NCBI GenBank assembly: GCA_963830365.1
Contig: CAWHMU010000027.1
Location: 1 to 64,000, forward strand
From: an uncultured Chlamydiae bacterium
GTDB taxonomy: Bacteria; Chlamydiota; Chlamydiia; Chlamydiales; Parachlamydiaceae
Direction of reading: 5' to 3'
DNA: 64,000 nucleotides
Below the pieces are notes generated by a model that worked only from the letters and a program-made list of their open reading frames with translations, had not been told where the DNA came from and did no database searches. Positions 1-64,000 of this stretch are shown piece after piece (position 1 is the stretch's first letter; every line of letters begins with the position of its first letter). A program made the translations under genes and the position numbers.

Positions 1-694
1 ATGATCGGATTTGCGCGGGCTGAGGCCCTGCTCGGCCGCAGCGATCCGTGTGGCACCCAAGGTGCCTGCCGTGAGGTAGAGGTCAAACAGCCGACGCACG
101 GTTTTGGCCTCGGTGGGATTGATCTGTAGCACACGGGCCTTGAGAGGGTCTTTGGGTGGATCGTACCCCAGTGGCAGTGTGCCGCCCATCCACAAGCCCC
201 TTGCGCTTTGAGGCGGCGATCTTGTCGCGAATTCGTTCGGCGGTGACCTCTCGTTCGAATTGTGCAAAGGACAGCAGCACATTGAGGGTCAATCGCCCCA
301 TGGATGTCGATGTATTGAAGGCCTGCGTCACCGAGACGAAGGAGCAGCCCCTGCGATCCAGTTGTTCGACCAGCCGCGCAAAGTCTGCCAGCGAGCGGGT
401 GAGCCGGTCAATCTTGTAGACCACGATCATGCCGATGCGCCCGGCATCAACCTCGGCCAGCAGGCGTTGCAAGGCGGGGCGCTCCATGGTGCCGCCGGAC
501 AAGCCGCCGTCGTCAAACCGCTCGGGCAGGAGTTTCCAACCCTCATGACGTTGGCTGGCGACATAGGCGGCGCAAGCCTCGTATTGCGCATCCAGCGAGT
601 TGAAGCCTTGTTCCAGCCCTTCGTCCGAGGATTTGCGGGTGTAGATCGCACAGCGCACGGCAAGGCTTCGGCTGGGTGGCGAGGGGGCGTTCAT
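1..694 (-). pseudogene. Large serine recombinase (resolvase N-domain + recombinase domain), frameshifted near 194, runs off left edge
   Basis: CAIYTRKS catalytic-Ser motif, DDGGLSG, RPALQRL, KIDRLTRS, FAQFERE. After KRKGL the expected WMGGTLPLGYD continues in a shifted frame to the window edge. Confidence 0.85.
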
Positions 695-1242
695 GCCTGC
701 GCTCCCGATCGGCGTCGCGCGCCGGGAGGCTTACTTGCAGCCGTCGCCGCCTTTTGCACCCCGAAGAACCTTGGCCCCGACCAGTGCGCGCCGGTGATCT
801 CTTTGGCAATTGCGGACAGAGAGGCAAACGTCTTGCCATTCCACAGGTACCCGGCGGCGGTCCGTTCAACCACATGGGTGACGCCGTTCCATTCCCGCAA
901 GAACCTTGCGCCGGCGCTCATCTTGGGTGCGACCGCCCGCAGTTTGCCCGTGCCGATCCGTTCCAACCGATCCAGATCCGCTTTGGTCAGGCCTCCGCCT
1001 GACCGCTGCTGAACCTCAAAGGCGAGGAAAGCGTGCAGCAAGGCTTGGCTCATGCCGCGGGGGGCCTCGCTGCCCATGATCTCTGACCACAAGGCGACAA
1101 GCCCGTCGCGGTCAAGCTGTACAACGGTGGCTGCAGTGTGCCCGACCTGCTGCGCCCCGACCTTTTGTTGTCGTTCCATTCTGATCCGCATTCTGACCTC
1201 ATCTCGCACCCGGCCAGCCCACAGCAGAGGTGGGTGGCGCAA
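691..1242 (-). CDS. DUF2924 family protein (usual partner of these recombinases); true start probably downstream of 1242
   Basis: LREWNG...SLSAIAKEITGAHWSGPRFFG motif; 4-bp overlap with the recombinase start. Confidence 0.8.
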   Translation of the reverse strand: MRHPPLLWAGRVRDEVRMRIRMERQQKVGAQQVGHTAATVVQLDRDGLVALWSEIMGSEAPRGMSQALLHAFLAFEVQQRSGGGLTKADLDRLERIGTGKLRAVAPKMSAGARFLREWNGVTHVVERTAAGYLWNGKTFASLSAIAKEITGAHWSGPRFFGVQKAATAASKPPGARRRSGAQA

Positions 1243-2466
1243 CCAGCACCGCTTGCTTCAGCGCGGAAGTCGACGGGAAAATGCGGAATGGTCGGACGTT
1301 CGGGCGCGGACCCGACCTGGCAGAACGTGCGAACGACTTGCGATGCCCGCGCACCACGCATGCGAGGGCGGGTTAAAGATTGGCGCGGCGATTGTCGCGT
1401 TTGAACTGACGTTAATTAAGTCTTCAATGGCCCGTCGAAAAGCCGTTTCCAACGGTCCCCGCCGAAGGCCCCGCTCACAGCACGAGATCCGGCATTTGGT
1501 GCGCATTGGCACCAAATCAGACTTGTCTGGTTGCCGCGACATGGCCTATCTCGTGCTTGGGCGTGACACGGTAAAATTCTCGCGGCCGTAACACGACCTT
1601 CGGGTCGGAGTGCTATGCAGGGTTTCCGGGAAACCGGGTTGCGGGGCCCTGCCGCCCAACCCACAATGCGCTGGAAATCTGCGGAAGCCGGCAGGCGCAG
1701 TCGCACGCCGCGCAAGTGATGAGACCAAGCACTCAGGGGCTGGAGGTTCACAGCTGATCCACGGTCGAGAGTTCCAGCGAAGCCACTGTTCGCTCGCGGA
1801 GGTTTCGTAGAGGCCTGAATGCTGTGCAGTGGTAGCAATGGGCGGAAAGCGGACGGATGCAGGAGCGGCAGCGTAGTCGCAGCATTGAGCCAGAGCGGAC
1901 ATTCGTTTACTGCGCAGAGTATTGCACGGCCCGAACTCGCGAAGGGCAGAGAGCTGTCGTTCGCTGCGTTCGACACAAACGACGTCAATAGGTGGGAGTT
2001 GGGGCCTTATTGCCATTGAACCAGATCGCGATCAATCTGCTGCTGGTTTCCCATTTAACCAACTAACCCACACACGCAGGAATTCTCTGAACTGCTGCAT
2101 AGACACCCGCAAGGTTTCCACTGAGCTTAGCTTGATCGGTCTTCCACAATCGTCACGATCAAATCGACCGCTTACGAAAACAAAAAATTTTGCTGGTTTA
2201 TGTCGTGCTGTCCTACCGTCAGCGTCTAGGTAGACGACACCGCCGTGTGCGAAGACACACGCAGCTACGGGAACAGCAAGAAAGTGCTTCATCCCTCAGG
2301 GGTTCTTCTCTTTTAATCTATTAAGTTGCAAGTATATAAAGAAAAGAACCCCTACGGGTTAATCACTATTTTCTGTAAAACCCGCAGCTACGAGGCTATC
2401 TCCGCTTTCGCTCGCAAGCCTTAGCTAACGGGCTCCAAAGAGATCGGTTTCGCCTAATAAAATTCT

Positions 2467-3166
2467 GGTTCATCCGACAAATGAGGACCTCGACTCGTAG
2501 AGATAATAAAGCAGGTTTAAAATATTCCATATTCAAGAAGTCGTATACTTGTCTTTTCGACGAAGGTTTGCAAGTAGGCTAAAATGTGAGCCCTGTTCAC
2601 CTTCATAGGAAAACTTTCGGTCACGATGATACTATCTTCTCTATCCCCTCTCCGTGGTCTCTGTGCCTCTGTGTTTCAAAAAAATCAAACACAGAGGCAC
2701 AGAGAGCACGGAGCAAGAAATTGACTGGTTGGGTGAACAACGCCAAAATGTGCGCTTACCGCGGCAGCGGTCAACAGATTTCAGCCCCGCGTGCAGGCGC
2801 TTCCTGCGCCGGAACGTGGGGGGTTCGCATAAATTTAAAAGGCAACCGCGGCAGCGGTGTAAGAGGCCTACAAAGCTCTTACACCGCTGCCGCGGTTTTG
2901 ATATTATGTGTATTCTGACCCCACGTTCCGGCGCAGGAAGCGCCTGCACGCGGGGCTGAAATCTGCTGACCGCTACCGCGGTATAAGGCACTATCCAACA
3001 TCTTAATTTGAGCTACATAAGTACCTTTGCAATTTTCTCAAACGGGGATTGTAGAAGGTTTACTCAAGATCTCAAGCAGTTCACAAAGTTCTGATAATGA
3101 AGGTTCATAGAAATCTGAAGACTTAATACTTTTACCTGCTAAAGGTCCTCATTTGTCGGATGAACC
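2467..3166. mobile_element. 700-bp non-autonomous TIR element (MITE-like), copy E1
   Basis: Perfect 24-bp TIRs GGTTCATCCGACAAATGAGGACCT; 8-bp direct repeat AAAATTCT at 2459-2466 and 3167-3174; no transposase ORF. Confidence 0.92.
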
Positions 3167-3416
3167 AAAATTCTAATATCTTACTTCATATATCAAATAT
3201 GGCAACGGTAGGCTCAACCTCTGTCTTGTCCATTTTCGTGCCCGAAATCCACTAAAATGACGAGCCCGTGCCCGTGCCTGAATTCAAAAATACTTAAACC
3301 AGTAGCGCAGAGCTTCTAGGCAGAGCTCGGCAACACAGTGGCCTTGGGCTTAAGCATTCTTGCAGGCGAGCTCGGGCTCGCAATTTTAATAGGGTTGGGC
3401 ACGAGGGGGGAAAGAA

Positions 3417-4544
3417 TCAGTAAAGATCGAATTCGAGCAGACGGGATTCGATGCCGCCATTATCCAGCACATAGCGGCGGCTGGCGGCAAGACCCACTTC
3501 TTTGGATAATTCCAAGCTGCCGGTGAAAATGAAGCCTTTGGCGGGCTTGGCAGATTTGCGTTTCATGAAATCCCCGATGGCCCGGTAGAGCGACCACAGG
3601 CGCTCGACATCGTCCAGGCGCCTGCCATAGGGAGGATTAGTGATGATTAAATTTGGCGCTATCGGCGGTTCATAGTCGCGGATATCGCATTGCACAACTT
3701 CCACAGACTGATGCAAGCCTACTGCACGCAGATTAACCTTGCAGGCATGGGAGGCCTGCTTGTTGATATCGGCGCCGAAGAAATGGCCCGGCAGCAGCGG
3801 AAGGCGTGCTTGATCGGCTTCGGCTTTGACCTTCAGCCATAACTCTTGAGAATGATCCGGCAGGTTGGTGAAACCCCATGTTTTGCGCAAGAATCCTGGC
3901 GGCGTGCGCGAAGCCATCAAGGCGGCTTCAATCAACAGCGTGCCGGAGCCGCAGCAAGGGTCGCAAAAAACCTCATCCCCTTGGTATTTGGCAAGCATCA
4001 GCACGGCCGCCGCCAGCGATTCCTGCATGGGAGCTTCGATCGTTTCCTGGCGATAGCCGCGTTTATGCAGCGGCATGCCCGAGGTGTCGATGCTGAGTAC
4101 GCCGCGATCACCACTGACATATAGATTAAGTTGCACATCGGGATCTTTAGTGTCGACATCGGGGCGCCGGCCGACGCGCTGCCTCAGCTGGTCGCAGATG
4201 GCATCTTTAGCAATCTGGGCGGCAAAGAGGCTGTTGCGCAAGCGCGGATGGCTGACATTGGCATCGATGGCAATGGTCTTGCTTGGCGAGATGAATTTCA
4301 ACCAGTCGATCGCATAAGCGCCTTCATACAGGGCTTTGGCATCGTAGCAACGAAAATGCGCAAGCGGCAATAAGACCCTGCCGCCTATCCTGGAAAGATA
4401 ATTGATACGGTAGATGGCATCAAAAAAAACATTCTTTACATGCACTCCGCGAAAGCCGGGCACCAGCTGGGAAAATCCCATCTGCGTCAGCTCCTGGGTT
4501 AAAAAAGGCTCCAGCTTGTTGGCACAAGTAACAAATAAGTCCAT
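3417..4544 (-). CDS. THUMP-domain RNA m2G methyltransferase (RlmL/YpsC-like)
   Basis: LHKRGYR, APMQESLAA, DPCCGSGT and ITNPPYG motifs. Confidence 0.88.
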   Translation of the reverse strand: MDLFVTCANKLEPFLTQELTQMGFSQLVPGFRGVHVKNVFFDAIYRINYLSRIGGRVLLPLAHFRCYDAKALYEGAYAIDWLKFISPSKTIAIDANVSHPRLRNSLFAAQIAKDAICDQLRQRVGRRPDVDTKDPDVQLNLYVSGDRGVLSIDTSGMPLHKRGYRQETIEAPMQESLAAAVLMLAKYQGDEVFCDPCCGSGTLLIEAALMASRTPPGFLRKTWGFTNLPDHSQELWLKVKAEADQARLPLLPGHFFGADINKQASHACKVNLRAVGLHQSVEVVQCDIRDYEPPIAPNLIITNPPYGRRLDDVERLWSLYRAIGDFMKRKSAKPAKGFIFTGSLELSKEVGLAASRRYVLDNGGIESRLLEFDLY

Positions 4545-4563
4545 CTAACCCACTTCCAGAAAT

Positions 4564-5658
4564 TTAATGATGCATAAACAAGATGACGTCGCCATCTTTT
4601 ACAATATAATCGCGTCCTTCAGCCCTGACCTTACCCATCTCGCGCGCGCCATTGCGGCCTTTATAGGCCACCATGTCGGTATAAGCCACCACTTCGGCGC
4701 GGATGAACCCTTTTTGGATGTCGGTATGGATCTTACCCGCCGCTTCAGGCGCCGTGGTATGATTGGTGATGGTCCAGGCCCGTGTCTCCATCTCGCCTGT
4801 GGTCAGGAAGGTGATCAAGCCGAGCATATCAAAGGAGGCTTTAATCAGCCGCTGCAGGCCCGATTGTTGTAGTCCCAGGCTCTCAAGGAAGGGAGCGCGT
4901 TCAAGCGGCGACAGCTGGGCAATTTCCTCTTCCAAACGCGCGCAAATCGGAATGACGCTGTTGCCTTCGGCGGCGGCATATTCGCGCACGCGCTTCACAT
5001 AAGCATTTTCCATCAACGGCAGATCGTTTTCGGATACATTGGCGGCATAGAGGACTTTTTTGGCCGTCAGGAAAGGATAAAGTGTCAAGATCTGCTTTTC
5101 CTCGTCATTGAAGGTCATCGTCCGCACCGGCTTATTTTCATTAAGGTGTTTGGCGATGCGCTGCATGACTTCGAAGGTGGGCAGCAGCTCCTTCTTCGAT
5201 TTAAGCTGTTTTTCGGTGCGGCTGATGACGTTGTCGACCATCTGCAAATCGGAAAGGCACAGTTCGATATTAATGACTTCGATATCGCGGATCGGATCAA
5301 CGGTACCTGACACGTGGATGATGTCGTCCGATTCAAAGCAGCGCACGACATGCAAGATGGCATCGGTTTCACGGATGTTGGTCAGAAATTGATTGCCCAG
5401 CCCCTCGCCTTTGGACGCCCCGGCCACAAGTCCGGCAATATCGACGAATTTGATGTTGGCATAGATGAGCTTGGCACTGCCCGAGAGGGCGGAAAGCACT
5501 TCGAGGCGCGGATCGTAGACATCGACGATGCCGATATTGGGATCGATGGTGCAAAAGGGGTAATTAGATGCCTCGGCTTGATTGGATGTCAAGGCATTGA
5601 ATAACGTCGATTTTCCAACATTGGGAAGTCCAACAATTCCACATGAAAGGCCAGCCAT
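4564..5658 (-). CDS. ychF: Redox-regulated ribosome-binding ATPase YchF
   Basis: [38 protein letters not shown]-terminal TGS domain. Confidence 0.97.
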
Positions 5659-5904
5659 AACAAAAAACCTCTTTATCGCTTAATATGCCAAAAATTTAAG
5701 CTAAATCATAAAGGAAAATGGATAAAAAAGAAAGGATGAAAGCAAATGGGGATCTAAAGGAGCCAAGGGATCCAAGAGATCTAAGAGACAAAAAACAGTC
5801 CTTTATAGGCCCCTTTTGCTGGCGGTACGAAATTTGGCCGCTGGATGTTGGTCATAAAAACCGGCCACTTAATTTCTAAAAATAAAATAACCGTCAGCTT
5901 TTTA

Positions 5905-6269
5905 GGTTCATCACGCCAATGAGTACCTGTCCTAGAGAATGGGGGAAATGGCTTAGTTTGAAATGGTTAAAAAAAGAGAAGCAGACATCGTATTAGGTCT
6001 CTTGAAGTAAAAATGAATTTAACACGCCTGCTTTACTGTTGCACCATACCAATCAAATCGAGAATATACAAATCAAAACTGGTTCATCAAACAAATGCGT
6101 ACCTATGAGGCTTCCCGACCTTCTCTGTGACTCTGTGCCTCTGTGGTTAAATCCGCTTACTGTTGGCATAGCATTATTAATCAAAGTGTTACAAAAAGCT
6201 TCACCACAGAGGCACAGAGTCACAGAGAAGGTCGGGAAGCCTCATAGGTACGCATTTGTTTGATGATCT
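5905..6269. mobile_element. 365-bp TIR element E2 of the same family, with an extra internal TIR at 6081
   Basis: Left end GGTTCATCACGCCAATGAGTACCT; right end (rc) AGATCATCAAACAAATGCGTACCT; 8-bp direct repeat GCTTTTTA at 5897-5904 and 6270-6277; 64-bp perfect inverted arms 6084-6147 / 6203-6266. Confidence 0.82.
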
Positions 6270-6301
6270 GCTTTTTAGTGTAATAATTATTTCATTCCTA
6301 C

Positions 6302-6336
6302 TTGACATGCACTCGGAACATAAGTTATACTATAAT
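6302..6336 (+). promoter_or_regulatory. Putative sigma66/sigma70-type promoter of the sctU operon
   Basis: TTGACA (6302-6307)-N18-TATACT (6326-6331), overlapping TATAAT. Confidence 0.5.
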
Positions 6337-6455
6337 AAGAATGAAGTGTTATATTATCAGCATTAAAATATGATTACTCAACGTGCCGGCTTGTCGCTTC
6401 AGGCGCTTGAGTTTGTATCCATTTATTATTTGCTGGTGATACAAGGAGAGCCTCT

Positions 6456-7532
6456 ATGGGCGAAAAAACCGAAAAAGCCAGTCCGAAGAAGCTAAGAGAC
6501 GCTAAAAAAAAAGGACAAGTCGCTAAGTCCCAAGATCTTCCGTCCGCCTTTACTTTTATAGCCTCCATTTGGGTGGTGTTGCAGATGAGCCACATGCTTT
6601 ATACTAAGCTTGGGGATTTCGTCATTGCCACTTTCAACCAAATTCCCAAAGGCGATATCAATGCCGCCGTGGCAGGTCTGATGGTACAATCCAATATCGT
6701 CATTTTCGAATGCAGCATCCCGGCGCTGGTACTGGTGGCCCTGATCGGGGTAACGATTAATTTTTTATCCGTTGGCCCGGTTTTCGCACCTGAAGTCTTT
6801 AAATTCGATATTAAAAAGTTCGATCCAATCCAGAATTTGAAAGCCAAATTCAAAATGAAAACGCTGGTAGAACTGATTAAATCGATGGCCAAAATCTCCA
6901 TCGCCTCATGGATTATCTATGATGTGATGTATAGTAGTTTGCCTGTCTTGATTAGAGCTGTATCGATGCCCATGGGGTCGACACTCTTGATATTCCATGC
7001 TTTCTTGATGGAAGTAGTCATAAAAGTCGGTATGTTCTTCATTGCCGTGGCCGTGGCCGACTTCGCCTATCAGAAGAAGGACTTTGCCAAAGAGATGATG
7101 ATGGAAAAATTCGAAGTCAAACAGGAATATAAAAACTCCGAAGGTGACCCACATATCAAGAGCAAGCGCCGTCAAATTGCCCAGGAAATCGCCTATCAGG
7201 AAGGCCCGACCGGCGGCGTGAAGCGCGCCCAGGCGGTAATCACCAATCCGACTCACTTGGCTATTGCCATCGGCTATAACAAAGAAGTCGATGCCGCCCC
7301 CTATATTTTGGCCATGGGAGAGGATATATTAGCGCACCGCATTGTGGCCATCGCCGAAGCTAACAACATTCCGGTAGTGCGAAATATCCGCCTAGCACAT
7401 AAACTATGGAATGATGGGGATGTATACGAATATGTCCCCGAAGAAAATTATGAAGCCATTGCCGAAATCCTAAGATGGATTTCATCGCTACAAACAGAAG
7501 ATGCCTACGACTATTCAGAAGAACGAGAATAA
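6456..7532 (+). CDS. sctU: T3SS export apparatus switch protein SctU/CdsU
   Basis: EKTEKASPKKLRDA N-terminus, EYKNSEGDPHIK, NPTH autocleavage motif. Confidence 0.96.
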   Translation: MGEKTEKASPKKLRDAKKKGQVAKSQDLPSAFTFIASIWVVLQMSHMLYTKLGDFVIATFNQIPKGDINAAVAGLMVQSNIVIFECSIPALVLVALIGVTINFLSVGPVFAPEVFKFDIKKFDPIQNLKAKFKMKTLVELIKSMAKISIASWIIYDVMYSSLPVLIRAVSMPMGSTLLIFHAFLMEVVIKVGMFFIAVAVADFAYQKKDFAKEMMMEKFEVKQEYKNSEGDPHIKSKRRQIAQEIAYQEGPTGGVKRAQAVITNPTHLAIAIGYNKEVDAAPYILAMGEDILAHRIVAIAEANNIPVVRNIRLAHKLWNDGDVYEYVPEENYEAIAEILRWISSLQTEDAYDYSEERE

Positions 7533-7558
7533 ACGAGAACGAGAGTAATTGGGAGTAA

Positions 7559-9742
7559 ATGATGGAATTTATCAGACGGGTTCTGGATGGTATCACCATG
7601 CGTTTGGGCGGCGAATCCTCCTTGCAAAGGATTTCACGGTCCAGCGACGTGGCACTGGCTGTGTTGATCATCGGCATTTTGGCAATGATCATCATCCCGG
7701 TCAATCCGCACGTCATCGACTATCTGATCGCGGTGAACTTGGCCATTTCCGTCTCCCTGCTGATGGTGGCGCTGTACATCCCCAGCGCCACGCAGCTGTC
7801 CATCTTTCCCTCTTTGCTGCTGATCACCACCCTTTATCGCCTGGGCTTGAACATCGCCTCCACCCGCCAGATTTTGCTGCATGCCAACGCCGGTGAAATC
7901 ATCTTCGGCTTCGGCAACTTCGTAGTCGGCGGCAACTTCGTCGTAGGCGGCGTTATCTTCCTTATCATCACGTTGGTGCAGTTCCTAGTGATCACCAAGG
8001 GCGCCGAGCGCGTCGCCGAAGTGGCCGCGCGTTTTACCCTGGACGCCATGCCCGGCAAGCAGATGAGTATCGATGCCGACATGCGCGCCGGTATCCTGGA
8101 TGCCACTCAGGCGCGCGAGAAGCGCCTGCTGATCCAGAAGGAGAGCCAACTGTACGGCGCCATGGACGGTGCCATGAAATTCGTTAAAGGGGATGCCATC
8201 GCCGGCATCGTGATCACGCTGATCAACGTCATCGGCGGTATCATCATCGGGGTGACGATCAACGGCATGACCGGCATGGAAGCTGCCACCACCTACTCGC
8301 TGCTATCCATCGGCGACGGCCTGATCTCCCAAATCCCGGCCCTGCTGATCGCCATCACGGCCGGTATCATCACCACGCGCGTATCTACTGATAAAGAAGT
8401 CTCAAACCTGGGTAGCGAAATCTCCGGCCAAATATTGAAACAGCCTAAGGCGCTGATGCTGGCCGCAGGCTTTATGATGGGCATGGCCATCATTCCAGGC
8501 TTCCCCACACCGCCCTTTTTAATTTTAGCCTCCATCTTCGGTATCCTGGGCTATGCCCTATGGAGCAATGACGAAAAAAAACTCGCCGCCAGCAGCGCCT
8601 CGGCCGGGGCCGCGGGCGGCATGATCAGCAGCGCAGGCGGCGGCGAATCATCGGTCGACACCTCGGTGCGCGGACATAAAGTCATTTCCGGCGGCGGCAT
8701 CGACAGCTATGCGCTGACTTTGCCGGTGGTCATCGAATGCGGCAAGGGTTTAAGCGCTGAAATCCAGAAAGCCCAGAAAGGGCAGAGCTTCATCGACATC
8801 ATGATCCCCAAGATGCGCCAGGCGCTATATTCCGATTTAGGGGTGCGTTTCCCTGGGGTGCATGTGCGCACCGACTCGCTGATTTTGGCGCCCGATGAAT
8901 ATTCCATCCATCTGAACGAAGTGCCCATCGTGCGCGGCAAGGTGCTGGAGAATTTCCTGCTGACGAACGAGTCGGAGGAAAACCTCAAGCGTTATAATCT
9001 GACTTTTGAAGCCTATAAGAACTCCCTCGGACTCCCCTCGCTATGGGTGGAAGCTAAAAATAAAGAGCTGCTCGACAAGGCAGGCATCAAATACTGGAAC
9101 TCGCTGGAAGTGATGATCCTGCACCTCTCCTACTTCTTCAGACACTATGCCAACGAATTTGTCGGCATCCAGGAAGTAAAATCCATGCTCGAATTCGTCG
9201 AGAAATCCTTCCCCGACCTAGTCAAGGAAGTCACGCGACTAATCCCGCTGCAGAAGATGACCGATATCTTCAAACGCCTCATCCAGGAACAGGTGTCGAT
9301 CAAGGATCTGCGCACGGTCTTGGAATCCTTAAGCGAATGGGCCCAGACCGAGAAAGACACCGTTCTGCTGACCGAATATGTGCGCTCCTCGCTGAAGCGC
9401 TATATCAGCTACAAATACTCCCAGGGGCAGTCCGTACTTTCAGTCTATATCCTGGACCCCGAAATCGAAGATATGGTGCGCGGCGCCATCAAACAGACGT
9501 CGGCCGGCTCCTACCTGGCCCTCGACCCCGACTCCGTCCAGCTGATTCTGCAATCGATACGCAACACCGTCGCCCCGCCCCCTCCCGGCGGCCAGCCGCC
9601 GGTATTGCTCACCGCCATCGACGTCCGGCGCTTCATCCGCAAACTGGTGGAAATGGAATTTTCCGACATCTCGGTCGTCTCCTACCAGGAGATCGTACCG
9701 GAAATACGCATCCAACCGCTGGGAAGGATACAGATTTCTTAA
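7559..9742 (+). CDS. sctV: T3SS export gate SctV/CdsV (LcrD)
   Basis: ITKGAERVAEVAARFTLDAMPGKQMSIDAD and GAMDGAMKFVKGDAIAG FHIPEP motifs. Confidence 0.97.
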   Translation: MMEFIRRVLDGITMRLGGESSLQRISRSSDVALAVLIIGILAMIIIPVNPHVIDYLIAVNLAISVSLLMVALYIPSATQLSIFPSLLLITTLYRLGLNIASTRQILLHANAGEIIFGFGNFVVGGNFVVGGVIFLIITLVQFLVITKGAERVAEVAARFTLDAMPGKQMSIDADMRAGILDATQAREKRLLIQKESQLYGAMDGAMKFVKGDAIAGIVITLINVIGGIIIGVTINGMTGMEAATTYSLLSIGDGLISQIPALLIAITAGIITTRVSTDKEVSNLGSEISGQILKQPKALMLAAGFMMGMAIIPGFPTPPFLILASIFGILGYALWSNDEKKLAASSASAGAAGGMISSAGGGESSVDTSVRGHKVISGGGIDSYALTLPVVIECGKGLSAEIQKAQKGQSFIDIMIPKMRQALYSDLGVRFPGVHVRTDSLILAPDEYSIHLNEVPIVRGKVLENFLLTNESEENLKRYNLTFEAYKNSLGLPSLWVEAKNKELLDKAGIKYWNSLEVMILHLSYFFRHYANEFVGIQEVKSMLEFVEKSFPDLVKEVTRLIPLQKMTDIFKRLIQEQVSIKDLRTVLESLSEWAQTEKDTVLLTEYVRSSLKRYISYKYSQGQSVLSVYILDPEIEDMVRGAIKQTSAGSYLALDPDSVQLILQSIRNTVAPPPPGGQPPVLLTAIDVRRFIRKLVEMEFSDISVVSYQEIVPEIRIQPLGRIQIS

Positions 9743-9797
9743 CAACACTGGCCGGAGAGCAAGAGAGTCGCTAGCATAGTCTTATCGGAGGCTTATT

Positions 9798-10985
9798 ATG
9801 GGTGACATATCAAATATTCCAGTCGACGACCCAAGCGTCAACCAGACGCTTGCCGCCATGAAAGAGGTGGCAATGGAGGAAACCCAGGAGCTGCGCGCCG
9901 AACAGCAAGATAGCGCCGGCGCCTTCATGGAATCCCTGGAAGAAGCTGTCAACCCCTTTGCCCAAAAACTTGAAAAAAAAGAAAAACCCGTCGAAACACA
10001 GTCGGCACGCGTCCAGAAAATGGTCGGCGGCGAAAAGGTCATGCTCCCCGTCGGCGCCATCAAAGATAGCGCCGAAAAATTCCAGGGCCGCAACCCCGAA
10101 CTGCGCTCAAATGTCCTCATTTCCCTACGTGAACAAATCAAACCCGATGATACCGTCGAAGATATCCTGCGCAAATTGGCCGAATTCTACCCCGATGCCT
10201 CGCTGGCCGATGAGGCGCTGGAGTTCCTGCTCGAAACGACCGATGGCGACCTTAAAGAAAAGGTCCAGACGGCCAAAGACCAGCTCAATGCCGACCGCGG
10301 CCGCGAAATCGCCGCCGGCAAAAACATCGCCACCCTCGCCCGCGCCGGCGCCGAAAAAGGCCTCGGCACAGCCACCTCGCTGCGCGACATGTACCGCGAT
10401 ATCACCGGCAACCCGCGCGACTCCCCCACCCTATTTGAGGAACTGTCGACCAAATATGCCTTCAAAGACCTGAAAAAAGTCATCAGCTTCCTTTTGCACT
10501 CCCTCGGCGCCGATATGAAATCCAAAGGTCCCTCCATCCCCCACGGACAGCTCCACCGCCTGCTGACGGAGACACGCTCCCTACAGGCCATCTTGGGCGT
10601 CTACCGCTTCTTCAACGGACGCATGCCGCTGGTAGACAAAATGTTTGCCAAAGAAGGCCTGGAAAAACCTCCCCAGCTGACGTTTGAAAATCTGGCCAAA
10701 CAATTCATGGCTCTTGCCGGCGACCGCTACCCATCGGCTGGCAAAGTACTGCAGCAGGCCGTAAAGCTGGGCGTAGAAAAATTCATCGTCGCTAAAATCG
10801 TTGTCTTCAGCCAATACCGCGATGCCATCCGCGCTGTCGCCATCAACCAGGTCTATAAATCCCTGCAGCACCGCGACGACCTCTACATGGCCATCCTGGA
10901 AGCCCTGGAAGAACTCGAAGATGAACTTGAAGACCTGGCAGAAGAAAATGATGATGATGATGGATTTGATGCTAAAGACAAGTAA
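9798..10985 (+). CDS. copN: T3SS gatekeeper CopN/SctW
   Basis: Follows sctV as in Chlamydiae; helical HrpJ-like body (DPSLADEALEFL-like, LRDMYRD) and acidic tail. Confidence 0.85.
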   Translation: MGDISNIPVDDPSVNQTLAAMKEVAMEETQELRAEQQDSAGAFMESLEEAVNPFAQKLEKKEKPVETQSARVQKMVGGEKVMLPVGAIKDSAEKFQGRNPELRSNVLISLREQIKPDDTVEDILRKLAEFYPDASLADEALEFLLETTDGDLKEKVQTAKDQLNADRGREIAAGKNIATLARAGAEKGLGTATSLRDMYRDITGNPRDSPTLFEELSTKYAFKDLKKVISFLLHSLGADMKSKGPSIPHGQLHRLLTETRSLQAILGVYRFFNGRMPLVDKMFAKEGLEKPPQLTFENLAKQFMALAGDRYPSAGKVLQQAVKLGVEKFIVAKIVVFSQYRDAIRAVAINQVYKSLQHRDDLYMAILEALEELEDELEDLAEENDDDDGFDAKDK

Positions 10986-11019
10986 ATTTCGCTAATCTTT
11001 CCAAAGAGGAGATCTCTCA

Positions 11020-11490
11020 ATGGTCACAGATATGTTTGGAACCCTCCTGCAGGAACTGGGGCAAAGCTTCGGCAATATCCAGCTGCGTCCGGATCAAAAC
11101 AACTCCTGCCTCATCCGCCTAAAAGAAGGCATCAGCATCCAGCTGGAACTCGACCGCGCCTGCCAATTTCTCATCCTCGGCTGCACGCTCGGCACGCTCA
11201 TTCCCGGTAAATACCGCGAAAACATCTTCCACGAAGCCTTAAAAGCCAACGATATGCCCTACCCCCTACACGGCATCCTAGGCTTCAGCCAAAAGACCGG
11301 CAACCTCGCCCTTTTTGAAAAAATCAACGTGCGCGACCTCAACGGCGAAAAAATCGCCGCCGAAATCATCCCCTTCGTAGAAAAAGCCATCGTCTGGTCC
11401 GAAGCCCTTATACGCAACGAAATTCCGGCCATCTCTCAAGCCTATACCTCAGAGCGCGGCGGCGGCGGCATGTTCGGCCTAAAGCCCTAG
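11020..11490 (+). CDS. scc1: CesT/SycE-family T3SS chaperone Scc1
   Basis: 156 aa; PDQNNSCLI, GKYRENIFHEALKAN; directly after copN. Confidence 0.85.
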   Translation: MVTDMFGTLLQELGQSFGNIQLRPDQNNSCLIRLKEGISIQLELDRACQFLILGCTLGTLIPGKYRENIFHEALKANDMPYPLHGILGFSQKTGNLALFEKINVRDLNGEKIAAEIIPFVEKAIVWSEALIRNEIPAISQAYTSERGGGGMFGLKP

Positions 11491-11627
11491 GGATCAGGTA
11501 ATCTCCTGTTCTAGATGATTTAGGCACAAAAGAAATTCAACGCCAAGCGTGACAGTTCCTTAGGTCCCTCTATCGGGAAACAACATGGAATGCAACATAT
11601 TGACGCTAAAAGTTATTTGATAAAAGA

Positions 11628-12325
11628 GGTTCATCCGACAAATGAGGACCTCGACTCGTAAAGATAATAAAGCTGGTTTAAAATATTCCATATTCAAGAA
11701 GTCGTATACTTGTCTTTTCGACGAAGGTTTGCAAGTAGGCTAAAATGTGAGCCCTGTTCACCTTCATAGGAAAACTTTCGGTCACGATGATACTATCTTC
11801 TCTATCCCCTCTCCGTGGTCTCTGTGCCTCTGTGTTTCAAAAAAATCAAACACAGAGGCACAGAGAGCACGGAGCAAGAAATTGACCGGTTGGGTGAACA
11901 ACGCTAAAATGTGCGCTTACCGCGGCAGCGGTCAACAGATTTCAGCCCCGCGTGCAGGCGCTTCCTGCGCCGGAACGTGGGGGTTCGCATAAATTTAAAA
12001 GGCAACCGCGGCAGCGTTGTAAGAGGCCTACAAAGCTCTTACACCGCTGCCGCGGTTTTGATATTATGTGTATTCTGACCCCACGTTCCGGTGCAGGAAG
12101 CGCCTGCACGCGGGGCTGAAATCTGCTGACCGCTACCGCGGTATAAGGCACTATCCAACATCTTAATTTGAGCTACATAAGTACCTTTGCAATTTTCTCA
12201 TACGGGGATTGTAAAGGTTTACTCAAGATCTCAAGCAGTTCACAAAGTTCTGATAATGAAGGTTCATAGAAATCTGAAGACTTAATACCTTTACCTGCTA
12301 AAGGTCCTCATTTGTCGGCTGAACC
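11628..12325. mobile_element. 698-bp TIR element E3, near-identical direct copy of E1
   Basis: Same TIRs (one mismatch in the right TIR), collinear with 2467-3166; flanks ATAAAAGA / ATTAATTG give no target duplication. Confidence 0.92.
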
Positions 12326-12609
12326 ATTAATTGCATGCCTTTTCATCATTTTGGTATTGCCATGATCATATGCTGCAGCGCGTAGGCACCCTATTTTCTC
12401 TAAACCATATTGAGGATGCGCAGGTCCTATCGCCCGCGGCATTAAGAAAAACATCGAGGATACCGGCGGTAAGATGGCATTCACATATGCCTTGGAACAT
12501 AACCATCTCGAGGTGGCCGAACTACTTTCGAAATAAAACTTACTAGATAAATAATTGCCTACCCCATATAGATCATAAACATCCAATTAATCAATATCAG
12601 GATGCCGAT

Positions 12610-15600
12610 ATGACGATGTCTGACTTTTTTGATTGTGCCAATACAAAATACAACAGCGGCAATACTCATCTTTCTTCTTTCGAGAAAGCCTCTTGCACGC
12701 CACGGCTTTATGGATCATGGCAAGGCAGGCATATTTCAGTGCGAAAGCCGGACGAGGAGACAAAATCCCCACATCCTTCATATCAAACATACAGATCAGT
12801 CCCTAACGCAATGTCCATGCAACAATTCAATAGCAGAAGAAGCGAGGTACAAAGACTCAACGACCATCTGCGCATCCTTAATGAAGACAATAACATCCTC
12901 CAAATACAGTCGCTAATCCCATCCATACATCGCGATCGATCCGAAAAAACCATGCGCTGCATCCTCAATGGCATCGATGAACGAACAAACGACAGAAAAG
13001 CATTGATCCAAAAAATTTACGATACTATCTCCCCCCTCGAGGAAAATCAAAGAACAAAAATCCTACATATCGCAGGCTCTATCATAAACGATAACGACTC
13101 GGTAGAAGCCCGTCACTCGATCTTTGCTACCCTGGCCCAAGTTGGCCAAAGACAACTCGACGATAGCTTCTATCTGGCAAACCGGCTCACCTCTAAAATT
13201 TTCTACGGCCACAATGCCGCCAACCGCACTAAATTGATCGGACTGCTGGCCGATATACCCTCCGGCGAAAGGCAGGAATTCTGCGCTCTCGTCTGGCCCT
13301 GCATAGAAAAAATCCAGGATGTCAATCACTGCCATACCATACTGGCACAAACCTTTAGTGCCCTGATACCCTACTCGTCGGCCGACAGAAAAGCCATCTT
13401 ACATATCATGACCCCTTTAATATCCCTCATCGCCGGCACATCGACAACGCTGACAAATGATTATGAAAAACTGTTGACATCGATCCTGGAATTAGGAAAC
13501 TTGGTCTCGACGCAGGACATACAAAAAATCGGCAAATACACCTGGCGTCTGATCACCAAAATCCAGCCAGACAACTCACTGCTGGCCTTGCAGACGGGAA
13601 AACGGCAGGAACAGAGAATCAAAGTTCTAAAAATATTGATGGACATGTCCAATCATGACAGGGAAGTATTTTGCCAAAACGTGTGGCCGCATGTAAGGAA
13701 TTTAGCCGACACCGCACAATGCTCCGGCCTCATCAGTGCGCTCAGTCTAATTCCCCTTAATGAGCTTGATGATGCTATCCACAGCGTCATACCAGGCCTT
13801 GAGACTATCTCTGCCACGCTCTATCCTGCCATGGAATGCATCCCCCTTGAAAAAAGGGCTACCACTTTCAAACACCTGTTTAGCCTGTTGGGAAAAGGCT
13901 CCCACAGGGAACATCTTGATATTTATACACTGCTTGCCTCAATTCCAAGTGAGCAGCGCGCCCGTGTCGTCGAAATTTGCGCCCTGCTAGGCAAATATAT
14001 CCCCTACGGCCTCAACCACCTCTTTGCATACCTGGCGTCCCTTGCGCCGGCGCAACTCCTGCCTGTATGCAAGTTTTCCAAGCAAATCATCGTCAAAAAC
14101 GAATACCGGGATGGCAAAGATTTGGTCGCCGACCTTAAGCTTGTATCTCCATTGCCCAAAGAGCAAAAGCTGCGGCTGGTGTCTGAATCCCCCCAATTGT
14201 TAGAACTGTTCCCCATTCATGAACGTGCTGCCATTTTCAAACATCTGCTTCCCATTTGCACGGCCGACTACCCCTCCAACAATCGGGAAATGATCTATGA
14301 AAGGCTGAAAGCCATCCCTATCGAAAATAGAAGCCGGTACCTGACGTTCGCCATTTCAATGGCCGAAGACATGGGAATGCTGAACAATGGCGACTGCTAT
14401 CTTTCATTTCTATACTCTTTAAAAGCCGTTCCTGATCACCAACTGAATGATGTTTATGCCTACACCAAAGAATTTATCCCGCTATTTAAAGACCCTCAAA
14501 CAATAATCTGTATACTGCTTACTTTCAATGTCTTAAAAAACCACGAAAGAAACGAGTTCGCAGCCCAGGCCCTGGATCTCATCACACACGGCAACCTCCA
14601 AGGCAAAAATAGGGAATACATCCATATGCTATACACCTTGGAAAATATCCCTCAAATAGAACGAACCCCCATCATAACTCTTCTTAAACCACTCATCAGA
14701 CGCCTCCAAAGCCCCAACCTGGTAGCCTCCCTGCTTGAACTGTTCCACTCCCGCCCCGCCAAGCAACGTCCGGCCCTCCTTAAAAGGATCCAGCCCTATC
14801 TTGCCGAAAATAAATTCCGTGAATGCAACTACGATCACCTTCTTAAAATCCTGTCTTCGGCAGCCACTGCTGATATCGATCCACTCATTAAATCGGCTTT
14901 ATCTGTACTAGATAAATTCGATGATGAAAATGAGCGCGATCGCTTCATCAACACATTGACCACGTTTCCCCCTCAACATAGGGAAAAAATGCTTAATATC
15001 TCCCTCTCTTTCCTCAACTGCATCGGAGCCGACCAAAGAAGCGTCAATAACGTGCTTAATTTTGCATTGACTATTCCGCAAGAACATTTGGAAATGTTTC
15101 TAAAAATGGCCAAAGAAACTATCCACCTCTCTATCCGAGAATATATCGTCAATACTGAATTGGACGACCTTCTCAAAATCATCTGCCTCATCCCCCAAGA
15201 AGAGTGGCAGGCTTGCATCGACAGAGGCCGCTGGCAGCAGTGTGTCGATACCGTCAATGCTTTCATGAACTTCCTGGATGCCAATAGAAATAAACCTATC
15301 AAATTCAGTGCCGATACACTCTTAAGCTTCATCGCTCCAAATAAAAAATTAGAAATCATGCGCGCCGTGGCTAATAATCCCGCCATCCATGTTAAAAATA
15401 TCAAAAGCCTGCTCGACTATTTCTTCACCAATGAAAAAATTCGACTGGAATCCCACCAATACCTCTATGAAAAATTCGCGGCCGTCATTACTGACCGCGA
15501 AGCCTCAAAAAAACTTGCCGCCGAGATCCTCAAGTATGCCCAACAACTAAAACTGCACGATGAACACCCCCTTTATCAAAAAGCCCTCGCCGCCAAATAC

Positions 15601-17178
15601 ATCACCGATATGGATTCTAGCCTGCCGAAAAACCCCTATACGCTACACCAAAAACTTCAAAAAATCCGCCAAGAAGAACAACTCCTGCCCTATGGCCCGT
15701 TAGGGAAAATTTTGTTTACCACCGCCCAGGGCAAATTCGCTGCTGCCGTCGCCCTGGATCTGGCAGGCATGCGCAAACGAGCTGAAAAAACAAGCTATAC
15801 TGCTGCCGATCTCCCAGATGACATCCCGGAAGACTGCCTTTTAAAATTCTTTAGCAGCCTGGAAAATCGCTTAGCGGCGCTCGCTAAAGACAAAATGAAA
15901 CAACATGAAAAAAAACTATTGGAAAAAGCCATCTCAGAAATATGCCAAGGTTCCACTCTCAGCGATCTGAAAGACCAAACCATCGGCTTCGGCAAAGAAA
16001 TACCGCGCCTGCTAAAACTTGCAGGCCCCAAGGACCAGCCTATTGACACTACCGTCTTTTATCTCTACGCCATCCTGCATGCTATCATGGCTAAAAGTTC
16101 TCTCCACCAAAGCGACGAACCGCTTTCCCCTCAAGAACTGATGTTCCTCAAATTCTTAAGCCAGGTGCAGCATTGCGATGTCGGTCAACGCGATGCCATC
16201 GCCACCTATTATAACATCCTCAGCCCAGCCCAAAACAGTCAGCCTAAGGCCTCTGTCACCGCCGTAAAAAAAGTCGAGCAGTGCGTGGAACAGGCCATGC
16301 AGGCGGCACTCCATGCAGCCTTTGCCAGTGATGAGGTGCTGGAAGAAATCGCCAAGGGAAAGGTCGGTCAGCAGTCCCACCAGACCCTCTATCTCATGAA
16401 CCGCCTCTATCTGCAAGCCGGCCTTTGCCATACCCCTCAATTCGACCTGCATACAGGCGTACTCGATGACAGCTTTGTGGCTTGTACAGAGACGATTGAC
16501 CTTGCCAAAGGAACGGGCTTAATGGCCGAAAAAGCCTTGCAAATGGTGCTGGCCGGCATCCCGCCACAGAAATTACTGCTGCTGATGAAGACGACCATCG
16601 CCACAGCCATCAAAAATAAAGTCATCAGCCACGACAATTTGACAGAATATTTCGAACAAACCGGCATCAGCCCTGCCAGCGATATCAAATCGACAGACGA
16701 TTGGCTGATCTTACTGCACTATGGTAAGGATAAAGACGGTGAAATCGACTACACCGACTTCCAGGGCATCACCGATCACGCCGCCTTTGAGATACTGAAA
16801 AATATGGGCTATCTCGCCGTCAAGGATGCTGCCGAAATTCAAGCTATCGTACAAAAAAAGCTGAAAAGCCTCATCGACAGCGCCATCCAGACCCCAAGGG
16901 AGGACGGTACCACGCTCACCGATTCACTTGGACAGACCACCGGCAAAAAATCTCATGACAACCGGGCCTTGATGGATCTGCAGCTGCAGCACTGTAAAAA
17001 AGAAGATCTTAAACAAAGCCATATCAATATGGCTGTCAGACTCATCACCAAGGGCATGACGCAAGGTTTGAGAGCCCTTGGCGGCTTCGGCTTAAAAGGT
17101 GACCAGCAGCAGATGCCCAAAGACCTGCAGAAGAAAATCGACCGCCTGCAAGCGCTCACCGCCCTGCTTAAGGCATGA
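12610..17178 (+). CDS. 1522-aa hypothetical alpha-helical repeat protein, candidate T3SS effector
   Basis: Long uninterrupted ORF; Ser/Thr-rich N-terminus; recurring IPxExR helical units. Confidence 0.8.
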   Translation: MTMSDFFDCANTKYNSGNTHLSSFEKASCTPRLYGSWQGRHISVRKPDEETKSPHPSYQTYRSVPNAMSMQQFNSRRSEVQRLNDHLRILNEDNNILQIQSLIPSIHRDRSEKTMRCILNGIDERTNDRKALIQKIYDTISPLEENQRTKILHIAGSIINDNDSVEARHSIFATLAQVGQRQLDDSFYLANRLTSKIFYGHNAANRTKLIGLLADIPSGERQEFCALVWPCIEKIQDVNHCHTILAQTFSALIPYSSADRKAILHIMTPLISLIAGTSTTLTNDYEKLLTSILELGNLVSTQDIQKIGKYTWRLITKIQPDNSLLALQTGKRQEQRIKVLKILMDMSNHDREVFCQNVWPHVRNLADTAQCSGLISALSLIPLNELDDAIHSVIPGLETISATLYPAMECIPLEKRATTFKHLFSLLGKGSHREHLDIYTLLASIPSEQRARVVEICALLGKYIPYGLNHLFAYLASLAPAQLLPVCKFSKQIIVKNEYRDGKDLVADLKLVSPLPKEQKLRLVSESPQLLELFPIHERAAIFKHLLPICTADYPSNNREMIYERLKAIPIENRSRYLTFAISMAEDMGMLNNGDCYLSFLYSLKAVPDHQLNDVYAYTKEFIPLFKDPQTIICILLTFNVLKNHERNEFAAQALDLITHGNLQGKNREYIHMLYTLENIPQIERTPIITLLKPLIRRLQSPNLVASLLELFHSRPAKQRPALLKRIQPYLAENKFRECNYDHLLKILSSAATADIDPLIKSALSVLDKFDDENERDRFINTLTTFPPQHREKMLNISLSFLNCIGADQRSVNNVLNFALTIPQEHLEMFLKMAKETIHLSIREYIVNTELDDLLKIICLIPQEEWQACIDRGRWQQCVDTVNAFMNFLDANRNKPIKFSADTLLSFIAPNKKLEIMRAVANNPAIHVKNIKSLLDYFFTNEKIRLESHQYLYEKFAAVITDREASKKLAAEILKYAQQLKLHDEHPLYQKALAAKYITDMDSSLPKNPYTLHQKLQKIRQEEQLLPYGPLGKILFTTAQGKFAAAVALDLAGMRKRAEKTSYTAADLPDDIPEDCLLKFFSSLENRLAALAKDKMKQHEKKLLEKAISEICQGSTLSDLKDQTIGFGKEIPRLLKLAGPKDQPIDTTVFYLYAILHAIMAKSSLHQSDEPLSPQELMFLKFLSQVQHCDVGQRDAIATYYNILSPAQNSQPKASVTAVKKVEQCVEQAMQAALHAAFASDEVLEEIAKGKVGQQSHQTLYLMNRLYLQAGLCHTPQFDLHTGVLDDSFVACTETIDLAKGTGLMAEKALQMVLAGIPPQKLLLLMKTTIATAIKNKVISHDNLTEYFEQTGISPASDIKSTDDWLILLHYGKDKDGEIDYTDFQGITDHAAFEILKNMGYLAVKDAAEIQAIVQKKLKSLIDSAIQTPREDGTTLTDSLGQTTGKKSHDNRALMDLQLQHCKKEDLKQSHINMAVRLITKGMTQGLRALGGFGLKGDQQQMPKDLQKKIDRLQALTALLKA

Positions 17179-17184
17179 TCGCAT

Positions 17185-18888
17185 TTAGCCAGCGAAGGTG
17201 GCGGTGACTCTTTTCTGGAACCATGCGCTGAAGCGGCTTACCCAAGGATAAGCGTGTTCAAATGCAATGGGAAAGGCTGGCGGGGTGACCGCGTCGCGAT
17301 CATGATCCAAAACGCTTTCAACCGCTTTCACGACAGCGGGAGAATCAATTTTCAGCATCAGCTCATAATCAGCAAAATGGCTTTTGATACTCAAATTATA
17401 GCTGCCAATCCAAGTGTATCGATCGTCGATTGTTAAGACTTTTTTATGATACATGATGTTGGGTACGGCGTATTCGTAAATCTTCACATGCGGCAGCACT
17501 TGGCCTTGCAAGGCCTGCTTTGTATGCAATGAGGTGATTTTATGCCCTACCATCAGAGATAGATAATTGCTGCGGCTGGCTTGCGTGATCATATTACCGA
17601 GAAAAGTGCCTCTTTTGCCACCGCCGGTGACGATTAATTCAATCTCGACACCTCTTTGCACAGCTACCTGTAAGGCTTCTCTGATTTTTTTCACGGGATT
17701 AAAGCATAACTGCGCCAGGCGGATTTTCCTTTGCGCGCGCTGGATTGTCTCTACAATTTGCTCTGTGCAGGCATTTCGGGGGTTTTCTATACAGGAAACG
17801 ACAGCTTGGATTGAGCTGTCTCTTACCAGCCGGGCATGGCCATCCAGCTCAGCAATAGATGCCATAGCGCCCGCATCCTTCAAGGAAAAATAACGCTGCA
17901 CGAGTTGCTCGTCAACACCCATTTCACGCTCCCAGATCGCCAAGAGCTTGAAATATTCGACGCGCAGCGTTGCCGCAAGGGTTCCTGTGACCACAACGTC
18001 CATATCGCGCACTCCACCGGCTAATAGGCGCGATTGTATAGGCAGTGTGGGGTCATCCTCGGGTATTTTATCGCCAGCGCCGCATAGTGATTTTTGCAGA
18101 CCCGAACCACCCGTGATGAAATATTTTCCATCCACAATGAGCAGTTTTACATGGTTGTCGACAGACATTGGCACCGGGGAACATTTGATCTTGGCCTGGC
18201 TGATCAAGAAATGAAAACGCTGCGGAAACTGTGCTTTTAGCGCCGCTAATTTAGCAAGATCAGCTTTTTCTAAAAGATCATCATTTGTCAACAGGTGGAC
18301 TTTTAGCGGCTCTCTTTCACCAAGTCGCTGTCCGATAACGTCTAGCAGATCCCGAAAAACTTTCCCTCCGCAGAAATTGCCGGAAAGTTCGATGGACTGC
18401 TCGGCGTGTCGGATGAGTGTTGTTTTCCATTCGACGCTTTCTTGGCTATCGCGCGTGACTAAAACCGACTGATGCGGGATGGATTGACCTAACGGCGGGG
18501 CCTTTGGGTCGTTGAGGTTTAGGGTGTGGGTGGAAAGTCGAGGTTTCAGGTGTCTCTTTGCTATAAAATCTGCCCCTTTAGCCCCGGCCATGAGACCGAC
18601 TGTGGTTCCTGCAAACGCCCCCGAGGCGAAAGCTCCGGAGATGCCAGCACCTAGCATGAGGGTGGCGCCGATGCCAGCTCCAACCGTGGTTCCTAAGGCG
18701 ATGATCGTAATGGTAGTGGATGCAAGCAATATGGCAAAAGCGATGCGTTCTGCTTTATGGATTGTTGTTTGGGATGGTATGGCCGGATCCATCTCCCCAA
18801 TCCCTAGCGATGGCCCAAGCGATGCTATGGGAACTAGGGATACTGAGGGAAAAGGAATGGGTCTTTGGCTGTTTGCGATATTCATCAT
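17185..18888 (-). CDS. Phospholipase D superfamily protein with N-terminal hydrophobic segment
   Basis: Two HKD motifs: NHVKLLIVDG and YHKKVLTIDD...IGSYN. Confidence 0.9.
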   Translation of the reverse strand: MMNIANSQRPIPFPSVSLVPIASLGPSLGIGEMDPAIPSQTTIHKAERIAFAILLASTTITIIALGTTVGAGIGATLMLGAGISGAFASGAFAGTTVGLMAGAKGADFIAKRHLKPRLSTHTLNLNDPKAPPLGQSIPHQSVLVTRDSQESVEWKTTLIRHAEQSIELSGNFCGGKVFRDLLDVIGQRLGEREPLKVHLLTNDDLLEKADLAKLAALKAQFPQRFHFLISQAKIKCSPVPMSVDNHVKLLIVDGKYFITGGSGLQKSLCGAGDKIPEDDPTLPIQSRLLAGGVRDMDVVVTGTLAATLRVEYFKLLAIWEREMGVDEQLVQRYFSLKDAGAMASIAELDGHARLVRDSSIQAVVSCIENPRNACTEQIVETIQRAQRKIRLAQLCFNPVKKIREALQVAVQRGVEIELIVTGGGKRGTFLGNMITQASRSNYLSLMVGHKITSLHTKQALQGQVLPHVKIYEYAVPNIMYHKKVLTIDDRYTWIGSYNLSIKSHFADYELMLKIDSPAVVKAVESVLDHDRDAVTPPAFPIAFEHAYPWVSRFSAWFQKRVTATFAG

Positions 18889-19010
18889 GCTGCATATGAA
18901 TTATCAAAGCCGTGAATTTAATGAAACTTCATTTTACTTTTCATGCACGGCATGCTGGCCAGGCTTGCCATTTGTGGTCTAAAAAATTGAAAATCTGGTC
19001 TTAGACATGA

Positions 19011-19164
19011 CTTTTCGTTGCGTCTTAGCGGCTTCTCTGCGTCTCTTTGTTGAGACGGATTCGTTGATTGCTGACCAAGTACAATGTTGTAAATTTTCAC
19101 GCAATACCTCATCCAAGAAAATTCAATGCTGAAACGCAGAGGAGCCGCTAAGACGCAACGGAAG
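19011..19164. repeat. Intergenic inverted repeat (~31-bp arms)
   Basis: CTTTTCGTTGCGTCTTAGCGGCTTCTCTGCGT ... ACGCAGAGGAGCCGCTAAGACGCAACGGAAG. Confidence 0.75.
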
Positions 19165-19245
19165 ATAAAAACAAGCCATTGATAGACCCGTTTCATTCGG
19201 ATCCTCTCGCTTAGCCCTAACTCTGGCCGCTGTGAAAACCCCTTC

Positions 19246-21159
19246 TTAAGGCGTAGCCTGGTGCATCATCGTATCCCATAGCTGCTTGAAGCCCGGACAG
19301 GTATGCAACAACTCATCTTTGGTGCCTTCGGCGACTTTGCGCCCCTTTTCCAGATAGACGATTTTATCGACATGTTCGATGGTGGACAGGCGATGGGCGA
19401 TGATGATCTGGGTGACTTGGCCGCGCAATTGACTGACGGCATTTTTAATATAGTTCTCACTGACGCCATCAAGGGAAGAAGTAGCCTCGTCCATCACCAG
19501 GATCGGCGCCTGCTTGATCAGCGCCCGCGCGATGGCCAGCCGCTGCTGCTGCCCGCCGGAAAGGTTTTTACCGCCTTCAGAAACCTCGGTGGCATATTTC
19601 TCTGGCAGATGCTGGATGAATTCATCGGCATGCGCCTGCTTGGACGCCGCCAAGATTGAAGCTTCTGAAAATGAACGTCCAAAAGAGATATTTGCCGCAA
19701 TGGTATCCAGGAAAAGAAAGGGCCTTTGCGGCACAAAAGCGATAGCTTCGCGCAACGACTTTTGGGTAAAGGTACTGATCGACTTGCCACTGATGCGTAT
19801 TTGCCCATGCTGCACTTCGTACAGGCGCGGCAAAAGCTGCACGATCGTCGATTTGCCGGCGCCGGTCGGACCCACCAGGGCCACAGACTCCCCCTGCTTG
19901 ACGGTAAATGACAGGTCTTTAAGCACCCATTCCTCGCCATAGCGGAAGCTTACATTGTCAAATTCGATATCACCGGACTGTTTGAAATCCAACGTATCTT
20001 TGCCATCTTCGATCTGTGGTTTTAAATCCATCACCTCAAACATCCTCTCTGCCGCCGCAATACCGCGCTGGATATGGCTGTTCTCTTCGGCAAACTTCTT
20101 GATGGGCTCATAGAAAATGTAGAGCATGCCGCAGTAGAAAAGCACTTCCGAGACGTTCATCTGCAGCACATATAGTCCGTACAGCAAAGCCGTCGCCAAA
20201 AACATCATGCCGATGGTATGCACGATGGGGCGCGATGACAGGTCATAGCGCGCGCTTCTCTTCTCCAAAGCCGCCATGCGCTGGTTTTTCTCGCGATATT
20301 TATTTAAAGAGAAATCTTCCATGGCAAACATCTTCACCGTCTGGATACCGCCCAAGAAATCCAGCAGCACCGAAGTGAAATGCTCCTGGTTTTTCTGGAT
20401 CTGCTTGGATATGCCTTTGACACGCCGTGCCAGAAAAACAATAGGGATGATCAGCAAAGGGAAACCCAGGAAGATGATCAATGATAGCTGCCAGGAAGTC
20501 AGGAAGCACAATGTCAGCGTCGTGGCAATGGTAAAGGGCGTCTGCAGATAGTTGACCAGACAGGCGTTGACGGCTTCGGCGATCAAGGCGGCATCGCCGA
20601 CGACCCTTGATGACAGGCTGCCCATGTTATGCTGCTGATAAAAGCTCATCGGCAGCGACTGGATATGCTCAAAATACTCCTGCCGCAGATCGCTGCTGAG
20701 GCGTATAGCCACCAGGCGCGTGCTGAAACGATGCGTAAATAGCGTGATGGCCTTAAAAAGGGCTACAATGACCACCATTAAGGCCAGATGCGAGATATTC
20801 CCCATCACATTGAATTGGCGGTCCAGCGTATTCATCGTCGTTTCGATGAAATCTTTATGTCGCCACTTGGCGATAAATTTACCGGCTTCCTCTTTGGTAA
20901 TAAATGACTGTCCTGCCGGGGCGATGGCATGGAAACGCTCTTCCAGCTGCCCTTGGCTGATGACATCCGTCTTGCTAAGCTTCCCATCCTCGATCGGCGC
21001 AAACAACTCGAAGAATTCAGGTCCCTTTTTGGTAATGACGCCGAGCGTAAAGATCTCCAGCTGCGAGGCAAAAGTCAAAAGCAGCATCGCCACCAGCGTT
21101 AACCCTATCAAAAAGCGATGTTTCTGCTTATAAAAAGCAATCCGGAAAAGACGTTTCAT
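19246..21159 (-). CDS. msbA: ABC transporter permease/ATPase, MsbA-like lipid A flippase
   Basis: TM domain plus GPTGAGKST, LSGGQQQR, DEATSSLD; adjacent to accA as in Chlamydia. Confidence 0.8.
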   Translation of the reverse strand: MKRLFRIAFYKQKHRFLIGLTLVAMLLLTFASQLEIFTLGVITKKGPEFFELFAPIEDGKLSKTDVISQGQLEERFHAIAPAGQSFITKEEAGKFIAKWRHKDFIETTMNTLDRQFNVMGNISHLALMVVIVALFKAITLFTHRFSTRLVAIRLSSDLRQEYFEHIQSLPMSFYQQHNMGSLSSRVVGDAALIAEAVNACLVNYLQTPFTIATTLTLCFLTSWQLSLIIFLGFPLLIIPIVFLARRVKGISKQIQKNQEHFTSVLLDFLGGIQTVKMFAMEDFSLNKYREKNQRMAALEKRSARYDLSSRPIVHTIGMMFLATALLYGLYVLQMNVSEVLFYCGMLYIFYEPIKKFAEENSHIQRGIAAAERMFEVMDLKPQIEDGKDTLDFKQSGDIEFDNVSFRYGEEWVLKDLSFTVKQGESVALVGPTGAGKSTIVQLLPRLYEVQHGQIRISGKSISTFTQKSLREAIAFVPQRPFLFLDTIAANISFGRSFSEASILAASKQAHADEFIQHLPEKYATEVSEGGKNLSGGQQQRLAIARALIKQAPILVMDEATSSLDGVSENYIKNAVSQLRGQVTQIIIAHRLSTIEHVDKIVYLEKGRKVAEGTKDELLHTCPGFKQLWDTMMHQATP

Positions 21160-21197
21160 AAAACCCTAACAACCAATATTTTAATTATAAATAAGAA

Positions 21198-21528
21198 TTT
21201 CACCGCCGAGGCACAGACACACAAGAACTATAGAGAAACACGCCGCAAAAATTTCACCACAGAGCACAGAGACACAGAGACACAAGCCGCAACATAAAGG
21301 AACAGGATGGCAGAATAGACAGGATAAACACAATAGAGGAGAACTAAAGCCTCGACCTGGGCCATGATCTATCCCTCGCATTGCTTAGACAATCCGAGGG
21401 CATACCTCACAGTGACAGCGTCATGGCTTTGCGTTGAATTTCTTTTGCTGCTTGCTTCTCGGTGTCTCTGTGTCTCTGTGGTTGATAATCGCTGCTAGTT
21501 CCTCTTAATTCTCCGAGTCTCTGTGGTT
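21198..21528. repeat. Mosaic palindromic intergenic repeat (CACAGAG module + CCTCGGATTGC..GCAATCCGAGG module)
   Basis: Shares modules with 28583-28950, 30003-30455, 52473-52767 and 57212-57593. Confidence 0.75.
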
Positions 21529-22479
21529 TTACAATGTCTGGTGCTGCCCGATCTTGCGGAATTTCAGATAACGCTGCTCCAGCAGCACTTCATAGCGGAT
21601 TTTTTTCAACATCTGCCATTGCTCCAAAATGAATTCCTGCACACTCTGGCAGGTGGCCTTTGGATCATGGTGCGCGCCCCCAAGCGGCTCTTTAATAATG
21701 GCATCGACGATGTCCATCTCGAGCATATTCTCCGAATTGAGCTTTAAAGCCGTGGCGGCATCAATATTTTTGCCGGGCTCCTTCCACAGGATCGAAGCAC
21801 AACCTTCCGGCGAGATCACGGAATAGTAGGAATGCTCAAGCATGCCGACGACATCGCCGATGGCCATACCTAAAGCACCGCCCGAGCACCCTTCTCCAAT
21901 CACCACCACAATGATCGGCGTCTGCAGGCGCGCCATGTCGCGCAGATTGCTGGCGATGGCCCAGCCCTGGCCGCGCTCTTCAGCCTCCAAACGAGGATTG
22001 GCACCGGGAGTGTCGATTAATGAAACTACCGGCAGATGAAACCTCTCTGCCAACTTCATCAGACGCATCGCCTTGCGAAATCCTTCGGGATTCAACATGC
22101 CAAAATTGTGATGGATGCGGCTTTCCGTGTCATGCCCTTTTTCTTGTCCGATCAATACGCAGCGCATATCGCCGATTTTTGCCAACCCTCCGATAATCGA
22201 ATAGTCATCGCCAAATGCCCGGTCGCCACATAGCTCCTGGAAGCTGCTACACATGTTCTTAATGTAGTCGCTGGTATGCGGACGGGAAGGATGGCGGCAG
22301 ATCATGATCCTCTGCCAAGGATTGAGCTCGGCATAGACGTTTTGCTTGAGCTGGACAAGCTTTTGCTCAAGCTTTCTGATTTCGCTATTGAAAAGAGGGT
22401 TGTCCTGATTCTGCTTTTTCAAATGTTCAATGGTCTTGACATACTCATTGATTTGCTTTTCATGCGGCAAAATATCCAA
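21529..22479 (-). CDS. accA: Acetyl-CoA carboxylase carboxyltransferase alpha subunit
   Basis: [49 protein letters not shown]. Confidence 0.97.
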
Positions 22480-22535
22480 AATAAAAATCCTCGCAATATA
22501 TTTCTAAGGCGCTGCATGTTCAGCGCCGGGCATTT

Positions 22536-23564
22536 CTAAGGCGCTGCGTGTTCAGCGCCGGGCATCTTAGCTTCATAAAAATCTTTGACCAGCTCAATCG
22601 TCGTCGGCCGGGTGACAATAATTGCAAACAACTCTTCCATATCCTGTGTCGCTAGGCGGACGCAGCCGTCGCTTTCGTATTTCCCAAGGCTTTCACTATT
22701 CTCGGCCAGCTCCCCTTTGCTATTGGGCAGCCAAGGCACGCCATGGATGCCGAAGCCGACAGCCGGCGCTGTACAATCGCTAATTTCCTTCTCGAAAGGC
22801 ACCCAGCGCGTACCGAAAACGCGGATCATCTCTGTTTTCTGCCCATTGTAAAATCCGGTCACCTTGGGTTTATAAATGGCAATTTTATTGCCCAAACTAA
22901 ATTTTCCAAGCGGTGTCAGCATGCCGGAAGTCTTGGAACTGTCGATGCGTCCAAGCCCTACCAAATAGGTTTTGAGCAAAACGCGCTCATTGGTCTCTAA
23001 ATCAAGGTAATAAAACCACATCTTGCTGCGCGAGGTGTCAATCAATAAATAAAAATTTATCTTCTTGTCGGTGTGTAATACGTTAAAACGATCCCCTTCG
23101 GCGATGTCTTGCTTAAAATAATCCCGCTTGCCGTTCAGGCTGCGCGCAATGAAATGCCTTGACGTAGAATAGTGGGCGGCATAATCGGACAACCAGGCCG
23201 GACGCCCTTTTTGCCAGGCCACACGGCTCTTGTAGGTGATCGTCTGCACAATGGGCAGCTTGGGATCCCCCTTGTTGAACAGCTCATCGATGCGGTTGGC
23301 CTCCGGCAATTCAGCGGCCGACCGCCTTTGCACCGCAGGAGATGGCGCAGCCGTCGGCTGGGCACTGGCTATGATTTTAGGCGGCGGGGGCGACACCACG
23401 CGGATTTCTTGACGAATTTCCTGATCCAACTCTATCTCCAACGGCGCCTGGCGTGCCAAATCGATGGCTGGCGCCGCCGTTTTGCCACCTTTGAACAGCG
23501 CTGCCATGGCAATCACGCTGAATAATATGCAAGCCACTAGAGCTAAAAGTCTTGGAAAAGTCAT
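22536..23564 (-). CDS. L,D-transpeptidase (YkuD) family protein with N-terminal signal/anchor
   Basis: TPLGKF, FGTRW, GIHG...SDGCVRL catalytic His/Cys motif. Confidence 0.85.
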   Translation of the reverse strand: MTFPRLLALVACILFSVIAMAALFKGGKTAAPAIDLARQAPLEIELDQEIRQEIRVVSPPPPKIIASAQPTAAPSPAVQRRSAAELPEANRIDELFNKGDPKLPIVQTITYKSRVAWQKGRPAWLSDYAAHYSTSRHFIARSLNGKRDYFKQDIAEGDRFNVLHTDKKINFYLLIDTSRSKMWFYYLDLETNERVLLKTYLVGLGRIDSSKTSGMLTPLGKFSLGNKIAIYKPKVTGFYNGQKTEMIRVFGTRWVPFEKEISDCTAPAVGFGIHGVPWLPNSKGELAENSESLGKYESDGCVRLATQDMEELFAIIVTRPTTIELVKDFYEAKMPGAEHAAP

Positions 23565-23707
23565 AATATCATCTTTTTCTTAATCGTTAATAGTAGAATC
23601 ATAAAGGGTTACAAAAAAAGATGAAAGCAGAAAAGCGAAAGAGATGACAGTGTCTTTTGATTAAAGCCCTGAGAAAAATGAACGATTCGGCTTTTAGCTT
23701 TCTTTGG

Positions 23708-25225
23708 TTATGCCAGCTGCCAGCGGTAACACTCTTCTGCGCCGCTGCATTGGTAGGCGATGAGAAAGTCAGCCCCCCAAAAATTCTGCCCCCCGCCCAG
23801 TGGTATCACCTGCATCTGGCCGCTTGTATGGCCGGCTTCAAGCATAAGCACCGCCTGACACCCTTTCAATTGCACCGGACAAACTGCACCCTGATAGCGC
23901 TGAAATGAACGCGGTGCTATGACTTGCGTCCCCCCCACCAAACAACTGGCGGCCTTGACAAAGAAGACAAAAGCAAAATCCGTGGGTTCGAAAATTCCGT
24001 TGAAAGCCGTCTCTATGCACAGATGCCCTTTTTGAAATTCCAGCCTGGTATCAATCCAGATGCCGCCGGGATCTCCTTGGCGAAATCCAGCCAGCGACTG
24101 CATCGCCTTTGGACGCGCCGCCATGCGCGCCACGCCTTCGATGGTAAAGACCCCCTCAGCCGCCGCCACGGACTTCACACGTCCTGCCAGCAGCCTGCCG
24201 CCCCCTTCCAGTCCAAAGCCCAGACAATTCCCGAGCGGCAGATGCTGCGGTCCGAAATTCACCACTTGTATGTCGCCGTGATGCATACATCCCATGCCGG
24301 AACCGCCTCCGTACAATGTAGCCACAGCACTGCTATCTGCCCCGCGGCAGCCCGCCATCGCCAGATAGCTGTCGTCAAAAGCCTCAGGCAAATGAAAGTC
24401 GGCAGCGGCCACCGCCGCAAAATGCCTGCCGAACCACGTCCCCAACGTCAACATATGCCCGTTAAGCACTCCAGCCGACTGCCCCATCAATGCCGTCAGG
24501 CGGCTCAGCTGCTTTTCGGCACAGCAGGCCATATCAGCCCTTGCCGAAGTGCGCGCTACGGCATCAAAAAGCACAAAATTATTGCTGACGAGCGATAGCT
24601 CCGAGGCGTCGCCCTCCTGCGAAAATAGACCGGCAAAAGGCAAAAAATCATGATCCAGCACATTTTGCTGCCATTGCGCCAGCATCTCGGCGGCCTTAAG
24701 GAAGCGCTTATTTCCCGTCAGCGCGCCATACAGACACCATAGCGTGCCAAGTTCAGCATGAAACAGCGGATGGGGAATATCCCCCCACGCCCAGTGGCCG
24801 CCGCCTTCCAATGGGCAGGCGCCGCTCGGAAATTGGCAAAGCGTAAGCTCTTTCACCGGCTGCTCAAGCAAAACCCCCATCAAGGCCTGGTAGGCGGAAA
24901 GCAGCTGAAATTCCGCCCACAATGCGATGTGGTTAAGATACTGTACGCGCTTGATAATTAAAGGCTTGAATACCGAATGCAGTTCGCGATCGCGCACGAT
25001 CAGCATCACCGTCAATAATTCCCGCCATTGGTCAACAAGATCCCACGGAGAATCCTGTTGCAAAATATTGGCTTCGCAAGCGAATACCTGCTCAATCAGT
25101 TCGCCATCGAAAACGTCATCCTTGAGATAGGCATCCACAAATTTTCCAAAAGGCGTCGCCGATTGGATATCGACAGGACATTGCTGGTATATTGTTCGTA
25201 AACAAGATACAGCTGTCATCAGCAA
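23708..25225 (-). CDS. Hypothetical protein (chlamydial conserved position between accA and ihfA)
   Basis: 505-aa ORF overlapping the ihfA stop; ends FWGADFL. Confidence 0.7.
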   Translation of the reverse strand: MLMTAVSCLRTIYQQCPVDIQSATPFGKFVDAYLKDDVFDGELIEQVFACEANILQQDSPWDLVDQWRELLTVMLIVRDRELHSVFKPLIIKRVQYLNHIALWAEFQLLSAYQALMGVLLEQPVKELTLCQFPSGACPLEGGGHWAWGDIPHPLFHAELGTLWCLYGALTGNKRFLKAAEMLAQWQQNVLDHDFLPFAGLFSQEGDASELSLVSNNFVLFDAVARTSARADMACCAEKQLSRLTALMGQSAGVLNGHMLTLGTWFGRHFAAVAAADFHLPEAFDDSYLAMAGCRGADSSAVATLYGGGSGMGCMHHGDIQVVNFGPQHLPLGNCLGFGLEGGGRLLAGRVKSVAAAEGVFTIEGVARMAARPKAMQSLAGFRQGDPGGIWIDTRLEFQKGHLCIETAFNGIFEPTDFAFVFFVKAASCLVGGTQVIAPRSFQRYQGAVCPVQLKGCQAVLMLEAGHTSGQMQVIPLGGGQNFWGADFLIAYQCSGAEECYRWQLA

Positions 25226-25578
25226 ATGCCGACAAGCTCACGCTCGCGGAGGTTGCGACGAACGGGTTGCTTTTCTTTGGTTTCAATGCGTTTGCGCATC
25301 TTTTTACCGGGGGTGAATTTCACGGCATTGCGTGCCGGAATGATGATGGGTTCGGCGGCTTTTTTAGGATTGCGGCCGATCTTCTGCTTGCGTTCGACAA
25401 CTTCAAAAACGCCAAAATCGCGAAATTCCAACCGATCCCCTTCTGCCAGGCAATCGGTCATTTTATCAAGAAACGCTTGGATGACGTGACGCACATCATT
25501 GGGGTGGATCCCTTTTTCCTGTGAAATTGAATTGATCAGTTTCTTTTTTGTCATTGTGCAATTCGTCATTGTGGTCAT
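25219..25578 (-). CDS. ihfA: Integration host factor / HU family DNA-binding protein
   Basis: MTKKKLI, LEFRDFGVF, GRNPK, VKFTPGK. Confidence 0.9.
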   Translation of the reverse strand: MTTMTNCTMTKKKLINSISQEKGIHPNDVRHVIQAFLDKMTDCLAEGDRLEFRDFGVFEVVERKQKIGRNPKKAAEPIIIPARNAVKFTPGKKMRKRIETKEKQPVRRNLRERELVGIC

Positions 25579-25916
25579 AAAGCTAAAACTCCTTAATTTT
25601 TTTATGCAAAACACCTTAATTTATTCACAGACCAGCGCGACGGCTGTCCGTATGTCTTTTTATCCCTGCTAACCTCACCGGAAATATCCGGTCTCGATAC
25701 CCCCATTCACCCCACTCTTTCTCCCCACTATTGGTGGGCGCTTGATTTAAAAAAATCCACCACCATAGAGCCCATAGAGAGGAGCTTGCCATAAGCAATC
25801 AACTTTTTTAACCAAACAGCTAAACAGGGGCGCCGGTCATTAAATAATAATTTACCAGCATTCCCATCATAGACAATCGCATTTTCGTTTCAAGAAAATT
25901 TTATTTTTTTTTTGAT

Positions 25917-27194
25917 CTATCTATCTAAAATTCTGATCAATACCTTGTTTTTTTTGCCAGTCGCCAACAATAACAGGCGGCCGTCAATCAAATCCTTGTC
26001 TTCAATGCTGCCGTTCTCATCAGTGATCTTCTCATTATTGAGATAAACGCCGCCATTGCGAATCAAACGCCTAGCCTCGCCCTTGCTCGACTGCAGCCCC
26101 ACTTTGGAGATGATGTCGACAACTTTCTGTCCTACGACCTCATGCAAAGTCAGCTGATGGCTTGGCATATCATGTGAAATGCTTTCCAGCACTGCCGCAT
26201 CCAGCGCCGTTTCAGCACCTGGCGCGGCCCCCTTGGTCACCCGCAAAGCGATGTTTAGACCCTCTTCACCATGCACCAGGCGGGTCATTTCCTCTGCCAA
26301 ACGTTTCTGCACCGTATTAGGAAGGTAATCGGCACGCTGCATCATGGCTTCATATTCCTTGATTTCGGACATCTCGATAAAAGTCAGCAAGCGCATCAGT
26401 TTTATCACATCGGCATCGGTTACGCGCACCAGATATTGGTAAAACTCATAAGGGGAAAAACGCTCCGGAGATAGCCAGACAGCACCTTTTTCAGACTTAC
26501 CGAATTTCTGCCCGTCGCTGCGTGTCAACAAGGGGAAGGTAATCCCATAGGCATGCTTGCCGCGCATCTTGCGGATAAGCTCCGTGCCGGCGGTGATATT
26601 GCCCCATTGGTCGCTGCCGCCGATTTGCACGCTTACGCCATAGTGATCGAAAAGATGCAGGAAATCGTAACCTTGCAGCAGCTGGTAGCTGAATTCGGTA
26701 AAGCTCATGCCCTCTTCACTATTCATTCTGAGCCTGACTGAGTCTTTTGCCAGCATCGGGCCGATGCGGAAATATTTGCCCACATCGCGCAGGAAATTCA
26801 CAAAGGAGAAGCCTTTAAACCAATCCAGGTTGTTCAAAATCTGCGGCGGATTGTCCTTGCGGTTGAAGTCCAGCAGCGTTTTAAGATTTGTGCTGATGCC
26901 GGCGAGGTTATGCTCAATGGTGGCCTCATCCAGCAACTGCCGTTCCGTGCTCTTGCCCGAAGGATCACCGATCATGCCCGTTGCCCCGCCCACAATAGCC
27001 ACCGGCGTATGCCCGAAGCGCTGGAACCAGGCCAGCCCCATCAAAGCCACCATATGGCCAAGATGCAGGCTATCTCCGGTGGGATCGAATCCACAATACA
27101 CCTTAAATGGTTTTTCGGCAATGTCGCGCAACTCATCGCTCGTCATGGCGTCGATAAAACCACGCTCTTTCAATATATCTATGACATTAGGCAT
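25917..27194 (-). CDS. tyrS: Tyrosine--tRNA ligase
   Basis: YCGFDPTGDSLHLGH, GGSDQWGN, KFGKS, C-terminal S4 domain; start set at MPNVIDIL. Confidence 0.97.
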   Translation of the reverse strand: MPNVIDILKERGFIDAMTSDELRDIAEKPFKVYCGFDPTGDSLHLGHMVALMGLAWFQRFGHTPVAIVGGATGMIGDPSGKSTERQLLDEATIEHNLAGISTNLKTLLDFNRKDNPPQILNNLDWFKGFSFVNFLRDVGKYFRIGPMLAKDSVRLRMNSEEGMSFTEFSYQLLQGYDFLHLFDHYGVSVQIGGSDQWGNITAGTELIRKMRGKHAYGITFPLLTRSDGQKFGKSEKGAVWLSPERFSPYEFYQYLVRVTDADVIKLMRLLTFIEMSEIKEYEAMMQRADYLPNTVQKRLAEEMTRLVHGEEGLNIALRVTKGAAPGAETALDAAVLESISHDMPSHQLTLHEVVGQKVVDIISKVGLQSSKGEARRLIRNGGVYLNNEKITDENGSIEDKDLIDGRLLLLATGKKNKVLIRILDR

Positions 27195-27231
27195 ACAGCC
27201 AATCCTGGATAAAAATAAAAAACACCATAGC

Positions 27232-27377
27232 GACATTCACCACAGAGACACAGAGACATAGAGAAGCAAACAGCTAAAGTAAACAAGCCAGAGCTTAAAC
27301 CACCGGAAATATTCATCCAGAAGTCAATTTCCCCGCCGTCCTTTTCTCTGTGTCTCTGTGCCTCTGTGGTGAATGTC
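27232..27377. repeat. CACAGAG-type inverted repeat pair
   Basis: GACATTCACCACAGAGACACAGAGACATAGAGAA ... TTCTCTGTGTCTCTGTGCCTCTGTGGTGAATGTC. Confidence 0.8.
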
Positions 27378-27536
27378 TTCCGCAAGCCATGCCATTTTCC
27401 CGTTTTAAGTAATTTTCTGTCAATGCTCTACAAACATTTCGCACCAAATTTCGCCGGAATGGCACAATAAATTTAATTTATGCTAAAGTAAATTTTGACA
27501 ATCGATATCCTTTTTTTTTAACCCAGGTAGTTTGGT

Positions 27537-27869
27537 ATGTCCACCACCAATAAAGCCAAAGAAAGTCCGCAAATCCTAAAAGCGCGCCAAAAACTCCAAA
27601 AGCACCTGGCAGCCGCCGACAAACATGTCAATCCAGACGCCATCAAGGCCATGAAGCGCCTTATCGAACGCCAACTGACACGTAAACAGCCCGATAGAAT
27701 CGATTTGAAAGCCAAGAACGTCACGCTCTTTGACGAAAACAAACACCCGGCTAAATCGCAAAGCAAATTCGTGTCAGGCCTTTTGCGCCAGCTGAAACAT
27801 CCATCCCCAAAGAAAAAGCCTAAACAACTCGAAGGCCGAGTCAAAGCCATTCCAGAAAATGAAAAATAA
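27537..27869 (+). CDS. Small basic hypothetical protein
   Basis: 110-aa Lys-rich ORF overlapping the rpiA start. Confidence 0.55.
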   Translation: MSTTNKAKESPQILKARQKLQKHLAAADKHVNPDAIKAMKRLIERQLTRKQPDRIDLKAKNVTLFDENKHPAKSQSKFVSGLLRQLKHPSPKKKPKQLEGRVKAIPENEK

Positions 27870-28554
27870 AAAAATTAAAGAAATCGCCAAACAAGCCGCC
27901 GGCAAAGCCGCCGCCGCCCTTATCCAGCCTAACATGCTCGTCGGCCTCGGCACCGGCTCCACCGCCTTTTACTTCATCGAAGCGCTGATCGAACGCTGCC
28001 GCTCAAACGGCCTCAAAATCTCCGCCGTCGCCACCTCCCAGGCCAGCGCCGCACAAGCCACGGCCGGCGGCATCCCCCTCTACGACATCAATCGCGTCAC
28101 CAGCCTCGATATCACCGTCGATGGCGCCGATGAAATCGACCACCAAAAACGCATGATCAAAGGCGGCGGCGGCGCCCTTTTGCGCGAAAAAATCCTGGCC
28201 AGCATCAGCCGCGAAATGGTCGTCATCATCGACGAAGATAAACTCGTCGACCAACTAGGCGTCTTCCCCCTGCCCATCGAAATCGTACCCTTTGCCAATC
28301 AACTCACCCTCTACCGCGTGGGCAAGCTCGGCTACCAGGGTGCCTTCCGCCGCACTTCCAAGGGGGAACTGTATGTCACAGACAATGGCAACTACATCAT
28401 CGACATCACCTTCCCCCAAGGCTGCCAGTCGCCCGAACACGACCAGGCCATCCTGCGCGCCCTTCCCGGCGTGATCGAGACAGGCTTCTTCTTTAACCTG
28501 GCCGGCAGGGTCATCGTCGGCAAGGCCAATGGCACAGTGAAAATCATCCCCTAA
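27859..28554 (+). CDS. rpiA: Ribose-5-phosphate isomerase A
   Basis: GLGTGST, DGADE, IKGGGGALLREK, TDNGNYIID. Confidence 0.97.
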   Translation: MKNKKIKEIAKQAAGKAAAALIQPNMLVGLGTGSTAFYFIEALIERCRSNGLKISAVATSQASAAQATAGGIPLYDINRVTSLDITVDGADEIDHQKRMIKGGGGALLREKILASISREMVVIIDEDKLVDQLGVFPLPIEIVPFANQLTLYRVGKLGYQGAFRRTSKGELYVTDNGNYIIDITFPQGCQSPEHDQAILRALPGVIETGFFFNLAGRVIVGKANGTVKIIP

Positions 28555-28582
28555 GCTATAAGCTCAGCATTCGTTATGTATC

Positions 28583-28950
28583 ATAGCGTGCCTTCGATTC
28601 AACGCAAAGCAACAGCCAAGAACGCAAAGCCGCAAAGGAAGGCAGTTTACCACAGAGGCACAGAGACACAGAGGAGCAAACAAACGCAAGCCGTAGCAGA
28701 GCGGAAGACAGGTTCCAATCACAGCTAAAGCGTCATGGCTATACGGCAAGCTTTAGCTGTGAGGCATGCCCCTCGGATTGCCTAAGCAATCCGAGGGATA
28801 GATAACGCAACCAGATGAAACTCCCCCCATCCGGTGGTGTTTTGCTGTTTTGCTTTCTCTGTGTCTCTGTGCCTCTGTGGTGAATATTTGCTGCTTGCCC
28901 CCTTTGCGTTCTTGGCTGTAGCTTTGCGTTGCATCGACGGCACAGGCTAT
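28583..28950. repeat. Mosaic palindromic intergenic repeat
   Basis: Inverted outer arms (TTCAACGCAAAGCAACAGCCAAGAACGCAAAG / CTTTGCGTTCTTGGCTGTAGCTTTGCGTTG), CACAGAG arms, central CCCTCGGATTGCCTAAGCAATCCGAGGG. Confidence 0.8.
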
Positions 28951-29065
28951 TAGCTAAACACCATGATTGCGAACGACCCTTACCTATACTTTAAAGAAAT
29001 CGTTAGTGACGAATAAATGACGGCTTGCATAAGATGAAGATAAAACCTTCGGCGAGATTTTAGCG

Positions 29066-29482
29066 ATGCTTTCAGAACTGATCCAGCTTTCCTTCGATAA
29101 AATCATGCAGACCCGCGCCTACACGGTAGTGGTGCTGGGCGCGCGCGAAAAGAAATTCGCCATCTATACCGATCCCAGCATCGGCCGCACCTTGCAGATT
29201 TATCTGACAGGCGTTGAAAAGCCCCGCCCTCTGACGCATGATCTGATCAACCTGCTGTTCCAGGGCATGGATGTGAACATCCTTCAAGTCGTTATCAACG
29301 ACCTGCAGGACACCACCTACTTTGCCAGATTGTTTCTTGAACAATATACCAACGGCATCCGCCATATCATCGAAATCGACGCCCGTCCGAGCGACTGCAT
29401 CACCTTGGCGCTGATGAATAACGTGCCGGTATATTGCACACATGAAGTGCTGGACAAAACCATCCCCATCAGCGACGATTGA
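29066..29482 (+). CDS. Bifunctional nuclease (DUF151) family protein
   Basis: RPLTHDL and IDARPSDCITLAL motifs. Confidence 0.9.
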   Translation: MLSELIQLSFDKIMQTRAYTVVVLGAREKKFAIYTDPSIGRTLQIYLTGVEKPRPLTHDLINLLFQGMDVNILQVVINDLQDTTYFARLFLEQYTNGIRHIIEIDARPSDCITLALMNNVPVYCTHEVLDKTIPISDD

Positions 29483-29506
29483 GCCATACCGCGCGCGGCA
29501 TAATGT

Positions 29507-29803
29507 CTAATATTTAATATTGAAATTTTGACGGGCTAAATCCTGAATCGAAGATACGGCATCTTCGGCATCATCACCGATAGCTTCGATGGTAATCTTC
29601 GCCCCTTTGGCAGCTGCCAGCATCAGCACGCCGAGGATTGATTTGGCATTAACCTGGTTGCGCTGATAGACAAGGCGTACTTCCGCTTTGAAGGAAGTGG
29701 CGCATTTGACAATTTCTGTGGACGGACGGGTGTGCAGACCGCGGTCGTTGGCCACAATGAAACACCCCTTGACTTTTGCTTTTTTCGTCGTTGCTTTAAT
29801 CAA
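29507..29803 (-). CDS. ptsH: Phosphocarrier protein HPr
   Basis: GLHTRP, NAKSILGVLMLAA, GDDAEDA. Confidence 0.93.
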   Translation of the reverse strand: MIKATTKKAKVKGCFIVANDRGLHTRPSTEIVKCATSFKAEVRLVYQRNQVNAKSILGVLMLAAAKGAKITIEAIGDDAEDAVSSIQDLARQNFNIKY

Positions 29804-30002
29804 AACAATGCCTCAAACCACACCTAAAGAATGAATGTAAATGATCGCTGATGAAATGTAAAAAACGGCAGCATTTCACTTACGTTTGTGCATACAGGGT
29901 TTCCGTATTTCTTGGCAATTTTTTTTTTAATCAATCCTCTTTAAAATTTTGCCGCACAGATAAATTATACAAGGATTAATACTCCCACTAGCATTTAGCT
30001 AA

Positions 30003-30455
30003 TGGCTTGTGAATCCAATTCACCACCGAGGCACAGAGAAAGCAAACAGCCAAAAATGGCAAAGAAATTTCATCTGCGTCGTTTTATCTATCCCGCGGAT
30101 TGCCTAAGCAATCCGCGGGGCATGCCTCACAGCTAAAGCGCCATGGCTAGATGGCGCTTTAGCTGTGATTGGAGTCAGCCTTCTGCTCTGTTACTGCCTG
30201 CGTTTGTTTGCTCCTCTGTGCCTCTGTGGTAAACTGCCTTCCTTTGCGGCTTTGCGTTGAATCGAAGGCCCAGCCTGTTATCTCAAAGACTAACGGGAGG
30301 ATCCAATCCATCCTTGCCCGTTTATCCTGTCCATCCTGCCATCCTGTTGTGGTGTTTTGCGGCTGGCTTTCTCTGTGCCTCTGTGACTCTGTGGTGAATA
30401 TTGGCTGCTTGCCCTCTTTGCGCCGTTGCGCCTCCTGGCTGCTCCTTTTGTGTTG
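30003..30455. repeat. Mosaic palindromic intergenic repeat
   Basis: Same modules as 28583-28950 in inverted order; core CCCGCGGATTGCCTAAGCAATCCGCGGG. Confidence 0.78.
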
Positions 30456-30547
30456 AATTTTTTTGTACGAGTTCACCCTTTCTTTTGCTTCCGCTTTTTT
30501 CTCGATTCTTCTATTCTGCTGTCATCATCAAATCTATGAGGTTCTCT

Positions 30548-32365
30548 ATGGCTTTAGACCGCTCGCAAGTCGCCCTGCAAGATCAATGGGATGTCGCCGC
30601 CCTCTACCCCGACATCGCGGCCTGGCAAAAGGAATTTGCCGCACTCGTGCCCAGCCACTCCCCCCGCTGGCCAGAACTGGCCAGCTTTAAAGGACGCCTC
30701 GACGAAAGCCCAGAGACGCTAAAAGCCGCCCTCGACAGATTATTTGACATCTCGCGCAAACTCTCCAAACTCTATACCTATGCCCACCTGAGACATGACG
30801 AAGACATCACCCAAGATGAAAACAAGACGGCCTATAACAAGATTTTAGCCGTACTGCACGACCTCAACCAGGAGACATCCTGGTTTGAACCCGAGCTTTT
30901 GGCCTTAAGCGATGAGACGCTCTTCAAATTCCTGAAAGCCACAGCGCTCGCCCCCTACAAATTCCATATCGAAAAGAGCGTGCGCATAAAAAAACACATG
31001 CTATCTCATGAAGGCGAAGAACTGCTGGCCATGGCAGGAAAAGCCCTGCAAGCGCCTCATAAAGCCTTTAGCGCCATCAATGATGCCGACTTCAAATTCG
31101 ACAGCGTCCTGGACTCTGCCGGCCAGGCAAGAGAGCTCACACATGGCTCATATGGCATGTATATGCGCGACAGCGACCGTACGCTGCGTGCCAACACCTT
31201 CAACACGCTGCATGGCAACTACCAAAGCTACGAAAACACCCTTAGCGAACTGCTCAACGGCCAGGTGCAGTCGCATGTCTTCAATGCCAAAGCCCGCAGA
31301 TACCACTCCAGCCTGACCGCCGCCCTCTTCCCAAAAAATATCGATACCGCCGTCTACCATGCCCTCATCAAAGCCGTCAACGACAACATAAAAATCCTGC
31401 ACGGCTATATCGAACTGCGCGAAAAAGTCATGGGCATAGGACAGCTGCACCTCTACGACATGTCCGTGCCGCTGATCCCCGCCGCCGACATCCGCATGCC
31501 ATATAAGGAAGCCGAAGACATCATCATCGCCTCCGTCGCCCCTTTGGGCGCCGACTACCAAAACCTCCTGCGCAAAGGCTTCAAAGAGCAGCGCTGGGTC
31601 GACCGCTACGAAAATAAAAACAAACGCTCCGGCGCCTATTCCAGCGGCTGCTACGACAGTTGCCCCTATATCCTCATGAATTACAAAGACCTGCTCAGGG
31701 ATGTGTTTACGCTGGCACATGAGGCCGGACATAGCATGCACAGCCTGATGAGCCACACCCACCAGCCCTATCAATACAGCGACTACCCGATCTTTTTGGC
31801 CGAAGTGGCCTCGACCTTCAACGAAGAGCTGCTGATGCGCCTCATGCTGGAGCGCGCCAAAGACAAGCAGGAACGCATCTACCTCATCAACCAGAAGATC
31901 GACGACATCCGCGGCACGCTCTTCCGCCAGACGATGTTTGCCGAATTCGAACTGTGGATCCATGAGATGGCCGAACAGAATATCCCCCTCACCCCAAAAC
32001 TGCTAAACGATCAGTACACCCTGCTCAACCGGCGCTACTTCGGCGAGGGCGTGGCCATCGACGATGCCGCCGCCAGCGAATGGGCCCGCATCCCCCATTT
32101 CTACTACAACTTCTACGTCTTCCAATACGCCACCGGCATCAGCGCAGCTTTGGCCCTGGCCGAACGCGTCTGCCATGGCGGCACAAGCGAACGCGAGGAT
32201 TACCTCTCCTTCCTCAAAGGCGGCTGTAGCCACTACCCTATCGAGATGCTCAAAATCGCCGGCGTCGATATGCGCGCACCTGAGCCCGTGGCCGCCGCCA
32301 TCGCCAAATTCGGCGCGCTGGTCGACCAGCTCGGCCGCGAAATGGGTACCCAGCAACAGAATTAG
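30548..32365 (+). CDS. pepF: Oligoendopeptidase F (M3B)
   Basis: WVDRYENKNKRSGAYS, HEAGH zincin motif, EWARIPHFY; start set at MALDRS. Confidence 0.95.
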   Translation: MALDRSQVALQDQWDVAALYPDIAAWQKEFAALVPSHSPRWPELASFKGRLDESPETLKAALDRLFDISRKLSKLYTYAHLRHDEDITQDENKTAYNKILAVLHDLNQETSWFEPELLALSDETLFKFLKATALAPYKFHIEKSVRIKKHMLSHEGEELLAMAGKALQAPHKAFSAINDADFKFDSVLDSAGQARELTHGSYGMYMRDSDRTLRANTFNTLHGNYQSYENTLSELLNGQVQSHVFNAKARRYHSSLTAALFPKNIDTAVYHALIKAVNDNIKILHGYIELREKVMGIGQLHLYDMSVPLIPAADIRMPYKEAEDIIIASVAPLGADYQNLLRKGFKEQRWVDRYENKNKRSGAYSSGCYDSCPYILMNYKDLLRDVFTLAHEAGHSMHSLMSHTHQPYQYSDYPIFLAEVASTFNEELLMRLMLERAKDKQERIYLINQKIDDIRGTLFRQTMFAEFELWIHEMAEQNIPLTPKLLNDQYTLLNRRYFGEGVAIDDAAASEWARIPHFYYNFYVFQYATGISAALALAERVCHGGTSEREDYLSFLKGGCSHYPIEMLKIAGVDMRAPEPVAAAIAKFGALVDQLGREMGTQQQN

Positions 32366-32388
32366 CACTTAAAATGACAATCTGCTAA
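32362..32388. promoter_or_regulatory. CIRCE (HrcA operator) upstream of groES
   Basis: TTAGCACTT-N9-ATCTGCTAA versus consensus TTAGCACTC-N9-GAGTGCTAA; followed by TTGCAC-N17-TATCTT (32397-32425). Confidence 0.8.
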
Positions 32389-32476
32389 ATTTAGCCTTGC
32401 ACAAAATTTTAACCCGCGGTATCTTTAACTTTCAAAAACTTTTAAAACACTTTAAACTTTAAAGGAGACATGCACC

Positions 32477-32800
32477 ATGGCTCAAACACAACAACTCAAC
32501 CAAACCGCCACCTCCCTCCGCCCTCTCGGCAACCGCGTACTGCTGCGCCGCCTTGCCGCCGAAGAAACCCTCAAAGGGGGCATCATCCTCCCCGATGCCG
32601 CTAAGAAAAAACAGGAACAGGCCGAAGTCGTCGCTATCGGCACCGGCAAAAAAGATAAAAACGGACAACTAGTCCCCATGCATGTTAAAACCGGCGATAT
32701 CGTCCTCATCGAAAAATACTCAGGACAAGAAATCACCCTCAACGATGAAGAATTCGTCATCACCCGCGCCGATGATCTGATCGCCATCATCGAGAAATAA
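32477..32800 (+). CDS. groES: Co-chaperonin GroES
   Basis: LRPLGNRVL, GGIILPDAAKKK. Confidence 0.97.
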   Translation: MAQTQQLNQTATSLRPLGNRVLLRRLAAEETLKGGIILPDAAKKKQEQAEVVAIGTGKKDKNGQLVPMHVKTGDIVLIEKYSGQEITLNDEEFVITRADDLIAIIEK

Positions 32801-32813
32801 TTTATTAATATAA

Positions 32814-32938
32814 GGAGTGGCAGAACTACTGGGGTCTGGCTTGTGATTTGTGCTTTGAAAGTCCTCTCGCAAATCAAAACCAAAAGCACGCTTTCAAATC
32901 GCAAATCGCAAGCCTGACCCCAATAGTTCTGCCACTCC
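32814..32938. repeat. Long imperfect inverted repeat between groES and groEL
   Basis: GGAGTGGCAGAACTACTGGGGTC...TTTGAAAG / CTTTCAAA...GACCCCAATAGTTCTGCCACTCC. Confidence 0.75.
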
Positions 32939-32953
32939 CTCAAAAAAACTTAA

Positions 32954-34588
<1,635 letters not shown>

Positions 34589-34598
34589 CAAGAGCAGT

Positions 34599-34636
34599 AA
34601 AAAGCCCCGGGAAGCAATTCCCGGGGCTTTTTTTTG
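34599..34636 (+). terminator. Rho-independent terminator of groESL
   Basis: AAAAGCCCCGGGAA-GCAA-TTCCCGGGGCTTTTTTTT. Confidence 0.85.
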
Positions 34637-34662
34637 AAACAAGCCCTTATGGATTTAAATGC

Positions 34663-35619
34663 ATGAACAGCCTCGATAACACATTTTCAACACAAGTCTA
34701 CTTTCCACCCGCATGGGAAATCCCATCTGCCGCCGCAGCCGCCATGTTGCTACCGCCGCCCGATTCCAACTGCGCTAGAGTAGACCTGCTTAGAGATAGA
34801 ATCCCCTTCAATGATACTCAGAAGCAAACAGTAGCCTACAACCAGCGCATTAAAGAGCGCGCTAAAGCCGGCGACCTAAACGGCTGCTATCAGCTGGCGG
34901 AGGAAATGTCAGCCAAAAACCTGCCAGCCGATGCCTATACCTGTCATTCAATCATTCATTGCCATGTAAAACACGGCCAGGCCGCTGCCGCCTGGCAAAT
35001 CTTTAATACCATGACTGCTATCGGCATATCTCCTAATATTGCGACATTCAATTCTTTGCTGAAGCTGCCTGTAAAAGCTGGCGATGCCGAGGGCGCAGAA
35101 GCCCTCTTAAGAATAATGAGCGAGTATGGAATAGAACCCGACGTGATGACGTACACCTCCTTGATCAACCTGTATGCAAAATCAGGCGATGACGAGCTTG
35201 CCGAAGCCACCTTGGCACATATGAAAAGCAGAATAAAGCCCGATGCCTGGATATTTAACTGCCTAATCAAACTCTACCTGAATAAAGGCAATGAAAGCGA
35301 AGCGCTGCGCATTTTAAACAGCCGCATGGATGAGCATCACGTAAAACCCGATGTCGTGACTTTCACCACCTTCATCAATTATTATGCTGACTGCCATTGT
35401 GAATGGCGCGCCGAGACGATATTAGACTTCCGCATGCCCAAAGCCGGCGTCACACCTGACAAGGCCACGCTGTTGACCATGCTAAAGCTTTACACCAACA
35501 CCAATAACAGCTCCAAAAAGCAGCTCATCGAAAGCCAGCTGCAGGAACTGAAAGCAGCACCTCCTCATCGCAGAACCGCACGCATTTATCACCATCGATT
35601 TCAACACGTTCAACGCTAA
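34663..35619 (+). CDS. Pentatricopeptide-repeat (PPR) protein
   Basis: About six ~35-aa units: ADAYTCHSII, PNIATFNSLL, PDVMTYTSLI, PDAWIFNCLI, PDVVTFTTFI, PDKATLLTML. Confidence 0.9.
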   Translation: MNSLDNTFSTQVYFPPAWEIPSAAAAAMLLPPPDSNCARVDLLRDRIPFNDTQKQTVAYNQRIKERAKAGDLNGCYQLAEEMSAKNLPADAYTCHSIIHCHVKHGQAAAAWQIFNTMTAIGISPNIATFNSLLKLPVKAGDAEGAEALLRIMSEYGIEPDVMTYTSLINLYAKSGDDELAEATLAHMKSRIKPDAWIFNCLIKLYLNKGNESEALRILNSRMDEHHVKPDVVTFTTFINYYADCHCEWRAETILDFRMPKAGVTPDKATLLTMLKLYTNTNNSSKKQLIESQLQELKAAPPHRRTARIYHHRFQHVQR

Positions 35620-35782
35620 AACGCATCAGCCCCAAGCTGCTGGAAAAGCCGACATGGCAGACGATGCGGACGCAAAGCCACAAGCTGCTCGCGCCCAAAC
35701 GCTAAGCCAACATCCGTCCGCCTGTTTTGTCCATTTTCGTCCGCTCTGTCCGCAGATTTTCTGACAGATCCAGCCTAAGAAA

Positions 35783-35873
35783 TTGCTGTCGCCGTATTCA
35801 CGGCTTTGCTGCTAAACAACCTCTCACCACACGCTGACGCATGTGGCTACATGCTACCGCCTCTAGCGAGGCT
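35783..35873. repeat. Half copy of the GTAGCCAC-type REPIN-like repeat
   Basis: Matches the right half of 36747-36984. Confidence 0.75.
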
Positions 35874-35944
35874 AAAATCTGTCCTCCCTCGTCCGAACTT
35901 GCTGTCCGCCTGTTTTGTCCGCTTCGTCCGCCCTGTCTGCCATA

Positions 35945-36013
35945 GCCTCAAAGCAAAAAAAATCCCGGGAATGGCCTTCCCGGGATTTTCGCTGCCTTCA
36001 CGAATGTCAGGCC
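35945..36013 (-). terminator. Shared terminator block, copy 1
   Basis: Minus strand AAAATCCCGGGAAGGCCATTCCCGGGATTTTTTTT; repeated at 37318-37385 and 39803-39871. Confidence 0.8.
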
Positions 36014-36055
36014 TGATTCCATGCTTTGTTTTTGATACCGACGTCAGCTTCAAAG

Positions 36056-36388
36056 TTAACTTTCAACCTTCTTTGAAACCCTCTTTGTCAGAGCATAACT
36101 CGGCTGATATTTAATGCTTCTGGTTTGAGCTTTGGCAGGTTTTTCCTGTGCTTGGATCTCTTTTCCAATTTCGTATAAGACATCAGGGCAGAAATCCACC
36201 TCATTGGGCCAGCATACAGTGGTATCATCCAATGAAAAGTGCTTAAAATATTTTACATCTAATAAAGGCAGGAAAAGGCCTTTTGCATTCTTCAAAAACG
36301 GTTTAAAATCGACAACCTTGACTGCACCATCACTGAAAACCATCTTTATTTTGTAATCTTTGACATATTCAGCTTTTTTGACTCTCAT
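36056..36388 (-). CDS. DUF2442 family protein (partner of a putative DUF4160/DUF2442 toxin-antitoxin pair)
   Basis: YKIKMVFSDG...VDF...TVCWPNEVDFCPDVLY. Confidence 0.85.
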   Translation of the reverse strand: MRVKKAEYVKDYKIKMVFSDGAVKVVDFKPFLKNAKGLFLPLLDVKYFKHFSLDDTTVCWPNEVDFCPDVLYEIGKEIQAQEKPAKAQTRSIKYQPSYALTKRVSKKVES

Positions 36389-36581
36389 CGTTACACCAAC
36401 GGTTCGATTTTATTAAATTTCTCTTTCTTCAAAAGTTCCCAGTTTTTCTTCAGCTCTTTTTTGTGCATCTCTGCCCATTCGACTACCAAGCCTGTAACCC
36501 TCGCCGGGATCTTCCCTTTGATTACTTCGAGCGTATCGATCAAAAAAACGGCCTCATGCTCCCCATAAAAAGCATGAAAAT

Positions 36582-37125
36582 GGTTCATCGCACAATCGCG
36601 TACCTCGCCTTATGTAAATTAATCGAGGTCGTTGCAAATACTGCATCATAAAAATCCACAAATTGCATGTTCGCTCCTGTGAAGGTAGGAGTTGAGCCAG
36701 TACTGCCATATAAGCGACAGGGCGCAAGCCATGAGAACATTTTTAAAGCCTCGATAGAGGCGGAAGCATGTAGCCACATGCGTCAGCGTGTGGTCATCAC
36801 ATGTTTAGAAACAAAGCCGTGAATACGGCGACAGCAATGACTAAAGGATATTATATGGTGTAATAATCGCATTTAATTCAACCTCCCTCGAAGTTGCTGT
36901 CGCCGTATTCACGGCTCACTTTTTGCTACATTTCATTCCATAGGTTGACACCTATGGCTACATGCTTCCGCCTCTATCGAGGCTAACTAGATCTTCTGTG
37001 CTAGAATGTCGATTTGTTTCAAAGAGAACCCCACAAATATATTGTTAATTCTCGTTTTCCAACCAGCCATTATTAAGTCTTTTTAACGAATCCTCTCAGA
37101 CAGGTACGCGATTGTGCGATGAACC
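36582..37125. mobile_element. 544-bp TIR element E4
   Basis: Perfect 24-bp TIRs GGTTCATCGCACAATCGCGTACCT; 8-bp duplication ATGAAAAT at 36574-36581 and 37126-37133. Confidence 0.95.
36747..36984. repeat. REPIN-like nested inverted repeat inside E4
   Basis: 30-bp perfect outer arms AGCCTCGATAGAGGCGGAAGCATGTAGCCA; 23-bp inner arms AGCCGTGAATACGGCGACAGCAA. Confidence 0.85.
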
Positions 37126-37317
37126 ATGAAAATGGGGCGGGTTATGATCGACAAAATACATTTTTATCACAATTCCTAAAAATCGGCTAATCTCCGGCAT
37201 GCACAAACCCTTTACTACAGTATAACACAGCATAACAAAAAATTAACCAGCTAACCAACAAAAAGGGGTGAAAAAGCATCAGACCGCCCGTCTGCCACGT
37301 CCGCCCTGCCCGCCAGC

Positions 37318-37385
37318 GCCTCAAAGCAAAAAAATCCCGGGAATGGCCTTCCCGGGATTTTCGCTGCCTTCACGAATGTCAGGCC
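37318..37385 (-). terminator. Shared terminator block, copy 2
   Basis: Near-identical to 35945-36013. Confidence 0.8.
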
Positions 37386-37413
37386 GCCTTGCCTGACATC
37401 GTCATCTTCTCAA

Positions 37414-38748
37414 TTATTTAAAGAACCTAAGACGATCTTGAATTTCTTTAATAGCCGCATCGACTTGGGTCGTCTCTCCATGCTGACGAAAACCTTCTTT
37501 TATCAGTCTTATTACCGTTTCGAGATCTTTCTTAGCAACAGGCTGCTCATTGTTCACAGCATGTTGAATATTTTCTACAGCCTTTGTCAAAGCTTGGTTC
37601 TGTGTTGAATTTGGTCCAGTCCAGGCTCCCAGACTCTCTTGCAAGGTTTTTCCTCTCTTTGTTTTTATTTCTCCGCTACCAAGTTGTTTTAATAAACTGA
37701 ACAATGAATCTATGGCTGTTCCACGCTCAGCCTTGTCCTCGTTAGCATCGGCTGCTCGTTTAGCCTCTTTTGCCTCGGCAGTCCCCCGTACTTCTGCGGC
37801 AAACTTCTTATTAGCCTCTTCTAGTCCCGGCAGTTTTGATGACGATTTCGTATTTGCTTTTTCCCGAACAATCTCGACTAAGCGTCCCTTTTGCCCGCTG
37901 TCTTCATGTGGCAGTTGCTTTAATAGGTTAACCACAGCATTGGGTTCTGCCTGGTCAATGATTTTTGCAAGCTGCCGAAGATCTTTTGGATCTATGCGAC
38001 TACCCGGCTGGCTATAAACATCAAAAAGCCTATTTAAATCACCTTGTTGATGTTCACTAAATTTATTCCAGTTGGTTTTAACATACGCCCCCACTACTTT
38101 CATAAATTTCTGTGGATCACGGGTTTGAACGCCACTTTCTACCAGTTGCTGTTTTCCTGCTTCAGCTCCATGCGCTTTAGCAGATGGTGTTGCTCTTGGA
38201 AAGGCTTTGGCGGCTTCATCTGCTGATTGTCTGCCTTTTTTAGCAGCTTCTCTTGCATCAGCTACGGTCTCAGCTACATTCTGCTCATCCCTAGCTTCTA
38301 TTATGACCTCTTTATCAAGACTACTTTCAAGTTTTTTTTCGATTTTACTAAGCTCACCTAAAATCTTCTGCTTATCTTTTTGCGCAAATATCGATGAACC
38401 TTTCATTTCACCTAGCGCTACCTTTATCTTAGTCATAGAATCATACACCGCATTTGGGTTTTTCTCTTTAATGTGGCGATCAAGACTACCTGTAAGATCT
38501 GTAAGTGACTTTATCTGGGCTTTTATTGTTTGCCGATCGGCCGCGGTATTCTTGCCATAACTGCCGCCAAAGGCGTTGCTAATACTTTTCAGAATCTGGT
38601 GTAACAGGTTGGAGAAGATATTTACATCTTTCCACGTAGTTACCTTCTGTCCGCCTGGCATCTCGCCCTTTGCAGGGACTGCCGCTGTTTGTTGTACATG
38701 AGCTGGTTGAACTGGACCTACTTGATTTCTATCTGTTGGACTAACCAT
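37414..38748 (-). CDS. Hypothetical helical protein, candidate T3SS effector (paralog 1)
   Basis: 444-aa ORF, AGGAGG RBS, N-terminus shared with paralog 2. Confidence 0.82.
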   Translation of the reverse strand: MVSPTDRNQVGPVQPAHVQQTAAVPAKGEMPGGQKVTTWKDVNIFSNLLHQILKSISNAFGGSYGKNTAADRQTIKAQIKSLTDLTGSLDRHIKEKNPNAVYDSMTKIKVALGEMKGSSIFAQKDKQKILGELSKIEKKLESSLDKEVIIEARDEQNVAETVADAREAAKKGRQSADEAAKAFPRATPSAKAHGAEAGKQQLVESGVQTRDPQKFMKVVGAYVKTNWNKFSEHQQGDLNRLFDVYSQPGSRIDPKDLRQLAKIIDQAEPNAVVNLLKQLPHEDSGQKGRLVEIVREKANTKSSSKLPGLEEANKKFAAEVRGTAEAKEAKRAADANEDKAERGTAIDSLFSLLKQLGSGEIKTKRGKTLQESLGAWTGPNSTQNQALTKAVENIQHAVNNEQPVAKKDLETVIRLIKEGFRQHGETTQVDAAIKEIQDRLRFFK

Positions 38749-39025
38749 AATTTCCTCCTAGCTAACTTTTAGCCGATTTGTTTGGATTCTCTTCACCGTT
38801 ATTTAAAGCTAACTAAAATTATAGAACATATTTTTTTCTATTTACAATAAAAATAGTTAGTTTAAATTTACATTTTATTAGTATTAAACAAACACAATAT
38901 TAACAATCGCACTTTTACATCCTTTTCGAGGCACCTTTTGAGGCCTAAGTTTCGCGAAACAATCTGCATTTTTCTTTGTTTTTTGTTTGTTTTGGTTTTT
39001 CTTTGTGATTGCTGCCTTATTTAAC

Positions 39026-39042
39026 TGCAATTGGCGTGCCAA
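39026..39042 (-). promoter_or_regulatory. sigma54 (-24/-12) promoter
   Basis: Minus strand TTGGCACG-CCAA-TTGCA, matching TGGCACG-N4-TTGCW. Confidence 0.75.
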
Positions 39043-39383
39043 GCATGGAGTGCCCTGTGGCCGCAACTACGCATGACCTTGTGGCTTAATCGTTTATATT
39101 TGTTTAATAGCCAATTTGGTTGTTGCACACATCTGGCCGTAGAGGCTTGTTTTCAGGCCCATATACCATGCATCCACCTCATCATCAACAGGATAGCTAC
39201 AACTTCCGTTTTGTTTGAACGCAGCTAGATGGGAGGCAGAACAGCCTCCGGCTGAAAGTTTGGCCATGCTCACCTTGGCGATGGGTTTAATTTCTTCCAA
39301 AAAAAATGAAATAAGTGGAATCCCATCCGGCTATTGGTTTAATTTCGTGCATCTAAACATCCAGCCTCAAGAAGCTTAAGTTC

Positions 39384-39570
39384 GCCGTGAAAACGGCGGA
39401 AGCATGTAGCCACAGGTGCGAACCTGTGGTAAATGCATCAACAATATCAAGCCGTGGCTACGGCGGCAGAGCGCTCGAAGACCCTGCCGCCGTAGCCACG
39501 GCTTAATGTCTTTGGCTATGATTACCACAGGTTCACACCTGTGGCTACATGCTACCGCCGTTTTCACGGC
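39384..39570. repeat. REPIN-like nested inverted repeat (GTAGCCAC family)
   Basis: GCCGTGAAAACGGCGGAAGCATGTAGCCACAGGTG... / ...CACCTGTGGCTACATGCTACCGCCGTTTTCACGGC with inner GCCGTGGCTACGGCGGCAG arms. Confidence 0.82.
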
Positions 39571-39802
39571 TACCTTAAGATCCTTAAGCTGGTATAAACC
39601 GCCGCCTTAACCAAGTACTCGCGTTAAAGAGAGGATTTCTGACAAAGTTAAGCAAGGATAGGTGTTTTCTTATAGCAGCGGCTTTGTCTTGGCTTGCACT
39701 AGTCCGCCTTAGCTAACGGGCTACAAAGAGATGGGCTACGCCGTCCGCTATGTCCACCGCGTCCGCCTGTATTGTCCGCTTCGTCCGCCCCTGCCCGCCA
39801 TC

Positions 39803-39871
39803 GCCTCAAAGCAAAAAAATCCCGGGAATGGCTTCCCGGGATTTTCGCTGCCTTCACACGCATATCAGGCC
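39803..39871 (-). terminator. Shared terminator block, copy 3
   Basis: AAAATCCCGGGAATGGCTTCCCGGGATTTTCGCTGCCTTCAC. Confidence 0.8.
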
Positions 39872-39901
39872 TTCAGGTCTGACCCGTGTTCTTTTTTGTT
39901 A

Positions 39902-41362
39902 TTATGACACCAACTTCTTGATCTCGGCTAGCCGTGCGGCGAGATCAGGAGTCACAACTTTTGGATTATATTTGAATCCCTCTTCTACTAAGGCAAGGGC
40001 GGCTTTTAACTCCTTACGTGCCTCAAGAGTATTAGCAATGTGCGGCTTATCATAGTCGGTTGCATACTTGATATAGAAGTTATGCAATGTATTCTGCTTG
40101 GCTGATGATAACAACAATGCGGCTGGCCCAGTCCTGCGCAATGCTGGATTCAAGACCGTTTTCTCGGCATCGGAAATTAAGTCCGTCAATTTGTCGAAAG
40201 CCTCGGCGTTGCGCGCTTCGGACGCTTTATTGGCTAACCCAGCCCTATCCAATTCTGCTAATCGACCAGCTACCTTTTGTTTTGTTTCATCGGTAAACAG
40301 TGGTTTTGTGTCAATCTTCTGCATATGAAGTTTATTTAGATTAGCTTCAACTTTCGCTATATCTTCATCGCTTGCATGTATATCTTCTTCCTTTCCTACT
40401 TTCCCTTTTCCCGGCGCTTCGAATTTCATCGGTTTTGTTTTATGCTGGCGGACGCCTTCCCTAATTGCTGGACGGCGGGATTCCGCGGCTGGTGTTTCGG
40501 CTGGTGTTTCGGCTGGTTTATGCTGCCGCGCTTGAAACTGTTCAGTTCTCCGCTTCTCTTCAGCAGCATCATTTCTTTCATTGTCATACTTCTGCTTATA
40601 TATATCTCCCAATCCCGGTTTCTTTTGTCTTGCTGTATGTTCCTGTGGTGTTGGTGTATGCGTTTTTTCAGCTGGTGTTGTTGGCTCTTCCTTTTTAGCA
40701 GCTGTTGTTGGTTCTGGTGATGTCGCGGCTCGTGCTGGCAAGCCCATCATTTCAGAAAAACGTTTAGCCTTGTCAGCTGCGGTGGCGTTCGCAGGTAACG
40801 GGGATAGTGTTTTTGCTGGTTCTTGGGCTTGTTGTGTTTTCTTTATTACTGGAGCTTCCATCGCCTTGGCAAATCTTCTTGCTTCAGACTTAGCCTTAAC
40901 ATGCTGTTCTATGTTCTTTGGAACCGCTACTTTAGTTGCGGATGGTTTTGCTTGTGGCGACAATTTCCCTTGTGCTACCTTAATTTGGTCTAATATTTCT
41001 TTGATATCTTGCTTAAGATATGGTCCTTTAGCTTTCGTTAAAAGCTTCTCAAAAACATCTTTATTATGTCCAAGGTTTTTTAACTGACTCTCTGATGTCG
41101 AGTTCTTTACAGTATTATCATAATTATGTTTTAGCTCTTTAAATATATTCCTAAAATCTGTCGACTGCTCTGCATAATTCTTCGAAAAGAATTTGGAAAG
41201 ATGGTGAAATATTGCTTTAAACATATCCTTAAGTGAAAGATCACTAAATTTCGTTACCTTCTGTCCGCCTGGCATCTCGCCCTTTGCAGGGACTGCCGCT
41301 GTTTGTTGTACATGAGCTGGTTGAACTGGACCTACTTGATTTCTATCTATTGGACTACCCAT
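39902..41362 (-). CDS. Hypothetical Pro/Ala/Glu/Lys-rich protein, candidate T3SS effector (paralog 2)
   Basis: Start MGSPIDRNQVG after AGGAGG RBS; first 37 codons nearly identical to paralog 1. Confidence 0.82.
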   Translation of the reverse strand: MGSPIDRNQVGPVQPAHVQQTAAVPAKGEMPGGQKVTKFSDLSLKDMFKAIFHHLSKFFSKNYAEQSTDFRNIFKELKHNYDNTVKNSTSESQLKNLGHNKDVFEKLLTKAKGPYLKQDIKEILDQIKVAQGKLSPQAKPSATKVAVPKNIEQHVKAKSEARRFAKAMEAPVIKKTQQAQEPAKTLSPLPANATAADKAKRFSEMMGLPARAATSPEPTTAAKKEEPTTPAEKTHTPTPQEHTARQKKPGLGDIYKQKYDNERNDAAEEKRRTEQFQARQHKPAETPAETPAAESRRPAIREGVRQHKTKPMKFEAPGKGKVGKEEDIHASDEDIAKVEANLNKLHMQKIDTKPLFTDETKQKVAGRLAELDRAGLANKASEARNAEAFDKLTDLISDAEKTVLNPALRRTGPAALLLSSAKQNTLHNFYIKYATDYDKPHIANTLEARKELKAALALVEEGFKYNPKVVTPDLAARLAEIKKLVS

Positions 41363-41648
41363 ATTTTCCTCCTGGCTAAACTTTAGCCGCTTTGTTTGGA
41401 TTCTCTTCACCGTTATTTAAAGCTAACTAAAATTATAGAACATATTTTTTTCTATTTACAATAAAAATAGTTAGTTTAAATTTACATTTTATTAATATTA
41501 AACAAACACAATATTAACAATCACACTTTTACATCCTTTTCGAGGCACCTTTTGAGGCCTAAGTTTTGCGAAACAATCTGCATTTTTCTTTGTTTTTTGT
41601 TTGTTTTTGTTTGTTTTTGTTTTTCATCATTTGTGTTGCCATATCTAA

Positions 41649-41665
41649 TGCAATCGGCGTGCCAA
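41649..41665 (-). promoter_or_regulatory. sigma54 (-24/-12) promoter
   Basis: Minus strand TTGGCACG-CCGA-TTGCA. Confidence 0.75.
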
Positions 41666-42101
41666 GCATGGAGTGCCCTGTGACTACAACTACGTAGCAC
41701 ATTGTGGCTTAATCGCTTACATTTGTTTAATAGCCAATTTGGTTGTTGCACACCTCTGGCCACAGGGGTCTGTTTTTATGGGCCAGAAAAACAGCGCATC
41801 TAATTCATTTTCAACAGGATAGGCATAGTTTTAGTTGTGTTTGAAAGCTGTTCTATACGGAAAGTTTGAAAGTTTGGCCATCATCACGATCACCTTACTC
41901 CGAGAAAATATTCGGCCACGCAAGCAATAAAAAGAATAACTCCGACGGAGTTAAGCAAGAATATGTGTTTTCCCGCAGCTGCGACTCATCTTCGCTTGCG
42001 CTCGGCAAGCCTTAGCCCCGGGCTACAAAGTGATGGGCTACACCGTCCGCATCGTCCACATCGTCCACATCGTCCGGCAACTAGGGGGCAGGCCTGGGCG
42101 G

Positions 42102-43859
42102 TCACGTCCCGCCGATTTGCCTGCCCAGCTTTTCGAGCATGGTTTTGATCGCGTCGATTTGGTCGTCATTCACAAGATGTTCATTAGGACCGAGCGCCTT
42201 TTCGATGGTTTCCAAAGCTGTGCCAAAGGCCGCTCGGCCCTGTTTGGTGTAGAGGAGGAGCGGATCATCCACAAGCTTTTCTATGGCACCCACCAATGGC
42301 CTATTATCATTTGGCCTATTATCATTGGCCAGCGGCTTGCGGCCGCCGAGAATGCCCTTTGTAATCACAGTTTGCACAGCCTCAAACAACACGACCAAAG
42401 CCTCTACAGCAGCATCGGCGCGCACACCGCCATGGAATTGCTGCAAGTTTTCAAGGAAGACCCGGCCACTTGTAGAATACAATTCAGCCAATGGGACGAG
42501 GTGCTTATCTTGTTTTCGGGCCAGGTATAGCCCCTCGATCAGCAGGTCTTTGGCTGCCTCCATATCCTTAAACAAAACGTCCAAATCGTCAAATCGGGTT
42601 TCAGGTCCGCCATAGATGTTTTCGCCGGGATGTTCGAATTTATCCATCAGCCGCGCCAGTTGCGCATACTTAGCTTCCCACTTCCCGCTTGTGTATTCGT
42701 CTTGTTGCGCTGCCACCATGCGCGGGACGATGTCGGCGCGGATACCGCTGTAAAATTGCGCTATGGACGTCAGGAATTTGTCACGGCTGGCGATCAGCTG
42801 TTTTTCCGCCACCAGAGAAACAGGCTTTATACTTGATGGCAGGTCCTTAGCAGGCGCTGCAGGAGCTGACTCACTTTTCTCCGTGGCCCGTGGAGCTCGT
42901 GCCTGATATAAAGCCGTACGGCGCATTTCTTCTTTGATAGTGTCTGAAGCTTGATCGCGCAGCTCTTTAAATTGCGCCACCATCTCGGCTTTGGCTTTTG
43001 TCTCGGGTAACCCTTTCAATTCCGGCTCGAAAGCGTCCAAAAGCTCAACACAAGCTTGATGATCTTCAGTCTGCATGTATGTCTCTTTGATGGCGTTAAA
43101 TCCCCCTTCTACCCGTGCCAGTTTCTGTGCTTCAGCTTTCTCCGCCGTCGTCATTTTCGTAGCAATGAAGACAGGCCTTACCTGCGCGCACATGTCCCGG
43201 ATGGCCTTGCCCGGGTCGTCCTCATCGGTTGGCAGGGCAGTGGCTGGCCGGAATTTTCCCTTACCTACGTTGGCAGGAGAGGGGCTTTTGACGGCCTCTT
43301 CATCACCTTCAGGAATGGTTTTTTTCTGCAGGCCGATTGGTTTCAAGGCCTTTTTTGGAGGTGCCTTTGGCGTGCCTTCTATCTTTGAGACTGTAAAACT
43401 CTTGACTTTGCGGATTCTTCTTGTGTTGCCAACTTTTTCAACGATCATAGATTTGAGTAGGTCGACCTTAGCCTTAATTTTGCCTTTATCTGTCTCAGCA
43501 AAGGGACCTGTCACTGCTAGCTTATCAACTTTTCTCACGATTGTGTTGATGGCATTCAACATTGCGATTAAAGATTTTTCATCATGCTTTAAATTCAAAT
43601 CATTTAACTTGTCGACAAGTACATTGACGGTATCTATTTGACCAGTGAGCGCTTTACGATTTTTGGTTGTCAGGTCGTGGTAAAACCCTGAAAAAAGCTT
43701 TTGCAGCTGGTGGATGATGTTGGCAAAAAAGTTTACATCCTTGCTGGTGGCTTTGCTTATCTTTTCACCGGCCGGCAGACGGCCAACCTGTGCGGTTGGC
43801 GGTATCTTGGCCGGTTGTCCGTGCGCATCATGTCCTTTGCCTTGAATTGTCCCACCCAT
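42102..43859 (-). CDS. Hypothetical helical protein, candidate T3SS effector (distant paralog 3)
   Basis: Start MGGTIQG after AGGAGG; GRLPAGEKI..KDVNFFANIIHQL resembles paralog 1 GEMPGGQKV..KDVNIFSNLLHQI. Confidence 0.8.
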   Translation of the reverse strand: MGGTIQGKGHDAHGQPAKIPPTAQVGRLPAGEKISKATSKDVNFFANIIHQLQKLFSGFYHDLTTKNRKALTGQIDTVNVLVDKLNDLNLKHDEKSLIAMLNAINTIVRKVDKLAVTGPFAETDKGKIKAKVDLLKSMIVEKVGNTRRIRKVKSFTVSKIEGTPKAPPKKALKPIGLQKKTIPEGDEEAVKSPSPANVGKGKFRPATALPTDEDDPGKAIRDMCAQVRPVFIATKMTTAEKAEAQKLARVEGGFNAIKETYMQTEDHQACVELLDAFEPELKGLPETKAKAEMVAQFKELRDQASDTIKEEMRRTALYQARAPRATEKSESAPAAPAKDLPSSIKPVSLVAEKQLIASRDKFLTSIAQFYSGIRADIVPRMVAAQQDEYTSGKWEAKYAQLARLMDKFEHPGENIYGGPETRFDDLDVLFKDMEAAKDLLIEGLYLARKQDKHLVPLAELYSTSGRVFLENLQQFHGGVRADAAVEALVVLFEAVQTVITKGILGGRKPLANDNRPNDNRPLVGAIEKLVDDPLLLYTKQGRAAFGTALETIEKALGPNEHLVNDDQIDAIKTMLEKLGRQIGGT

Positions 43860-43993
43860 AGCACCCTCCTGGTTTGCCCTATTCAACAAATTATAAACTA
43901 TATTTAAATAATAAATGTAATTTATTATACAAACAGCATACTATTTCATTCCAACCAACTAATAATAAACAACGACAGCTAAGCCTACGCGGA

Positions 43994-44497
43994 GCGTTTG
44001 GAGTGCGCAACGCCTGTTGCGCTTTTCCTAAAAAGCGCTAAGCGGGAGGGCATTAAGCATGACAACTTTACCTAAAGCATACAAATGACGCCATGATTGG
44101 CAGAGGCGATTTCTTTTTTGCCCTTTTTCTCTCATTCTGTAGCCCATACTTAAGCGCAGCGCAGGTGTGGGAGCAAGGACCGTGTGGCCTAACCGGGGAC
44201 CGGTTCATCTTTTTCATTGACAAGACCACATGATATAGAAAGTTTGTAAAGGTGTGCGTCATACAATTTATCCATTTTTAGACGTGCGATGGGTGGGTGG
44301 TCCTCAATGCATGATAATAAATTTATTTGTAGGAAATAAAAAAGAAGAACCGGTCCCCGGTTAGGTCTTATTGGCATGGGTTCCCACACCTGCGCTGTGC
44401 TTGGTGTGGGCTACAAAATGAGAGAAAAAGGGCAAAAAAGATGAGAGTGTCAGTCTTTTGCCCGAAAAGCGCAACAGGCGTTGCGCACTCCAAACGC
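43994..44497. mobile_element. Internally deleted RAYT unit (REP-5' remnant-REP) nested in a 34-bp inverted repeat
   Basis: Outer arms GCGTTTGGAGTGCGCAACGCCTGTTGCGCTTTTC (43994-44027 / 44464-44497); GTAG-REPs at 44139-44171 and 44383-44414; minus-strand MTHTFTNFLYHVV remnant starting at 44262. Confidence 0.85.
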
Positions 44498-44631
44498 GCG
44501 GCGTAGCTTATTTTTCGTGGCGAGACGAAGTTGCTTGAATCCCGCCAGGCATCGCCGGCTAGACATTGCGTCGAAAAGGGTATTGATGTAGAGTAGCTGC
44601 ATTAACAGGCACAAATTCGATAGTAGGTTTA

Positions 44632-47178
44632 GTGATGACAGACGGGCTTTTGGAACAGAAGGCAAGTTCGCCGATGATGGTGCAGTGGCATGCCTGCAAA
44701 AAAGCTGCCGGCGATGCGGTCTTATTTTTCCGCATGGGCGATTTCTACGAAGCCTTTTTCGACGATGCCGTCATCATGGCGCGCGAGCTTGAGCTGACCC
44801 TGACCAAGCGCCAGGAGATCCCGATGAGCGGCGTGCCGCACCATACCAGCGAGGCCTATATCGACAAACTCGTAGGCAAGGGCTACCGCGTGGCTGTCGC
44901 CGAGCAGACCGAAGACCCGCGCAAAGCCAAAGGCTTGGTGAAGCGCGAGCTTGTGCGCATCGTCACCCCCGGCACGCTGATCAATTCAGCCCTTTTGTCC
45001 GACAAGGCCAACAACTTCGTAGCGGCAATTGCGCGGGCGGGACAGCTTTTCGGTCTGGCCGTACTCGATCTCACCACGGCCGAATTCCGCGTGATCGAAG
45101 TCGATAACGAGCAGGAGCTTTTAAATGAGATCCACCGCCTGCGTCCAGCGGAGCTGGTGATCTCGCCAAAACTGCAGGAGAAGCACCGCAGCCTGCTTGA
45201 TGATTTGCGTAAAAGCTATGACGTGGTGATCAGTTCGCATGACGAATGGCGCTTCGACCACCAGCTGGCGCACGATTTCCTCACCAACCACTTAGGGGTC
45301 AAGAGCTTAGACGGCTTCGGACTGCGCGGCCAGCTGGCCGCCATCAACGCCGCCGGCGGGCTGCTCAGCTATTTGCAGGAAGTGCTATGCCTTTCCATCG
45401 GACATATCCGCGAGCTTAGCACCTACGCCACCTCAAACTTCATGTCCATCGACAGGGCCACGCAGCGCCATCTGGAGCTCACCGAATCCTTAAGCGACGG
45501 CTCGCGCCGCAGCACGCTGCTCGGCATTTTGGATAAGACCTTTACGCCCATGGGGGCGCGCCTGATGCGGCAGTGGCTGAAGATGCCGCTGCTAGATGTG
45601 GCTGTGATCTCCCTCAGGCAGGATGCCGTGCAGGCCTTCTGCCGGCAGGCCCATAGCCTGGCAGAGCTTGCCAAACAGCTTGAGCAGGTGCGCGATCTTG
45701 AGCGCCTGATCATGAAGATCTGTACAGGCTATGCCTCGCCGCGCGACCTCATCGCGCTGAAAAACTCTTTTGAGCCCATGCCCGAGCTTAAAGCCACGCT
45801 GCAAAAGCTGGCCCCCCACTCTAGCCTGCTGGCGGCCGAAGAGGCCCTCCTTGAAGCCCTGCCGGAGATGACACAGCTGATCGGAGCTGCCGTCGTCGAA
45901 GACCCGCCGATACGCTTAAGCGATGGCAAGATCTTCCGCGACGGCTATAGCCCGGAGCTCGACGAGCTGCGCGAGATCAGCCGCGACAGCAAAGCCTGGC
46001 TGGCGCGCTACCAGGGCGATCTGCGCGATGCCACCGGCATCAAGACCTTAAAAGTCGGCTTCAACAAGCTTTCTGGCTACTTCATCGAAGTCAGCCGCGG
46101 CCAGGTCGCCAAGATGCCGGAAAGCTTCCAGCGCCGCCAGACGCTCGTCAACGCCGAGCGCTACATGACGCCCGAACTCAAAGAATACGAGGGCAAAGTG
46201 CTGCATGCCGAGGAGCGCATCACCGCCATCGAAGGCGAACTCTTCACCGCCCTGCGGCTGGAAATCGCCAAATACGGCCAAAGCATCCAGCGCACCGCCC
46301 AGGCGCTCGGCCGCATCGACGTGCTGCAAAGCCTGGCGACGGCCGCGCGCCAGTATGGCTATGTGCGCCCTGTCGTCGACGGCGGCAGCAAGCTGCACAT
46401 CGCAGGCGGCAGACATCCCGTCATTGAAGCCGCGCAGATGGCCGAACGCTTCATCCCCAATGATACCATGCTGGACGACGACCTGCAGCGTCTGCTGCTC
46501 ATCACCGGCCCCAATATGGCCGGTAAATCGACCTATATCCGCCAGGTGGCGCTGATCGCCATCATGGCGCAGATGGGCGCCTTCGTGCCGGCGGCAAGCG
46601 CGCATATCGGTGTCGTCGACAAGGTGTTCTCGCGCATCGGCGCAAGCGACGACCTGTCGCGCGGACAGTCCACCTTCATGGTCGAGATGACCGAGACTGC
46701 CAACATCTTAAACAACGCCACCTCGCGCTCCCTCGTCATCCTGGATGAGATCGGGCGTGGCACAAGCACCTATGACGGCATCTCCATCGCCTGGGCGGTG
46801 GCGGAATACCTGCTGACAACCGACGGCAGGATGGCCAAGACGCTTTTTGCCACCCACTATTGGGAGCTCACCAAGCTGGAAGAGAAAGTCCCCGGCGCCG
46901 TCAACTACAATGTCGCCGTGCATGAAAGCGAAGACGCCATCATCTTCCTGCGCAAGATCGTGCGCGGCGGCACCGACAAAAGCTACGGCATCCATGTCGG
47001 CCGCCTGGCCGGCCTGCCGCAGAGCGTGATCATGCGCGCCAAGGAAATCCTCGTGCATCTGGAAGAAAATGCCAACCGCAAGAGCGCCTTCGAACCTAGC
47101 CCGGCCACTAAACGACCGGCAGCCAAGGCCAAGCCGCGTCTTTCCGTTGACGATATGCAGCTGACATTTTTCGGCTGA
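44632..47178 (+). CDS. mutS: DNA mismatch repair protein MutS
   Basis: FFRMGDFYEAF, GRHPV, TGPNMAGKST, DEIGRGTST, ATHY, KSYG. Confidence 0.98.
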   Translation: MMTDGLLEQKASSPMMVQWHACKKAAGDAVLFFRMGDFYEAFFDDAVIMARELELTLTKRQEIPMSGVPHHTSEAYIDKLVGKGYRVAVAEQTEDPRKAKGLVKRELVRIVTPGTLINSALLSDKANNFVAAIARAGQLFGLAVLDLTTAEFRVIEVDNEQELLNEIHRLRPAELVISPKLQEKHRSLLDDLRKSYDVVISSHDEWRFDHQLAHDFLTNHLGVKSLDGFGLRGQLAAINAAGGLLSYLQEVLCLSIGHIRELSTYATSNFMSIDRATQRHLELTESLSDGSRRSTLLGILDKTFTPMGARLMRQWLKMPLLDVAVISLRQDAVQAFCRQAHSLAELAKQLEQVRDLERLIMKICTGYASPRDLIALKNSFEPMPELKATLQKLAPHSSLLAAEEALLEALPEMTQLIGAAVVEDPPIRLSDGKIFRDGYSPELDELREISRDSKAWLARYQGDLRDATGIKTLKVGFNKLSGYFIEVSRGQVAKMPESFQRRQTLVNAERYMTPELKEYEGKVLHAEERITAIEGELFTALRLEIAKYGQSIQRTAQALGRIDVLQSLATAARQYGYVRPVVDGGSKLHIAGGRHPVIEAAQMAERFIPNDTMLDDDLQRLLLITGPNMAGKSTYIRQVALIAIMAQMGAFVPAASAHIGVVDKVFSRIGASDDLSRGQSTFMVEMTETANILNNATSRSLVILDEIGRGTSTYDGISIAWAVAEYLLTTDGRMAKTLFATHYWELTKLEEKVPGAVNYNVAVHESEDAIIFLRKIVRGGTDKSYGIHVGRLAGLPQSVIMRAKEILVHLEENANRKSAFEPSPATKRPAAKAKPRLSVDDMQLTFFG

Positions 47179-47306
47179 CATTTTTCGGCCGCTGAGGAGC
47201 CATCTAAAGCGTGAATTGAAAATCTGCAGAAAATATGGTTGAAAGGAAAATAGCCAATAGGGTATAAACGAAGCTTAATTGTTTCTCTAAGAAGTAGGAC
47301 AACGAT

Positions 47307-47444
47307 ATGAAAGTTAAAGCATCAGTAAAGGCCGACCCTTCGAAAGGAGATATCCTTGTTCGTCGCCGTGGTCGTCTTTATGTCATCAACAAAAAAGACC
47401 CAAACCGTAAGCAACGGCAAAAAGGTCCAGCTCGCAAAAAATAA
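47307..47444 (+). CDS. rpmJ: 50S ribosomal protein L36 (Cys-free type); absent from the ORF track
   Basis: [45 protein letters not shown]. Confidence 0.95.
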
Positions 47445-47457
47445 TTAAGGACACTTT

Positions 47458-47763
47458 ATGGCGAAGAAGTCATCCGTCGAAAAACAAAAACGTCGCGAAA
47501 ACATGGTTAACAGCCAGTGGAATAAGCGCCAAGAGCTTAAAAAAACAAGCCTTGATATCAATATCAGCGAAGAAGAACGCCATGATGCGCGTATGGCCTT
47601 GAATAAGATGCCACGTGATTCCAATCCGATTCGTCTGCGCAATCGCTGCGCGATTACCGGACGTCCACGTGGTTTCATTAGAAAATTCAAGATCTCGCGT
47701 CTTACCTTCAGGGAGATGGCCTCCAACGGCTTGATTCCTGGTGTTACTAAGTCTAGCTGGTAA
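47458..47763 (+). CDS. rpsN: 30S ribosomal protein S14
   Basis: MAKKS...[14 protein letters not shown]...PGVTKSSW. Confidence 0.97.
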
Positions 47764-47778
47764 TTCCCGATTCATTTA

Positions 47779-47830
47779 GCAGAGCTTTCGATCAAGACAA
47801 CGTCTTAATGGAAAGCTCTGCTTGTTTTTC
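47779..47830 (+). terminator. Probable terminator after rpsN
   Basis: GCAGAGCTTTC...GAAAGCTCTGC followed by TTGTTTTT. Confidence 0.6.
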
Positions 47831-47849
47831 ATAGATATTCCCTCCCCAA

Positions 47850-47894
47850 AAAGAACAGGACATCCCTTGCGATGCTGGTTACCTCTTCGACTGA
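47850..47894 (+). pseudogene. 3' remnant of a second RAYT copy
   Basis: Encodes KEQDIPCDAGYLFD*, versus KEQGIPYNPDYVFD* in the intact gene; followed by the same downstream flank. Confidence 0.75.
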
Positions 47895-47949
47895 AAAAAA
47901 AGAGAAAAAAGAAGAACCGGTCCCCGGTTTAAGCCGCATGATTCTGCTT

Positions 47950-49198
47950 CCCACACCTGCGCTGCGCTTAGGTATGGGCTACAGAATGAGAGAAAAAGGG
48001 CAAAAAAGAGATCCCCTCTAGCATTCATGATCGACCCAAGAAACGGCAATTGTTTCCCACACCTGCGCTGCGCTTAGGTATGGGCTACAGAATGAGAGAA
48101 AAAGGGCAAAAAAGACCTTGCCTCTGGCACTCATAAATTATCCTCTAAATGGCAGTTGCCCATGTTCAACTGCCGTTTCCAGGAGTATCCACATACAAGT
48201 CTTGAAATAGAGCGAATTCATTTTCATTTTAAACTTTTTTTAGTTGGCGGAAGCCTTATCTTTTTTGCCCTTTCTCTCTCATTCTGTAGCCCACACCTAA
48301 GCGCAGCGCAGGTGTGGGAATCCATGCCCACAAGACATAACCGGGGACCGGTTCTTCTTTTTTCTTTCCTACAAATAAATTTATCATTATGAATTGAGGA
48401 TCTCCAACCCATCTCACGCATAAAAATGGATAAATTGTATGACGCACACCTTTACAAACTTTCTATATCATGTGGTCTGGTCAACGAAAAACCGAAAGCC
48501 TTTTATCAAAAAGGAACTAAAACCCCGTCTACATGGTTACATAAGAACCATTATCAACGCTGAGGGGGCAAATTTACTGTTCATCAATGGAGTTGAAGAC
48601 CATGTCCATCTTCTCATAGCAGCTCCTGCCAACATGTTGATACCAGGTTTAATTGAAAAAGTTAAACCCCTATCTACAAAGTGGTTTCGCAAATCATTTC
48701 CTGATACAAAAGACTTTTCCTGGCAAGAGGGGTATGGCGCATTTTCGGTAGCCAAATCAATTATGCCGGCTGTAATAAAGTATATTGAAAATCAAGAAGA
48801 ACATCACAAGACCGTAACCTATCAGGACGAATTTTTACATTTCTTAAAAGAACAAGGTATCCCTTACAATCCTGATTACGTTTTCGACTGAAAAAAGAGA
48901 AAAAAGAAGAACCGGTCCCCGGTTAGGTAACCAGTCCCTAGCTCCCATACCTGCGCTGCGCTTAGGTATGGGCTACAGAATGAGAGAAAAAGGGCAAAAA
49001 AGAGATCCCCTCTAGCACTCATGATTAATTTAGAAACGGCTTATAGGCAACTGCCGTCTCTTGGATTATCCCCCATTCATTTTCATTTTAAAGCACTTTA
49101 ATAGGCGGACGCCCCATCTTTTTTGCCCTTTCTCTCTCATTCTGTAGCCCATACCTAAGCGCACTGTAGTCCATACCTAAGCGCAGCGCAGGTGTGGG
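47950..49198. repeat. Cluster of GTAG-type REP sequences around the RAYT gene
   Basis: GTAG-CCCATACCTAAGCGCAGCGCAGGTGTGGG at 47950-47982(-), 48056-48088(-), 48286-48318(+), 48944-48976(-), 49166-49198(+), plus a partial copy at 49144. Confidence 0.9.
48439..48891 (+). mobile_element. tnpA: IS200-like Y1/HUH transposase, REP-associated (RAYT/TnpA-REP-like)
   Basis: YHVVWSTKNR, DHVHLL (HUH), WQEGYGAFSV, YIENQ catalytic Tyr; flanked by inverted GTAG REPs; no tnpB. Confidence 0.9.
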
Positions 49199-49256
49199 AA
49201 CCCATGCCAATAAGACCAAACCGGGGACCGGTTTTCCTTTTTTTCTCATGACCTGT

Positions 49257-49562
49257 TCAGTGGGCGGAGTAGAAGACGATGCCCACATCTTTGATGTGCG
49301 CCAAAAGATCAGGATTTGTGATGTGGCCGTAAATTGATAGATCGAAGGTGTAAGGCAGTAATAAATCGTCCAATTCGCAGCTGATTCTGTTAAGCCGGGA
49401 ATTATCCAACTGATCACCAACCAGCGTCAGATCGATATCGCTGCCAGGCCTATAATTTCCCTTGGCGCGCGAGCCATAAAGAATGACTTTTTCTATTTCG
49501 GGATGTTTTGCAAAGACGCGATTGACATTGCTAAGCAGGGGTTCTTTAAGACCGTACTTCAT
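49257..49562 (-). CDS. Minimal nucleotidyltransferase (MNT) antitoxin-like protein
   Basis: LYGSRAKGNYRPGSDIDL. Confidence 0.92.
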   Translation of the reverse strand: MKYGLKEPLLSNVNRVFAKHPEIEKVILYGSRAKGNYRPGSDIDLTLVGDQLDNSRLNRISCELDDLLLPYTFDLSIYGHITNPDLLAHIKDVGIVFYSAH

Positions 49563-49969
49563 GACTTACTAAGTCCATTGAACTTATCTGTCAGGGCATT
49601 GAACAAAACGAAATATGTCTGCCGGATAGCCTCGGCGATTTCCCTTGCCGTCTGGCTGTTGTAGGTATGCGAGGTTTTGTTTCGATCTTTAAACATCTCC
49701 ATCCACAGGTCGCCGTCTTGAATTAACCCCACCTTGAAGGCCTCCTGAATGGCGTCGCGAGCGCCATAGACGCTCTGATTGCCCTGTTCTTGGAGAAAGT
49801 CCTTAATCGTATTCCACGCCAATTCATAGGTATATTCAAAATCCTGAATCAACCCCTGCTCTTCAAGCCTTGATAGCGCCCTTTGATTGGCGAGCTCGAT
49901 GCCTTCGGTTAATTGGGCCAAGGCCTTTTTGAAGTTTGCAAAACGCTGCATCCATCGTATATTTTCCAT
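49559..49969 (-). CDS. HI0074-family nucleotidyltransferase substrate-binding / HEPN protein
   Basis: GLIQDFEYTYELAW and RNKTSHTY (Rx4H) motif; 4-bp overlap with MNT. Confidence 0.9.
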   Translation of the reverse strand: MENIRWMQRFANFKKALAQLTEGIELANQRALSRLEEQGLIQDFEYTYELAWNTIKDFLQEQGNQSVYGARDAIQEAFKVGLIQDGDLWMEMFKDRNKTSHTYNSQTAREIAEAIRQTYFVLFNALTDKFNGLSKS

Positions 49970-49988
49970 TTTTACCGTATAATCTCTT

Positions 49989-50468
49989 TTAAGGCTGCTC
50001 TAGATGGGGAAATACGCTATCGTGGGATTCATCCTTACTTTCTTTTAAAGCGCTGTAGAGTTCGGGCAGATCGCTGATGCGCTTCCATTCCGCCATGCCT
50101 TCGCACCACACAAAGGAAGCTGCATCAATCCCATTATCACCCCATAAATCCTTAAGCACGTCAAAACGCATCGGTCCCTGCTGCTGGCGGGCCTTATCGA
50201 CACAAAACCACTCGTTGATCAAATGATAGTGCTGAAGAGCGATGACTTCCGGACTGTCGACCGGAATTGACTGCAAGGGATTGGCGTTTTTTTCCTCTTC
50301 TGTTTCGGGCGTAACCGGCGCCAATATCATCAGCAATAAGAGGCCAAGCAGTCCGAACAATATGCCGATGGCAAACCAGGCAAAAGGATCGCGCCCCCTC
50401 TTAAAGGCAACATAGGCCGTGGCTATGCCGATAAGCACCCACAAAGTTATACTTAAGATCATAGACAT
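49989..50468 (-). CDS. Membrane protein with GYF_2 (DUF4339) domain
   Basis: Two TM helices; QQGPM...VWCEGMAEWKRI. Confidence 0.85.
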   Translation of the reverse strand: MSMILSITLWVLIGIATAYVAFKRGRDPFAWFAIGILFGLLGLLLLMILAPVTPETEEEKNANPLQSIPVDSPEVIALQHYHLINEWFCVDKARQQQGPMRFDVLKDLWGDNGIDAASFVWCEGMAEWKRISDLPELYSALKESKDESHDSVFPHLEQP

Positions 50469-50584
50469 TTAAAATCGTCTTGAATAGAAGGGCCTGGTTT
50501 ATGTATATGTATATATCATGTCATCGTAGTATAATGCATATGGACCTGTCAACTTGCGAATGTCAATAATTAAAGGTTTTACTC

Positions 50585-51079
50585 ATGAACACTCCTAAAA
50601 AGAAAGTAGAAGCTAAAAAATACGATAGCAAGGAATTTGAGCTGCCGGAAACCCTATTCATCCGTGACATTGAAAACCGCGTTTTCCAGGGCATCATTCT
50701 GCAGTGCCTTTCGCGTATCGACGGCATCACCCTGGTGGAAGGCAACTTCATCGATAACATCTTCGACAGAGGCACGCTGGAAGGCATCAAAGGCATTTAT
50801 GTCGAACAGGATAATAAGAATCCTGCCGTAAGCATAAAAATTGAAGTCAATATCTGCTATGGCTATAGCATCCCTGAAAAAGCCGAAGAAATACAGACTC
50901 TCTGTGCCGAAGAAATCACTAAACTGACCGGCTTGCATGTCTCCAATGTGCACGTCGTCTTCAAAAATGTGATCCTGGAAGAACACAAAAAAGATGCCCT
51001 GCTTGGCGGAGGGACCCCTTCAGGCCCTGCCATCGCGCTTGCCGACAACGTCGAAGATGAATACAATGATGAATTTTAG
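50585..51079 (+). CDS. Asp23/Gls24 family protein
   Basis: VNICYGYSIPEKAEEIQ...LTGLHVSNVHV. Confidence 0.85.
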   Translation: MNTPKKKVEAKKYDSKEFELPETLFIRDIENRVFQGIILQCLSRIDGITLVEGNFIDNIFDRGTLEGIKGIYVEQDNKNPAVSIKIEVNICYGYSIPEKAEEIQTLCAEEITKLTGLHVSNVHVVFKNVILEEHKKDALLGGGTPSGPAIALADNVEDEYNDEF

Positions 51080-51114
51080 CGCTTGGCGCAATACGATAAG
51101 GCCAAGATCAGACT

Positions 51115-51627
51115 ATGCATAATCTATTTTTCTCCCTCATCAGCTTCATCATCGCCATTTTCTTTGTACTGCTAGGCATCATCAGCGTGATGATACCGTG
51201 GTCGGAAGAAGTGCGCTATGGCTTGGTACGATTTATTCTGGAGGATGCGCTTGCCATCTCGCTTTTCGGCTGTGCCTTTATCGTGGTAGGCCTTGCCATC
51301 GCCGTGAATATCCTGCTAAATAGCCGCCGAAAATATTACCATCTCAGATCCGGCTGCAACGCCATCGGTATCGATGAAAACGTCATCCAACAATACCTGA
51401 CAGTCTATTGGCAGCAGCTTTTCCCCGATCACGACATTCCCTACCGCCTGACCATCAAACATAATAAGATCCATATTAATGTAGATCTGCCCCATCTGCC
51501 ATTGCAGGAACAGCGTCAGCTGCTGGAAAGAATCAAACAAGACCTGCAGCAGCTATTTACCGGCAAACTCGGCTATCAAGAAGAGTTTTATCTTACCGCC
51601 AGCTTTATACCAGCAGCTAGTGTCTAA
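51115..51627 (+). CDS. Hypothetical membrane protein (AmaP-like partner of Asp23)
   Basis: Two N-terminal TM helices; follows the Asp23 gene. Confidence 0.65.
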   Translation: MHNLFFSLISFIIAIFFVLLGIISVMIPWSEEVRYGLVRFILEDALAISLFGCAFIVVGLAIAVNILLNSRRKYYHLRSGCNAIGIDENVIQQYLTVYWQQLFPDHDIPYRLTIKHNKIHINVDLPHLPLQEQRQLLERIKQDLQQLFTGKLGYQEEFYLTASFIPAASV

Positions 51628-51834
51628 TTGAAATTCCCCATACGCCATGTCGGGATACACCGTATTGGCGCCGCCTGGCAATACAGCTGGCGATGATGCG
51701 TATTAGACCATCATCGCCAACCGTCTTTAAAAGAAATAAACTTCGTGAATACATTGTATGGGGCGCGATTCCAAATTTTCCGATCGGATATAATTTGGCA
51801 TTGAGCGCGTGAGAAAATCATCGCGTCAATGGTT

Positions 51835-52032
51835 TCAGCAGAGCGTCTCGACGGCATTGCTCTCTATCAGGATAGAGGAAACAAGCTCTCTATCGTGATC
51901 TGTGACAAATTCCGTAGGCTCCAAAGAAAACTGCCTGCCGCAATCAAGACAACGATGGTTTTGCTTGCCGTGGCGAGTGTACCCATTCCTCTTAAAGGCC
52001 ATTGAATTGCATTGAGGACAAGATAAACTCAT
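51835..52032 (-). CDS. IS1 InsA-type zinc-ribbon protein (orphan)
   Basis: CPQC...KRNG...GKQNHRCLDCGRQF. Confidence 0.7.
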   Translation of the reverse strand: MSLSCPQCNSMAFKRNGYTRHGKQNHRCLDCGRQFSLEPTEFVTDHDRELVSSILIESNAVETLC

Positions 52033-52472
52033 AGCTCTTTTTCAACCTCTTCTATCAATAAAAATTATGCCATAGCGTATAACGAAATTTTACATAGACA
52101 ACAAGAAAAAATTGATACCAGCATGCAGAAATACTCCAGAAGCCCTTAGTCAGACGACAAGCGATTCCCTAACACACACTAGTAAAATAACCCCCTACAC
52201 ACTTAAGTAGATGGCTATCTTGTCATTTTATCAACTCTTTATTAACATTATTAAGATCACAGCTTTTGCGCCATCGCCCTTAAAAATTCCGGATCTAAAT
52301 AGACGCTTAAGCGCCAGCACAGACGTAACTTATTGATTTTGATGCATTAACGAATAAACAAACCTATCGACAGTCATGTTGAATTACATTCTAACAACTG
52401 ACTGTCAGCGTCTTATACAAATAAACCACACCCTTTAGCAATGGACGTCTTGGCATATCATTGTATTTACTT

Positions 52473-52767
52473 ACCAGGTTGTGAATTCGATTCCACACAA
52501 AGAGCGCCAAGAACGCAAAGAAAGGCCATTTACCGCCGAGGCACAGAGGCATAGAGAAACAAACAGCAAAATAGCCAATAAACAGGGTGGCAACTGTGAA
52601 TGAATCACACTCCAATTACACATTGACAGCGTCAATATGAGGCATGCCCCTCAGATTGCCTAAGCAATCCGAGGGATAGATAATTGTCCCGGACGACGCT
52701 TTATTCCATCCAACCTGTGCCGTTTGTTCCTTGGCCGCTTTGCGTCGAATCGAATTCACAGCCTGGT
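52473..52767. repeat. Mosaic palindromic repeat with terminal inverted arms
   Basis: ACCAGGTTGTGAATTCGATTC ... GAATCGAATTCACAGCCTGGT enclosing CACAGAG and GATTGCCTAAGCAATC modules. Confidence 0.78.
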
Positions 52768-52870
52768 GCCTAAGTACAGCGCCTCGCCATTGAAACGCGC
52801 TTGCAGTTTAACGGGCGGCATGCCATAAATCTAAACCATACTTTATGCAATAATCTTCAAGGAAGAATCA

Positions 52871-54853
52871 ATGCCGCAAGATAACCAAGCGATGATGCAC
52901 CTGCTCAATGAGGAGCGCAAGTTTTTACCACCCAAAGCCCTCAGCGACAATGCCCGTGTGAAAAATCTGGCGGAATATGATGTGCTATACCGCCGTTCAA
53001 TAGACTGTGGAGATGCTTTTTGGCTGGAACAAGCCGCTACCCTGGAGTGGTTCCGTCCGCCAACAATGGCCTGCCGCTACGTTTGGGATAGCGCCAACCG
53101 CCATATCGCACACACGTGGTTTGAAGACGGGGAAATCAATGTGAGCCATAACTGCCTCGACCGCCATCTGCATGGAGCACAAAGCACCAAGACGGCTATC
53201 CTATGGCAGGGAGATGACGACAGCGAAGTACGCGCATTAAGCTATGCCGAGCTGCACGCCTTGGTGTGCCGTTTTGCCAATGTCTTGAAGAAACAGGGCG
53301 TAGTGAAGGGCGACCGCGTCTGCCTGTACCTGCCCACGCTGCCGGAGGCCGCCGTAGCCATGCTGGCATGTGCGCGCATTGGCGCCATCCATTCCGTCGT
53401 CTTTGCCGGCTTCAGCGCCGAATCCCTGGCACACCGCATCCAGGATGCCACCTGCAAGGTACTGATTACAGCCAACGTCTCCGTCAGGGGCGGCAAAACT
53501 ATTTCATTAAAAGAGATCGCCGACCAGGCGCTTGCGCAGTGCCCATCGATAAAGACTACCATTGTCCTCCAGCGCACTGCCGCTGCCTGCTCTATGCAGC
53601 CGGGACGCGACATATGGTACCACGAGGCTATGCAGGCAGTAGCCCCCGACTGCCCGGCGGAAGTGCTGGCTGCCGAAGACCCGCTGTTCATCCTATACAC
53701 CTCGGGATCAACCGGCAAGCCCAAGGGCGTGGTCCACAGCCAGGCCGGCTATCTGCTGCATGCCGCGCTGTCGCATAAGTATGTGTTTGACCTCAGGGAT
53801 GATGATATCTATTGGTGTACTGCCGATATCGGCTGGATCACAGGGCATAGCTACGGCATCTACGGCCCCTTGGCCAATGGAGCCACGACATTGCTTTTTG
53901 AAGGCACCCCCACCTACCCCGATGCTGGGCGCTTTTGGCAGATCATCGAAAAGTTTCGCGTCACCATCTTTTACACAGCGCCTACGGCCATCCGCGCGCT
54001 GATAGCCAAGGGTCAGAATTTCCCCGCTCAATATGACCTAAGTTCGTTGCGCATTTTGGGCACTGTCGGCGAGCCCATCAATCCCGAAACCTGGATGTGG
54101 TACTACGAGACCATCGGCAAAGCGCAATGCCCGATTGTCGACACCTGGTGGCAAACAGAGACTGGCGGCATCATGATTGCCCCGTTGCCGGGCAGCCACC
54201 CCCTCAAACCGGGCAGCGCCACCCGCCCCTTCTTCGGCGTCGATCCACTGGTGCTGCACGATAACAGCATCCCTTGCGCTCCCAATGAAGGTGGATGCCT
54301 ATGCATCAAGCGCCCTTGGCCAGGCATGATGCGTACCACCTGGGGCGACCACCAACGCTTCATCGACACCTATTTCACTACCTTCAACAACATGTATTTC
54401 ACCGGCGATGGCTGCCGGGTGGATGCTGATGGCGACTACTGGCTGATGGGCCGCATCGATGATGTCGTCAACGTCTCAGGGCACCGCATCGGCACAGCCG
54501 AAGTCGAGAGCGCCCTAGTCAGCCATCCAAAAGTTGCCGAAGCGGCCGTTGTGCCGATGCCGCATGACATCAAAGGACAGGGATTGATCGCCTATATCAC
54601 CCTTGTCGGCGATGCCCGCCCTGAAGAGAGCTTGCGGCAGGAGCTTAAAGATCATGTGAGATGCGAAATTGGACCCTTGGCGGTCCCTGACAAACTGCGC
54701 TTCACACCAATGCTGCCAAAAACGCGTTCCGGCAAGATCATGCGGCGCCTGCTGCGCAAGCTGGCAGCCAACCAAGGCGATGACATCGGCGATACCAGCA
54801 CGCTGGCCGATCCCGATACCCTTAGGGCGCTGATGCTCGAGGAAGAGGATTAA
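52871..54853 (+). CDS. acs: Acetate--CoA ligase
   Basis: YTSGSTGKPKG, DTWWQTETGG, SGHRIGTAEVES, PKTRSGKIMRR. Confidence 0.97.
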   Translation: MPQDNQAMMHLLNEERKFLPPKALSDNARVKNLAEYDVLYRRSIDCGDAFWLEQAATLEWFRPPTMACRYVWDSANRHIAHTWFEDGEINVSHNCLDRHLHGAQSTKTAILWQGDDDSEVRALSYAELHALVCRFANVLKKQGVVKGDRVCLYLPTLPEAAVAMLACARIGAIHSVVFAGFSAESLAHRIQDATCKVLITANVSVRGGKTISLKEIADQALAQCPSIKTTIVLQRTAAACSMQPGRDIWYHEAMQAVAPDCPAEVLAAEDPLFILYTSGSTGKPKGVVHSQAGYLLHAALSHKYVFDLRDDDIYWCTADIGWITGHSYGIYGPLANGATTLLFEGTPTYPDAGRFWQIIEKFRVTIFYTAPTAIRALIAKGQNFPAQYDLSSLRILGTVGEPINPETWMWYYETIGKAQCPIVDTWWQTETGGIMIAPLPGSHPLKPGSATRPFFGVDPLVLHDNSIPCAPNEGGCLCIKRPWPGMMRTTWGDHQRFIDTYFTTFNNMYFTGDGCRVDADGDYWLMGRIDDVVNVSGHRIGTAEVESALVSHPKVAEAAVVPMPHDIKGQGLIAYITLVGDARPEESLRQELKDHVRCEIGPLAVPDKLRFTPMLPKTRSGKIMRRLLRKLAANQGDDIGDTSTLADPDTLRALMLEEED

Positions 54854-54870
54854 AAGCAAAGAGGATTAGC

Positions 54871-55998
54871 ATGCCTGACACCCTATCCTTCGATGAAGCC
54901 ATGATGCAGCGCGCCCTGGTCCTTTCCATGCAGGGACGGGTGACAGCCCCGCCAAATCCATGGGTGGGCTGCGTCATCGTCAAAGGCCAAACCATCGTCG
55001 GCGAAGGCTTCCATTACGCCGCCGGACAGCCTCATGCTGAAATCAACGCCCTGCAGCAGGCTAAAGACAAAACCCATGGCGCAACGGCCTATGTCACCCT
55101 GGAACCCTGCGCCCACACCGGCCGCACGCCCCCCTGCACCCAGGCCCTGATCAATGCCAAAATTGGCAAAGTCGTCATCGCCGTGCAAGACCCCGATATC
55201 AAAGTGAGCGGAAAAGGCATCGCACAGCTGCGCCAAGCCGGCATCGAAGTCGTGCTGGACGTCTGCAAAGCGGCCGTCGCCAACTCTTTAGCCCCCTATC
55301 TCCACCAGCGGCGCACCGGCCACCCGTTCTGCGTGGCCAAAGCCGCCATCAGCGTCGATGGCAGGATTGCCGCGCGCGATGGCAGCTCGCAATGGATCAG
55401 CGGCAAAGAAGCCTGCCTGGATGCCCATCACCTGCGCGCGGAATGCCAGGCGATTATGGTGGGCGCCGGCACGGCGCGTATCGACCGGCCGGCACTCACC
55501 GTGCGGCAGGTAGCCGTCAGCCCCATGCAGCCGCCTTTACGCATCGTTTTAGACGCCAAAGGCTGCCTGCCGCCAGAGGGCGCCCTTTTCGATACCGCTG
55601 CCGCGCCGACACTGATCATCACCACGCCTGGCTGCTTGCCGCAAATCCAAGACGCCTGGCGCCAAAAGCGGGTGGAAGTCGCCGTAGTCGCCGCCGCCGA
55701 AAATGCTTTGGGTGTCGACCTCGGCCAAGTATTGGATCTGCTGGGAAGCCGGGGCATCTTGCAGCTGCTGATTGAAGGCGGCAGTAGCCTGCTGGGGTCG
55801 TTCCTCAAAGCCCGGCTGCTGCAGCAGCTGCGCCTTTATGTCGGACCGCGCGTGTTAGGCAGCAGCGGCATCCCCTTGTTTGGCGACGATTCGATCACCA
55901 CCCTAAACGAAGCCCCGCAGCTGGATTTGCTGGCCTCGCGAATCTTTGGAAATACAGTACGCATAGACTATGGAGTGCATGATGCATATTTACTTTGA
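54871..55998 (+). CDS. ribD: Bifunctional riboflavin deaminase/reductase RibD
   Basis: PNPWVGC, HAE, TLEPCAHTGRTPPC, SQWIS, IEGGS. Confidence 0.96.
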   Translation: MPDTLSFDEAMMQRALVLSMQGRVTAPPNPWVGCVIVKGQTIVGEGFHYAAGQPHAEINALQQAKDKTHGATAYVTLEPCAHTGRTPPCTQALINAKIGKVVIAVQDPDIKVSGKGIAQLRQAGIEVVLDVCKAAVANSLAPYLHQRRTGHPFCVAKAAISVDGRIAARDGSSQWISGKEACLDAHHLRAECQAIMVGAGTARIDRPALTVRQVAVSPMQPPLRIVLDAKGCLPPEGALFDTAAAPTLIITTPGCLPQIQDAWRQKRVEVAVVAAAENALGVDLGQVLDLLGSRGILQLLIEGGSSLLGSFLKARLLQQLRLYVGPRVLGSSGIPLFGDDSITTLNEAPQLDLLASRIFGNTVRIDYGVHDAYLL

Positions 55999-57187
55999 AG
56001 CGCCTGAACTGGATGGACAGCTGCTAAGGGCGCTGTCTTATACCTATTATCAGGGAGCTGATATCGGCGAGTGCCTGGCGACGGCGGCGCAGATTAAAGC
56101 CAAAGATTTCGACAGTTGGTATGAAGAGTGGATGAAAACGGCCGAACGCACCTATCTGCAAGCCGAAAGTTCGCGCCTGGCCGACTGTGAAATCAGCGCC
56201 CGGCAGGGTTTCTTGCGCGCCGCCAACTATTACCGCACGGCCATGTTTTTCTTATATGGCGCCCCCGTAGATCCACGCCTGGTTGAAGCCTATGATAAAC
56301 ACTGCGTAGCTTTCGCCCAGGCCGTCGCCCTCTTTCCAACGCCTGTGGAAGCTATGTCTATACCGTATGAAACAACGGCCCTCCCCGGCTATTTCTATAA
56401 GTCCGACATCTCCAATTCGCCACGTCCTGTCGTCATCGTCAGCAATGGCTACGACGGCACACACCAGGAAGGCTATTTCGGCGCCGCCGCCGCCGCTTTG
56501 GAAAGAGGCTATCATGTGCTTTGTTTTGACGGACCCGGCCAGGGCAAAATGCTGATCAAGCAGCAGCACTACATGCGGCACGACTGGGAAAAGGTCATCA
56601 CACCGGTGGTGGACTACCTGCTGACGCGCACCGATGTCGATCCTAAAGGCATCGTATTGTTAGGACCCAGCTGGGGAGGATACCTGGCGCCGCGGGCGGC
56701 AGCTTTCGAACCGCGCCTGGCAGCACTGATTGCCAATCCTGGCCAATTTGATGCCATGGAATGTGTCAATAAGGCCTTTCCCCAAGTCAACGAATTGCTG
56801 GATCATGATCCCGAGCATGTGCTGGAGAAGTTTTTGGCACAGGCCTTGCAAAACCCTATGCTCGCCGCCAAAATGAAAGCCAAGATGTGGATCCATGGCG
56901 TCGATTCGACTATAGAACTCATGCGCTTATGGAAAAATTACAACCTGCGCACTGTCGCCCAGCAGATCAGCTGCCCGACACTTGTGATGGATACAGAAAA
57001 TGAGCCGTTGAGTATGGGTCAGGCCAAACAACTTTTTGACGCTCTCACCTGCCCGAAAGAATATGTGCTGTTTACCGCCAAAGAAGGTGCCGGCGAGCAC
57101 TGCGAGGCCGGTGCTTATTCCCTGGCCCATCAGTGCCTTTTCGATTGGCTGCACAAAACCCTAATGTTGAATAAAAACGCCACCTGA
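55979..57187 (+). CDS. Alpha/beta hydrolase (dihydroxypseudooxynicotine-hydrolase-like family)
   Basis: NGYDG, FDGPGQG, GPSWGG nucleophile elbow, EGAGEHC. Confidence 0.88.
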   Translation: MMHIYFEAPELDGQLLRALSYTYYQGADIGECLATAAQIKAKDFDSWYEEWMKTAERTYLQAESSRLADCEISARQGFLRAANYYRTAMFFLYGAPVDPRLVEAYDKHCVAFAQAVALFPTPVEAMSIPYETTALPGYFYKSDISNSPRPVVIVSNGYDGTHQEGYFGAAAAALERGYHVLCFDGPGQGKMLIKQQHYMRHDWEKVITPVVDYLLTRTDVDPKGIVLLGPSWGGYLAPRAAAFEPRLAALIANPGQFDAMECVNKAFPQVNELLDHDPEHVLEKFLAQALQNPMLAAKMKAKMWIHGVDSTIELMRLWKNYNLRTVAQQISCPTLVMDTENEPLSMGQAKQLFDALTCPKEYVLFTAKEGAGEHCEAGAYSLAHQCLFDWLHKTLMLNKNAT

Positions 57188-57211
57188 TGAGCACAGCAAA
57201 ACAAACAGGGT

Positions 57212-57593
57212 ATTCACCACCGAGGCACAGAGACACAAAGAAACCAGCCCCAAAACAGCCAATAACAGGATGGCAGAATAGACATTTGCGGCAAGTGCGA
57301 ATGGATCAGATTCCAATCACATTGACAGCGCCATGGCTAGGCAATCCGAGGGATAGATAATGGTCCCGGACGAGGCTTTGTTCCATCCGACTGTGCTGCT
57401 TGTTCCTTTTCGGCTTTGCGTTGAATCGAACACACACCGTTAAGCATAGACAATGATACACTTCTACTTTGTTTATCCTGCCATCCTGTTATTGGCTGTT
57501 TTGCTGTTTGTTTCTCTGTGTCTCGGTGCCTCTGTGGTGAATGGCCTTTCTTTTCGGCTTTGCGCTCTTTGCGTTGAATCGGATTCACAACCT
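57212..57593. repeat. Mosaic palindromic intergenic repeat
   Basis: TTCACCACCGAGGCACAGAGACAC / GTGTCTCGGTGCCTCTGTGGTGAA arms; ACAGCCAATAACAGGATGGCAG arms; half core GCAATCCGAGGGATAGATAA. Confidence 0.78.
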
Positions 57594-57658
57594 ATTAAGC
57601 ACAGACAATAAATACACTTATACTAGTCATATCCTGTCTACCTGCTATGTGAATCTGT

Positions 57659-57853
57659 TTAAAGATTATGCTCCAACGCTTGGGGATCTTCTAAACCTGC
57701 TGCCTCATCCTCCATGTCATCCTCGATTTCAGCTGCATGCATGGCGGCACAGTGTGTAATAGGGAAGAAATAGCGTTGCACGCCGAGCGCCAAAAGACCG
57801 GCCAAGATGCCGCCTAAAAAACAGTAAGCGGCTGAAACAAAATCGATATCCAT
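57659..57853 (-). CDS. Small hypothetical membrane protein
   Basis: One TM helix plus acidic tail; AGAGGG before MDIDF. Confidence 0.5.
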   Translation of the reverse strand: MDIDFVSAAYCFLGGILAGLLALGVQRYFFPITHCAAMHAAEIEDDMEDEAAGLEDPQALEHNL

Positions 57854-57918
57854 AAGACCCTCTTTTAAATTAAAAAGGTAATAATACACCGATTAATTTA
57901 AAATTTCCACAGATAAAT

Positions 57919-59570
57919 TCAGCGGCTTAATTGCAACTTATTCACGGCTGCGATCATTTCGGAAATGTCGGTGATAGGCTTATTGCAAACACCGCTCTTA
58001 TCGCAAAGATACAGCGTCGTCAGTCCGTTGATAGGCGCCTGCTTGGTTGAAAAAGGCGCCACCGTGGCAAGCATCCCATCATCAGGCTGCCGCCAGATGA
58101 TGGCGCGATGCGGAATGAAGGTGTGGTAAAACAGCTTCATTATCTCCTCTTTGTGTTGACCTTCGGCATTCAACGCCACCACCGCCGTGACGGCATGTTG
58201 ATCATAATACCGGATCAGATTGAGCATATGATAACAATAGGCCGGTGAATAATTTTCTATATATTTTTGCACGGCTTTGAGAATATCTTCGGCCTGCTCC
58301 AAATAGCTTTTCTCATAGGTCATCTGGTATAAACGCAGCAAATTCTCGCAATGGATGGCATTGCCCGACGGCTCTGCGCCATCGGAAAAATGACATTTCC
58401 GCAAGATGATATGCGGATCACGCCCATCGGTCTGATAAATGTCCCCTTATCCGCCTTAAACTGGGTATGCAAAATCTCCGTCATCTCAACTGCCCATGCC
58501 AGCCACACTGTCCCTTGGCCAGCTTCAAACAGGCTGATCAATCCCCGTATCAGAAAGGCATAATCTTCCAGCCCGGCCGAATATAAAGCTTCACCTTCGC
58601 GCCAGCGCCTGAGCAGGCGCCCATCGCGCCACATATGTTGTTTGATGAAGCCCGCTGCACGCACCGCGGCATTAAGATAGGTCTTGTCATCAAGGGCTGC
58701 CCCAGCTTCTGCCAGACTGAAAATCATCAGACCATTCCATGAGCTTAGCACTTTATCATCTTTAAAGGGATGGGTCCGCCTTTCCCTTACCTTCCACAAA
58801 ATCTGGCGCTGCAAGGCAAAAAGAGTTTCCAACTCAGCCAGTGCCATGCTTTTCTGCTGAGCGAACTCCTCTAAGCGCGTTGGCGTATGCAGAATATTGC
58901 GCCCGTCAAAGTTACCTTGCGGCGTTACATGATAAAATTCGCAAAACAGGGCCGATTCCTTTTCACCTAAGACATTGCGGATTTCATCAAAGGTCCAGGT
59001 ATAAAAATAACCTTCGTGTCCTTCGGAATCGGCATCTTCGGCGGAATAAAAACCCCCTTCCGGATGCGTCATATCGCGGAGGATGTAATTTAAAATATCG
59101 CTGCAAACAGTGCGATAGAAGCCGCGCTGTGTCACCTGCCACGCTTCCAAATAGCTGTAGGCTAGCAAGGCGTTGTCATAAAGCATCTTTTCAAAGTGGG
59201 GCACGAGCCAGCGCTCATCGACAGAATAGCGGGAAAACCCCCCACCCAAATGATCAAAGATTCCGCCGCGCTGCATCATATCCAGTGTACGCTCGGCCAG
59301 AAAAAGGGAACGGCTATCCTCTGTCATCGAAGCGTAATGCAGCATGAAATTCCATTGATAGCCTATCGGAAACTTCGGCACGCCTTTGATTCCGCCATAG
59401 ACCGGATCTGCCATTCTAAAGAGCATCTCGGCAGCATCTTCCACCTCTTCTTTAACGGAAATGCTATCGCCGCGCAGATGGATATTCTGAGAAAAAGCTT
59501 CCACGATATGCTCGGCTTGCTCAACAACGCGCTCGCGGTCTTCACCGGCCCAGACCTCGCGGATACGAAG
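57919..59570 (-). pseudogene. YyaL/Ssp411 (DUF255) thioredoxin-domain protein, frameshifted near 58438 and 5'-truncated
   Basis: PKFP, GGFSRYSVDERWLVPHFEKMLYDNA, SAEDADSEG, DDKVLSSWNGL; continues DGAEPSGN in another frame; N-terminal thioredoxin part absent. Confidence 0.88.
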
Positions 59571-59673
59571 CCTTTTTGGAGTCAATGAAGAACCGCAAAA
59601 AACAAAAACAGCGCGCGGCGGGCTAATCCAAAAAAACTAATCAGGCCGTTATACCGGCGCAAGAGGAAATTAA

Positions 59674-60487
59674 ATGAAATATTTTGCTGGCATCGATGTA
59701 GGTTCGACCGCGATCAAAGTGGCAGTGGTGAATGAAGCCGGGGATATTGCAGGCGTGCATGTCACCGCGTCAGGCAGCTTGTTTCATAAGAACTCATTAG
59801 AGGCGCTTAACACGCTGCTGTAAGTTGGGACTCAAGCGAGAAGATGTGCGCTACCTCATTGCCACCGGGTACGGTCGCAAGTTGTTCAAAGAGGCGGACG
59901 ATTCCATCAGCGAGATCACCGCCAATGCCATCGGTGCATTCGAAGCGGGCAAGGCATTTGGCGGTGTGCGCACCATCATCAATATCGGCGGGCAGGACTC
60001 CAAAGCCATTCAGATTGACGACACGGGAAACGTCGTCAACTTTGCCATGAACGATAAATGTGCGGCAGGGACGGGACGTTTTTTGGATGTGGCGGCGCGC
60101 AATCTGGATTTGGATTTGGAAGACCTCGGTGAGTATCACTTCAAGTCCGAAGTCGCACCGCTCAACATCAACAGCACCTGCACCGTGTTCGCGGAATCTG
60201 AAATCATCGGCCTGCTGGCGAATGGTCACGGCAAGGCAGAAATCATTGCGGGTATCCATTATTCCATTGCGTCGCGCACGGTACGGCTGGCCAAGCGTGT
60301 GGGGCTGGAAGATCGTGTGTATTTCGATGGTGGCCCTGCGCTGAACAAAGGGTTGGTCGCGGCCTTGCAAGATGAATTGGGACGCGAGTTGGTCATTCCC
60401 GAGCATCCACAAACCACTACTGCATTCGGCGCGGCCATATTGGCGCGCAATGAATTTGAGGCGGAGCAAAGTTTGGTGACCGCGTGA
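59674..60487 (+). pseudogene. Acyl-CoA dehydratase activase (BcrAD/BadFG, HgdC/YjiL-like), frameshift near 59821
   Basis: MKYFAGIDVGST; ATGYGR; IGGQDSK; MNDKCAAGTGRFL; CTVFAESE. Confidence 0.88.
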
Positions 60488-61179
60488 TTGATGTGAACAT
60501 GGTGGTGGGCTTGCCCATGGCCGCCGCCTTGGGCTTTGCTTATGGTATGGGGCCGTGTCTCATCAGTTGCGCGCCGTTCTTGGGCCCTGTGTTTCTCGCC
60601 AGCGACGGCGGTATCCGCCAATCATGGAAAATCATCCTGCCTTTATCCTTGGGGCGTCTGACGGCGTATATCTCGTTCGGCGGGGTGGTTGGCGGCTTTG
60701 GTCATTACGTCAAAGGTGTGGCGATGAGTACCGACATCAATTTGGTCATCGGTGCATCCGTGCTGTTGATGGGGTTGGCACTGCTGCTACGCAAGCCAGA
60801 AACGCATTGCAGTAACGCGGTCTCAGTAGAATCTGCCGCCACCGAAAAACCGATTCAAATCGTGCGTTCGCACAAGGTGAGAACCTTGCTTCCCGGTGGT
60901 CTATTCCTGATGGGCATCGGCATGGCATTGAGTCCGTGCGCGCCGTTGGGCATCGTGCTGTTCTCGGCGGCAATGGCGGGGCATGTGTTGGACGGCATGT
61001 TATTGGGACTGTGTTTCGGGTTGGGGGCTATCGTTATTCCCGCGTTATTTTACGGCATCGGCATCGCCTATCTAGGGACGCGGCTGCGCGAGCAGTTGAA
61101 TACATGGCGACCCGCCATCGAGCGTTTGAGTGCGGTGCTGTTGGTGGTCGTGGGTATCAGTAATTTGGCAAGGTGGTAG
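60484..61179 (+). CDS. DsbD_2 / TauE-SafE-like multi-pass membrane protein
   Basis: GPCLISCAP, LGRLTAY, LSPCAPL, FGLG motifs. Confidence 0.75.
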   Translation: MIDVNMVVGLPMAAALGFAYGMGPCLISCAPFLGPVFLASDGGIRQSWKIILPLSLGRLTAYISFGGVVGGFGHYVKGVAMSTDINLVIGASVLLMGLALLLRKPETHCSNAVSVESAATEKPIQIVRSHKVRTLLPGGLFLMGIGMALSPCAPLGIVLFSAAMAGHVLDGMLLGLCFGLGAIVIPALFYGIGIAYLGTRLREQLNTWRPAIERLSAVLLVVVGISNLARW

Positions 61180-61258
61180 TGGGTGCGACGATATGACGCA
61201 GGGGATTTGATTTCGTCTTTGTCATAATTCGTCGGTCATTTATTTTGTGGAGGTTGAT

Positions 61259-62486
61259 ATGCGTCAGGCAATCGTTTGGTTACATCGTTGGGTGGGTTTG
61301 GCCACCTTGTTGTTCATCGCGGTCGCGGCCATTACGGGCGTGATCATCGCGTTCGACAAAGAACTCGACCACACTTTGAACAGAGACTTGTTCTACGTTG
61401 AAGCCGCAGGTCAGCGCATGGCGATGGATGAGTTGGTGAAGCGCGCCGAATCGGTGTACGAAGGCAAGCGTGTGACCTTTGTGCGTAGTCCTGTCGAGGC
61501 GGACCGTGCCTATGAATTTTACTTGCGCACGCCCAATGCCCAAGGTGCGGAAGAAGCCAGTTTTTTCAAGGCTACCAATAAATATCACACTGTCTATATC
61601 AATCCCTACACGGGCGTGGTTTTGGGGGCGCGCGTGAATGGCGAGTTTGGTGTGGATAGGCGCGCATCTCATTCCAATGTTGGTCAAACTGCATTACACC
61701 TGGTATCTGGGCGATTTCGGCAAGTGGCTGATCGGTATCGCAGCTTTGCTGTGGTTGCTAGATCATTTTGGTGCGGTGTATTTGTCTTTCCCCAATCTGA
61801 AGAGTTGGAAAAAATCTTTCGCGTTTCGTTGGAATGCGGGAGGGCATAAATTGAATTTCGATATGCACCGATCGGGCAGTATGTGGATATTGCCAGTGCT
61901 GATCGCTTTGGCCTTGTCGAGCGTATATTTGAATCTGAACGATCAATTCAAATGGGTGGTGAATAAATTCTCTCCTTTGACAACCGTGGAGTGCTCTTGC
62001 CATGTTGACCCCAATGCTAAGTGGTTGGCCGATACCGCATCATGGGATGGTGCCATCAAATTGGCGCAACAAACCAAGCCGGACATGGTGGTGGGCGGCA
62101 TGACCTTCTTGCCTGATACGCGCAAGTTTATTGTGTCGATGAAGAGCTCGGAAGATCTAACTGCCGAAGTGGGCATGACGAAAGTGTATGTGAATGCCAT
62201 CACGGGTGAGTTGATGCACGTACATGATCGCAGTGCGGAGACTGCAGGCGACACCTTCAATGCTTGGCAGTTGCCACTGCATAGTGGGCGCGTGTTCGGC
62301 ATCATCGGGCAAATCATCATTCTGCTAAGCGGTATCGTGATTACGATCATTTGCGTGACGGGTTTCTTGATTTACCTGAAGAAAGCGAAAGCGAGAGACT
62401 CTAAAGATGCACAGGCATCCACTGTCATTGGGCAACGCAAACGTGAAGAAATCGTTTTTAACAAGACTCGTGATGTGAATCCATAA
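61259..62486 (+). pseudogene. PepSY-associated TM-helix protein, frameshift near 61660
   Basis: LHRWVGL, INPYTG, KLH, DMHRSG, LHSG, TGFLIY motifs spread over two frames. Confidence 0.88.
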
Positions 62487-62503
62487 TTCAGGATAGGAAT
62501 GTA

Positions 62504-64000
62504 ATGAAATTCGTCTCAGTTGCATCAAGCAGTTCAAACCACAATACCGCCAAGCTGGATTGGAGGTGGAGTGTGGCTTGTCTTATCGCAATCTCGATGC
62601 CTACTCACTCATGGGCTGAAGAGCAGCAAACGTTGAAAGAAGTCACTGTCACAGCAACTGGCGTAGATATTGCCGAACGTCGAGATTCCAATACGCAGAA
62701 AGTCGTGATTGATCGTAAAGAGATCGAGAAAATGAGTGCGATGACCGTGAGCGAAGTGTTGGGCAAATTGCCTGGTGTGGAGTTGAATAGCAACGGCATG
62801 GGGCAGCAAACGCGCGGTATGTCGCGTGATTCAGTACAGGTGTTAGTCGATGGAGAGCGCTCTGCGATCGGGCGGTACCTTCGTTGGTGTGATTGGTCGT
62901 TTGCCATCGGGTGACTTGGAGCGTGTGGAAATATTGCGTGGGGCATCGGCGGAGTACGGTGGTGCGGCATCAGTCACCGTTAATCTGGTGATGAAAAAAG
63001 CTGTACGCAATAGCAGTGCGGGCGAGGTTCGCGTCGGATTGGGCGTGCGCGGGTCTGAAGTGAACACGCAATTGACGGTGTCGAAGAGTGGCGGTGATGG
63101 CAATTTTTCGTGGCAACTGCCGCTGTCGTTGTTGTGGAGTGCATCACCTATTTCACGCGATATAGACAGGCAGGATTTCACGGGGGCGACGCGTGGATTG
63201 TGGCAACAGGAGGCGGATCGAGGTCGTAACCGATTGGGGCATCATTCATTCTCCCCCCGTTTCAGTTGGAAAGATGGCGCAGATTCGTTCTATATCGCGC
63301 CCATGTATTTTTGGGGGCCTGTAGATACCCAAACCACCACGAGTATGACGAAATACTCTGTTCCTGCGACTGGAACAGGGTTGTTATTCAATGGTGATCG
63401 CACTTCGCAAACTAACGGCTATACCAAATTGTTGCGTGTGCGCATGGAAGGCGAGAAGCATTTGGACGATGTGAAGCTGGTAGGGCGTGTCTCGCTCAAT
63501 AGTGGCCGTAAAAATTCGGATACATCGCGCGTTGCACACGATGCTTCTAATGTGCTGACCACCTCCAACGACAATACCGTGGGTAATGAAAACGAGGTGA
63601 ACATGGCATGGCGCATGGACAAGCCAATGGGGGTGGAACATTTGCTGGCAGTGGGCTTGGAGCACGTCAATCTGAAGCGCACCGACGAGCAAACCTACTC
63701 GGGCGTGGCGAATACCTATCAAGCCAGTGAGCGCCAATACACTGCGTGGGTGCAGGACGATTGGATGTTGCGGGAGAAGATGACACTCACTTACGGACTG
63801 CGCGGTGAAAATGTCGCGCTTGATTCAAATGGCGTAGCGCAACAACGCGGCCAATTGATGCCTTCCGTTGCCTTCAAATGGGAGCCTGTGGAGAAGTGGC
63901 TGGTGCGCACGTCGTTGGGGGCTGGGTTGAAGATGCCTAAACTGGAAGAGATCAGCAATGCGGGTTCGTTGAGCCTTTCTACCAATACGCCCGTAGAGGC
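62504..64000 (+). CDS. TonB-dependent receptor (partial), frameshift near 62870
   Basis: EVTVTAT TonB box, LPGV, VLVDG; shifted frame gives LERVEILRG..YG..VNLV and WVQDDW..LTYGLR and stays open to the window end. Confidence 0.88.

Follow-up and report, generated by a model that had tools for sequence, protein, structure and literature searches.

What is the 544-bp insert that divides a DUF4160 gene in this chlamydial genome, what moved it there, and is the gene lost or could it be switched on again? The window analysed here, a stretch of 64,000 nucleotides, lies on contig C27 of a 2.73-Mb assembly (82% complete, 48 contigs), and the insert, E4, occupies positions 36582..37125 (no strand assigned). 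The answer that we hold to be highly probable is that E4 is a non-coding element with ISL3 ends which entered DUF4160, likely recently and moved by an ISL3 transposase, that it likely inactivated a toxin gene, and that the doublet of REP-like repeats inside it likely spreads by riding along.

The divided gene reads on the minus strand. Its 5' piece (37126..37200, codons 1-25) ends in HNPPHFH, and its 3' piece (36391..36581) includes one copy of the target duplication (TSD). Scanned separately, the two match consecutive parts of the PF13711 model, positions 1-19 (22.4 bits) and 17-65 (54.8 bits), and the 3' piece also scores 47.4 bits on the DhiT model NF048015. An earlier note on this DNA had named the gene DUF4160 and observed that removing E4 (544 bp) and one 8-bp duplicate restores an intact 85-aa ORF, and both statements were borne out: the deletion yields an 85-codon frame running from 37200 to 36391, which retains 24/24 positions that are at least 90% conserved in 14 family homologues. 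On an HMM of these homologues (the 14 proteins extractable from 23 loci) the rejoined frame scores 141.7 bits, like the homologues, whose 128.0-149.7 bits come from sequences that are themselves in the model. The gene is uninterrupted over residues 1-84/85 in 4/7 related loci tested (best identity 78%), and in genome G021 the two DNA matches abut with an overlap of 8 nt.

DUF4160 lies directly before a DUF2442 gene (36056..36388, minus strand; PF10387, E 2.3e-15), with the same 2-nt spacing as in the closest orthologues. This partner is intact, as the note had also held: its 110-aa product aligns from end to end with the nearest orthologue (locus L126), at 59% identity. Intact DUF4160 orthologues score 85.9 and 86.9 bits on the NCBIfam DhiT model (cut-off 100), and the DUF2442 protein scores 27.8 bits on the DhiA equivalog NF048016 (cut-off 200); because these values fall below the cut-offs, we call the pair dhiTA-like and not a filed member of that system. 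By analogy with the gene order of dhiTA, DUF4160 is most likely the toxin and DUF2442 likely the DhiA-like antitoxin, which agrees with the view that one member of a putative toxin-antitoxin pair was inactivated and points to the toxin as that member. A fold search with the model of an intact orthologue (pLDDT 95.7) gave no clear match among 48,161 chains (best Z 5.4); a HicA-like RNase is one idea for the activity. Identical 58-bp terminator-containing repeats bracket the pair, one 3' of it (35956..36013) and one upstream (37328..37385), as direct repeats without an assigned strand. Through recombination between these repeats the two genes could be gained or lost as a cassette.

The surroundings offer some further observations. 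Another copy of the 58-bp repeat lies at about 39812-39869, among three tandem minus-strand ORFs of 444, 502 and 595 aa (37414-38748, 39902-41410 and 42102-43889) that share related N-termini and duplicated upstream DNA; they have no Pfam match over cut-off and are possibly secreted effector-like paralogues. On the other side, the window holds groES/groEL, directly followed on the plus strand by a gene (34663-35619) for a 318-aa pentatricopeptide-repeat protein (PF13041, E 7.5e-39), a eukaryote-type RNA-binding repeat found here in a bacterium. These genes would suit an environmental chlamydia.

What would the cell make from the divided gene? The 5' reading frame runs 9 codons into the TIR and then meets a stop, for a product of 34 residues. 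On the 3' side an in-frame ATG supplied by the TIR opens a 65-aa ORF (36391-36588), from which strands 1-2, H19 and the PP of the invariant HxPPHxH motif are missing. In the secondary structure of the modelled intact orthologue, strand 3 contains the insertion point, which follows residue 25. Insertion there would part the HxPPHxH motif from the rest of the protein, with neither piece expected to fold. Judged by this model, both pieces are likely non-functional, and E4 likely silences the putative toxin gene.

The ends of E4 indicate how it arrived. Its TIRs are 24 bp long, start with GG and are perfect, as the note had stated: the end at 36582..36605 (plus strand), on the side of the transposase 3' end of the ancestral IS, is complementary at 24/24 positions to the end at 37102..37125 (minus strand), on the 5' side. 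Identical copies of ATGAAAAT flank the element on the plus strand (36574..36581 and 37126..37133). The maximal direct repeat at the ends is 11 bp, and at this site alone TSDs of 4, 6, 8 or 10 bp are formally allowed; we set the length at 8 bp because end pairs across the family share identical 8-bp flanks (49/124 facing end pairs in a genome-wide list in which many pairings are wrong). Across the elements the TSDs are 80% AT. The interior contains no transposase, its longest ORF having 65 codons.

For a metagenome-type assembly in 48 contigs, an artefact in which a repeat was collapsed into DUF4160 deserves mention, but the flanks are unique, the 8-bp duplication is exact, position 60 of E4 carries a private base relative to all five closest full copies, and the frame rejoins exactly as in orthologues; we give this reading negligible weight. 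The preferred reading, a genuine insertion, leads to the question of its age.

E4-type flank DNA occurs at 61 loci in the genome, of which 30, counting E4, cover at least 90%. Two copies on other contigs differ from E4 by 2 changes, and the remainder range down to about 80%. The perfect TIRs of E4 are no sign of youth, since copies of active ISL3 elements have ends matching at 18-23/24 positions and older relatives of E4 have one different end. Near-identical copies are therefore the better evidence for recent movement. Together with the uninterrupted orthologues, these two copies uphold the proposal that E4 was inserted recently into a DUF4160 gene that had been intact until then. The note had gone further and called the locus direct evidence of mobility; mobility is inferred from the TSD, the copies and the orthologues, and "direct" overstates the case. 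Elsewhere in the genome, two family members of differing age (95.8% and 99.6% to E4) stand in tandem, 5 bp apart (C4:44741-45834). Three more MITEs with ISL3 ends lie in the window at 2467-3166, 5905-6269 and 11628-12325, the first two with perfect 8-bp TSDs.

Elements of the ISL3 family have GG-starting TIRs of about 24 bp and make an 8-bp AT-rich duplication. The genome contains 22 matches to the ISL3 transposase domain PF01610; 12 cover the full domain, 11 of them in frames of 410-412 aa, and the transposases score above the NF033550 cut-off. Intact genes sit in elements of 1302 and 1327 bp that have GG-starting ends and 8-bp TSDs, and the four 1327-bp copies compared are identical. The ends of E4 match those of the intact 1327-bp element at 18-19/24 positions and those of a broken 1377-bp ISL3 at 18-20/24. 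The likeness extends inward. Taken without its TIR, the left flank aligns to the transposase 3' end in the 1327-bp element with a score that 1/300 shuffles also reached, and the last codons read LHKARYAIVR* in E4 and LHKVRYSFAR* in the intact gene; 36606..36746 (minus strand) is what is left of the 3' part of an ISL3 transposase gene, now decayed, together with unassigned DNA. The right flank aligns to the 5' end of the same element (0/300 shuffles as high with the TIR; 17/300 without it, which is weak), and 36985..37101 (minus strand) is probably what remains of the untranslated DNA at the 5' side of the ISL3.

Because ends, TSD and flank alignments all agree with co-resident ISL3 elements, E4 on this sequence evidence is an ISL3-type MITE. 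Its ancestor would have been an ISL3 element that lost its transposase, and intact ISL3 transposases would act in trans on the GG-ended TIRs, inserting the element at AT-rich 8-mers. An intact ISL3 with the exact TIR of E4 is absent from the assembly (best 19/24), and there is none with its exact end among the loci of the 5/301 genomes that match the end pattern, which leaves the 1327-bp element as the best candidate source of the mobilising enzyme.

Between the ISL3-derived flanks lies DNA of another kind. The core (36747-36984) consists of two inward-facing units of about 90 bp, with three hairpins each: unit 1 at 36747..36837 (plus strand), whose middle hairpin has GTAG at its foot (36770), and the inverted unit 2 at 36894..36984 (minus strand) with GTAG at 36961. 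With the 56-bp spacer they form a REPIN-like doublet. A free single copy of the same unit lies nearby, outside any MITE, at 35779..35875 (minus strand). Across 17 sequences of the unit from several genomes, 99.7% of cells are paired and 10/18 pairs have changed on both sides; this covariation exceeds all 500 shuffles and all slid controls, relatedness being a factor that inflates such counts. Exact-pattern matches come mostly from MAG records labelled Chlamydiae, Chlamydiales or Chlamydiaceae.

The unit is associated with Y1 transposases in other genomes. It lies on both sides of PF01797 genes in 2/9 loci from named chlamydial MAGs (L055 and L060), and an ATAG variant flanks Y1 genes in 2/25 Y1 loci of five relatives. 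The enzymes of L055 and L060 carry the motif Y-x3-Q-x2-HH and pass NF033573 (IS200); the Y-x3-NP motif of class 2 TnpA-REP (RAYT) proteins is absent from both. Y-x3-Q-x2-HH is the motif of TnpA-Y1 subclass 1.2, which PMC6006769 groups with the IS200-like class 1 and apart from canonical RAYTs. Since the associated enzymes are of this subclass, we name the doublet REPIN-like and not a canonical RAYT REPIN. The gap left in the ancestral ISL3 element would have come to hold the two units as a Y1 cassette minus its gene. This genome has nine Y1 matches, and in the 82%-complete assembly the unit was not found beside any of them; because of that completeness, the matching Y1 gene may simply be missing. 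One Y1/IS200-like gene of the window (48436-48891 in the region 48286-49200, plus strand; PF01797, subclass 1.2 motif) has inverted flanking copies of a different GTAG repeat.

Could a Y1/HUH transposase have moved E4 by way of this core, with passive TIRs? The core is a Y1-associated repeat and Y1 genes are at hand. However, no Y1 gene here is flanked by the repeat of E4, and 8-bp TSDs placed exactly at the GG ends are the signature of a DDE transposase; HUH transposition is not known to make a target duplication. The TSDs largely refute this route, which we consider highly improbable, and transposition by ISL3 ends remains the preferred account.

The association of REP-like units with MITEs extends beyond E4. 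For 62/95 core loci there is an ISL3-type end no further than 200 bp away, against a background of 6.3%. Under a conservative test, 87/170 units abut MITE flanks, with two variants dominating, and 83 are classed as free. Because about half of the units are not beside MITE flanks, and these include tandem arrays, carriage by MITEs can be one route among others. The arrays comprise head-to-tail repeats of about 67 bp (C18:79-1352) and alternating BIME-like doublets (C46:60305-61222).

Other MITE subfamilies have ISL3-type ends around different palindromes, and several cores match repeats that flank genes: repeats that precede the Y1 genes on C20 correspond to the 239-bp core, the DNA flanking a Y1 gene on C45 corresponds to the 488-bp core, and GxxExxY (PF13366) genes are surrounded by repeats that match the 209- and 480-bp cores as well as an insert in a 498-bp element. 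The 311, 341, 412 and 531 cores match no tested gene flank; BLAST did not bear out a suspected match of the 531-bp core to a Y1 gene on C33, and a four-helix-bundle gene considered as a source of the 239-bp core gave no match. End modules are swapped around shared cores, giving mosaic subfamilies, which recombination between REP cores would produce. In another genus, genome G013 has a 385-bp ISL3-end MITE with the REP-like doublet of E4. The strict pattern of ISL3 end plus REP unit was found in 2/61 genomes of the family; a metagenome scan for it returned 3 loci in one sample, whose positions suggest the G013 genome and which we do not count as independent.

A second TIR family shows a similar build. 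Its ends read CAATTGCA[TG]AAGTG, and it includes 588-bp forms (C34:4327-4914, C42:24680-25267 and C3:37632-38219) and 175-bp forms (C7, C29, C33, C40, C42 and C46). Its candidate autonomous partner is a PF01609 element with matching ends (C1:5-1459); IS1595 was considered as the parent and rejected, with no PF12762 match, and the PF01609 element fits. Insertions of this family sit at the apex of small REP hairpins, hairpin 1 in the cores of the E4 family among them, and the core of the 588-bp form is the very repeat that flanks the Y1 gene at 48436-48891 of the window. As MITEs with ISL3 ends, in this genome and in five others, and those of a second DDE family carry gene-flanking palindromes, REP-like repeats likely hitchhike on DDE transposases. 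Candidate ways for cores to enter MITEs are Y1-mediated insertion, deletion between neighbouring elements and fold-back duplication.

How far does this go? We tentatively propose that in environmental chlamydiae DDE ends (ISL3 and PF01609-type) would as a rule be wrapped around the hairpin repeats found beside Y1/HUH and GxxExxY genes, since a fold-back core would make a better or cheaper MITE, and that REP-like repeats would owe their multiplication to this as one of the main routes, also in genomes that have lost the HUH enzyme belonging to them; we regard so broad a claim as possible, though open to considerable doubt. Given a chance only a little short of even is the alternative that the cores are incidental: MITEs would be neutral landing pads, the doublet would have been placed once by a Y1 enzyme or a chance deletion, and the pattern would stem from repeat-rich intergenic space and have no bearing on the success of a MITE. 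As such a view expects, 18% of non-ORF DNA is repeat-masked, core-deleted copies exist, and MITEs here collect nested IS110 and IS1634-like elements, a group II intron and other MITEs. Interiors without their TIRs nevertheless fold with z <= -4.9 in 12/12 subfamily representatives, though these were hand-picked and several cores are homologous, and in 5/6 MITEs from genomes G013, G020, G037, G216 and G066, compared with 1/40 random 300-mers (not confined to intergenic DNA) and 0/3 IS interiors. Insertion sites are also just a little nearer to repeats than controls (38/83 against 32%; both flanks, 15/83 against 16%). With so slight an excess, target preference for repeat neighbourhoods does not explain core capture and was rejected as its main cause. 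Incidental cores are compatible with our explanation of the E4 insertion itself, which stands under either view of the cores.

Two side observations belong here. A clean core-less ancestor of E4 was sought, and the sole copy without a core still has one outer hairpin, which gives it the look of a later deletion. Nested elements lie inside MITEs at C46:71190-73543, C29:8711-11111, C42:67789-70007 and C31:38055-40320, with ORFs labelled from their translations as a reverse transcriptase (group II intron-like), IS110-like and IS1634-like.

Is the toxin gene then permanently lost? The wider family of insertions is informative. After deletion of the element and one TSD copy, a restorable ORF of at least 80 codons was found at 18/79 non-nested elements, compared with 822/1000 random and 729/1000 AT-matched sites; at 150 codons the counts were 7/79, 757/1000 and 649/1000. 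Of these 18 junctions, several precede the first ATG. Insertions into genes are being purged. Within the family DUF4160 itself has a patchy distribution (30/61 genomes) and is often found as fragments. In our account the loss of the toxin would cost nothing and most other genic insertions would be purged; toxin loss being cheap, the E4 insertion survived.

It had also been suggested that E4 might be removed at the RNA level, in the manner of an intron, which would make the gene a regulated switch and no knock-out. A 26-bp duplex would close the folded transcript and place both junctions side by side (z -15.3), and removal would give a flawless frame. Rfam lent this suggestion no support: of the 8 weak matches over 34000-43000 (E<=1), not one reached the gathering score or belonged to a group I or II intron family. 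E4 encodes no ligating activity, and its family is depleted from ORFs, the opposite of what splicing would allow. A long duplex is, moreover, more likely to be cut than spliced; RNase III processes the long duplexes of Neisseria repeats. We find RNA-level removal scarcely credible.

A reversible switch at the DNA level would require precise excision between direct repeats to reactivate the toxin at a useful rate. The 11-bp direct repeat overlaps the ends and the strand folds back strongly (z -13.1), which make a good substrate for slippage deletion, so precise excision is possible in principle. But the site is ordinary, one of dozens of AT-rich targets, DUF4160 genes are patchy and fragmentary in the family, no empty allele was observed, and no second genome among those searched has an insertion here; a working switch is very improbable. 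A likely knock-out is the reading we keep. Its effect may reach the partner: E4 contains a terminator-like hairpin on the coding strand, and the internal hairpins would probably also attenuate the downstream gene, so that E4 may lower antitoxin transcription. The promoter scan, with 1 site for 3.2 expected, points neither way.

The knock-out as such is routine, for MITEs hit genes and toxin genes tolerate loss. What matters more is the composite build, ISL3 ends around a REP-like doublet. The mechanisms by which REP-like repeats are disseminated are described as poorly understood (PMC8266576). HUH enzymes cut and rejoin without obvious copying; about half of one REP-like family between ISL3 ends with TSDs offers a concrete, testable copying route by means of an ordinary DDE transposase. 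MITEs with and without a core provide a ready pair of substrates for asking whether internal hairpins help a MITE. IS-derived MITEs, REPINs, dhiTA and cargo-bearing MITEs are each already known, and the new part is the composite build and its recurrence; in the main text of the open-access literature we found no description of REP doublets inside ISL3 MITEs.

E4 resembles ISL3 insertion sequences and the MITEs derived from them in its GG TIRs, its 8-bp AT-rich TSD, its lack of coding capacity and the mostly intergenic location of its family; MITEs in general are reported to be about 90% intergenic (PMC11602168). It differs from IS-derived MITEs in that its interior holds, in place of IS sequence, two copies of a repeat from an unrelated class of transposase, and in having many sister subfamilies here, each with a different palindromic repeat. 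The toxin gene of dhiTA in Dickeya dadantii, a DUF4160/DUF2442 system, comes first and is toxic and neutralised in vivo (PMC8198452). The pair described here has the same Pfam domains in the same order with nearly abutting genes, but its partner has 110 aa as against the 160 positions of the DhiA model, and both proteins fall below the NCBIfam cut-offs.

REPINs, BIMEs and REPtrons are high-copy, intergenic, inverted pairs of GTAG-footed units (PMC6006769, PMC3733652, PMC5581495), and GTAG repeats are on record from the PVC superphylum (PMC3733652). E4 shares with them the two inverted GTAG-footed units and, in other genomes, the flanked PF01797 genes. It departs from REPINs in the length of its unit (about 90 bp, three hairpins), in the enclosure of the doublet by DDE ends with a TSD and in the subclass 1.2 enzymes. 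In surrounding unrelated repeats or captured DNA with IS-type ends, E4 also resembles BrickBuilt of P. gingivalis, a 23-nt minisatellite between IS5-type ends (PMC4596501), and TIMEs, in which IS-type ends enclose captured DNA (PMC4133298); in contrast to BrickBuilt, the cargo of E4 is the recognition repeat of another mobile system, captured repeatedly. Among insertion sequences the relation to REPs runs the other way. IS1397 and IS621 are REP-targeting, and ISPpu9 is an IS linked to REPs (PMC8450116 for ISPpu9). These three insert into REPs, whereas E4 encloses and carries REP-like units, and the second TIR family of this genome does both, inserting into REP-like repeats and carrying them.
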